Origin: the human T2T-CHM13v2.0 reference genome, Homo sapiens
Length of the DNA stretch: 64,000 bases
Assembly (NCBI RefSeq): GCF_009914755.1
Contig: NC_060926.1
Direction: 5' to 3' (one strand)
In this document: one piece after another, positions 1 to 64,000 of the stretch
Numbering within the stretch: the stretch's first letter is position 1
How the letters are laid out: every line of letters starts with the position of its first letter
Notes under the pieces: model-generated
What the model saw: the letters and a program-made list of their open reading frames with translations, nothing else
Databases searched by the model: none
Told to the model about the DNA's origin: nothing
Translations under genes and position numbers: made by a program

Positions 1-164
1 CAGTGATAAGTAATGCCTTTCCTTTGTTGCCAGCCCTAGGGTGCTTCTCTATCTCTTTTTGATTTCTCTTACGCTGTTTACAACCTCATAACGAATGCCT
101 TCATCAGACTTGCTTCCATCTCCCCTTTCAGTGTGCCATCTATTTCATGCCATGACCCTGATGA

Positions 165-360
165 GTTTTAAATGCCTACTGGACACCCAGGGGGAGATAT
201 CCAAGAGACAGTTAGAAATTTAGGATTAGGGACTTGGAAATAGATTGAGACTGGATATAGCTTTAGTGTTAACATGCTGGTGGGTGTGGAAACCATGAGT
301 TGCCGATAATATAGTGTGAAAAGAGAAAAAGGTTCTTGATTGGAATGCTGGAGAAGATAA
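165..360 (-). mobile_element. L2 LINE fragment
   Basis: aatgcctactggacacccagggggagatatccaagagacagttag...aaaccatgag resembles the antisense L2 3' region; boundaries approximate. Confidence 0.6.
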
Positions 361-649
361 ACTTTTCAGGAATTGACAGTTTTCTGCAGCTAATAGAATC
401 TCACTTATGCATATGTTCTTCATTCTGATTGTGTGACTAATTCCATATGAATCATTCAGACTGAATACTTGCACCGTCACTAGTTATATAGATAGGTACT
501 GAAGTTTGCCTTTGTCTTCAAGAAGGGACTTGGTGACCAATGAATAGTGAAACAATTTCAGAGAAAATATGTAAGTAGCATAATCAAGGAAAACATTTTT
601 AAGCATCCTTAAGGATTTCATAAATGTATTTATTTCTAAATCTTTATTA

Positions 650-1009
<360 letters not shown>

Positions 1010-1114
1010 CTAAGTCTGTTTGGTAGGCAACACTTTGATGGCTAAGATTTGGTTACTCTATATATTCTAAAATAGTTAACCTATATTCCCTATAAAATTG
1101 AGAGAATCATGATG

Positions 1115-1285
1115 TTCAGATGCTAAGTGTTTTTCCTGCACTCTCATTTAATCTGTATTTCTACTCCTATAAGGTGAGTACCATTAATATCTTCCTCACT
1201 ACTGATGAAGAAACAGGCTTAGAGAAGTTAATAATTTTCTCAAGACCACACAGCTAGTAAATGTCAGAGCCAAGTTCTATTTATC
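1115..1285 (-). mobile_element. MIR SINE
   Basis: MIR core antisense: gatgaagaaacaggcttagagaagttaataattttctcaagaccacacagctagtaaatgtcagagcc. Confidence 0.85.
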
Positions 1286-2755
1286 TGAATAAGAGAGTTT
1301 TCGCTAATACCTGGAAAGACTTTCTTGGACCTTCCTCATCCAAGGGCTTTTTGTTACAGAGGAACTCAAGGAGCCCAGTGGAAAGCACTTCCAACTAAAA
1401 GGTGTTCCCGTGGTCTAGACGTAGAAGCTGCCTTTAACAAGGGTCCACCAGCACACAGTGGAACCATTTTTATTATAAAGGGCCAGAACTGCCTGTGTCG
1501 AATGCATAAAATATATTCTTTCTATTCTTTGGCTAGTATAAAAGTTATAGCCGTTGTCCAAATTGAATAATTCAGCCAGAATCTGATTTTCTTGGAAGGC
1601 CCATCTCTCCTAGGCTCACTCACGTAGTATAATCAGAGGACATTTGGCACTTTCAAAAGCCATAGCCTACTTCTTCTGGAGGTCTGTGTGTGACATGGTG
1701 TGGCATCATAGGAGCTTGCCCGGTCTGCTTTGTATGGGCTGTGATCACTCCTAGTGGCTATGAATTTTTTCCTTTCATTTATGCCAAATTCTCCTCCCTT
1801 TTGAAGTTTGAAAGGCGAGGGGCATATAAAAAGGAAGTGGTTATGGCCCAAGGTCCTTTATTACCTTTTTTGTCCAATGCGTTGTTGACAGCAGTTTACT
1901 TATCATTCTTAGAGGGCCAAAAGCTTCATTCCGATCAGGTTTCTAATCACTGAAACTTCTATTTTAAATGGATTTGAAGGCCCTGCCTTTAGTTGAAAGT
2001 TTTCGAGTCAGACTTGAAAACATCAGGAAGATTAATTAGTGTCTTCACAGTTTTTTTCCCTTCATGTTCCATCTGGGCACAGATCCAGTAACTTACCCAA
2101 GGAGCAGGATAGTTAGTCTCACCCCTGCTCCCCAATTAATTAATTCAACCCAACTTCCAGAAAGATAACAACACTGTAGGTGAGGGCTGAGTCCTGCTAC
2201 TTATTCCCTCATTGGCCACCTGTACCCTCTTCTCCTGTGATCAGCTTCTCAGCAAGCTGATGAAAGACTTAGCTTAGCTCCAGTATGTGTTATCCCACTA
2301 CTCATGTTAAAGACTTGGTTAACTGTGTTCTATTATGGGCTTATTTAAAACTTTACCTCCAAACTCCAGTAAGGATTGTGGGTCAGTTTGTAAAAGAGCT
2401 CTTCTGAACCACACCATGGAGATTTATTTCAAGCTGTGGTAACAGAGTAATCCTGAAACATACTACTTTAATTATTGTGAATGTCTTTGGTTAAGAGGAA
2501 AAAAATCACTTTTATTTTTAAAGATATTTTTATTTTACTCTAAGTAGTGCCAATATTGGTGGCAATGTTTAGCTATTCTGGAAGATAATTTAACAATATG
2601 TGTTAAAAACCTTTAATACTTTCATACCTGTTGCTCTAGGATTTCAGTATATTATTGTAATTCTAACCTGAGTGGAGTGTTTTTACCTGACAAGCATTTA
2701 TTCCCCAATTTTTATGTTCTTTGTGACCTCTTAAAAGAGACAATATAAATATCCA

Positions 2756-3053
2756 GGCCAGGTGGGGTGGCTTACACCTGTAATCCCAGTACTTTGGGCA
2801 GCCAAGCTGGGAGGATCACTTGACCCCAGGAGTTCGAGACCAGCCTGGGCAACATGACAAGGCTTATCTGTACTAAAACAAACAAACAAAAACAATAGCT
2901 AGGCGTAGTAGGGCGTGCCTGTAGTCCCTGGGAGGCTGAGGCAGGAGGATCACTTGAGTCCAAGAGGTCAAGGCTGCTATGAGCTGTGATTGTACCAATG
3001 TACACCAGCTTGGGCAACAAAGCAAGACTCTGTCTCAAAAAAAAAAAAAAAAA
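2756..3053 (+). mobile_element. Alu (AluJ-like), full length
   Basis: J-type features (gggcaacat, aggtcaaggctgc, gagctgtgat), poly(A) tail, short TSD aaa.atcca. Confidence 0.95.
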
Positions 3054-3161
3054 TCCAGTAATAAGGGATTAGATATTACAGTGTAGCAGCATAACAGAAT
3101 CCTGTTAGTCATTGAAAAAAAAAGCAAAAACAAAAACCATAGCCTGGGATCATATTTATAA

Positions 3162-3400
3162 TACAGGGCATTCCAAAAGTCCCAGTATAGTTTTAAGCTT
3201 TAATAACTTCAGAAATATAAATGCTTTAAACTTTCAAAAAACATTTATTTGAAAGTTTATTTAAGTTTCTTTAAGATTTATTTCCGTTTGTGAATTTCAG
3301 ACAATAAATTTTTAATTTTTTTGTTTTAGTTAACATTTGTCAGAGATTAACAGAAAAAATTAAAATTAAAATTTGAAATTTTATAAATAACGTGTTTTAT
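3162..3400. mobile_element. probable ancient Tc1/mariner-type non-autonomous DNA element fragment
   Basis: Begins TA-CAGGGcattccaaaagtc like TcMar termini, AT-rich with internal inverted symmetry; right end not identified. Confidence 0.4.
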
Positions 3401-3419
3401 AATCTTAATTACAAACAAA

Positions 3420-3665
3420 AGATAAGTGAGGGTGATAATTTATTAAAACAGACTTTAAAAACAATATATACAGCTTGATTCTGATTATATAAATAATATA
3501 TACATGCATGTGCTGGAAATTAAAAAGGAAATCTGTATATCAAAATTAATAGTGGTTTTCTCTGGAGTGGTGTGATTATGTATTGTTTTAATTTTTCTCT
3601 TTGCTTTGTCTACTTTTCAAGTTTTCTGCAATGAATGTCTACTAATTTCTATTTAGAAAAATGTC
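3420..3665 (+). mobile_element. old L1 (L1ME-type) 3' end
   Basis: aaaattaatagtggttttctctggagtggtgtgattatg...ttttctgcaatgaatg typical of L1ME 3' UTR. Confidence 0.7.
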
Positions 3666-4169
3666 ATTTAAATACTTTAAAGAATAGAGCCAATATTTTG
3701 ACTTACTCTGAGTCAAAGTATCACAATTAGTGTATATAAAAAGCTAGGAATATTAACTTCATCTACCAATTGCCATTAAAGTAATTAATTTAGCTATTAA
3801 TACTGAAAATAAAGAAAAATTAAATATAAGAAATATTTCCTCCTAAAATAGCTAAAAGCTATGCTCCATATCTTTATGTTTGATTGATAGTATCACATTT
3901 TTAAGAAGTTATTTTTAGATGTTTATGAACTATAAGAGAATCATATAAAAGGAATAGCTGTAAAGGGGGATTAGAGGGCTTTTTGTTGTTATTATTTTGT
4001 ATTTTGTCATTCTAAGAGATTAAACAAAGATTCATGAATAGAAGCTAGAATGGAAAAGAATTTAACTTTGCAAGAAATTAATTTCTCCCTTACATCTTAT
4101 AACGTTTTTTAAAGTAGAGAAAAATCAAATAGGATAAAAGGACTACAGATTCTTAAAAAATATGTTTAA

Positions 4170-4525
4170 GTAAAGAACACGGTATAAAAGGATATATGCT
4201 TCAGAGTACATTTCCTCCAACCCGAGTCCCCTCGTCTTCCAGTTCCCCTTCACAGAGGCAGTCAGTTATGTATGCGTGTCCTTCTATGAATATACAAAGG
4301 TATGTGAACATATCCTTTCTGTCATTTGGATGGTAGCATGCTGTACATACTACGTTGCAGTCTGCTTTTTAAAATATATATATATATATATCTTGGAGAT
4401 TGTACCATATCAGTCCATATAGATTCACTAGTTGGTTATAACAGTTGTTTAATCATCCTTACTGATGGATCTGAGTTTACTTTCTGTCTTACTACAATTA
4501 ATGATGAATATCTTTGTACATACAT
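4170..4525 (-). mobile_element. old L1 (L1ME-type) fragment
   Basis: ggtagcatgctgtacatactac...tcttggagattgtaccatatcagtccatatagattc resembles antisense L1ME 3' region. Confidence 0.6.
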
Positions 4526-5348
4526 TGAAGACTACTGTTCTAATAGTCGTGTCTGTCAAATGATGAAAGATGATGATGGGATTCTCACATCCTGATAATA
4601 CCTGATAGCTTTCAAAGCACTTCCTATATGTTTTTTGTTTTGGAATGATCTACTTTCAGGAATGGTTAGCGACCCACTACTGGAGGTGGTCAACCACTGC
4701 GTGCATTTACAAGGTTGCTATGAAGAGAGGATCAGTCCCTGAATGGTGCCTTCTGGCTAGGGAGTGGAGGGGACGGGCTGTCCTTTCCTACTTTCCTGTC
4801 TAGTAGATCTTCCCGTAATAAAGGCATTTTTTAAGCAGCCTGTTTTCTTACTATCTTGAAGACATGGGAAAGGAGGGAAATCCATTGTGTTCTGATTGTT
4901 TTCCATGTTTAGTGCTTTATGCCTGTTTTTAATTGGACTTTTGTGGTTGAGATTTTCATTTACCCCTTTCTTGGAGTACCTTCCAACTCTATATTAATTA
5001 ATAAATTATGTCATGGATATGTGGGCTGGCTCTCCTAGGTATGTGTAGCACCTGGAACATTTTTAGTGATTGTTAAGAGGTATGTCAGTGAAGTTTATAG
5101 ATTGAAACCTTTTGTTCTTCGATTTTAAAATTAATTTCATTTTCTTCCCCTCAGCTTAGAAGCAATGGCTACTCAATTTCTTTGTATGTATAATTTTAGA
5201 ACAAAGGACTTTCTTAATATGTTATATGCTATTCAGAGTTTACTTCAGGGATGTGATTAAAAGGGAATGGAAGCCAGAGGAACTCAGGAAATGGAACCCT
5301 GCTAAACATTACCTGTGTCTTCTGTGTTTTGTTTTGTTTTGTTTGAAA

Positions 5349-5352
5349 TGTG

Positions 5353-5383
<31 letters not shown>

Positions 5384-5386
5384 TGT
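5349..5386. repeat. (TG)n microsatellite
   Basis: Directly visible TG run with one interruption. Confidence 0.95.
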
Positions 5387-6082
5387 ATAATCCAGCATAC
5401 TATCCTTAATAGAATTGATCATTCCTTTTTTTCTGGATCTGTAGCATCATCAGATGTGTGCATTCATTTAGGACTTCGAAGAACATCATCTGCAATAATA
5501 TACGTAGTTTTGTCCTCCCTATCTTTAATTGTTCCATATTCACTGTGTTAATTTTTCTCATCAAAACAACAAGGACAGGTTCTTAGGAGAGTATAGAGGA
5601 TCTCCTCTGAAGGGTTACAGAGCAGGGAAGATGCATGTGTGTTTCATGGCTCCCTACCCACCCCGTGTGGCCCTAGTACATCCCATCCTGCGTGTATCTA
5701 CTTTCTTGTCTGATTTCTGTGGCTTCTTCAGACAAGAAGCACACTACACAGTGACTGGGTCAGAAGTCCAGGGCTGCAGGACTCTGCCCAGGCATGTCTG
5801 TTTTCCCCAAAGTATCCTAGAACTGCACTTTCTATCAACTTATGTTTCCCTGTGAAGAAAACCTTGTCTCAGCGAGGTGTGGCTGTTCTCAGAGTACTGT
5901 GTGTATATGCACGTGGGTGGGTGTGGGTGTGCATATATGTGTAATGGGGACGAACGAGTATTCCTGTACCTTCTTGTTGAGTAGAAGAAAAACATCAAGT
6001 TCAAAGTATCACCAGCAGAGCATTCCAAATATGCTTTCCGGGAGTTTACAATTTAAAGCAGCCTTAAAAATCTATAACCTTG

Positions 6083-6460
6083 TGTATTAGTCAGCTCAGG
6101 CTGCCATAACAAAGTGCCATAGACTGAGTGACTTAAACAATAGAAATGTATTTCTCACAGTTCCAGAGGCTAAGAAATCCAAAATCACTGTGCCAGCCTG
6201 GTTGGTTTCTGGTGCAGCCTCTCTTCCTGGCTTGCAGATGGCAGCCTTCTCGCCGTGTCCTCTTATGGCAGAGAAAGTTTGTGAACTGTCTGGTTTCCGG
6301 TCTTATAAAGACACTAATCCCATTGAACCAGGGCCCTACCCTCATAACATTATCTAATGTTAATTACATCCCAGAGATACTATCTCTAAATATTATCACA
6401 CTGAGGATTAGGATTTTAACATTTGAATTTTGGGGTGACACAAACATTCATTTCATAACA
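6083..6460 (-). mobile_element. MaLR solo LTR (MLT1A-like)
   Basis: tgtattagtcagctcaggctgccataacaaa ... ggggtgacacaaacattcatttcataaca termini, ~380 bp. Confidence 0.9.
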
Positions 6461-7499
6461 CCTCCCTTGAGTTAGCCTTGTGGGGGTTGCCCTGGTACAG
6501 GTTACCATTTACTTCTGATAAGACTCTAATTTACTTTTGGCAAAAACTGACTAACCACATATAAATAAGTGATTTTATTTACCTTTTCCCCCATTTGGTG
6601 CATACAATTTACCATGTAGTCCAAGCCTTTAGGCCTCACAAGACTTCAGCTCAGGACCAGGTAGGCTGCCAGTTCGTCCCCCATATCCAAACAGCCCCGG
6701 GAGAGAGAAGGGAGAGAATTTTTAAAATGACAATCCTGGGATGTCCTACGGTTTAGAGCACTGGGAGGTGTACTTGTAGTCATTAAAAAGCAACTGCAGT
6801 GACCCAGCATAGTGCTAGTAATCTGGCTCCCAGGCCGTTGAGCGCAGCAGGGAGCAAGACTTCAGGATCACACTGCATGTGGCTTTAATGTGCACAGACT
6901 GACTTCATGCTGGGAGCACAGCATCCCTAATCTTTCCTTGCTGTTTTTAGACTTTTAATTCAGCTTAGGTCTAGATGTTGGATTGACATGATATTGTCCT
7001 TTCTGTTTGATTTATCAATTCGTCGTTTGATAGTATACTGTCAAGAAATCAGTGACAGCTTTGTATTGCCAGTGAAAAGTCCTGATAGCTTAAAGCATTC
7101 AATAGTACAGGTTGGTACATGACCTTTGAGTTTTCAAACCTTGGATATAATCCATGAGAAAACAAAAAATAAAGACAAGATTGATAAATAGGATTTATAA
7201 GGGTTGACAGAATTAGGAGGATGAAGGGCAAGATAAAGATTAACCATACATTCCCTAAATATACAGGTATTCAGGTGAAAAACAACAAAAAAAAAGTTAT
7301 TGAGGGATGAGATCCCTTGCTTTTGATTAGAATGGTACCTTCCAGCCAATTCAAATAAAATCGCTCAAGCTAGTTTATCTGTCTGTGAAGCACATTTCTC
7401 TGAATAGTTTTAATTTTCCTCTTAGTCTTCATAACAAAATCATAAATGTAGCTTTCTGTAGGACTGTGTTCTAAACCTTTGGGAAGGCCACTCATTCAC

Positions 7500-7632
7500 T
7501 AATTAAACAAAGGTGATATAGCAATGAACAGAGCACACAAAAATACCTGTCCTCGTGGAGATTCCATTCTTATGGAGGCAGGCAATATATGTATATATAT
7601 ATAAAAGAAATATGGTGAAAAATAAAGCAAGG
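7500..7632 (-). mobile_element. L2 fragment, left part split by the L1 insertion
   Basis: gatatagcaatgaacagagcacacaaaaatacctgtcctcgtggagattccattct = antisense L2a 3' end; continues at 15090. Confidence 0.75.
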
Positions 7633-9421
7633 CTTCAAGAGGGCTGACTAGACGCATCCGGCACTTGCCTCCTCCACAAAGAGGAACCAAAATAGCAAGT
7701 AGATAATCACACTTTGAATAGAGAATCTAGGAGAGAACACTGGGATTCAACAGAAAAGTGGCAGGAAACACCCAAGGCAAGGAAGGAGAGGGAAGCACAG
7801 CCGGGATCAGCTAGAAGCCCTGAGAGGCTCCTCAGTGTGGGGAAAGGGGGAGAGATCCCCAGGGGTCCACATTTCCACCACAGAGTCCTGCAATCCCAGC
7901 CATGGGAGAGCCTCTTGACCCTCAGAGGCTCTCAGACTAACATGGGGAGCTGCCTTGAGACCATGCTAGGGAATTGGTCCAAGGAGGGAACTCACACTGG
8001 GTCCCACATGCATCCCCTGAGTCCTAAGCAGCTGTAGCGTGGTACGATTTTGAGAGCCCAGCCCTCACCAGACAGCATCCTTTCCTAGGGCCTGACAGCA
8101 CCTGCGTCTCCACATCTCTCAAGCCCCACTGATATCCCACTGTATCTACCTAGAGGGCTACTGTGGTGTGATGCCCCAGCACTACAGCACACAGTATCCT
8201 GTATCCCAGGAAACAGGCAGTGCAGTGCACCAGGGAGATCTGCCTCAGGACAAAGGAAGCCAAAATGCATGCTTCCCAGAGCCCAAAACCTATCTGCCTA
8301 AAGCTATTGCCACTGACAGCAACCACCATCCCAACTAGCGGCAGAGCTGTAGTGCAATTGCATGTACCCTGAGGACTGGCTCTTCCCACTGCTGCTGTGG
8401 CTACTGCCACAGCTGTCACCATTAGGAACCGAAGCTTATGCTCCCCAGAGCCTGAGAGCCACCTACCTGCACCTGCTGCTACTGACAGCAACTCTGTCCA
8501 CCCCCTGCAGGGCTGCAGAGCACTTGCACACACCCTGAAGACAGGCTTTGCCTGCTTATAACTACCACTGCTGCCACCACCCGAGCACTCCACCTGGGGG
8601 CCTGAGGATCACCCCACCTTGTGCACCATAGCCTGCACAGGAGGCCCTGAGTACAAGCCCAACCAGCCTGGCACTGCTACCCCCTCCCAGTACCCAAGCA
8701 TGCCTTCCAGTGTCTTCAGGATTATCCCACCCTGTCCCCACTGCCAGCATTTGTGCACTCCTGCCAGGGACCTGAAGATGGCCCACCCAGCCTGTTGCCA
8801 CCATCACAGCCAGCACCCACCTGCATGTTCTACCTGGAGTCCTGGGGATTGGACCACCCAGCTTGTCACAGCCACTGCTAACACAAATGTGTGCCACTGG
8901 GGAGCCTCAGGGTTGTCCCACCACTGCCGTGGCCATCATCCATGCTATGCATGCTGCCTAAGAGTGTGAGATTTTGTCCACACTCCAGCCTACCACTGCC
9001 ACTGCTGGCACCTGAGCAAGCCACGTGGAAACCCAAGAATTGGCCCACTTGGACTCACTAATGCCAATGCACTCATACACTGCCCAGGGGCCCAAGGATA
9101 GATACCCTTGGCCCACTGCTGCCAGAGAACTGGCTCACATGGTGTCCCCATCCCCAACAAAACCTCACCACAGCCTCTACTAACAACTGCAGCCTAAGCC
9201 ACTGAGAAGATCACAAATACCACTGACACTGTTTACGGCTGAAGAAATAATACAGAAACTACACTCCTGCATGCACCCAGAATCAAAGTTAAGGTTTTCT
9301 GACCAACTAACACCATACATACATCTTCAGGAAAAAGTCTTCCCTTATGAAAGTCAATCCAAAAAGTTAGAAGTGACTTTTGCACCAAATGTGCAGATAT
9401 CAACGTAAAGACACATGAAAT

Positions 9422-10731
<1,310 letters not shown>

Positions 10732-10895
10732 AAAACACCCAAAAGTATAAAACTCACTGGTAAAGCAAACACACAAATGAGGAAGGGAAAGGACTCAAGT
10801 GTTACCACTACAGAAAATTACCAAACTGCAATGATAAACAATAATAGAGAAAGAAACAAAGGATATACAAAATAGCCAGAAAACGATTGAACAAA

Positions 10896-13800
10896 ATGAC
10901 AAGAATAAGTCCCCTCATATCAATAATAATCTTAAATGTAAGTGGATTAAATTTTCCACTGAAAAGATACAGACTGGCTGAATGGACAAAAAAAAAAAAA
11001 TGACCCAATTATATGCTGCCTAAAAAAACTCACTTCACTGGTAAGACATATATAGACTGAAAATAAAGGGATGGAAAAAGATATTCCACACAAATGGAAG
11101 CCAATAGCAAACAAGCAGAAGTACTTATCTTAATATCAGATAAAACAGACTTTAAGTGAGAAACAGTAAGAAGAGATAAAGAAGGTCATTATATAATAAT
11201 AAAAAGATCAGTTCCACAAGAGAATATTACAGTTCTAGACATATATGCAGACAACACTGGAGCACCCAGAGTTATAAAGCAAATAGTATTAGATCTAAAG
11301 GGAGAGATAGACTCCAATACAATAATAGTTGGAGACTTCAACATCCCACTTTCAGCATTAGACATATTATCTAGACAGAAATTAACAAAGAAATATTGAA
11401 TTTAAACTGCACTTTAGACCAAATGGACCTAACAGACATCTACGGTATATTCTACCCGACAGCTGCAGAAAATACACACATTCTTCTCAACAGCACATGG
11501 AACATTTTCCAGGATAGACCATATGTTAAGCCACAAAATAAGTCTCAACAAATTTCTAAAAATTGAAATTATACCAAGTATCTTCTCAGACTATAGTGGA
11601 ATAAAACTAGAAATCAAAAAGAAGAAGAACTTCAGAAGCTGTACAAATGCATGGAAATTAAATAACATGCTCCTGAAGAACCACTGGGTCAAGGAAGAAA
11701 TTAAGGAGGAAATCACAAAGTTTCTTGAAACAAATAAAAATCAAAACATAGCACACCACAACCTATGAGATACAGCAAAAGCAGTGCTAAGAGGAAAGTG
11801 TATAGCAATAAATGCTTACGTCAAAAAGTAGAAAGATTTCAAATAAACAATCTAATGATGTACCTCAAGGAACTAGAAAAGCAAGAACAAACCAAACCAA
11901 AATTAGTAGAAGGAAAGAGATAATAAAGATCTAAATAAAAAAGAGGCTACAAAAAATACAAAGGACCAATAAAACAAAGGTTTTTTTTTTTAAAAAGATG
12001 AACAGCAGCAAAAAAACTCCTAGCTAGACTATACAAGAAAAAAGAGAGAAGACCCAAATAAACAAAATCAGAAACAAAAAAAGAGGACATTACAACTGAT
12101 ACCACAGAAATACAAAAGATCATCAGATTCTATTATGAGCAACTATATACTAATACACTGGAAAACCTAGAGGAAATAGATACATTCCTGGACACATACA
12201 TACCTACCAAGATTGAATCAGGAAAAAACAGAAAACCTGAACAGATGAATAATGAACTACAAGATTGAATCCGTAATAAAAACTCTCCCAACAAAGAAGT
12301 TTAGGACAAAATAGCTTTACTGCCAAATTCTACCAAACTTATAAAGGAGAAATAACATTACTTCTTCTCAAACTATTCCAAGAAACTGAAGAGGAAGCAA
12401 TTCCCCTTAACTCATTCTATGAGGCCAGCATTACCCTGATACCAAAACCAGACAAGAATGTAACAAAAAAAGGAAATGGCAGGCTAGTGATGAACACAGA
12501 CATAAAAATCACCAACATAACACTAGCAAATCAAACCCAACAGCACATCAAAAAAGGTAATGTAGCATGATTAAGTGGGATTTATCCCAGAGATGCAAGG
12601 ATGGTTCAACATACACAAATCAAAAGATACGATATAGCCATCATCAGAGTGAAGGACAGTAGCCATATCATTCTCTAAATAGATGCAGAAAAAGCATTGG
12701 ATAAAACTCGACATTCCTTGGTGATAAAAATCTCAACCAACCAGGCATTGCAAGAACATATCTTAATATAATAAAGGCCATATGTGACCCATAGCTAATA
12801 TCATACCAAATGGGGAAAAGCTGAAAGCCTTTCCTTTAAGAACTGGAACAAGACAAGGATGCACACTTTCACCAGTCCTGGTCAACATGGTACTGGAAGT
12901 CCTAGCCAGAGCAGTCAGTCAAGAGAAAGAAATAAAGGCATAACAATCAGAAAAGAGGAAGTTAAATTGTCCCTTTTTGCAGATAATGTGATCTTATATC
13001 TAGAAAAATCTAAAGACTCCACCAAAAAATCTTAGCTGTGGTAAGCAAATTCAGTAACATTGCAGAATGCAAAATCAACATACAAAATAAATAGTGTTTC
13101 TATACACCAATAATGAAGTAGCTGAGGAAAAGAATAAGACAATCTCATTTATAATCACTTCAAAAATATACCTAGGAATAAATTTAAACAAGGAGGTGAA
13201 AGACCTCTACAATGAAAACTACAAAACATTGATGAAAGAAATTGAAAAGGATACAAGCAAATTGAAAAACAGCCTACCCTCATGAATCAAAAGAATTAAT
13301 ATTGTTAAAATGACTATACTACTCAAAGCAATCTACAGATTCAATGTAATCTGTATCAAAATACCAATGTCATTTTTCACAGAATTAGAAAAAACTATCC
13401 TAAAATTCATGTGGAACCAAAAATTAGGCTGAATAACCAAAGGAATCCTGAGCAAAAAGAACAAAGCTGAAGGCATCACACTACCTAACTGCAAAATATA
13501 TTACAAGACTATGGTAATCAAAACAGCATGATACTGGTATGAAACAGACACATAGACCAATGGAACAATATAAAGAATCTAGAAATAAATCCTTGTATTT
13601 ACAGCCAACTGGTTTTTGACAATGCCACCAAGAACATACATTGCAGAAAGGACATTCTCTTCAATAAATAGTGCATGGAAAACTGGATCTCCATATGCCA
13701 CGGAACGAAACTAGACCCCTATCTCTTGTCACATACAAAAATCAACTCAAAATGGAGTGAAGACTAAACATAAGACCTGAAGCTATAAAACTACTAGAAG

Positions 13801-14640
13801 AAAACATAGAGCAAATGCTACAGGACATTGGTTTAGGCAAAGATTTTAAGTCTGTGGCCTCAAAAGCACAGGTAGCAAAAACAAAAATAGGCACATGGGA
13901 CTATATTAAATAAAAAAGCTTCTGCACAACAAAGGAAACAAATCAACAGAGTAAAGAGACAATCTGTTGAATGGAAGAAAACATTGACAAACTATTCATC
14001 TGCCAAGGACTAATATCCAAAATATGCGAGGAACTCAAACAACAGCAAAAAGAAAAAAAATCACATTAAAAAGTGGGCAAAGACATGAATGTACATTTTT
14101 CAGAAGAAGATACGCAAATTGTCAACAGGTATACAAAAAATGCTCAATGTTACTAATCATCAGGAAAATGAAAATCAAAACTACAGTGAGATAGCATTTT
14201 ATCCCAGGTAGGATGGCAATTATTAAAAAGACAAAAACAACAGATGTCTAGTGAAGATGCAGAGAAAAGGGAACCCTTATGCACTGTCAGTAGGAATGTA
14301 AATTAGTACAGCCATTGTGGAAAACAGTATGGAGGTTTCTTGCAAAACTGGAAATAGAACTTCCACGTGATCCAGCAGTCCTACTACTGGGTATTTATCC
14401 AAAGGAAAGGAAATAAGTATATCTAAGGAGATACCTGTACCCCCATATTTATGGCAGCAGAAAAAACAATTGCAGTACTATTTACAGTAACAAAGATATA
14501 GAATCAACCTAAGTGTCTATCAAAGGATGAATAGATAGAGAAAATGTGGTATTTATACACAATAGAATACTACTTGGCCATAAAGAGTGAAATTCTGTCA
14601 TATGCAGCAACATGGAACTGCAGGTTAAGTGTTAAGTGAA
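10896..14640 (+). pseudogene. L1 ORF2p remnant (endonuclease/reverse transcriptase), inactivated
   Basis: ATG at 10896 in the ORF2 start context; ORF pieces LSHKISLNKF..SIFSDYSGIKLEI and YLGINLNKEVKDLYNENYKTL; RT motif reads LSLFADNVILYL (FADD to FADN, 12976-12987); many stops and frameshifts. Confidence 0.9.
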
Positions 14641-14971
14641 ACAAGCTAGGCACAGAAAGACAAATATCACGTGTTCTCATTTATATGTGGGAGCTAACAA
14701 AGTTAATCTCATGGAGGTAGAGAGTAGAATAATGGGTACAAACATATAGTTAGAAGGAATAAATTCTAATATTTGATAGCAGAGTAGGGTACTCTTGTTA
14801 ACAATGTATTGTATATTTCAAAATAGCTAGAAGAAAAGACTTAAAATGTCCCAGTACATAGAAATGATAAATACTCAAAGTGATAGATACCCTAAATACC
14901 CTGATTTTGATCACTACACATTCTGTGCATGTAACAAAATATTACATATACCCCATTAAAAAAGTACAGAT

Positions 14972-15023
14972 TTAGGTTGGTACAGAAGTAATTTCAGTTT
15001 TTGCCATTGAAAGTAATGGTAAA
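14972..15023. mobile_element. MADE1 (Hsmar1-derived MITE), truncated
   Basis: ttaggttggtacagaagtaatttcagtttttgccattgaaagtaatggtaaa matches ~52 nt of the 80-bp MADE1 palindrome. Confidence 0.85.
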
Positions 15024-15089
15024 TAAAAATTTTATTTTAAAAAAAGAAAAATATGCACCAATAAAATTTTTTTTAAAAAAAAAAAAGAC

Positions 15090-15475
15090 AAAATAAAGCA
15101 GGGAAGAGAGGGAGTAGGGGTTGGGGTGGGAGTGCAGGATGAGGTAGCTATTTTGGATAGGGTGGCAAGGGAAAAGCTTCACTGCGAAAGTGACATTTGA
15201 GCAGAAGGAGGTGTCAGAGTGAGCCATGAGGATTTCTGGGGGCAGAGTTCTCCAGGGCGGAGAATCTGTGAGCACAAAGGCCTGGGGTGGGAGCTTACTG
15301 AGAGTGATCAAGGATCAGTATCCCAGTGTGGCTGGAGTGGAGTGAAGCAAGGAGGTGGCCATGGAGCCAGGGAGAAAGATGAGGTAGCAGTAGTGCTGAT
15401 CATGTAGGGCCTTACAGGCCGCTTTAAGGACACTGGCTTATACTCTGAGAGACTCACTGGAGTGTCTTAAGCAGG
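15090..15475 (-). mobile_element. L2 fragment, right part split by the L1 insertion
   Basis: gtgacatttgagcag...gtgagccatgaggatttctggggg...cagtgtggctggagtggagtga...gatcatgtagggcctt = antisense L2a. Confidence 0.85.
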
Positions 15476-16438
15476 CTTAAGGAGATTGTCCCCAGGAATC
15501 TCTCTATTTGGGGGAGAATAGCGTGTGCAGGGATGTGTCAGAGCTGATGATCTCCCACTTAGGGACAGGAGTTCTTCTGCAAGAAGATATTACAGGGTCT
15601 GTATAGAAACATTTCCAAGATGCCAAAAAGAGTTGGGCGATTATGTTACATTTTGGTAGAGCCACTCTCCTGGGGATCTCACGGTTTCTGCTGAAACATA
15701 TCACACACACAATCATAGCTGCACAGTGCTGTGATGAAACATCACTAGGGTACCTCCACTCCCCATACAGTTAGGAAACTGTGGAACAGAGACATCCTCC
15801 CGTGTTCAGAGTCACACAGCCTAGATAGTGGCAGTGGTAGGACTACAATCATGGCAGATCAGTGCTAGAAAGGCTTTAGAGTGTCTGTATGTCATTCAGG
15901 GTTCCCAGCCTTGAGAAGAGGACCTGCTATGCAGTTACTGCGGACTGCAAATTCACATGTACACCAACTGTTGTTTGTAGACTAAATAAATAACATCTAA
16001 CATCTGTATACCGTTACTTTAAAAACGAATGTTGACTCTGCTGTGATTAATAAATTGGAAGTTTATTTTCAACTGTTACTGCATCCAAAGTACCTTTTTT
16101 CATTATATTTTCTCACTGCACAGATTCTTAAAGTATATCTGCTGTTGTTTGATTAGTCTGAGAGAGGTTTTGATGTGTGAAGTGTCCCTCGTGCTTGAAA
16201 AGATTGGGAAGCACACATCTAGTCCAACCCTTCCACTTACTTTACAAGATAGACCAAAGCCCATGAGGGTTCCCTTTACTGCCTTAGGGTTGGGAAGATT
16301 GTCAGTAATAAAGTAGGGACCAGATCCTGATTCTTTAGGACCCAAAAGTGAGTGCTTTGTTTTTTTCTTAAGTATATCATATTAATGGTTCCCATTAATC
16401 CAGAACATCCCTATGAATTAGAAAAATCCACAAAATAT

Positions 16439-16903
<465 letters not shown>

Positions 16904-17020
16904 TCAGACAGCATCCAAACAGGCTCAGCAGGTGTTTGCTCCATTAGAATTCTTACATAGATTTTGCAGACACACTGTCAAACCAGCCACACAGAATTTT
17001 ATGTTACTTTTGGATGAAGA

Positions 17021-17021
<1 letters not shown>

Positions 17022-17064
<43 letters not shown>
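17022..17064. repeat. (CA)n microsatellite, ~21 units
   Basis: Uninterrupted CA run. Confidence 0.97.
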
Positions 17065-17066
<2 letters not shown>

Positions 17067-17499
17067 ACATTGACTCGTTTGTGAGAGCGGAGGGCAGACA
17101 CCAGCATCTGTTAACCAAATGGTGGTATACAACATGCATGTCCTGTTTATGTTTGTGTATGTGCTTTTCCTTTCCATAGTTGTTTTTCGTCTCCTTTGGG
17201 TAGACCTAGCATCAGGGAGTCAGAGTGTTGTTATTTGCTCATAGAGACACACACAACTCTTTTCTTCATGCTTGTATTCACACAAAACTAACTCCTAGTT
17301 TGTTGAACAATGAAAGTTTGCATTTGGGCATAGGAGATAAGTACACACTTGCTCACATGGATCAGTAACACTTTGACTATTGTTAGCCTTCTTTTGAAAA
17401 TAAAATAAATCTCTGGCTTACCGTGAAAACTTTACAGATCCAGGACCATTGTGGCATCAAGAACTAGGACTGCCTCCTATTGTTCAATTTTCCAGATGC

Positions 17500-17622
17500 A
17501 TGTCTGTCTTTCTGTCTCTGTCTCTGTGTCTCTCTCTCTCCCTCCCTCCCTCCCTCTCTCTCTCTCTCTCTCTCTCCCCCCCCCCTCCCTCTCTCCCTCT
17601 CTCTCTCTGTCTCTCTCTCTCC
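17500..17622. repeat. CT-rich polypyrimidine simple repeat
   Basis: (CT)n/(CCCT)n/(TCTG)n mosaic. Confidence 0.95.
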
Positions 17623-17627
17623 AGGTA

Positions 17628-18118
17628 TTTTTTTTAAATACTTTAAGTTCTAGGGTACATGTGCACAAAGTGTAGGTTTGTTACATATGTATACATGTGC
17701 TGTGTTGGTGTGCTGCACCCATGAACTTGTCATTTACATTAGATATATCTCCTAATGCTATCCCTCCCCTCTCCCCCCACCCCATGACAGGCCCCGGTAT
17801 GTGATGTTCCCCTTCCTGTGTCCAAGTGTTCTCATTGTTCAGTTCCCACCTACGAGTAAGAACATGCAGTGTTTGGTTTTTTGTCCTTGCGATAGTTTGC
17901 TGAGAATGATGGTTTCCATCCATGTCCCTACAAAGGACATGAACTCATCCTTTTCTATGGCTGCGTAGTATTCCATGGTGTATATGTGCCATATTTTCTT
18001 AATCCAGTCTATCATTGATGGACATTTGGATTGGTTCCAAGTCTTTGCTATTGTGAATAGTGCCACAATAAACATACATGTGCATGTGTCTTTATAGCAG
18101 CATGATTTATAATCCTTT
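17628..18118 (-). mobile_element. 5'-truncated L1PA (about L1PA4/5), ~490 bp
   Basis: Antisense L1PA 3' UTR (tactttaagttctagggtacatgtgcaca...) and ORF2 C-terminus MFIVALFTIAKTWNQSKCPSMIDWIKK; TSD ccaggta(t/g)ttt at 17621 and 18121. Confidence 0.95.
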
Positions 18119-19032
18119 CCCCAGGTAGTTTATGTAGGAACTATTTAATGTTAAATGAATCATTAGGTAAAGTGCGTATACTACTTCATGAGATGGCTTT
18201 AATTAAGTCACTTATTTTCTTAAGACTTTATCTTGATAATTTTTTTCTTGGTTCATAATGAAATGGAAAAGATTTGTGCCTTGACTATCCTGAAACTTTT
18301 ATGTTACTCTCACAAGTTTACTGAAGCTGCAAAGAATAAATAAGGCTATTTAAACTATGGTGACTATAACCCATTTATATTGAGAAATAAGCCTTTCAAG
18401 AGGTTAAAAATAGCATAAAGGCAGGTACATAAGATGCTTGTCAGCTAAAAAGACCCACCCAATTTAAAGTAACATTAATATATTAAAACCCCATTTCTTA
18501 TCTGAGCATATTTATAGCAGAACAAAACTCCAGAGATAAATTCATCTGCCTTCAGACAGCCGTACACCTGAACTCCAGGTGGATGTTTGTGTTTGGGTCT
18601 GTTTCTAGGTGGAATGATCTCATGTTCTCCCTTACCACAGAATTGTGCAACACTGATACACACCTGTGTTTTGATCTTTAAAATCTGTCGTGGTAACATC
18701 TCAAGTAATTTTAAATAGCTTCGTGGATGATCCAGATTGCACGTCTGCCAGAAACATCCTTGGGCACAGTTTTGGAGCTGACTTGGATTCCTGCAATACT
18801 AAACTCGAGTCATATTGAAAATATACTAGGCCTTGGGTTCTGTTCCTTTCACTGAGACTTTTATCTCGATGCATTTTTTTGTATAAGTAATCCCCTTGGC
18901 CAGCGTCAGTGCATGAGATCTTAATTATCATTAAAAGAGAGTGAGATGAAGTATTTAGAAACTAAAGCAAGTTACCTGGATCACCACATTTCTGTCATTG
19001 CACAAGTATTTGAAGAATTATTTTTTTTGCTC

Positions 19033-19160
19033 TTTTTTTTTTGAATTGCAGAAATTTATGAAAATTAGAGACATTGTTTAATCTTCTTGTGCCATGAGAC
19101 TCCATCAGGCCATCTACAAAGACCACTGGGAGGCTAAGGATCACTTGAGCCCAGGAATCG
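19033..19160 (-). pseudogene. 5'-truncated processed retrocopy of the GAS5 lncRNA 3' end
   Basis: Minus strand reads cctgggctcaagtgatccttagcctcccagtggtctttgtagatggcctgatggagtctcatggcacaagaagattaaacaatgtctctaattttcataaatttctgcaattc + A10, ~90% identical by eye to the GAS5 last exon as I remember it; TSD tgctctttt at 19028-19036 and 19161-19169. Confidence 0.88.
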
Positions 19161-19489
19161 TGCTCTTTTAAATATATCTTTTTCATAAAAGTTATTTTAA
19201 AATGTGGCAGTTTAAAATGCCTGCTGAAAGAGTTGATCTTACCTGTAAGATCACTGATTTCTTTCTTTAAAAGCTAGTGGATACCCAACTTGTAAAGCAC
19301 CAAAGTAGGACTTAGTGTGGGAATGTTAAGGAATGAAGCAGAGTTGAAGACATGGCTTATTTCAAAACACAGTGACTCATGAATGCAAAGTAATGCATTT
19401 CTGTTATGTTTGCAGATTCATGGTTAATTCCGACCTTAGCTTAACCACCATATTTTCAGGGCAAACTGTTGATGTGGTAAATTTTTTTC

Positions 19490-19680
19490 TAATGTATTTA
19501 TTTTATTCTAGTTATTATGGGTAATACCAAAAATATGTAAAAAGTAGAATAGTGTAATGAACCTTCGATACCCATCATCCCACTTCTATCTGTGGTTAGC
19601 CCTGTACCCCACTCACTTCACAGTCCCCATGTCCTTCACTGGATTGTTTCAAAGCAAATTCACAAGTATGTGGTATGAAT
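19490..19680 (-). mobile_element. old L1 (L1MC-type) 3' fragment
   Basis: aaaaagtagaatagtgtaatgaaccttcgatacccatcatccc...ggattgtttcaaagcaaattc. Confidence 0.6.
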
Positions 19681-19776
19681 TTTTGTCTTTATGGGAACAT
19701 TTTAGAGGATGTTACACTTTAGAGGGTATCACCCACATGGAGAGCAAAAGAAAGATGAGAAGTACATTCTAAAGAA

Positions 19777-19888
19777 GGCTGGGTGTGGTGGCTCACCCCT
19801 ATAATCCCAGCACTTTGGGAGGCTGAGGCAGGAGCATTGCTTGAGCCCAGGAGTTCAGGCAACAAAGCGAGACCCTGTCTCAAAAAAG
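19777..19888 (+). mobile_element. Alu monomer (FLAM-like) with internal deletion
   Basis: Single left-type monomer ending gagaccctgtctcaaaaaa. Confidence 0.85.
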
Positions 19889-20013
19889 ACACAGAGACAG
19901 AGACAGAGAGAGACAGAGAGAGGGGAGAAAGAGAGAGAGTATGTGAGAGAGAGGGAAAGGAAAAGGAAAGAAAGAAGGAGAAAATGGAGAAGCGAAGCGA
20001 AGCAAGGCAAGGC
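19889..20013. repeat. GA-rich simple repeat grown from the monomer tail
   Basis: (GA)n/(GACA)n/(GAAA)n mosaic. Confidence 0.85.
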
Positions 20014-20075
20014 AATTGAAACAGTAGTGAAGAAGAGTGGTAGTATATCCTGTTAGCCTGTACTATCTATTGTAA

Positions 20076-20446
<371 letters not shown>

Positions 20447-20953
20447 CTACTGCAACTATGGTATGTGAGTCTTGATTCCTATTTTCTATCTCTCATGAGC
20501 ACCTCTGCAACTCAGCCTGAATCTTGCCTATGAAAGTGGCAGAAGTGAAGCTATTAAGCTCCTAGAGACCCATAGAGAACGGCCACTAGAGCATCTTGAG
20601 GGCAGGAGCCATGTCGGTTTGGGTAGCACTATAGTGGCTTGCACAGTGCCTGGCACATATTTGTTGCATGAGTGGATTCTTATATCCACAGAACTGTGAC
20701 TTGAGTGAGTGCAGGAGAAGTTGTATAGCTCTTTCCACATACAGTTCCCCCAACCAGAGTGCTGTAAAGACAAAGCAGAGTCCCAGGAACAGTTCATGGG
20801 ATTCTTTGTGCTTTGAGTCTTTCAGTGTAAAATTTATATATCTATCTGAAATCTTAAAAAACTTGGTAATGCCCTCTGGCTTTTACCAAAAGAATTGAAA
20901 CACACTCACATACACAATATAGTCATTACCATTCTCCTAAAACAGAACTTTGG

Positions 20954-21263
<310 letters not shown>

Positions 21264-22198
21264 TGGAATTATTTTTTAAAGATGCTTTTCTATTACTTTT
21301 GTCATTTAAAAGGACTCAAGTATTTTTCCCCGGGCGCAGGCAGTAGATATATATGTATTCTTTGGGGTTGAACTCAAGTTTGACATTTTAATCTGTAGAC
21401 TAGGTAGCCTCTGAGGTATGTGCCACTGCATGATCCATACCACAATGCCCGCCTCGTTCATTTGCTCTAGAAGGCTCCCATGCCATCATTTGTGAGCATG
21501 TATCACCTTCTCCATTCTACCTACACATTGGCATAAAGTCCCAACCCTCTAATTGGCTCACCACTTAAAAAGCCCTATTGACTGCTTCCTTAAACAGCCT
21601 TGTATTCTTTGTGATAAATACATTTGAAACTGATTTACTCTGGGGTGGGCGGAGGGAAGGTTTGGGAGGGAACCCTACATTTTAAGGACTTGAAAACAAG
21701 TTGGTTATATTTTTAAACTATACTGAGAAGGGGATAGGGTCAGAACCCAATAATGGACCTGAAATCACTGAAAATAATTCTTGGATATTGAAGGGTAAAA
21801 TTTGGCCTATGTCTTGTAAACAGCTGCCTGTATCCCGTAAACAGGCTCAGTCAGATGCTAACAGATATTTGTCAAAATTGCACATGCCAGAGATTGAAAC
21901 GGAAAATGGACATGAGCCATTTTGGAGTTAGGCTTTCCCAACAACAGGCCTCGGGGCTGTTTAGGTTCTGCCACCTAGATACACGGGGGATGGTTTCTTC
22001 AGTGTTTTCCTTCCTCATGAGCTCCCAAAGGACAAGGAAGCAAATCCACAGCTCCTTGAAGCCCCTTAGTCCCTAAGCTACAGTTGAACACAGCAAACAC
22101 ATATTTAATATTGTTTTTATCTGCTTAATTGTAAGTTAGTATTGAACACAGACTAGTTTCAAAGTTTTATTTGCTTAACTTTATGAGTCCTTTCATTA

Positions 22199-22570
<372 letters not shown>

Positions 22571-23484
22571 TTATAGTTTTCATTCCCAAAGGGCTTGCAA
22601 TTTAGTTGGGTAGATAAGACATGTACAAGAAAGAATTAAAGAATACAGCAGCATATAAAAAATTATTTAAGTTTTGTGGTGCAATTAGAATAAATGGTAC
22701 TGATTAAGTATTATAGGCGGTAAGAGCAAAAGAGAAAACATCAGCATGGACTAGAATCTTTGGATCCTGGCACATGGTAGTTGCACAGAAAATATTTGTT
22801 GAACAGAGGATAGGCCATTAAACACCATTTAAAATAGCATCAAAAATATGAAGTACTCAGGTATACATTTGAGAAATGATGTACAAAACCCATATACCAA
22901 AAAGTATAAAAGATAAATTAAAGAAGACCTAAATAAATAGAGAAATATATTGTCAGTGGGCCAGAAGTCTCAGTATTAAGATGTCAATTCTTCCCAGAGT
23001 AATCATTGATCTATAGATCTACAGATTAAGTAGTCAAAAATCTCAGCAGACTTTTTTTTTTAGGGATTGACAAGCCGATTCTAAAATGTATATATAAATG
23101 CCAAGGACCGAGAATAGCCAAAACAACTTTTGAAAAGAAGAGCAAAGTTGGAGGAAGGACTTGCAATACCTGATTTCAATACTTACTATAAAGCTACAAT
23201 AATCAAAGCAATATGGTATTGGCATAAAGAGAGAAAAATAGATAAATGAAACTGAATTTGATAATGAGTCCAGAAATAGACCCACACATCTATAGACATT
23301 CAGTTTTTGACAGAGTTGCCCAGGTAGTTCAATAGAGAAAGGATAATCATTTCAACAAATGATGCTGGAACAACTGGATAGCCATAACCAAAAAGTTGAG
23401 CCTCAATCCTTACCCCATAGCATGTACAGCATTAACTCAAAATGAATTTATAGACCTAAATGTAAGAGCTAAAATTATAGGTAT

Positions 23485-24145
23485 TGTCTTAGTTCATTCA
23501 GGCTATTATAACAAAATACTATAGATTGAGTAGCTTATAAAAAACAGAACTTTATTTCCTACAGTTTTGGAGACTGGGAAGTCCAAAATCAAGCACCGGC
23601 AGATTGAGTGTCTGATGAGGACTCACTTCTTTCATAGATGGCCATCTTCTCACATGGCAGGAGAGGCTAGCTCCCTGTAGTCTCTTTTAAAAGGGCTCTA
23701 GGCCAGGTACAGTGGCTCACACCTGTAATTCTAGCACTTTGGGAGCCCAAGGCAGGCAGATCACCTGAGGTTGGGAGTTCGAGACCAGCCTGACCAACAT
23801 GGAGAAACCCTGTCTCTACTAAAAATACAAAAATTAGCTAGGCGTGGTGGTGCATGTCTGTAATCTTAGCTACTCAGGAAGCTAAGGCAGGAGGATCACT
23901 TGAACTCGGGAGGCAGAGTTTATGGAGAGCCGAGATGGCGCCATTGCACTCCAGCCTGGGCAACAAGGCAAAACTCTGTCTCAAAAAACAAGGGGGGGGC
24001 GGTGCTGTAATCCCATGAGGGCAGAGCCCTCATGATCTAATCACCTTCCAAAGGTTCTACTTACTAATACCATTAATACCATCACCTGAGGGTTAGGATT
24101 TCAACATATGATTTTGGGAGAGACACAAACATTCAAACTATGACA
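23485..24145 (-). mobile_element. MaLR solo LTR (MLT1A0-like), Alu-interrupted
   Basis: tgtcttagttcattcaggctattataacaaaatac ... gacacaaacattcaaactatgaca. Confidence 0.9.
23701..23992 (+). mobile_element. AluSp-like
   Basis: cctgaccaacatggagaaaccc and ggttgggagttc diagnostics. Confidence 0.95.
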
Positions 24146-25307
24146 AACATCTAGAAGAGAACATAGGAAAATAATCTTAGTGAATTTGGGCTTAGCAAAA
24201 ATTTCTTAAGTATGATACATAAAACAACATTAAATATAAAAGAAAAATCAGTACATTACACTTCACCAAAATCAAAATATTTGCTCTTCAAGGCACGGTT
24301 ACAAAATAAAACAGCCAGCCAACAAACCCAAAGAGGAGAAAATTGCAAAACATATATATGACAAAGAACTGTTATCCAGAGTATACAAAGAACTGTTACA
24401 ACTTAGGAATAAGAAGACAAACAGCTTAATACAATTTAGGCAAAAGATTTGAACAAATACGTAGTCATTGGGGAAATGCAAATTAAAGCCACAATGAGAT
24501 TAATACTATACACCTACTAGAATGGGTAAAATTTAAAAGTTTGACCAAAACAAGCATTGGCAAGGATGTAGAACTGGAACTTTTATGGAAATATAAAATG
24601 ATACATTGACTTTGAAAAACAGTTGGTCAGTTTCTTACAAAGTTAAGCATACAACTGCCAGATGACCCAGCCATTCTACTGCAGGTACTTGGTCAAGAGA
24701 AATGAAAGCATACATCTACACAAAGACTTGAAGATGAGTGTTCATAACAGCTTTATTTATAATAGCCAAGAGGTGGAAACAACCCAAATGTCCATCAACA
24801 GGGAATGGATAAACAAATAGTGGGATATCCATTACAATGGAATACGCCTCAGCAATAAAAATGAGTATACTATTGGTACGCACAACAAAATGGATGAATC
24901 TCAAAATAGTTATGCTGAGTGAAAGAAGCCAGGCAAAGAAGAGTACATGCTGCATGATGTACTATTTATATAATTATAAGTATACATTTATATAAAATTC
25001 TAGTGAATGCAAATTATAATGACAGCAGAACAGTGGTTGCCTGGGGACAGGAGCAGTGTAGTTGTGGAAGGGAGAGATTACAAGAGTAAGAGGAAACTTA
25101 GGAAGACGCTATATACGTCCATTTTCCTTATTGTGGTTTCTCAGGTGTCAAAAGTCATTAAAATTTGAAATGTACAATTGTACATCAATTATTTCTCAAA
25201 ACTATAAAAAAAAGAAAAAAGAACTGATTGCCTACATGGCCATTTTTCATTTGCATGATGACAGAAATCGAAGAGCTGTTTTCAACATGAGCTCAGTGTC
25301 CCATTGA

Positions 25308-25629
<322 letters not shown>

Positions 25630-25662
25630 AGGAGATTGTATATTACCTTTAATAGAGAAGCT

Positions 25663-25750
25663 GCACACCAACATGGCACATTTATACATACGTAAAAAAC
25701 CTGCACGTTGTGCACATGTACCCTGGAACTTAAAGTATAATAAAAAAAAA
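25663..25750 (+). mobile_element. extremely 5'-truncated L1PA (88 bp)
   Basis: gcacaccaacatggcaca...aacttaaagtataataaaaa; perfect 12-bp TSD aatagagaagct (25651-25662, 25751-25762). Confidence 0.93.
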
Positions 25751-25764
25751 AATAGAGAAGCTAA

Positions 25765-26117
<353 letters not shown>

Positions 26118-26186
26118 TATAGCTCCTTTTTATAGCTTAAGATGGCATTTGTTTCATGAAAATTGCTCTTAAAAAATAGTTCTGTT

Positions 26187-26481
26187 GGCTGGGTGCGGTG
26201 GCTGACACCTGAAATCCCAGCACTTTGGGAGGCCGAGATGGGTGGATCGCCTGAGGTCAGGAGTTCGAGACCAGCCTGGCCAACATGGTAAACCCTGTCT
26301 CTACTAAAAATACAAAAAAAGTAGCTGGGCGTGGTGGTGCGCACCTGTAATCCCAGCTACTCAGGAGGCTGGGGCAGGAGGCTTGAACCCAGGAGGTGGA
26401 GATTGCAGTGAGCCGAGATCATGCCATTGCACTCCAACATGGGCGACATGAGCAAAACTCTGTCTCAAAAAAGAAACAAAG
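26187..26481 (+). mobile_element. Alu (AluSx-like)
   Basis: Full dimer; TSD aaatagttctgtt. Confidence 0.96.
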
Positions 26482-26679
26482 AAATAGTTCTGTTTATGGT
26501 ACCTATGAGGAATAAATTGGGCACATTAAAAAATTAGATTGATTAGATTTTAGTTTGTTCAAGATAGAGGCTAATATCTCTGCACTCTTGAACCTCTACA
26601 TTCTTGAGCCCTAGGTGGTAGGCAAGGTGCTGGATTTATGCACCGTGCTAAGTGGGCCCAACTCTGCCTTCACCGAGGG

Positions 26680-26880
26680 ATCTGAAGGCCTGGTCTAGGG
26701 CTCTGGCTCTGACGCTTAATAAACATGTGACCTCGGCAAGTCATGTGTCACTGAGCCTCAGTTTCCTCATGTGTAAAATGACAGTAATAATAATACCTAT
26801 CTCACTTGCCTCAGAATTGATACAAGAGCATACTGCTCTTTAAAAGCTGTAAAGTGGCATGAAAATACAAGGAGTTGTTA
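26680..26880 (+). mobile_element. MIR SINE
   Basis: tgtgacctcggcaagtca...ctgagcctcagtttcctcatgtgtaaaatg. Confidence 0.85.
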
Positions 26881-27094
26881 TTTCTGTTGTTCTCCTGCTC
26901 TGGATCCCAAAATGCTTATCCATTGCTCAAGAAAACCAAAGGTATATAATCTTTTCAATTTATAAGAAGGAAAAGAAGTTACGTCACGATGTAACTTCTG
27001 TAACAGATGATGTCACTAAAACTGATCACACTATGGCCATGATCCTTCAAAAGCAGTTTTTTCTCTCTTCCTCTTTTCCCTCCTTTGCTTTCTC

Positions 27095-27590
27095 ATTTTA
27101 TTCCATTAATTTAGTCAACAGATGCTTGCTAAGTACCTGGCAAGTGTCAGGTCCTGTAGGCAATAGAAATAAAACAAGGAAGAAGACAGATGAGTCACTG
27201 CCTCTGAGAAGCTGACATATCTGTGGGAGGCTGTGGTGCAGTTTGACAGGTGCTATGAGAGGAAAAGCATGAGGGGCTCGAGAGCACCTGGGAAGACCCC
27301 GTAACCAAATTTTGGGGGTCAGGGGAAGGACACTTGAGGATAAGTAAGGGTTAGCCACTCAGAGAGCGGGCGGGAGTGTTCCAGTCAAAGGGAACAGCAC
27401 GTGCAGAATGCATGGAGGAGAGCTTCGTGTGGCTGGAGTCAGAGTGTGAAGCCTGGTCAGTGAGAGGGAAGTGGGGAAGTTTCCCAGGACAGATGGTGTT
27501 GGGGCCTTGTAAGCCACGGTGAGAGCTGCAGGGAGCCATCTGGTTCCCTGCCTATAGTTTTAAGCAGGAAATCAACATGACTGACTTGCC
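27095..27590 (-). mobile_element. L2 3' fragment
   Basis: gtcaacagatgcttgctaagtacct...gtgttccagtcaaagggaacagcacgtgcag...ttttaagcagg. Confidence 0.8.
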
Positions 27591-27871
27591 AGTTTACTGT
27601 CTGTGGTAAGGCTTCCTGCTCTCAGCTCCCAGAGTTCCTTGTGAAGCCGTGTTGGTGGTCAAGATTAAGAAGGTTGCTGACCTCTTTCTAGGCAAGATTT
27701 TCTTGGATAGAACTTAGCTTATGGCAACCAAACTGACTTTGTTTACATTGTTTTCTGCCAAGAAAACAGAAACCTCTCCAAATAAACAGTGACTATTACT
27801 TATAAATAGGCTAATGAAACCGTAATTTTCAGTGTTTCCCTCACAATTTGTTGTATGATTACAACGTAGAC

Positions 27872-28296
<425 letters not shown>

Positions 28297-29342
28297 TAGA
28301 CATTTTAAATGGGGATCATATACCAGAGAGAAAATTGTGCTCTAGCAAGAAGACCAGAAATACTTGAATAGAGAGGAACCTCTCTGAGCTTAAATGCAAT
28401 GGGATTTTTTTTTCACAGTAAGATAATTAATTTCTGTTTTCATTTTCCCCAGTGCTACATCGGCATTGGGGGATAAAAAATATACCCTTGGGAAGGTGTG
28501 CTGACTTCTGCAGTCCACAAGAATACTATTAAGAATGTGTCTGCAATTTGTGCTTATTTGTGCTTGTGTTGATCTTTCCTTTATTTTTTTATTTTACAGC
28601 TTTAAGTTTCTTTGGACAACATCTCTTACTATACTTTTCAAATGTCTTGCTCTCTTATAGATAATAATAACATAAAATCTTTACATAATTTCCCCCAGGT
28701 GTCAAGATAGTTTATTGTCTTTTTGTTTTGACATTCAGATATCTGTCTGGAAAAAAAATCTCTATGACATGAGAATTCTAAAGTTTAAAGGACATGAGGA
28801 CAGTGTAACAAACTCACAGATTCATACTGTGGCAACTGAGGGAATGGTTTCCATCCTTTTGGGTGGAGAAGTCTATCAAGAGGGCCAGGGTCTTCAGGTA
28901 CAGCAGTGAATTGTTGTTGAACAAAATATCAGTGTCTATTTTTATCGTAGATACATAGCTGTAATATATATACAGTTCGGATATAGACAGCCTGTCTTTA
29001 TAAAAGTGACTGTCATAGGACAGTAAGTGTATTTGACACAGGCCATCAGCAGAAATGAGAGTGCCAAGTTGGACATAGCACAATTTTCTCATAAAATAGT
29101 GAAAATTCAAGTCTACCTAATTCAAAAGTAGTTTTGAGCAAGCCTAATGCACATATAAAATATTAGTTCAAACAAACCAAACACAGCACCCATGCAATAT
29201 CTCAAGGATACTGTTAATAGTGCCAGCAAGGTGGAAGATGGTATGCTGTCACTGCCATAATTATAAGCTGGCATCAGTCTCTACATGGTGAGCATTTTGT
29301 TTCTTACAACAGTGTACAATGAACTCAAAGTTAAGAATTTTT

Positions 29343-29825
<483 letters not shown>

Positions 29826-29856
29826 CACCAGTTTATCAATGAAAAGGTAAGCTGTA

Positions 29857-30454
<598 letters not shown>

Positions 30455-30519
30455 AAGACCCTGCCTCTTAAAAGTAAGGCAGGAGACTATTTCATTCTTC
30501 TGAGAAACAACATCAGGTA

Positions 30520-30745
30520 TAGAAAGACTTTCTTTTGAGTCACATTGACTCTTGTTTTAAAGCCTTGCTTGAGCGCCGGCTGATACATATCCTGACCAAT
30601 TTCTCTAGCCTCTCTGAGCTTGTTCTTTTATTTGTAAATGTGCAGCTAATAGTATTTAACTTGCTAAGTTTATAAAAGAAACAGTGTTTATGAAATCATA
30701 AAACAGAGGACTTTGTGCTTTGCAAGTGCTCAACGATGTTTTCTA
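30520..30745 (+). mobile_element. MIR fragment
   Basis: tagcctctctgagcttgttcttttatttgtaaatg...aagtgctcaacgatgtt. Confidence 0.6.
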
Positions 30746-31059
30746 CCTTTTAAAAGTACCAAAAACACTTGCTAAAAAATGGGCATGGCAGATTGATTTA
30801 AAACATTTCCTCTTTACAATGATCTAGATGTCCTACCCTTAAACCTAAATGAGAAATGGAAATGAAGTAAAAGGGATGAGATAGATAAATTGCTGTTTTT
30901 GTTAGAAGGAATCAAAGAATTGTGTCTGTTACAGCCATAGTAGAGAGTACTAGTAACAAAGCCCCATTCCATGTCAGAATCATTTGGAGAACTTTTAAAA
31001 AAATACATGTTCCAACTTCTGTTTCTCCCAGTATGTATGACTCTTCCTGAGCAACCCTC

Positions 31060-32041
<982 letters not shown>

Positions 32042-34037
32042 TCAGCCCTTTAAGTAAGCAGAGACCCACTGTGGTATCAACAGTCTTTGGTCTTGACTTG
32101 CAGGATACAAGTGGGAGGGGAAAATAAAAAGGAAAGGAAAAAGGAGAACTTTTTAATGCCTTACCTGTATTTAGAATCTGTTCTAGTGACAACACCTCCC
32201 CTGCCCCCACCTGTCCTCACAAAACCTGTAAAAAACCTAAAGCAGGTCCACTCTGAACTTTAGGGAGGAAGGCCAGGCAATGTGGATGAAGAGTATGGTA
32301 ATTTACCTAAGATTATTAGAATTTTTGGTTTGTCGGCTTGAATGTGTGTACCTGTTACCATGGTTCTATCCCAGCCTTTCTTTAAGTGCCTTGTTTTTGC
32401 ACTTCTTGGATTCCTTTTTATAATGCAGTGCTAATCCCTTTGCTGGGTCAGCATCGAGGGCAAACAATTGATTTTAGAAGTGCTGTGCCAGTTGGTGTAA
32501 TCCCAGAAGCAAGGTGGCGTGTGTGACATTGCATGCTGAGTTGACATCTTAGCCGACACACATCCTTTGCTCTTTCGTTACGTGCTTGTAACAAGTTGCA
32601 TGTTTTATGTGCATATTCTTGGCTAGGCTGGCACAGGTAAGTGCCACCTAGCCCTTCCTGTTCCCAGCCTACATTTGCTGTTTGAGTGGCTGTGGATTTT
32701 TCTAGCAGATGACAGTCTTTGTTTTGAAATTTTAAAAATTCATAAATGACTTTGTTCATTCTTATCCACCAAACTCCTAGAATTGTGCTTGGCAAATACT
32801 AAGCACTCAAATTTTTTGAATGATTATTATTTTGTTTAGACTATAATTAGGGCCCGGAAGATATGATTGAAACTAGGTATTAGCTTAAGGAGATGAGGTT
32901 GACTAGGCACTAGTGTCCTAAGCTAAGGCTGAAGAAGAGTTCAGGAGTCGTGTTGACCCTTTAGTTGGCAGTAAGGCAAGTGAGGAACAGAAAACGAACT
33001 TGTGTGGTGGTCCAGGGCCAATAGATTGGGTTCTAGGAAGGCAGCGGTGGGCAGCAGTGGAAGTTTGAAGGACCTGCAGACTGATTAGTTTCTGGCCAAA
33101 ATTTAGGAGCCATTGTTGACAGGTATGGAACGAAACATCCTGGACCCTAAGACCTAAACAAGTGATCCTTATCTAGGATTGGCACCAAGGCATTGTGTGG
33201 AGCTGGACGGTTCCTAACACCTGTTATTTTATAAAATAAATATTAGGAAACCCCTATTCATTTTGAATGTGTTAATGAAAGTGAACTGCTAATCACAGTT
33301 AGCACTTGTATCTTTTCTACTAAATGTGTGAAATGTGCCTTTTAGGGAAATATAATACACATTTTCATTCTTGTTTACCTTCTTCATACGTAGCTGGTTT
33401 AGAATCAACTTTCCAAAACAACCCTACCTATCTTCTAGGCTGTTGACAGTGATTGACAGTGAACAACACTAAAAGAAGGAGAAGCCAGGACAGGACATTG
33501 TATGTCTTCACTGAATTCCTTTCCCCTTATTAGTCATTGCTGACTCTCCTGTATTCATTTTTCACTGATCATCATTCACCATTTCCATCTCACTGAGTCC
33601 AAGTGTCTCTCCATACATGTTTGTCCCTTATTACCCTCTACTAATGGAAGGCTACAAAAGCTAATTTGTTAGAGAAGTGAATGAAATATAATGTCATCTA
33701 TAAATATTAGCTCTCTTCTTCACTCCCTGTTAATAAAAGCAGTATATCATTTCAGAGAGAAGAAAAGACCAGGACCTATCCATTTGTAATCATACTGTGC
33801 ACACATTCAATTAGCCAGAGGGGTAAAGTGCATATTAGTAGGCAGCCTGGGAGTTTGCTGGAGCAATTAATCGGCTTTGTCATCTATAAGTAATAGTTTA
33901 AATAACTTTCTCTTGCTCCCTTGACTGAAACAGCCAATCAGATTCAAGCAATAGATAGCATCCTTAACCTTCCCAAAAATAGACTTAACACTACAATGTT
34001 TGTCTTTTCTTATTAAAAGCTCTATGCTATGTACTAG

Positions 34038-34381
<344 letters not shown>

Positions 34382-36849
34382 TAATGGGGAGAGCAAGGGG
34401 AGGAAATTTTGGTAATAACCAAGGATCCGTGTCCTGTGTTCCATTTTTTAAAAAGTAGTACATTATTGTGTGGTATTAAATTGTTTTTTATTTTTTTTAG
34501 GATTTGACTATAAGGAAAGAAATTCCAGTATGCAACATGATAGCAGAAATAAACAAGCTGTCAGATTTTGGAAATGAATATGAATTTCATTTTCTTTGGT
34601 CCTAATATCACATAATGATTGTTTTTATACAAAAATACCATATGGCTAATGTGGACCCAATCTCAACATTTGTTTGCTGCCTTACACACACATTTTTATT
34701 TATATTTCTTTTTTTATATATGGATCTTCAAGTGGGATGCCAAGAGAGACGATATTTTTGAGGAAGTCAGTGCACAGTCAAAGAGGATATGAACCCAGTC
34801 TAGGTGTTACATGGTGCCCTAATATTCCGCTTGCATAAGAAGAAACCTTTTGTTTGTGGCCTTAGTTGTCACCAGGAGACCATTGTTAATTTTGCTTAAA
34901 AGCTCTTCTGTTGTGTTTAGGTGGCTTTTTAATATAAAGGAAAGAAAAAAATGAAGAACAAGTTTGGCCAAACTCTTAACATTTGGCTCTATCAGGAGTC
35001 TCATCTCCGCTTCGTAGCCTCAACTAATCCTCCACAGCCTCTTGCCAGAGATTTCTTAAGTCTTAAGACTTATAAAGACGCTGGCAAGAAACTGCGGTGC
35101 ATCAGCAGGAACAGGTTGCAAAATGAAGACAAAGCCTCTGGCAAGACACAGGAGGATTAATAGAGGCCAGGCCATGAAATAGAGATGAAGCCCCGAATGG
35201 TGAAAGATCACTGAAGTCACAGTACAGATACAGAACCGGGTGTTCTGTCATTTGGGAAATCATATGGGATGAGCCACGGGGCCCAGTTGGCCAGGGGAAC
35301 AATTGGGAATTGCAGGTCAGGAGCATCCTTTGCCAGAGGAAGTTAAAAGCTTTTAGAACTGGGAGTGCTCAGAGATCCCAGAACAATCTCTAGATGTAAT
35401 TCACACCTCTACTCTGATAAGGAGTGTGAGACCAGATGGAAAACCACTACTGGGTCAGAGAGTGAAAATAAATCCTAGAGAAGATGCCAGAAAGATTTGG
35501 CTAAGCACTACTTAATGGAATAAAATTCGTGACCGGGGTACTGACTGTGTTCCTAATGTTGGATTATTTTAGCCTTGCTCTATTAGTAGTCCTCAGCTTT
35601 GAACCCAGCCTCTCTCCCTTCCTGTCTCTTCCCACATCCCATTGAGTCCCCCCTTCCCTGGAGCTTCCCCCTCCTGCTTCCCTCCCATGCCCCTGCCCCT
35701 TCCCTGTCTTCTCTCTCTTCCTCCCATTTAAAATGTTACTTTTTCTCAATAGCTTTATCAAGGACTACTTTCCTATAATGTTGAGTAGGAAGTTCCCCAA
35801 AGAATAGAAAAATCTGCTTTAATTCCAACATCTAGTTGCTTCAGAAACAGCTGGGTAAATTGGACTTACCCAAGTTGGACTTAGTAATGTTGTTCTAGTT
35901 TATGCGATGGGACCATTTTAGTTGGGGCTTTTGTTCATTCAGCACATGCAGCTGGGGGAGGAAATGGCATTATTTAACTTGTCCATAGTGTATCTTTAAA
36001 TATGAAAAAGAAATGGAACCTATGAATACAAATAATCAGGACTCTCATCCTTTCTTTAGACTTAAAAAGAGAGAAAACAAAGACTTAAATAAACATCTTC
36101 AACAGGTAGTACAATGTAAAAAGCCTGTAAAACATTGCCACAAGGATATATGCCTTGAGTGCTTCAATCACGGGGAATATTCCTCCCATGTTTTACTGCA
36201 GTTAATTATGGCAGAGCACCAGCATGGATTTTGTACCTTAACCTCACCTGTGTCCTCCACCCCCCCACAGAAAGAATGCTTTCCTATTGATGAATCATTA
36301 TGGGGGCACATCCTCTCTTGTGTGTAGGGTAAGAATGTGCCAAAATTAAGACGTACTGGAATTAAGAAAGCCAAAATGAAGTGTCACGTTGAGCTAAGGT
36401 GACAGGTTGTACCTTGACCTTTATAATGAATTCACTTAATTTACTTCTTTTAGTCCTCTCCGAATATGTTCGGCCTTGTATTTTAGGATCTGGGTTTCTC
36501 ATTTCAAAGCATTTATCAATTAATTCTGTAAGAAAAGGACTCACTTTACTGCTGAGAAACAGTTGCGATCTTCTCTAGTAGTTAGAAAACTCAATTCAGA
36601 TCACCATCATCCCACAGCCTATTTTATTCCATTTAGCTACATATGTCAATCATGAATTTTTGGAAGACCCTCATGGATGAGTACCAAATAATTCCTGCAA
36701 ATGGTTTTCTACTTTCTTGTGTGAGGGTGGGTGTCTCTGGCACCTTGGGTTAGAGAGTTGAATTCATCATACTGGTTAGTTGATAGCACATTATCATCAC
36801 CACCAGTCGGTGCATGGCTTTGCTTTTGTTTTCATCTTTTTACTTTTTC

Positions 36850-37560
36850 ATCTTCCATCTCCACTCTTCCCATTCCCATTAACAATGTTCTTATTTATTT
36901 ATATGCCCTTAAAAATATAGTAGGTTGTTTTGTGGCCTTTACATAAGAGACGTTTTTCATTTACATAGGTGATATACTAAGGTTCTCATTCTGTTTCTTA
37001 TATTCACTTGGCTTTATGCTTTTAAGAGCTTTCCTTTTACATTTAGGTTGTTGAACCTGATTGCCATGTGGGGTTCCATAGCAGGCATCCACCACACTCT
37101 TCTTTCCATTCCCATGGTAATAAGCAGCGCAGTTGTCTTAGCTTGCCAGGGTGAACGTCCTTAGAGCACTGCCAGATTGCCCTTCCGGAAAGGCTGCGCC
37201 AGTTTAGAATCCCACCAGCAACACTTGCCAATGCTTGTCCTCCTACATCCTTGCCAATACTTTGTATTACCCAAATTTATCATTTTTGCCAATCATTACG
37301 ATATCTTGCTTTAATTTGTATTTCTCTGATTACTGGTAGGCTGATCATTGTTTATTTGCTTTTATCCATTTAAGCTTCCCCTTCTATTTTTTTAACCTAT
37401 TTTTACATTTGTTTCTTATTTGTTGGAGTTACTTACATATTGTGATACTAATCTTTTATTTGAGTCTTTGTTATTATCTTTTCCCTATAAGTTACCAGTC
37501 TGTTCATTTTGTCTGTAATGTCCGTCTTTGAACAGAAATCCTTATTATTTATCCTACTTA
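36850..37560 (-). mobile_element. old L1 (L1ME-type) fragments
   Basis: actgccagattgcccttccggaaaggctgcgccagtttagaatcccaccagcaa...catccttgccaatact...ttaatttgtatttctctgattact. Confidence 0.75.
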
Positions 37561-38086
37561 AATTTTTGTACCTTTCTAGAGAAAAATGTAATTTTGTATT
37601 TGCATTAAGCTAGAGGCTGGCAGTAGATGGTATGAAAATGTGATGTTTAGGCCAAGACCTCAGAGAATTCTAGAACCGTTCTGATCTCTGAAACAAGCAT
37701 TGTTGCAGAGTGAATTTTCTGCAAACCTTCGGGAGAAGTATAAGCACAGGGGACTCAGCAGTTACCCACAGTATGTGCCAGGGCTAGAGTCATTTGTGGG
37801 GACCCTCCTGGCTCTTTGGCCTATTTTTTTTTTTCAACATACTTAGGACAAGGTCATTTCAAATGCCCAGATAAGTGCAGAGAAATCAGTCATTAAATTC
37901 TAACTCAGCCTGAAGTTTCACTCGGTGGGAAATTTTTGAATATAAATGTCTTGTGTTACCATATAATAGTAGTGACTTATAGTTTTAGCCAACCTTTATT
38001 GAATGCTTACTATGTATCAGGTATGTTCTAAGAGATGTACATTTATTATCTCATTCAGTCTATGCATCAACCTTATCAGGTAGTTA

Positions 38087-38506
38087 TGACAGAAGTAGTA
38101 TTTTGAATTCACCAAATCCCATTTCATATTCCTCCATTCTGGACACATAGAAAACAATACCTCGCAGCCCCCCGTATGGGCCTGGACCTTGCATGTTAAC
38201 TAATTCTTGTCAGTGATATACGAGCAGAGTTGACAGTGTCACTTTCAGTAAAAAAGTTTTTTTTTAACTTTGGTTAAAAAAAAAAAACAACCTTCTTATT
38301 AAAATCAGATTCTGCTGTCATTCTTTTCTATTTTTTTTTGGCCAACCTGGATCACTGGGTCATTGAAAACAACTGTCCTAGATGGTCATTCATGCACGTA
38401 GCTGACTTTCCATGATTTATTGTTGTAATAAGACACTCTCCCATTGATATAGGGAAAGAGGGGCATTTGTTACTGCAGCATTGCCTAACCTAGCCTAACT
38501 AATAAA
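38087..38506 (+). mobile_element. old MaLR LTR (MLT1I/J-like)
   Basis: caccaaatcccatttc... and end atttgttactgcagcattgcctaacctagcctaactaata. Confidence 0.7.
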
Positions 38507-38518
38507 GTAAGTAAGTAT

Positions 38519-38877
<359 letters not shown>

Positions 38878-39384
38878 TTAACTTGCCCAAGTTCCTTACA
38901 ATGTATGTCTGATACCAGAGCCCACCATTTGAGCTTCAGTGAAGCTCTTCCTATGAAATTAATATGGTCTTAAGTCTAAGCTCAATTAGGTCCCAAACCT
39001 TCTGTAGAGTATGGAGTGAAGCTAAGTAACTTTGCTTGTTTTAATTAAATAATCATTAGCAATCTATGATATTTATATATATCTCACTTACAGCAATAAT
39101 GGATGAGTAGAAATTTATTTCTCCTAAAGAGCAGTAGAATAATTTGGCTAGTTCTAGAGGAGTAAATGGCTTTTATCAATACTTCAGCTTTTAAAATATT
39201 AAAAATTCTGTTGCTGGCTTGCTTTTCAAATTAGTTTGTTCAAATTATTCCATTTGTTTAAATTTTTCCGTGGAAAAATCAAGTAGGAATTAGGAAGGCT
39301 TTCGTGTAGGACTGACGTTGAAAGAAGGATAAAATCTTCAAGGCTGGAGGGGTTTCCAGGTAAAGGGGCCTACAATGAGCAAAT

Positions 39385-39710
39385 GCATTTATTTTCCAGT
39401 ATTTGTTGAGCACCCACTATATACCAATCACTTTTCTGGGTGCTTGGAATATGTATTTGAACAATATAGACACGAATCTATGTTTTCATGGTACCTATAT
39501 TCTAGCAAAGGTAGGAAAGGATAGGACAGTTATTTGCAAAGCTGCCAAGTTGCCACAGAGGAAATAAAGCTCAAAGATAAATAGGTACCCTTGGGAACCT
39601 GAATGCCAGCCTGAGGAATTTGTGTGTAATTCAGCAAGAAATAGAGAGCCAGGAGACTTCTGCAAAGGGGTGAGGTACCATGATCCGAGCTGTGGCCTAA
39701 GACTCTCCAT
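39385..39710 (-). mobile_element. L2 fragments
   Basis: tatttgttgagcacccactatatacca...ttttcatggtacctatattctag. Confidence 0.65.
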
Positions 39711-40219
39711 TAGACAAACAGAATTCGGAATATTAGAGTGATCAGGAATGGAGAATTAAATATCGACTACAATTGTCCATACCTTTTCTGAGGCTTAGTT
39801 TTTCTTCCGGGTTCTTGATGGTGGTGATGATGTTACTGACTGATGAGGTGGTGAGCGGAGGCTGAAACCCCACCAGTGCTCCACTCGCCCAGCTGCTCTT
39901 CTGGCCAAGTCTTGTGTCTTTCCTTCGGCACATTCCTCTATCCAGAGGAAGGGGCATCTGTTTGTCGCCTATCTTCCAGGGGTGACATCTTTTATAAATT
40001 GCACAAAGATTCTTTATATGCCTGCAGCAGCCTTGATTAAATGGCAGCACTAGGATTTGACCCCAGTCCTACCTAACTACGAACGCTGTGTGATTTTGCC
40101 AGTGTTTACTACTCTTACAACATTATTTGCCACTACTCTTACAAGTCCTTGCCAGTGTTTAGTACCATTACAACAACTACTCCCCCTACTATTGCTGCTG
40201 CTATTATGAAGGAGGAGAG

Positions 40220-40412
40220 GGAAAGAATAGCATCTGACATTCTTTGAGTGCTGGCTGTGTGCCAAGCACAGTATTCAGTTATTTACATGCATTATTTCAT
40301 TTAATCATCACAGTCTCCCTGTGAGGTAGGTACTGTTACTATGTTGCCAAGTGACAGAATAGGAATTGAAGCCAGTCGTTCAGACTCCAAGTCTGAGGAC
40401 TTAACCACTACA
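40220..40412 (-). mobile_element. MIR SINE
   Basis: tgtgtgccaagcac...catgcattatttcatttaatcatcaca...ccctgtgaggtaggtact...cttaaccactacac. Confidence 0.8.
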
Positions 40413-40520
40413 CTAGTATCTTCCCTGAATACTTAAGGATGAAATATCTTAGAAAACAAAACTGCTGCTCTATTAGAAGTCACATAAAACTACAAAAATT
40501 ATTTAAAGCAACAAACTTGA

Positions 40521-40860
40521 GGCCAGGTGCAGTGGCTCACACCTGTAATCCCAGCACTTTGGGAGGCCAAGGTGGGAGAATTGCTTGAGCTCAGGAGTTC
40601 AAGACCAGCCTGGGCAACATAGCAAGACCTCGTCTCTAGTTTAAAAAAAAAAAAAAATCCTAGGATGATGCTTCTGGGAAAAACAGCAGCAACAACAACA
40701 ACAACAACATTAGCTAGGAGTGATGGCGTGCACCTATAGTCCCAGCTACTCGGGAGGCTGAGGTGGGAAAATCACCTGAGCCCAGGGATTCTTGATTGCA
40801 CCACTGCACACCAGCCTGGATGACAGCAAGACCCTGTCTCAAAAAATAAATAAAAATAAA
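40521..40860 (+). mobile_element. AluJ-like with expanded, interrupted linker
   Basis: Left arm, A17, foreign ~21 nt, (CAG)/(CAA)n, right arm with deletion; TSD aaagca(aca/tcc)aacttga. Confidence 0.92.
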
Positions 40861-41326
40861 GCATCCAACTTGAGCAAGGAATAGCATCAATCCAGTACCT
40901 TGTCATAGCAGGTGCTCAAAAAATATTTAACTTGATTTTCACAGATAAACATTTTGAACATCGGTACTTGAGGGGAAAAAAAATAAGGCTAAATCAGAGA
41001 ATATGATTAAAATAAATATTTTTGTGAACATTTTGATGGTTATTTCTGGATACCTCCAAAGGATTTTAAGTTTGATTGGATAGCCTGTTAATCAGATCTA
41101 ATCTCACTTCTTTTTTTAAAATACAGGTATGTCTAGTTCACTGTTAATTACTGGTGTGCTTCTCTGTAACTTAGGACCCTCAATTTTTTTGTTGTTTTTA
41201 TTTTTGTTTCATTTTGTTTCTTTCCTTCACAAATAGAAAAAAGAGAGAGAATACATACATACAAAGAGAGAATACATATTTCCTAAGCATTTCATCAAAA
41301 ATTGTGAGGGAGGAGGGTGTTAAAGG

Positions 41327-41327
<1 letters not shown>

Positions 41328-41360
<33 letters not shown>
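41328..41360. repeat. (TG)n microsatellite
   Basis: Uninterrupted TG run. Confidence 0.97.
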
Positions 41361-41362
<2 letters not shown>

Positions 41363-41857
41363 ACATGCGCACACACTTTTGAGAATGGGGTTGATCACCT
41401 GCAGCAGATTTCACTGAGCAGTGTTAGGAAGATACTTTCAGGCAGGTCGTTAGCTCCTGGTACTGCTTTCTAGGGTTAATGCAGGTGCAGGACAGCCTGG
41501 CTGCAGTCAGAGTGACCTGGAGTGGGACAGAGGGATCCCAGCTCAAGATGTTGTGTCTGTATCAGGCTGTTTATATTTATGAAATGTTTCCTAACTGGAT
41601 ATTGCTATAAAAGAAAAAAGAAAGCTAGATTATTGAGTTTAATTTGTAAGCTCTGTAGGACAGTGGTTTTGAGACCTTTAAATTTTGTATTGTTGTTTAT
41701 TTGCAGAAAGATTCTAACCCTAGTTTGCACAACTTAGAATCAGAACCCAGCCTGATGGGACTGCCTGCTGACCCAGTCTTTCCCACCTCCAGAAGGGGTG
41801 CCCTGAGGCACTGCCTCTAGGCAAATTCTTCCTTTATTGTACCTTTCCTACAATTTG

Positions 41858-41960
41858 TTTTTTTCCTTTCTTCCTTCCCTCCTTTCCTCCTTCATTTCCC
41901 CTTTCCCTCCCTCCCTCCCTTCCTCTTTCTTTCTTTCCTTTCTTTTCTTTCCTTTCTCTT
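41858..41960. repeat. CT-rich low-complexity tract
   Basis: (TTCC)/(CCCT)/(TTTC) mosaic. Confidence 0.85.
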
Positions 41961-43509
41961 GCACATCTGCATGAGTGCTCACCCTTTTCTCATATTTTTC
42001 AGATAATCATGTAAGTTCCTGAACAGTTCTAGCTTGCTAACAGTTGTGGCCTCTGAGTACATACATAGGATTTCACAAATCTTCCTAGGTGAGCAGGGGC
42101 TCTGGAGTTGCCAGGTGGGGAGATGAAATGGTAACCTATGACATGTATCTAAATGCCCCAGTCCCTGGTGAACAATTGTAGGATTCACCCGTCTTTCTTC
42201 TTTGTTCCTTGGTGCCCTTTCTCCTTGGAAATTGGAAGCATGGGCAAGTTGTTCTAGTCCCAACTCTGCCTTCAGGCTTGGTGTTCTCAGGCAAGTCTGA
42301 ATGTGGCTGGGCCTCAGTTGCCTGAAATGTACAGTGAGGCTAAATTAGGTCTGAGGGTCCCTAGCAAATTATTTGCAACAATACAACTTTTGATATTCAT
42401 GGCCAGCTCACTTATTCACAGTTGCTGTCATTCCTCATTTCCACAGCTTAGAGACCCTTTACTAAAGGGTCTAAAGGTGGGCAAGCTAGGAGTATGTGTC
42501 CATAGCGGAAGTCAACATCTCTCTCAGTCCCCTGATTCTTCCTTAGAGTGGGGTGGAGTGGGAATGATGATTATTTGGTTTACCTCTGAGGTCATGTTTT
42601 CTATAGTAGCTGCACTGGGTGGAGAAGGTTATGATTACCTATTAGCAATCTGCTAGGATTGTCATCTTACAAATTGGAGGTGGGAACTTTGACGATAATA
42701 GAGACTTTGGACTTTAGCCTGATCTTCAGATTCCCTGTGGAAGGTGTGGCCTGAGGAAAAAGGGTTACCTTGATAAGGAACAGTAATAATTTTTATATTT
42801 CTGGACACTGAATTATAAGCATTGCCAACTGAGAGGGAGGAGGGGAGGCCTGCCAGATCAGTAGACTGTGACGTATATGCTCTAAGTGTATGGTTTTGTT
42901 GTCATGTTACTCATCCATTCAACATGCATTCACTGGACACCCATGTGTCAGACACTCGTCCAGCCATTGAGAGTTCTGTATTCCTCAGGGCTGAAGACTG
43001 TATGTTTTTTCTTAGATATTTGGCCTGCAGTTAGTTTCCTGCCATTAGGAGACAGTGATTTTGTTGATCAAGCTATAGAATTCAATCCTAGGGATTGAGA
43101 TATAGACATGTTTTACCTGGGAGGGAGATTTTCCTTTTTGGAAATAAAATTATTTAGTAAAATAATCTTAAACTCTAAGGTTAGATATTAATATTTTAAA
43201 TAATTAATATAGAGAGAAACCTAAAAGAAAGCAAAGGTCTAGATATAATTAGGTACCTTACTCACATACTCTTAACTGTTCTAATTGTTAACCTGTGATT
43301 CCATTCCCATTGTGTGTAAAAGAGGAACTCTCCATTCTTTTTGCACTTCCTTCCTTGAATGTAGAAGTCCTTAGGCTTATATATGGCTCACTGGCACTGT
43401 GGCTTCCCTTAAATCTTTTCATCCTTTCAATACTTGGCCTCTTGAAAAAGAACAGCCTGCAAGGGAAGGCCTGTCCTCCCTGGTTCTCCTCCCTGCTTTC
43501 CTGCCTTTT

Positions 43510-43830
43510 ATTAATTTATAAGGTATTCAGTACCTATTATGTGCCTGGGATGGAGCCTGGTCCTATAACTTGGAGAATAAATAGGAAAGACACGTTTGTG
43601 CCGTGAGCTGCTCACAATCTAGGGAGGGAAAACAACATATGAAGTGCTAAATTATGCTACACTACTGCAAGTTTTGAATGTGGTGTACCAGAAGAATAGA
43701 AGAGAGTGCTTGTAACTTCCTGAAAGGCTAGGGTGTAGAGTTTTCATCGAGGTATGGTGATGGTTGAGCTAAGTATTAAAGAAGGCCTTAGAGTCTTTCA
43801 TTTGGCAAAGGTGGTACCAGGAGATAGTAT
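43510..43830 (-). mobile_element. L2 fragment
   Basis: tattcagtacctattatgtgcctgg...gctcacaatctagggagg. Confidence 0.65.
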
Positions 43831-44544
43831 TTCACCTTCACAACTCAAGAGAAAGATGCCAAAAGCATGTGCTCCAGGGATTTTGGTTTTCAATGAAAAA
43901 AGAATCATTTTCTGTTTTTCCCCTTCAGAGAGAAAGCATTATAAAATGCAGGAGAAAGGAAAAGCGAGGGCAAACAAGCCTCCCTCATCCAAATAGTGCC
44001 AATGGAAGGTCCTGGATTAGGTGTTCCATGAAACTGAAGTACAGTAGCAAAGCTGTCATGAAATACTTTTGGCCAGTCCCTTAAAAATGAGTCTCCAAAA
44101 GAATAGTGGGTAAGAGTGCTTCCTCAGGGCAGATTTCTTGAAATGATTATATTTCTTCTAAACAAAACATTTTAAACATTTGAGGAGAACACTTAACAGA
44201 AATTTTGGAACAGAAAAATAAAGTTATTTCATCCCAGTGTTAACTCTTAATTCCTTATGCAAGTAAAGGCCAGTGGTAAAGACAATTCAAATATTTGAAA
44301 TCTGATTTCAGAATGTAATCTATATGATTTGGTTCTTTAAGTGTATCATATACTTTTCTTGGATCATTAAAATGAGTTTGTATTCCCTGAGCAAATAGTT
44401 GCCAAAAACAGAGGGGACACAGAATTTCATCTGTCATCCTGATTTCGCATTGGTTCCCAAAAAAGAGAGCTGTCAGTTAGGTTTTGAAAACTCTAGACTC
44501 CAAGAGATCAACTGCTGTCTTCATGTTGAGTTAGTTGGGACTTA

Positions 44545-45480
<936 letters not shown>

Positions 45481-46240
45481 ATTTGCAAATTATTTTGGCC
45501 ATTTTTTAAGGAAATATAAACATTTTACAAATTTCATTTCAGCCATTCATTTATTCAGCATTTGAGTGCCTCCTATGCACCAGGCACTGTTCTAGGTTCT
45601 AGGTTCATTGGGCTATGCTTTGTTTTCCTAGCAATTCTTTTGTTCTAGAGGAACTGCACACTTGTTTTTTAATTTAGGTTTTTTCATCCATAATACACTC
45701 TCATGGTTCAAACCTTAGTAATTATAAAAGAGATGTAGTGAAGTCTCTCTTTTACCCTCTCCCTCATCAGACCAAGTCCCAGATAATTACATTTTAAGTT
45801 TCTTATATCCTTTGGAATTTTTTTCCTACATTTATCAGATAATATGAGCGTGTATTCTAAAAATATAATATTTCTAGTTTATCTTTAGCATCAACATTAA
45901 AAGTAGTTTTTTAGGCCAGAGTCACTTGATAAGTATATATTCTTTTTATCCTTGAAACTAATCCTTCCTTATCTCCTGCTCCCGACCCCCTCATTTTTGG
46001 GCAAATGATAGTAGTTCAATTTTTAATGTAAAATAGTAGAGATTTTTATTCTAGAAAACATTGTCCAGTATCAGGTGACACTTAACAATGTTATTGACAA
46101 TGCTGTTAAAATGAGAAGTATTAGAACTGTGTTCCTGAAATCATAAAATCTTACTGAGGATTGTAATTCTTAGATCTTTTAATTTGAGCTACAGCCCAAG
46201 AGGCTTACCAAAAGGTGCTAGGCAATTATTAATCTTTTAT

Positions 46241-46549
46241 GGCTGGGTACAGTGGCTCACACCTGTAATCCCAGCACTTTGGGAGGCCAAGGTGGGTGGA
46301 TCATTTGAGCCCAGCCAGGAGTTTGAGACCAGCCTGGGCAACATAGTGAGACCCTGTCTCTACAAACAAAAAATACAAATATTAGCTGGGTGTGGTGGCA
46401 CGCACCTGTGGTCCCAGCTATTCAGGACGCTGAGGTATGAGGATCACTTGAGCCCAGGACATGGAGGTTGCTGTGAGCCCAGATCATGCTACTGGACTCC
46501 ACCTGGGTGACAGAACGAGACCCTGTCTCAAAAAAAAAAAAAATTAAAA
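46241..46549 (+). mobile_element. AluJ-like
   Basis: Full dimer; TSD aattattaa(t/g)cttttat. Confidence 0.96.
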
Positions 46550-47269
46550 AATTATTAAGCTTTTATATGGAGATGTCTATTTGGGGATCTGGTAAGAAAC
46601 TGAACACTAAAGAAGCTACCAAGAACTCAGTGGATACTATATAGGAGCTTTCTTGATCTACAGCGGTAGTTTGCATAAGAAATAGAGGCGTTTGCCTACC
46701 TTTTTGAGACATACATGCAAATTGTTAGAAGTAATGGAATTTCAATAACTTAATATATGAGTAACATAGAGCATTTAGTGAGACCAAGGGTGGGAATGCT
46801 GTATTATATTGAGAAAAGGGGGAGTATATAATATTAATAAGGAATATAATTAATTTCTTGCCAGATCAGACCTAATTAACTTCTACTAATTATTTAAATT
46901 TTGCTTTACTTTATTAAAATATGCTTATATCCCATTTCTTTTTAAAAAATTGAACTTAAGATGTATATTATAGGATTAAAAAATAGTAATAGATATGGAA
47001 CATCAGAATTAAAATACATTTTTGGTTTATTTATATGTCTAATGTAAGCACTCTAAGTTTTTATTATTGTTGTTTCTTTCTTCCTTTACTGGAACTCATG
47101 CTTGGTTCTATCATTGATTGCTTGGATATAAAAAGCCACTTTTTTTATCTGTAAAAGGAAACCAGGAGATGAAATTTACTTGGTTTTCTATGTTTTTTAA
47201 AAGTACTCTAGAAATGGAGAAGATCCATTACTAGAACTTTAACTTGCTTTAAAAAAAAAAAAAAACAGC

Positions 47270-48150
47270 ACTTTTTATTTTGAAATAAAGGCAGGAAGTT
47301 AGCAGAAATGGTGCAGAGTCTTATGCATCCTTCATCTGGCTCCCTCATTGGTGATATTTTATATGGCTGCCGTGCAATAATCAGAATCAGGAAATTGACA
47401 TTGGCATGTTACTGCTAACTAGACTAGACCTTAGTCAGTTTTCATCATCTTTTTAACCTGCATTCACATGTGTGTATGTATATGTGTGTGTGTGTGTAGC
47501 TTAGTGCAATTTAATCTGATATATAGATTCATGTAAACACCACCACAATCATGATACAGAACTGTTCTATCACCACAAAAGAAGTCTCTTGTGCTGCCTC
47601 TTTGTATTTGCATTATATTTAGGTATTTCTTTTTATTTTTTGAGAGCAAATAAAAATGATATTACATTTTTAATTTTGATTTCCATGTGTTCATTGCTGG
47701 TATATAGTAATACGATTAACTTTTGTGTGTTGATTTTGTGTCCAACAATCTTGTTGACCTTGTGTTCATGAGAATAGTTCTGTGAGTGTTTTTATAGATT
47801 CCTTGGAATTTTCTTTGTAGACAATCATGTCTTACACAAATAAGGGCCGTTTTATTTTTTCCTTTCTGATATACGTATGCCTTTTTTCTTGCTTCATTGC
47901 ATTGGCTAGGACTTCCAATACCATTTTGAATAAGAGTGGTGACAGCAGACAATTCTTGCCTTGTTCCCAATCCTAGGTGGGGAAACATTTAGTTTTTGTC
48001 ATTAAGTATTATGTTTGCTGTAAGATTTTTGTTGATGTTCTTTATCAGCTTGGGTAAGTTCCTCTCTATTCCTAGTTTGCTGAAGTTTTTTTTTTTTAAT
48101 CACAAATTGTGTTGGATTTTGTGAAATGCTTCTTCTGATAATGCTTATGC
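47270..48150 (-). mobile_element. old L1 (L1MC/MD-type): 3' UTR joined to an ORF2 segment
   Basis: aatcaggaaattgacattggca (3' UTR) then tagattccttggaattttct...ggctaggacttccaatac...gaataagagtggtga (antisense ORF2). Confidence 0.85.
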
Positions 48151-48504
48151 AATTTGGCAAGTGAAATTTTTCCTGTGACTGTTGCCCTCCCCAAGCACTC
48201 CTTGCAGGCCCCATATTGCCATGCTTAAATATGATAAAAGGAGAAAGATTCCAGAGAAAGCAATTTGGGATATGAATTCATATTATTGTTAATTCTACAT
48301 CAATGAATGTCAAGCAGAATTTATTATATACTGCTAACTAGACTAGACCTTAGTCAGTTTTCACCATCTTTTTCACTGCATTTACTTCTGCGTGTGTGTT
48401 TGTGTGTAGCTTTGTACAATTTAATCCAATATATAGATTCATGTAAGGTTCTGGATTTTGTAGTTTTTCTCCTTTCATAGTAATATTTATTGAGGTAGGT
48501 AGAG

Positions 48505-48728
48505 AGCAAGGGATTAGGAGTGTGCACTTTGGAACCAGACTTTGTTCTAATGTGGCCTTTATCATTTACTAGTTATGTGGGACCTTAAGCAAACTCTTTA
48601 ACTTGTCTAAGCCTCAGTTTCCTCAACTTTAAAATAGGGCTAAGAACCATCTAATGTTGTCAAGATTAAATGAGATAATGTATGTAAGAGGCTTCATACT
48701 TATGGGCATTTAATATGTGTTAGCTGTT
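48505..48728 (+). mobile_element. MIR SINE
   Basis: actttggaaccagac...cttaagcaaactctttaacttgtctaagcctcagtttcctc...aagattaaatgagataatgtatgtaa. Confidence 0.88.
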
Positions 48729-49810
48729 GTTGATGCAGCACTGATATGTTTAACAATTTATTAAACTCTCTTACATTCAAAGCATTCTGCTGGGCATTTG
48801 GGATGACACAGGGTTATATGAAGTACATAATTCATTTTAGAAGAATGTGCTATTTAATTTTCAAACATCTCGTTGTTTGAATAAATGAATGAAAACTTTT
48901 TTATCTTGCATCCATCCAAGACCATCAGTCTTTGGTTTTTACCCTTCCACTCCTTCCCTTTGTCATTTATTTTCTCTTTCTCTCTCCTACCCATTTCCCT
49001 CTGTCTTTCTCACTCCCTGTTTTTTAGGTAATAATCAAGCTGTCATAGGTGAACCAGTTTCTGCCCCTCTGCTTCTTTCTGCTCTCATGGGAGTTCCTCC
49101 TTTCCTTTCTCCCTCATTTTACTTTTTCAGGTTTTCATAGTTACCCTGTAACTGTATTTTAAGCCAGCTTTCCCTTTAATGTTTTCCATTTCCTTGAGGA
49201 ACCTCAGGGTAGCCCCACTCATGTTTTACTCTCCTGTTTCTGAGCCAAAAGGACCATGATCTTGACTAAGCTCTCTCAGAGGCACCTGAATCCAAAGTAA
49301 TGCTAATTTTGAAATCAATGACATTAACCTCTAAAAGCCTTGATGGTGCCCAGAATTATTTAATAGAATCTTCACTAAATTTTCCACTTCTCTCTTAATT
49401 TTCTTCTAATTAAACTTTATTTTCTTCAAATAACAGCATCATGATAAGTTAAAAGCTTTGACTTAATTTTTGTTTAATTGCCATATTTTAAAAGAACTTA
49501 TTTCTATTATTTTCTCAGTGCAAATGTACAGTATTTCTGCCACTTTATGAATTTTTAAGAAGTTTTCATGTGTTGTCCTAAGAACCTAGCCTCCTTTACA
49601 ATATTATTTCTAGAGGAAAATGCATTCTGTAAACTCCTAACAAATAAGCCAACTCTAGTGACTCCTTTTGTTGGTAAATTGGGTACTTCTTGTACTAAAT
49701 GTTCCAACTGGTAGAGGATTGCAATTTTTGCAGGTATTTTAGAGAACCAAACCAGCCTGTAATTGCAGTATTTAGTTCATCTTCCTTGGAATGAAAACCA
49801 TCTAATTAGA

Positions 49811-49824
49811 GTTGCCATGACAAC
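49811..49824. promoter_or_regulatory. RFX X-box-like motif
   Basis: GTTGCCATGACAAC, 13/14 to the palindromic RFX site GTTGCCATGGCAAC, in unique sequence; motif match only. Confidence 0.5.
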
Positions 49825-50059
49825 TCTGTTTTCATGCAGTATAACAGACCTATTGATCTGAAGTTCAGGTTGATGGAGCATGTGTACGTGTTAGTGACAG
49901 AAGCCAACATCCAATATCGTACAGAGTGTTGGCTCCATTTCCCTCCTAGCTTATTTTCTACCTTATGCACTCACAAGTATTTATTAAGCACCTACTGTGT
50001 AGAGAGCTCAGAGAAGCCCATGAAATATTCACCATAAGAAGAAAGAAACAGTTATAAAA

Positions 50060-50535
50060 CCCTATCGTGGATGTAGAATAAAACCCCAGTAACTTACCCT
50101 CTCCTTCATAATCTGGCCTTTTCCTGGACATTTGACTCTTTCTTCTCCCACCTCCCCGATACCCACCACTTTGGCCACACTGGCCCCTTTCTGTGTTTCA
50201 AACACTTCAGCCTCATTTCCGCCTCAGGGCTTTTGTACTTCACATTCGCTCTGCCAGAAGGTCATTTCTCCACCTCTTTACATGTTTGGCTCCACTTTAT
50301 CATTTGAGTCTCAGTTTAAATTTATTTCCACAGAGAGGCTTTCCCCGATTGCCCTAAAGTTGCCACCTGCCGTCTGCCCTCGTCCATTGTCGTGCTCTTT
50401 GACATTATGATATTTCTGTTTCTTTCTTATATTATTATTGCATTGTCTCTTATTAGCATATACTTTCTATGAGAGTAGGATATGGCAGTGTCTTGTTTAC
50501 TGTCATATCTGTTAATATTTGTTGAATGAATGAGT
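50060..50535 (+). mobile_element. L2a 3' fragment
   Basis: gccacactggcccctttctg...cctcagggcttttgtac...tgtcttgtttactg...aatatttgttgaatgaatga. Confidence 0.85.
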
Positions 50536-50759
50536 CATAGAGTGATTGAATATCATAATGGTCAAGAAAAGTTTCATAAATTGGCACTGATTTAAGTGCT
50601 TTGGAAGACAGTGGATATGGCTGGGCAGAAATAATGCTCAGAGGCATTTTATGTGTGAGGAACAATCTATACTCAAAAGTACTGTATGGGTCAGTTTGTT
50701 CAACAAGAGCATTTCTGAGCATCCAGTTGAACTGTAAGGAAGGGACCACTTGGAGAGTG

Positions 50760-50940
50760 ATTCTTTAATTTTCACAGTAGCCCTGCGAACCTAATTATTA
50801 TCCCCATTTCATAGATAAGCAAACTGAGGCTTAGGGATGTTTTAAACAACTTGCCCCAGGGGCAGTATACTAAGTGATGAAACTGAATTTCAACTCTACA
50901 TTGCCAGTCCAATTTCAGAGCAAGGGTGCTTAACCACCTC
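50760..50940 (-). mobile_element. MIR SINE
   Basis: ttattatccccatttcatagataagcaaactgaggcttagg...aacttgcccc. Confidence 0.85.
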
Positions 50941-51269
50941 ATTTTTCTGGTTCATTCACACTTCAGCTTAATTTTTTTAAAGTTTTTATGTCATATCATG
51001 CCATATATCTCCATGCTTTTACTTGGGATGCTGACTTTCCTACTAGAAGTAAATTGCTTGATGTTCAGTCTATAGGTATTTATTGCTTGCCTACTGTGTG
51101 CAAGGCATTATCACATATTAACAGCATTAATTGAAAAAAATCACCTAGCCAGTTACAGTGTTCGAGAAAACTAAACTCATTGAACTCATATTTTCTTTCT
51201 TAAAATTCTCTGTATCATATAACAGTGGATCTAATATAAACATAAAAATTTAAAGGGTAGTTTACAGGG

Positions 51270-52240
51270 ATTTTTGTGTAACTTTTTATGTTGATATTTA
51301 AACTTAAAAGAGAAAAAGTTGCAAGAATAGAACAAGGAACTGTCTTATTCCTTTTACACAGATTCCCTAATTGTTTACATTTTGCCCCATTTGCCTTATG
51401 TATTTATTCTCTATGTACTTACATTTTTGTATCTGCTCATTTTTTTCCTAAACTATTTGAGAGTAAATTGGGGCCACATTGTACTTCACCCCTAAATGTT
51501 TCAGAATGTATTTCCTAAGAACATGGACATTCTCTTATATAACCACAGTGCAGTTATCAAATCAGGCAGTGTATCATTGACACAGTACTATTATCTAATC
51601 CACAGTCCATATTCTAATTGTGTCAGTTGTTTCACTAATAACCCTGTTAGCTATTTTTTACCCTGGACCAGGATCCAAGCCAGATCACACATTGTCTTTA
51701 GCTGTTATATCTCTTTATTTTTTAAATCCGGAACAGTTTCTTAATCTTTATCTTTCTTGACCTTGACATTTTTGAAGAGTACATATCAGTCATCTTGTTC
51801 CTTAATTTGGGTTCATTTGATGCTTCCTCATAATCGGATTTATATGTGTGACATGATGTGTCTGTCCTGAGTATAACATATCAAAAGTCACATGATGTCA
51901 GTTTGTCCCGGGATTGGTGATGTTGACTTTGATCACCTGGTTAAGTGATGTCTCTGTGGTTTCTGCACTCTAATGTTACTAGTTTTCTCTTTAAAAAGAA
52001 CTCCGTGGAGTGATGTGTTGAGACTATGTAAATGTCTTCCTCAGACTTTCACCCACTAGTTTTGACAGCCATTGATGATTCTTCAGCTGCATCTTTCTTA
52101 CTACGTTTATTAGTTGGCTTTCTACTGTAAAGAAGAGCTTTCCTCATTTATTTATTTATCCATTAACATATGTGTTTCAGAGGGGATTTATTGATTCTGT
52201 TTTATTCAATGGGACACACACCATTACTGTCATTATTTTG
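51270..52240 (-). mobile_element. old L1 (L1MC4-like) 3' region
   Basis: gaaaaagttgcaagaatag...gtatttcctaagaacatggacattctcttatataaccacagt...gaccttgacatttttgaagagtac. Confidence 0.85.
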
Positions 52241-52301
52241 CTGCATAAACAAAGCCTCATTTCATCATGTTTCCATCAAAAAACAGTTGTATTTTGAATG
52301 C

Positions 52302-52904
52302 TATATTAGATTTCTACTGTTGCTGTAACAAATTACCACAAATTTAGCAGCTTAAACCCATGCCAATTGATTATCTTACACTTCTGTAGAACAGAAGTCC
52401 AGTGCAGAGCTCCTGCGGCTACAGTCAAGGTGCCAGTGGGCCGCATTCCTTTCTGGAGACTCTAGTGGAGAATCTGTTTCCTTACTCTTTCAGGTTGTTC
52501 AGAGAGTTCAGTCCCTTGCAGTCACAGAACTGAGATCTGGTCCTTTGCGGAGGTCAGTTGAGCTTCTAGAGGCTGCTGTCCTTATTTGGCTCATAGCCCC
52601 CTTCCTCCTTCAAGCCAGCAATGGCAAGTCCAGTCCCTCTCATGCTTCAAGTTTTTCCTGCCTCTTCTTCTGTCATCATATTTCTCTGACTCACTCCTCT
52701 GTTTTCCTCTTCTACTTTTAAGGACTCGTGTGTCTAGATGGATTGAGAGCCCAACCAGATAATTCATGATAATCTCCTCATGTCGGGGTCCTTAACCTTT
52801 ATTACATCTCACCAAAGTCCCTTTAGCCATGTAGGGTAAAAAGTTCATAGCTTCCAGAAATGAGGGTTTGGCAGCTTTGGGGAGCCATCATTCTGCCTAC
52901 CACA
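52302..52904 (-). mobile_element. MaLR solo LTR (MLT1D/E-like)
   Basis: tatattagatttctactgttgctgtaacaaattaccacaa ... ttctgcctaccaca; perfect 5-bp TSD AATGC (52297-52301, 52905-52909). Confidence 0.92.
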
Positions 52905-53464
52905 AATGCCTACCTGTGTTCAAGGCTTGTGCTAGGAGCTTACTTCTTTCTGTTTAATCAGAAAAAAAAAAAACCGGGTAGAGGATTACAAGCAAAGAAG
53001 CTTCAGTGAGAAATTGCTTTATGTTTAGTTAAAAGAAATAGGCTTGTAATCAAGAGTGGGGGCTGAAGAGATGATGTTGTCGTAACAGAGCCTCAAAAAT
53101 AGTGCTTGAAGGTTGCTTGAGCCGCTGCGGAGCCAAGCAAGCACGTAGGGTTTAATGCTCAAGTGTCCCTGCTGCAAAATGAAGCTGTGCTGCTGCTGGC
53201 TGCAGGGACTTTGGTGAGAAAAATCAGGGCCGGTGAGAAAAAATGATACTGGATGAGTTGTGGCTCAGTGCTGCTGTTTCCTGAATTTTGTCCCTCACTT
53301 GTCTCAGCACCTGGGCCTGTTTCTGACGACGTGCTTTCACTAGCTAGTCACTATTTCTTCTTCATTTTGTACCAAACAAGTTTGTGTGGTAAGATTGGAT
53401 CTTTTGATGTTATACACACCAGCAAAACGAACTGATTGTCGAAGCCCAGCTGGTCTGTGGTGGG

Positions 53465-53710
53465 AGGCAGTGTGTAGCGCAGCAGTGGAATGTGTGGGTT
53501 CAGAAATCGGATGGCCTGGTTCAGTCCTGTGTCCGTCATTTACTGGATGAGTTCTTTTGAGTCAGTTACTTAACCTCCCAAGCCTTACTGCTATTTGTAC
53601 AATATATCAACCTTACAGGGCTTTTGTAAGGGTTAAATAAAGATAAATAAAAGAAGCTCTTAATATAATGCCTGGCTCATGGAAAATGTTCATTATGTGT
53701 TAGCTGCTAT
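53465..53710 (+). mobile_element. MIR SINE
   Basis: ggcagtgtgtagcgcagcagtggaa...agttacttaacctc...atgcctggctcatgg...tgttagctgctatt. Confidence 0.85.
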
Positions 53711-53950
53711 TGATGTTCTTCTAAATAGTAGTAGATTTTAGATCAATAACATAGAGTTCCATAGTCTTTGGGAATTAAAAAAGCTCAACTTCACAATCAA
53801 ACTGTGTTCTTATATACCTTAGTGCCTCTCTCTCTCTCTCTCCATCTCTATGTCTGTCTCTATCTCTGTCTCTCGTATTACAAAAGTAATATGTGTCAGT
53901 TATAGCTTTCCAATACCAACCAAAAAAAAATAAATAAAACAAGGATACAA

Positions 53951-54231
53951 CTGGGTGTGGTGGGTCACACCTGTAATCACAGTACTTTGGGAGGCCAAGG
54001 CAGGCAGTCTGCTTAATCCCAGGAGTTTGAGACCAGCCTGGGCAACATAGGAAGACCTTGCTTCAACAAAAAATACAAAAATTAGCCAGGTGTGATGCTT
54101 GTAGTCCCAGCTACTTAGGACGCTGAGGTAGGAGGATCACTTGAGCCCCAGAGGTCAAGGCTGCAGTGAGCTGTGATGGTGCCACTGCACTCTGGTCTGG
54201 GTGACAGAGGAAGACCCTGTCAAAAAAAAGA
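53951..54231 (+). mobile_element. AluJ-like
   Basis: Dimer with J features; TSD aacaa(gg/ct)atacaa. Confidence 0.94.
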
Positions 54232-55578
54232 ACAACTATACAAAATGCAACGTGATCATGTGTCTTACTGTAATACTCCCTTCCTCTGCAAGATGATCTC
54301 GTCGATTCCCAAGTGGGAAGTGAAGTAAAAAACTCCTCACTTGGATTTCCCTCAGTTAACCTAGGTGTCTCTCCTTTCACCACCGCTGCTTCTCTCTCTC
54401 TTTCCCTTTTTTCCTCTCTCTCTCTCTCTCTCTCCACTGAGACCCAAGGAAAACCTCTGGGACACCAGGCAGTCCCTTTTCCCTCTAAACTTCTCCCCTT
54501 TCTGCTTTTGTTTCTTTCCATTCCTGTCTGAGGGATGTGCTCATCCGGTGCCACATCCTTCTTCTTCCCTGTGCTGGCATTTCTCTGACTTGGGTGGTGC
54601 CACCCTCTTCCTTGGGACAGTGGGCCTCAAGTCTTAGCCTCAGTGAAAGTGCAGGGGGGAAACATGATTTACTGAGAAACACGAAGTACGTCGATTTAGT
54701 ATGTTTGCAGTGTTGCCCTATTAAATCAGTTTGGGGTATTTATTTATTTAGTTGTTGTTGTTGTTGTTGCTTTAATTTAGCCACAAAAAAATGTATGACA
54801 TATTACATACTATTCTGCAGCTTGCATTTTTCCTATCCAATATATCATGGCCATTTGTCTGAATGGAAATAATGAATGTATTTTTTAAGTGGCCCTCAGA
54901 ACCTGAAGGCTGCTATCTTCCTGGTGGCTGTATGGTACTCCACTGGAAGACTTTGCTATAATGTGTTCAGCTCCCCTGTTGTTGATTGAAATTTGTCGTT
55001 TACATTTGTGATTTGGTTCTACTCATATGAACTTGTCATTTATTCTCTCCAGTGTTTGTCTTCAGTCCTTCGCCTGCCTAGGAGGCAGAAGTCACTCAGA
55101 ATATGCCCAATCTCTGTTTCAAGTCTAGAGTTGGGTTGGTGTGTTTGTTGTTCAGGCAATGAGCATGCCTGCAGCTTAACAGTTTCAGAATGTGATGGGA
55201 GCGAACTTAAGGGCTCGCCTTGCTCCAGAGTGACCCTGATCCCAAGTTGGTTCCTAATGAAATGAGGAAACATCCAGAAAAGCAAGTTGTCCTGAGTTAG
55301 CCCCAGACTGTATTGAGAAGCAGTCTTGGTCTTGTTGGGAAAGGGAGGTGCTGATGTGAGCCTGGGGCCCCATCGAATGGCCGGAAGCTCTGTGGTGGAC
55401 CTTACATATTCTCATGCTCAGCACTTGCCGGATGGCCCAGAAGTTGTGAACCCTTCCCTGCCCTCTCCTCTAAGACTCTAAATGCCTACACAGGGTTCTG
55501 TGGAAGTGTTATTTTTGGAGAGTACTAGGAATCCTGAGAGTTAAGAGTGTCTTGAACTGAATCCTTACACCAAGAGGC

Positions 55579-55707
55579 CTAGATTGATGGAGAGCCCAAC
55601 CAGAGAATTCAAGATAATCTCCTCATGTCGGGGTCCTTAACCTTTATCACATCTCACCGAAGTCCCATTTGCCATACAGGGTAAAACAGTCATAGCTTCC
55701 AGAAGTG
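55579..55707 (-). repeat. local duplicate of MLT1 segment 52734-52863
   Basis: ~89% identical by eye, including a 35-bp exact match gataatctcctcatgtcggggtccttaacctttat. Confidence 0.85.
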
Positions 55708-58700
55708 AAGCTATGAATATTCAACATGTGATTCCACGTGAGTCTGAGCGAAACTACTTTCGGCCCATTGATGCCATGGATGCAGTATTGATACCTTCAC
55801 ATGCTGCAGGGGCAGGAGATAATAGCTATGGGCCAGCCATACAACTTTTCTCATAAGTCATGTTTGCATTCCTCTTTGTGCTATTAATACTGCTCTATTA
55901 GTACATGTTTAGTGTTTTGGTTTTGAAGCCTTAAGAAAACAGTAGCAATCCAAATTCTCAAGCAACCAAGAAAGTGGTTTCCAAAAAAGTTATTAGGCCA
56001 ACCTCAATTATATTTGGCCAATTAAATTGGCATTGTCCTTGTCTACAGTTCCCAGAACCCCTTCTCTTCCTGACTAAATCTTTCCCTTTCTGTTGTGTCT
56101 TGTGTCACTGGTTTAAAGAAAGCAAACACATCCATCTTCTGGAGTTATCAGGCGCCTCAGTACAGGTTCCCCTGAGTTCTAGGCAGCCTGGACCATGAGG
56201 CACCCTGGCCCTGCTTCCCCGCAGGCCCGCCCCGCACTCTGTCTGGGGAAGTGTGGGCCCTTGTTACTATTGTGGCTGTTTTGAATCGTCTATTTTAGAG
56301 AATTGGCTAAAAATAGTATTTAAATTAGTGGATATTTTTTAAAAGTAAAAGATGCAGGTAAATAAATTATGTTATTTAGAAATAGATTCCTAGTTTTGCA
56401 CAGATGGATATTAACAGAACTGAACTCCCACTTCCCTGTTATTAAGTAAACAGGATATTTAGTAAGATCAAATGTTTTTGAAATGATAGCAATCTACTGA
56501 ATATATCTTATTTTTGTTAAAACACTAACCACACTTATAGCCTCCTCAATTCCCTCTTCCCAGTCTGCTCCAGAAAATGGTTCCTCCTGCTTTCCAGCTG
56601 GTTTGGGGAGCACACTGCAGAGGGGGACAGTGCCCCCATCCAGTGTCTGTGTCCTGCTCCCCATGCTCACCTTTGTGGACATTTCCTGGGGCAGTAGCTG
56701 GCACCAGGGCCAGGCACCCGGGCTTGGCACCTGAGCTGCATCAGCAGAATGGGGAGGAGAGAGGGTCCTTACAAGCAAGCACCTGCCTACAGCCCCTTAA
56801 ACTGGCTCTGCCCTTCTTCCCTTCATTGTTCACCGCCTTGACTTGATCGTACTCTCTGCTTATTGGGCAGCTGTGGTGGGAGTGAGAGTAGAGGTCTCCA
56901 GAGGGGACAGGAAGATCAATGGGCAACTGGAATGACACCAATAACTCGGCTCTTCAAGGTAGAACTGGGGCCAGGCTGAATGTTGCCAAAATTAGAAGAG
57001 CAGCAACTTTACCTATTAACTGAGGTCTTTAACTTCTGAGGATAGAAGATTCCTTCTGTATGGTTGAAACAGCATTTCTCAGGGGTGGGGCAGTCAGGTA
57101 GTCTGTCCTTTTAGTCCATATCAGAACCAGCTATGAGCTTTTTTCCTTCTTTTCAAATAACACATTTCTCCACCCTGAGATTCCAATATGCTATGCTAGA
57201 ACAAGGGTGGGAGAAAAGGTATGTCTCCTCCCACCCCTTCCTCTCTCCCCAAGAGAAATCTCTGAAGGGAGGTCACACTACTTTGGTGTTCAGGGACAGA
57301 TACACTTCTACTCACTGCTTGTATATGCAACAGATGATGTTGAAGAAGAGGCTATTTCCCACATTAACCAAAGTGGCACATGACTCCATGTGAACCAAAC
57401 CAAAACAACAAAAATACTTACCTTCAAACAGTTTAATTTACCCAGTTAATCACAAAAGATTAAAAAATTGCTAAATCAGAAATTCTCTAGCTGTAACTGA
57501 TGTTTTCATTGATGATGAATATTAGAAACATTAACTATATCACATACTCCCTGAGGACATAGAGTGGTGACTTGCAAATGTTTTGGTTTGGAATTGTGGC
57601 ACCTTATTGTTGTCCCTAAATGGTTTACATATTGCACACATTTTTAATTTAAAAACAAGAAACAAAACAACCACTTTAATTTCACGCAAGCCCTTTTGTG
57701 ATAACTGCAGACATGAGTGTCATAGAGCCAGACCCCTGACTTGCTGCCAGTAAAATGAATGTGTCTTTAAAATTTTTGCAAACAAATTTAGTCTTAACTC
57801 TTCTCTGGCTTACTAAATTGTGGGATGCTTCGTACTTCAGTTTGCGGTACTTGAGCTTTAGAAGCGTGCCTGAATGGTGCTCAAGACACTGCTGTGGGCC
57901 TCTGCTGACAATGCAAGCTCTCACAAAACTGAACGTTTGGCCCATTTACCATAAAGAAGCAAACAGTCCCCATCCTAAGGACAGGCCTAGCCTAAGGTTA
58001 ACAGTAAGAGCAACATTTTGTTGCTTCATTTTCCTATTAAGCTCTGGGTTGCTGATTGAAGCAGAATTCCAATGTTTTGACACACCACCACATTGTTAGC
58101 ACGATAGGGAGGATTTGATTATGGGAGAACAAGTCCAAAAACGGTAAATTGACAAAAAAAAAAAAAAAAAAAAAAATCTGGGGCCCTGTTTCTCAAGGCA
58201 GCTTTTGTGGTTGCATTCCTTTATTTGATGTGGTTCTTTCCTTCTCCTGTGCCAAACGGTGCAATGTGGAAAAATGATGAAGTTGCAAAAAAAGGAGAGT
58301 GGATAGGGAGTGAACTGTTTAGTAACAAGAGAAAGAAAACAGAGCTTAGGGATCAAAGACAAAAATACCTGTTTCTCCAAGTAGGAAGAAGAAAATTAAC
58401 TCAGGGGTTCTTTCCTGAAGCCTGGATAAAGGCTGAGCCCTGCTCTCAGCTGGTGCTGCTTAGGCCAACCCGGGCTGATCGCAGTAGAGACAGGGCAGCC
58501 ACAAGCTGTCTGTAGGTGAGAAGAGCAGCAGCTAGAGAAAGGGCAAGGCTGAGTGCTATGGGTTCCCAAAGACAGTCGGGCTAACAAGGGTGGGCGCCAG
58601 GGAGGAAGGATGGAGAGCAAAGGCTGCCTTCAGCATCAGACTGAACACGGTTAACACCAGCCAGCCCTGCAGGCATCAGAATCCAGAGGAGGAAGCATCA

Positions 58701-59271
58701 GAATCGAAAGGAGGAATAGGCTTCCATGCAGGAACAGGATTTTATTTATTTACAATTTGAAGGCTGGATAGCTTCTCTATTGTGTGGTTTATGACATTTT
58801 CTGAGTGTTAAAATTATCTCTTTTTGCACTGTGAAAAGAGCATATATGATTCATGTTAATATTTCTGAGGATCAGTCACCAACTAACAGCTAGTATTTTG
58901 GGTGGGAGGAAGGCTTTTGTAGGCAGCTTTTTCACCTAACATAGAAGTTAAAAAGCACCAGAATATGCCTCAAGCTTCGTTCAAAATCATATAAATAGCT
59001 CCCTCTTGCACAGTTACAATCTAGTATGGTTGTGAGAACTCCCACAGTCCACGAGTTGCCTAATGCTCACCTCACCCTTGCCTGAAAAAAGCTAATTCCT
59101 GTGGTTTACCTGCTGATGGAATATAGCTTCTAAGAAGTTTGACCAAAGGGCCTCTTTTCATTTTTGCTAATAACCTATTCTAGGGGGGTGGGGTTTGCCT
59201 ATATTTCTTCCTGGATACTTTTCGTACTTTCAGCATCTGTAGAACTGTCAAATATTTCTATAATCCTAGAT

Positions 59272-59585
59272 CAAGAGTCAGCAAACTAAAACCTCCTGGC
59301 CAAATCCAGCCCACAGCTAAGAATGACTTTTACATTTTTTAAATGGTTAGAAAAATATTTAAATAATAATGTTTCATGACTCGTAAAAATTACATGAAAC
59401 TTGAATTTTAGTATCCATAAACAAAATGTTGTTGGAACACAGCCGTGCTCATTCATTTACATATTATCTGCGGCTGCCTTTGCACTTCAGCAGGAGAGCT
59501 AAGTAGCTGCAATACAGGCATTATGGATGCAAAGATGACAATATTTACTACCTGGCCTTTTACTGAAAAAGTTTGCCAATCCCTT
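59272..59585 (+). mobile_element. MER58B-like hAT-Charlie MITE
   Basis: TIR-like ends caagagtcagcaaact / agtttgccaatccctt; 8-bp TSD tcctagat / tccaagac. Confidence 0.88.
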
Positions 59586-59689
59586 TCCAAGACCGTTAAA
59601 CTCTTCTTTTCCATAATGACTATTTCCATAAAGATATATACATTTATTGGCTTTTAATGTTCATTTAGAAATTTGACTTCCATCTCTTT

Positions 59690-60420
59690 TTTATATTCAT
59701 TGGACTTTAATACTACAAATATTTTTTAAGTGTCTAATATGCTTGGCATTATTCTTGCTAAGAATAATGAGGTTATAAAAGTGAACAAAACAGAGGCAGA
59801 TCCTCATTCTGGAGGAGATTATATTCTAGTGAGGAGTCATGGGGGGAGATGATGAGTGAATACGTGTAGAATGTCTTATGCCACGGAGAAAACGACAACA
59901 CAGAAGACCAAGTACCAGAGATGGAAGGGGCTTATCTTAAATAGATGGTTCAGGAAGCCTCACTCAGAAGCTGACATTTGAGTAAGACCTGAAGCAGGTG
60001 AAGAAGCCCGCCCCGCAAATGGCTGGGAAGAGTTCCAGGCAGAGAGAACAGCAGGAGAACTGGGCCAGTGCCCTGAGGTGAAATTGCCCCAGCTTATCCA
60101 GGGAGGTTTTAGCCCCAGTGAGAAGTTCAGTAGGTTCTGAGCCCTGCTCTCAGTGGGCGCCTCTTAGGCCAACCAGGCCAATTGACTATGGGGTGTGAGA
60201 GAAAGGAGTCAGCAATGACAGAGGTTTTTGGTCTGGGAACCAAGAGATAGAAGCTGCCATTTTCTGAGATGAGGTGGATATGGGAGTAGGTTTTGGGGGC
60301 AGGGTTGCTTGTGAGCAGGTTGAGTTACAAGTTCTGAGTTCAAGAAAGGCCTGAGCCAGACAGATAACATTTAGAATTTGTTAGTTTAAAGGAGAAATTT
60401 CAGCAGTGAACCTGGCTGAG
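59690..60420 (-). mobile_element. L2 fragment with internal deletion
   Basis: gtgaacaaaacagaggcagatcc...tgacatttgagtaagacctgaag...gagttccaggcagagagaacagc ... ggggtgtgagagaaaggagtc. Confidence 0.8.
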
Positions 60421-61061
60421 ATTCAATCTCAAAGCCCAGATTTTTTTTTTTAATCTCCAGAACATCTCTCACTTTACAACTAAACAGAACTTTTTATTTT
60501 TTTAACCTCACGTTTTCTTTCCTTTGCAGTTCACCATTGGCATCGCATCAGGATCTATCCCTGTTCTTGCTTCCTCTCTAGGTAGATACCCCTCACCAGT
60601 AGGCACCCTGGGCAGCCTGAAATATGAAATATGCCTTTCTCAATGGGCAAAAAGCTGCTCGGTGTGGTGCAGGACGCATGGTCTGCTGTCCACATTGAGA
60701 ACCTGGCCTCGGATCCATTGCCCTGCCTTGTTAAGTAGTGTCTGTGTCCTCGTTACTTCCAGCCTCAGTTTTGATTTGACTGCTTCCTTGCCTTGCCTTC
60801 TGTTTACCTGAATATAACCACACTCATTTTACCCATGTGTACATCTGGCAGAAACCACCTTTTTTCTGGTAGTTTCAATAAATGTCTTATCTCCCATACT
60901 AGGCCTTAAGAGCAGACCTGTGTTTTCCTTACCTTCCTGTTGTCCACAGTGCCTTTCAAGTAGTCAGTGATCCCATGCCACGGGGATGGGAGGCACATTT
61001 GCATTGACCACACCCCTTCCCATTCCAGCCCTGGCCGTGCATCATTGCATGAGGTCTAGAG

Positions 61062-61262
61062 CAGTATTTTTTCAAACTGTGGTGTGAGGACCACCTGCAT
61101 CCACTAAGGAACAGGTTAGCATGCACATTCCCAGGTCTCACCTCCGACCTGCTGAATAAACCTAGTAAATTGCCTTCTTTGGGGTGGGATCTGGGTATCT
61201 GAGTTTTTAACAAGCCCTCCCACCCCCTCCAGATTATTCTTAAGCAAATATGAAAACTCCAG
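61062..61262. mobile_element. MER5-like hAT-Charlie MITE
   Basis: cagtattttttcaaactgtggt...accacctgcatc...ttcccaggtctcacctccgacctgctgaat...tttttaacaagccctcc. Confidence 0.8.
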
Positions 61263-62529
61263 GTACAGAGAAAGATTACAATTCCAGTTTCACTGTTTCC
61301 AGCTTGGACAAATCATCCATCTCAAGCCTCAGGTTTCTTTCTTCTCTCTACAATGAGTATGTTGACACTTGCTACCTGTTTTGTAAAGGTGTTGTAAAAA
61401 CTCAAGCAAGGAGCACTTTGGAAACCTGTGCTAATCTCATCTTCTGGTATCTTTTCATTTTCATGTGGAGGTCAAGCTTTAGCTACCTACAGATTGACTT
61501 CTTGAACACAGAGACCAGTGATGTGCACGTGAAGTTACCTAGTGCTATTTATGTGCCTGAACTTTTAGTAAATACCAGGTAATAGAAATCAGGTAGATAC
61601 CCTTCTGTGTCCTGGAAAGGCAGAAGGCTTTTTTCTTGTTCTCTACATCTTTCTTGGACCATCATTAAAACATGTGTGCAGTGAGAAAGAAGGAGTTAGA
61701 AAAATGTTTGTAGGTTAGTCTAGGATAACTATTGTATGCACTGTTTTTTTTTCCAGGGAAAATATTTTAAAGGTAATTCATAGGAAAAGTGATCTGTACC
61801 TATTTAAGAGCAGTAAAGCCATTCATTGGAGTTTTATAACAAACTCATAGTAAATTCACTCACTCCTGACCTCTGGCTTTTGAAAATAGTTTCACTTCTT
61901 AAAGAAACTGTAATGCAATCAACAGCAGGTAGTAGGCCTGGAATCAAGATGCAACAAGAGAAAAAAAAAACTTTTCTTCCCCTTACCCTTTTCGTGTCTT
62001 GAGTGACTGGGCATCATTACAAGTAGTTCATACCAACTCTTAGTAGAACAACATCTGCTAAGTCTGTTATTGTTTTGGGGGGCTTACTTAAAATACTTTT
62101 CCACATGCTAAGAAAATCCTGATGGTGGACATCTGTTAAGATTACTGCCCTCTTAAAGGCTTGTTTGAGATGTTAACAAACTTACAAAACACATTTCTGA
62201 ACAAAGACTTGGTTAGGGTTCATGCCATTAGACATACTCTGTTTGCAATTACAATAGTCTCATCTTTCATATTTTTTAAATGTAAAGTTCTTTGCTTGCA
62301 TTCCACCTTCTTTCTACTGGAAAGTGTCCATCAAGTCCTCTGGCCCTGAACTAATCACTTCAGTTCAGGTACCAAAATAAGTTTAATAAATATTCCTGGA
62401 AACACCCTCAAGGACTTGGCCAGCCCAGGCATCTACTAAAACACCCAAGTCACATGTGGAACCAGATGTCAAGTATGCAGATAAGGACATAGAAGTCACA
62501 AAAGTGATAACCAGAGACCTAAGAGTGGG

Positions 62530-62755
62530 GTAGATTTAAGTGAGAGAAACCTGGAGTTCGATGCCTCTTTGTCATTTACCACCTATATGACCTTAGAGAG
62601 GTTCTATAGCTTCTCTGAAGTTCCCGTGCTCTCATCTGTAAGATGGGATAACACTTCTCTCATAGGTTGATATGAAGAATAGATGATATCATAGAGGAAA
62701 AGCACTTAATACAGGACATGATGCATTAGTGCTTAGTAAATGGAGTTATTATTCA
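62530..62755 (+). mobile_element. MIR SINE
   Basis: tgaccttagagagg...ctcatctgtaagatgggataac...cataggttg...aaagcacttaatacag. Confidence 0.8.
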
Positions 62756-62874
62756 CTACTCTGTTCTGTGGAGAATTCATTTACCAACTAAATTCCTCTT
62801 AATGCCTTTTAAACTCTTCTCATTTATACTGTGCCTCATCAGAGAACAGCTGATCAAAATTATCCATATAGTAG

Positions 62875-63287
<413 letters not shown>

Positions 63288-63734
63288 TGAGTGCTTAATC
63301 ATAGTTGTCATTGTCTCAACATTTCCATTTTTATATGTCCCTTTAAAAGTGAGAAACAAAAAGTGGAATACAGTACTCTCACAGAGTCCGTCCTTACAGC
63401 TATAAAGTGTGTTTAGTAGAAATATTAGATTAGTCACAAATGTAATACAGCCAGGTCTGAATTGATGCTTCCATGAGCCTCTGATTCCATGTGAATACCC
63501 AGATTTTCTTCCACTGGTGTACTTAACTCGTCTTTCTGATCTCCTTTTATTTTCTTGTCCTATTGTACTCACTTAAATTTTCTCCATATTGAATTACACC
63601 CTGATTTTGTTTAACTGAAGGACTGACACTCTTGAGATGGCTCAAAGTTGAATCTATAAAATGAGTTGAGAGCTAACAACAGGTCTAGAAAATGCTTTGC
63701 TAGAAAAAAAAGATTTAGCTAGAAAACAGAACAA

Positions 63735-63991
63735 GTCCGGGCGTGATGGCTCACGCCTGTAAACCCAGCACTTTGGGAGGCCAAGGCAGCAGATCACTTG
63801 AGCCTAGGAGTTCGAGACCAGCCTGGACAACATGGTGAAACTCCTTCCCTACTAAAAATACAAAAAAAAAAAAAAATTAGCCAGGCATGTTGGTGCACAT
63901 CTGTGGTTCCAGCTACTCAGGAGGCTGAGCTGGGAGGATCACCTGAGCCTGGGAAGTTGAGGCTGCAGTGAGCCGTGATCACGCCACCACA
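63735..63991 (+). mobile_element. Alu (J/S grade), 3' end at window edge
   Basis: Left arm, A-rich linker and most of the right arm. Confidence 0.93.
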
Positions 63992-64000
63992 CAGACAACA

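What the first reader, a model, noticed from the sequence alone, without database searches (positions are those of the whole stretch)
19028..19169. Hidden retrocopy of the GAS5 lncRNA 3' end with poly(A) and TSD
Seen: ~118-nt body on the minus strand, a 10-nt A tail, a 9-bp TSD (tgctctttt) and an L1-endonuclease-type TTTT/AA site at the right flank, so it is an L1-mediated insertion of a polyadenylated RNA. Recognised from memory: the body matches the GAS5 terminal exon (...gggctcaagtgatcctcagcctcccagtggtctttgtagactgcctgatggagtctcatggcacaagaagatt...) at about 90% and ends at its poly(A) site, with AATAAA reading CATAAA here. Because its 5' part is Alu-derived, repeat maskers would probably call it a small Alu scrap. 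Inference: the functional module of a lncRNA was dispersed by retroposition, possibly as one of a family of copies; it could also cross-react with GAS5 probes or siRNAs.
Basis: partly seen in the sequence, partly recalled or inferred. Interest (0 to 1): 0.8.

Follow-up and report, generated by a model that had tools for sequence, protein, structure and literature searches.

The report
Truncated GAS5 lncRNA retrocopy in BABAM2 intron
This is an old, 5'-truncated, LINE-1-made copy of the last ~114 bases of the GAS5 non-coding RNA, one of at least 14 such copies in the human genome; it is almost certainly inert, an ordinary processed pseudogene.

Summary
On the minus strand, window 19169-19028 reads: TSD AAAAGAGCA, six junction bases of unclear origin, about 113 bases of GAS5, an A run, then the same TSD. 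The body is 92.1% identical (105 of 114 columns) to the end of a terminal exon at chr1:173.22 Mb. I identified that locus as GAS5 from its ten intronic snoRNAs. The match stops at the parent's poly(A) site. AATAAA reads CATAAA here, and the target site fits TTTT/AA. Both flanks are unique in the genome.

A genome search found the parent plus 13 further GAS5 retrocopies (73-97% identity). Some are full-length and spliced, and all end at the same poly(A) site. This copy is the shortest. It groups with the three youngest copies and the parent (support 98/97). Its own branch is 0.047 changes per site, roughly 25-45 Myr by recalled calibration.

About 29 bases at its 5' end derive from the antisense Alu that forms the start of GAS5 exon 12.

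The 49-nt riborepressor region is present with 3 substitutions, and two of them weaken the predicted hairpin. Nothing here indicates function. A published exon-12 TaqMan assay matches the copy (reverse primer and probe exactly).

Verdict: a correct call of an ordinary thing, of low interest.

The parts
19161..19169 (-). 5' copy of the target-site duplication, AAAAGAGCA on the minus strand. The two plus-strand bases just right of it (19170-19171, AA) complete a TTTT/AA L1-endonuclease-type site.
19155..19160 (-). Six bases at the 5' junction of uncertain origin: either diverged GAS5 sequence or untemplated bases. They match the parent at 3 of 6 positions.
   Evidence: read by eye from the alignment
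19126..19154 (-). Alu-derived part of the GAS5 terminal exon (transcript positions about 535-563). It is an antisense Alu right arm in GAS5 sense.
   Evidence: In one search, 25 of 48 matches were confined to query 468-565. One search shows the window repeat 20091-20419 is 7SL/Alu-like. One search gives the alignment.
19043..19125 (-). Non-Alu part of the GAS5 terminal exon, running to the poly(A) site. In this genome it is matched only by GAS5 and its retrocopies.
19093..19141 (-). Counterpart of the 49-nt GAS5 riborepressor (GRE-mimic) region, 46 of 49 bases identical to the parent. Two of the three substitutions lie in the 3' arm of the apical stem.
   Evidence: review passage giving the 49-mer; coordinates; folds: parent MFE -13.4, this copy -11.4 kcal/mol, z -0.43
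19055..19060 (-). Poly(A) signal hexamer, CATAAA here and AATAAA in the parent and in all 13 other copies at its first base.
   Evidence: transcript position 630
19037..19042 (-). A tail outside the TSD. The A run as a whole is 19033-19042, and 19042 may be the last templated base.
19028..19036 (-). 3' copy of the target-site duplication, AAAAGAGCA.

Best explanation
A polyadenylated GAS5 transcript was reverse-transcribed by the LINE-1 machinery, by target-primed reverse transcription at a TTTT/AA nick in what is now a BABAM2 intron. Reverse transcription stopped or switched early, so only the last ~113 bases of the terminal exon were copied. The insert carries a short A tail and lies between 9-bp target-site duplications. 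It brought no promoter and has since drifted: 6-7 changes of its own in 114 columns. It is a dead-on-arrival processed pseudogene fragment, one of at least 14 GAS5 retrocopies made at different times in primate evolution.

Shown: identity of the parent, the end at the poly(A) site, the tail, the TSD, the target motif, unique flanks, and the sibling copies.

Inferred: the L1 mechanism (from these hallmarks), the age, and the lack of function.
For: Parent.
- One search gave 15 places: self, chr1:173222019-173222132 at 92%, and 13 others.
- One search shows ten box C/D snoRNA hits in a row on the minus strand of that chr1 locus, the GAS5 set. The match lies just 3' of SNORD81.
- Searches recover 12 exons with GT-AG borders and a 648-nt spliced proxy.
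- One search places this copy at transcript 535-648, 92.1% identical.

Retroposition.
- The parent's genomic sequence continues with unrelated bases after the transcript end, whereas this copy and the others continue with A-rich sequence. All 14 end within 3 nt of the same transcript position.
- TSD.
- Flanks 18600-19027 and 19170-19600 each match only themselves in the genome.

Siblings are true retrocopies.
- L004 covers transcript 1-648 without introns at 96.9%. L003, L002, L010, L015 and L012 span exon junctions.
- By eye, 5 of 14 have clear TSDs (L001, L002, L004, L010, L013), 2 are probable (L007, L011), and in 7 I saw none.

Placement.
- The clade of this copy, L002, L003, L004 and the parent has support 98/97. 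This copy's terminal branch is 0.047.
- GAS5 RNA is a documented L1 substrate: somatic GAS5 retrocopies in tumours (passages of PMC3663115, and PMC13122676).
Against: This copy covers a single exon, so loss of introns, the usual proof of an RNA intermediate, cannot be shown for it directly. That rests on the poly(A)-site end, the tail and the TSD.

The six bases at the 5' junction fit the parent poorly (3 of 6).

The A tail is short (6-10).

Lack of function is an inference only. No expression, conservation or binding data could be consulted. The copy lies in sense orientation inside an intron of the lncRNA LOC100505736 (the hub's gene table), so it is probably transcribed passively.
Confidence: 0.92

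Rival explanations
1. The copy is functional. It would be transcribed within the LOC100505736 primary transcript or on its own, and would keep enough of the GAS5 riborepressor hairpin to bind steroid receptors, to soak up GAS5-directed small RNAs, or to provide a weak CATAAA polyadenylation site.
For: 46 of 49 bases of the riborepressor region are kept and the same overall hairpin is still the predicted minimum-energy fold. The copy is in sense orientation in a lncRNA intron (hub table). A review states that the exon-12 core can act alone (PMC6789762, passages).
Against: - Two substitutions hit the apical stem: one pair becomes a wobble and one a G-G mismatch.
- The MFE falls from -13.4 to -11.4 kcal/mol, the centroid is -6.9, and 62 of 200 shuffles fold as well.
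- The copy's own branch (0.047) is as long as the path from the same fork to the parent (0.023 + 0.015), so there is no sign of constraint.
- The poly(A) hexamer is mutated.
- It brought no promoter.
- The older copies and L002 carry A at transcript position 578, so the parent itself probably had a mismatch in this stem when the copy was made.
Confidence: 0.03
2. It is only an Alu scrap next to chance-similar unique sequence.
For: The 5' ~29 bases are Alu-like.
Against: The remaining ~85 bases are not Alu. They match GAS5 and its retrocopies only, with E 7.6e-38 for the parent. The match ends at a poly(A) site with a tail and a TSD.
Confidence: 0.005
3. It is a DNA-level duplicate of the GAS5 locus or of another retrocopy (for example L002, its closest relative at 93-94%), not an independent retroposition.
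For: It is slightly closer to L002 (106 of 114 columns) than to the parent (105 of 114). The two also share T at transcript position 553.
Against: - Homology stops exactly at the TSDs.
- The flanks are unique in the genome.
- L002 has its own, different TSD and different flanks.
- The one-column difference in identity is within noise.
Confidence: 0.02

Closest known systems
L1-mediated processed pseudogenes (retrocopies) of polyadenylated RNAs
   Same: Ends at the parent's poly(A) site. Has an A tail, a 9-bp TSD and a TTTT/AA target. It is 5'-truncated, lies on another chromosome than the parent, and has no promoter.
   Different: The parent is a lncRNA rather than an mRNA, and the copy is unusually short (~113 bases, one exon). 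Such copies fall outside pseudogene catalogues built from protein-coding parents; that is my own knowledge, not tested here.
The other 13 GAS5 retrocopies in this genome (L002-L004, L006-L015; for example chr6:90.93 Mb and chr15:24.39 Mb, both full length)
   Same: Same parent, same 3' end, A-rich tails, and TSDs where visible.
   Different: This is the shortest. Others carry 2-12 exons, and three carry part of intron 11. Identities to the parent range from 73 to 97%, against 92% here.
Somatic GAS5 retrocopy insertions in tumours (Ewing et al. 2013, PMC3663115; ESCC cohort 2026, PMC13122676; passages read)
   Same: The same RNA is mobilised by L1.
   Different: Those are recent somatic events. 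This copy is fixed in the reference assembly and old.
Type-3 snoRNA retroposons (snoRTs; Weber 2006, PMC1687206, abstract and passages read)
   Same: The sibling copies L009 and L013 carry the 3' half of SNORD81, the rest of intron 11, exon 12 and a tail. They resemble 5'-truncated type-3 snoRTs.
   Different: The copy under study has no snoRNA or intron sequence. Weber's main text does not mention GAS5 (0 occurrences).

Membership tests
L1-mediated processed pseudogene / retrocopy | Homology to the mature transcript of a gene elsewhere in the genome | tested here: met
   92.1% over 114 columns to the GAS5 terminal exon on chr1
L1-mediated processed pseudogene / retrocopy | Absence of the parent's introns | not testable with these tools
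   The copy covers one exon only. Six sibling copies do span exon junctions without introns.
L1-mediated processed pseudogene / retrocopy | 3' end at the parent's poly(A) site, followed by an A tail absent from the parent locus | tested here: met
L1-mediated processed pseudogene / retrocopy | Target-site duplication flanking the insert exactly | tested here: met
   A 9-bp exact repeat at both borders, the only direct repeat of 8 nt or more in 18980-19220. The 9-mer is expected 1.92 times per 64 kb on both strands.
L1-mediated processed pseudogene / retrocopy | L1 endonuclease target consensus TTTT/AA at the tail-side nick | tested here: met
   Plus strand 19166-19171 reads TTTT/AA. The consensus itself is recalled knowledge.
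L1-mediated processed pseudogene / retrocopy | Empty site in species that diverged before the insertion | not testable with these tools
   No primate genomes are held.
Alu element (fragment) | Homology to Alu / 7SL over the element | tested here: not met
   Only about 29 of about 113 bases are Alu-like. In one search the Alu-only hits end at query 555-565. One search found no SRP hit in 18800-19400, whereas a true Alu in the window gives two.
Functional GAS5 riborepressor (GRE mimic) | The 49-nt sequence with an intact stem and the critical G549 | tested here: inconclusive
   46 of 49 bases identical, stem weakened. G549 could not be placed on my coordinates because Hudson 2014 and Kino 2010 are not held.
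Functional GAS5 riborepressor (GRE mimic) | Expression as RNA and receptor binding | not testable with these tools
   No expression or binding data were available.

The most novel reading that the evidence does not exclude
The fragment is carried in sense orientation in LOC100505736 precursor RNA. It might keep enough of the riborepressor hairpin, and does keep exact primer and probe sites, to act as a minor steroid-receptor or small-RNA decoy, or at least to contaminate GAS5 exon-12 measurements.

More broadly, the 14 dated copies form a fossil series. The pair that closes the GRE-mimic stem (transcript position 578) was A, a mismatch, in L002 and all 10 older copies. It is C in the two youngest copies and T today. 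That would put completion of the stem late in ape evolution.
Probability: 0.05. Interest if true: 0.4.

Novelty: new member of a known kind. Interest (0 to 1): 0.15.

Why it matters
Little for biology: it is one more dead retrocopy.

There are two practical points.

1. A widely printed GAS5 exon-12 assay fits this locus. Its reverse-primer 22-mer occurs in 30 papers of the library. The reverse primer matches 22 of 22 and the probe 16 of 16. The forward primer matches 19 of 21, with its 3'-most 18 bases exact (the primer and probe matches were read by eye). Genomic DNA or intronic RNA from this and sibling copies can therefore add signal. The gain is small, because the assay lies in one exon and already amplifies the GAS5 gene itself from DNA.

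2. The retrocopy family gives a dated record of how the GAS5 3' end changed, including the riborepressor region. That record could be compared with primate orthologues.

Tried and rejected
- Rfam scan of 18800-19400 at E up to 10 gave only two chance-level hits (GlsR5 at E 2.4, enod40 at E 5). No hit in this stretch pointed to GAS5.
- Rfam at gathering scores on 14 retrocopy loci gave 0 hits, so no intact snoRNA was carried along.
- Hudson 2014 (by DOI) and Kino 2010 (by PMC id) are not held. The numbered critical residues of the GRE mimic could therefore not be mapped.
- Literature. A search for the six phrases 'GAS5 pseudogene(s)', 'GAS5 retrocopy/retrocopies', 'GAS5 processed pseudogene' and 'pseudogenes of GAS5' found 1 paper, on somatic events.
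  - Six phrases for lncRNA retrocopies or pseudogenes found 2 papers, seen in the listing only.
  - 'GAS5' with 'retrotransposed', 'lncRNA' and 'processed pseudogenes' found 3 papers. The passages read in two of them were irrelevant.
  - 'snoRT' with 'GAS5' found 3 reviews, seen in the listing only.
  - 'GAS5' with 'retrocopies' found 4 papers.
  - None describes fixed germline GAS5 retrocopies. The library lacks most subscription journals and I read no supplements.
- A DNA-level duplicate of L002 was considered and rejected (unique flanks, different TSDs).
- Dating by presence or absence in primates was not possible.

Full report
**What is in the sequence.** Read on the minus strand, window 19169-19028 runs in this order:
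- AAAAGAGCA (19169-19161);
- six bases, cgattc (19160-19155);
- a stretch that aligns to another locus (19154-19042/3);
- an A run (19042-19033);
- AAAAGAGCA again (19036-19028), its first four A being part of the run.

The repeat finder lists this 9-mer pair as the only direct repeat of 8 nt or more in 18980-19220. The 9-mer occurs 3 times on both strands of the window against 1.92 expected from shuffles, so a second copy exactly at the other border is not a chance event. On the plus strand the right border reads TTTT/AA (19166-19171). That is the L1 endonuclease consensus as I recall it, on the strand that would prime on a poly(A) tail.

**Identity of the parent.** The window's own genome is held. 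A search with window:19028-19169:- gave 15 places: the query itself, chr1:173222019-173222132(-) at 92% (E 7.6e-38), and 13 others at 78-94%.

I fetched 10 kb around the chr1 place (L016). Rfam at gathering scores found ten box C/D snoRNAs in a row on its minus strand: SNORD81, 47, a snR60/Z15-family hit, 79, 78, 44, 77, a SNORD24-family hit, 75 and 74. That ordered set is what I know as the GAS5 host gene, and a paper passage also states that GAS5 hosts 10 C/D snoRNAs (PMC2394760). The match lies just 3' of SNORD81.

Independently, the 22 bases at window 19087-19108 occur verbatim in 30 papers. In the one I opened they are the reverse primer of a 'GAS5 exon 12' TaqMan assay (PMC3844204, passage).

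**Exon structure and extent.** BLAST of the 15 loci against the sense strand of L016 showed that several loci carry a collinear series of short blocks. With GT-AG borders these define 12 exons and a 648-nt spliced proxy. The terminal exon is transcript positions 474-648.

Against this proxy the copy under study covers 535-648 at 92.1%, with 8 mismatches and 1 gap in 114 (105 of 114 columns). The parent's genomic sequence continues with unrelated bases after position 648. This copy and the others continue with A-rich sequence. The hexamer upstream is AATAAA in the parent and CATAAA here (19060-19055).

The flanks 18600-19027 and 19170-19600 match nothing else in the genome. Homology to GAS5 is therefore confined to the stretch between the TSDs.

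**The family.** All 13 other places are GAS5 retrocopies.

| Locus | Place | Transcript span | Identity / note |
|---|---|---|---|
| L004 | chr6:90.93 Mb | 1-648 | 96.9% |
| L003 | chr15:24.39 Mb | 3-648 | 81 gap positions |
| L002 | chr1:90.89 Mb | 327-648 | 94.1% |
| L010 | – | 12-645 | 78% |
| L015 | – | 69-645 | 73-80%, interrupted |
| L012 | – | 424-648 | 81% |
| L006, L007, L008, L009, L011, L013, L014 | – | start between 460 and 483 | 74-88% |

- All 14 copies, including this one, end within 3 nt of the same transcript end.
- By my pattern, 12 of 14 have an A run directly after it. In L011 and L012 A-rich sequence follows a few bases later.
- Reading by eye, 5 of 14 have clear TSDs (L001, L002, L004, L010, L013), 2 are probable (L007, L011), and in 7 I saw none. 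I made no systematic TSD search.
- A second genome search, with the full-length copy L004:965-1614, scored only 40 of 774 first-look candidates and gave 48 matches. These were 14 rows for 13 of the 14 retrocopies (L014 was not scored), 9 rows for exons of the parent, and 25 rows confined to query 468-565. It found no further GAS5 copies, but the counts are lower bounds.

**The Alu part.** Those 25 matches show that transcript positions about 470-563 are a high-copy repeat. A ~330-bp repeat in the window (20091-20419) gives two Metazoa_SRP hits on its minus strand (E 6.6e-13 and 2.9e-08), as an Alu dimer should. Its antisense strand aligns with the end of GAS5 intron 11 and the first ~100 bases of exon 12, T run included.

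GAS5 exon 12 therefore starts inside an antisense Alu right arm. In the copy studied here, about 29 bases (19154 to about 19126) come from it.

**Relative age.** Nine columns differ between this copy and the present parent.
- At 616 the parent is the odd one out: A in this copy and in 12 of the 13 other copies.
- At 639 this copy has the C of 7 of the 10 older copies.
- At 578 both have changed. L002 and all 10 older copies have A, L003 and L004 have C, the parent has T, and this copy has G.
- Changes at 577, 610 (deletion), 623, 630 and 646, and perhaps 553 (shared with L002), are the copy's own.

This copy, L002, L003, L004 and the parent lack two small insertions seen in most older copies. 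In a maximum-likelihood tree of the terminal-exon region they form a clade with support 98/97. The terminal branches are 0.047 for this copy, 0.029 for L002, 0.006 each for L003 and L004, and 0.015 for the parent.

Divergence from the parent is 7.9%, with a Wilson interval of about 4-14% by my own arithmetic. Set against genome-wide divergences that I recall (human-orangutan about 3%, human-macaque 6-7%, human-marmoset 11-12%), this suggests roughly 25-45 Myr. The error is wide because only 114 columns are compared.

**Function.** A review gives the 49-nt riborepressor (GRE mimic) of exon 12 (PMC6789762, passages). Its counterpart here is 19141-19093 and is 46 of 49 identical.
- Folded alone, the parent gives MFE -13.4 and ensemble -14.32 kcal/mol, which matches the review's -14.3.
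- This copy gives -11.4 and -12.43 kcal/mol, centroid -6.9, z -0.43, and 62 of 200 shuffles fold as well.
- Two of its three substitutions lie in the 3' arm of the apical stem. One pair becomes a wobble and one becomes G-G.
- I could not place the critical G549 because the primary papers are not held.
- The copy's own branch is as long as the parent's path from the same fork (0.047 against 0.038), so nothing suggests constraint.
- It lies antisense in a BABAM2 intron and in sense in an intron of LOC100505736 (hub table), so passive transcription is likely. I had no expression data.

I conclude that it is inert, with about 0.03 left for a functional reading.

**Cross-reaction.** I compared the assay printed in PMC3844204 with the minus strand by eye.
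- The reverse primer fits 22 of 22 (19087-19108).
- The probe fits 16 of 16 (19133-19118).
- The forward primer fits 19 of 21, with its 3'-most 18 bases exact (19154-19137).

The assay lies within one exon and already detects the GAS5 gene in DNA.

**Known or new.** Retroposition of GAS5 RNA is in print as a somatic event in tumours (PMC3663115; PMC13122676). My phrase searches found no description of the fixed germline copies. The library lacks most subscription journals and I read no supplements. The RefSeq table supplied with the finding has no feature here.

The kind of element is textbook, so this is a new member of a known kind and of low interest.

Noticed in passing
L009:1508-1798, L013:1507-1787, L014:1367-1600 (chr4:99.94 Mb, chr6:77.38 Mb, chr22:39.67 Mb): Three sibling copies continue upstream of exon 12 into intron 11 (GAS5 sense from 7199, 7212 and 7257). 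L009 and L013 start inside SNORD81 (7161-7237), and L013 has a TSD. They look like 5'-truncated type-3 snoRNA retroposons in Weber's sense, or copies of intron-retaining GAS5 RNA. No snoRNA reaches Rfam gathering score in them.
   Followed up: partly
Transcript position 578 (window 19111; alignment, table): The base that closes pair 18-31 of the 49-nt riborepressor hairpin is A in L002 and in all 10 older copies (a G-A mismatch). It is C in the two youngest copies (G-C) and T in the present gene (G-U). The retrocopies seem to record a late completion of this stem. That fits the review's statement that the GRE mimic is ape-specific (PMC6789762).
   Followed up: partly
All 14 retrocopy loci, 49-nt region: The review says orangutan, gibbon and Old World monkeys have a 186-nt insertion in this region, and that the uninterrupted form arose about 10 Myr ago. 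Yet all 14 retrocopies have the region uninterrupted, including ones 12-26% diverged from the parent (the four oldest carry an extra TTG). Mature GAS5 RNA therefore had the contiguous arrangement long before African apes. This needs primate genomes to resolve.
   Followed up: no
Transcript position 616 (parent L016): The present GAS5 gene has G where this copy and 12 of the 13 other retrocopies have A, including the two copies at about 97% identity (the remaining one has T). This looks like a recent substitution in the parent gene of this assembly, or a polymorphism.
   Followed up: no
L003 (chr15:24386340-24386906) and L004 (chr6:90930514-90931163): Two young, nearly full-length spliced GAS5 retrocopies, each with a terminal branch of 0.006, group together (support 81/76). 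L003 lacks about 81 transcript positions, mostly in exon 7, which may reflect an alternative splice form.
   Followed up: no
window 20091-20419: An Alu on the minus strand gives two Metazoa_SRP hits below gathering score. It also gives sub-threshold hits to the mir-1268 and mir-3135 families, which I take to be matches to the Alu sequence rather than miRNA genes.
   Followed up: no
L016 2693-2720 (GAS5 intron 11 / exon 12 border): The acceptor site of the GAS5 terminal exon lies in the T run and following bases of an antisense Alu right arm. This is the usual pattern of Alu exonisation. The older retrocopies keep Alu bases (for example CTCTG) that the present exon has lost.
   Followed up: partly
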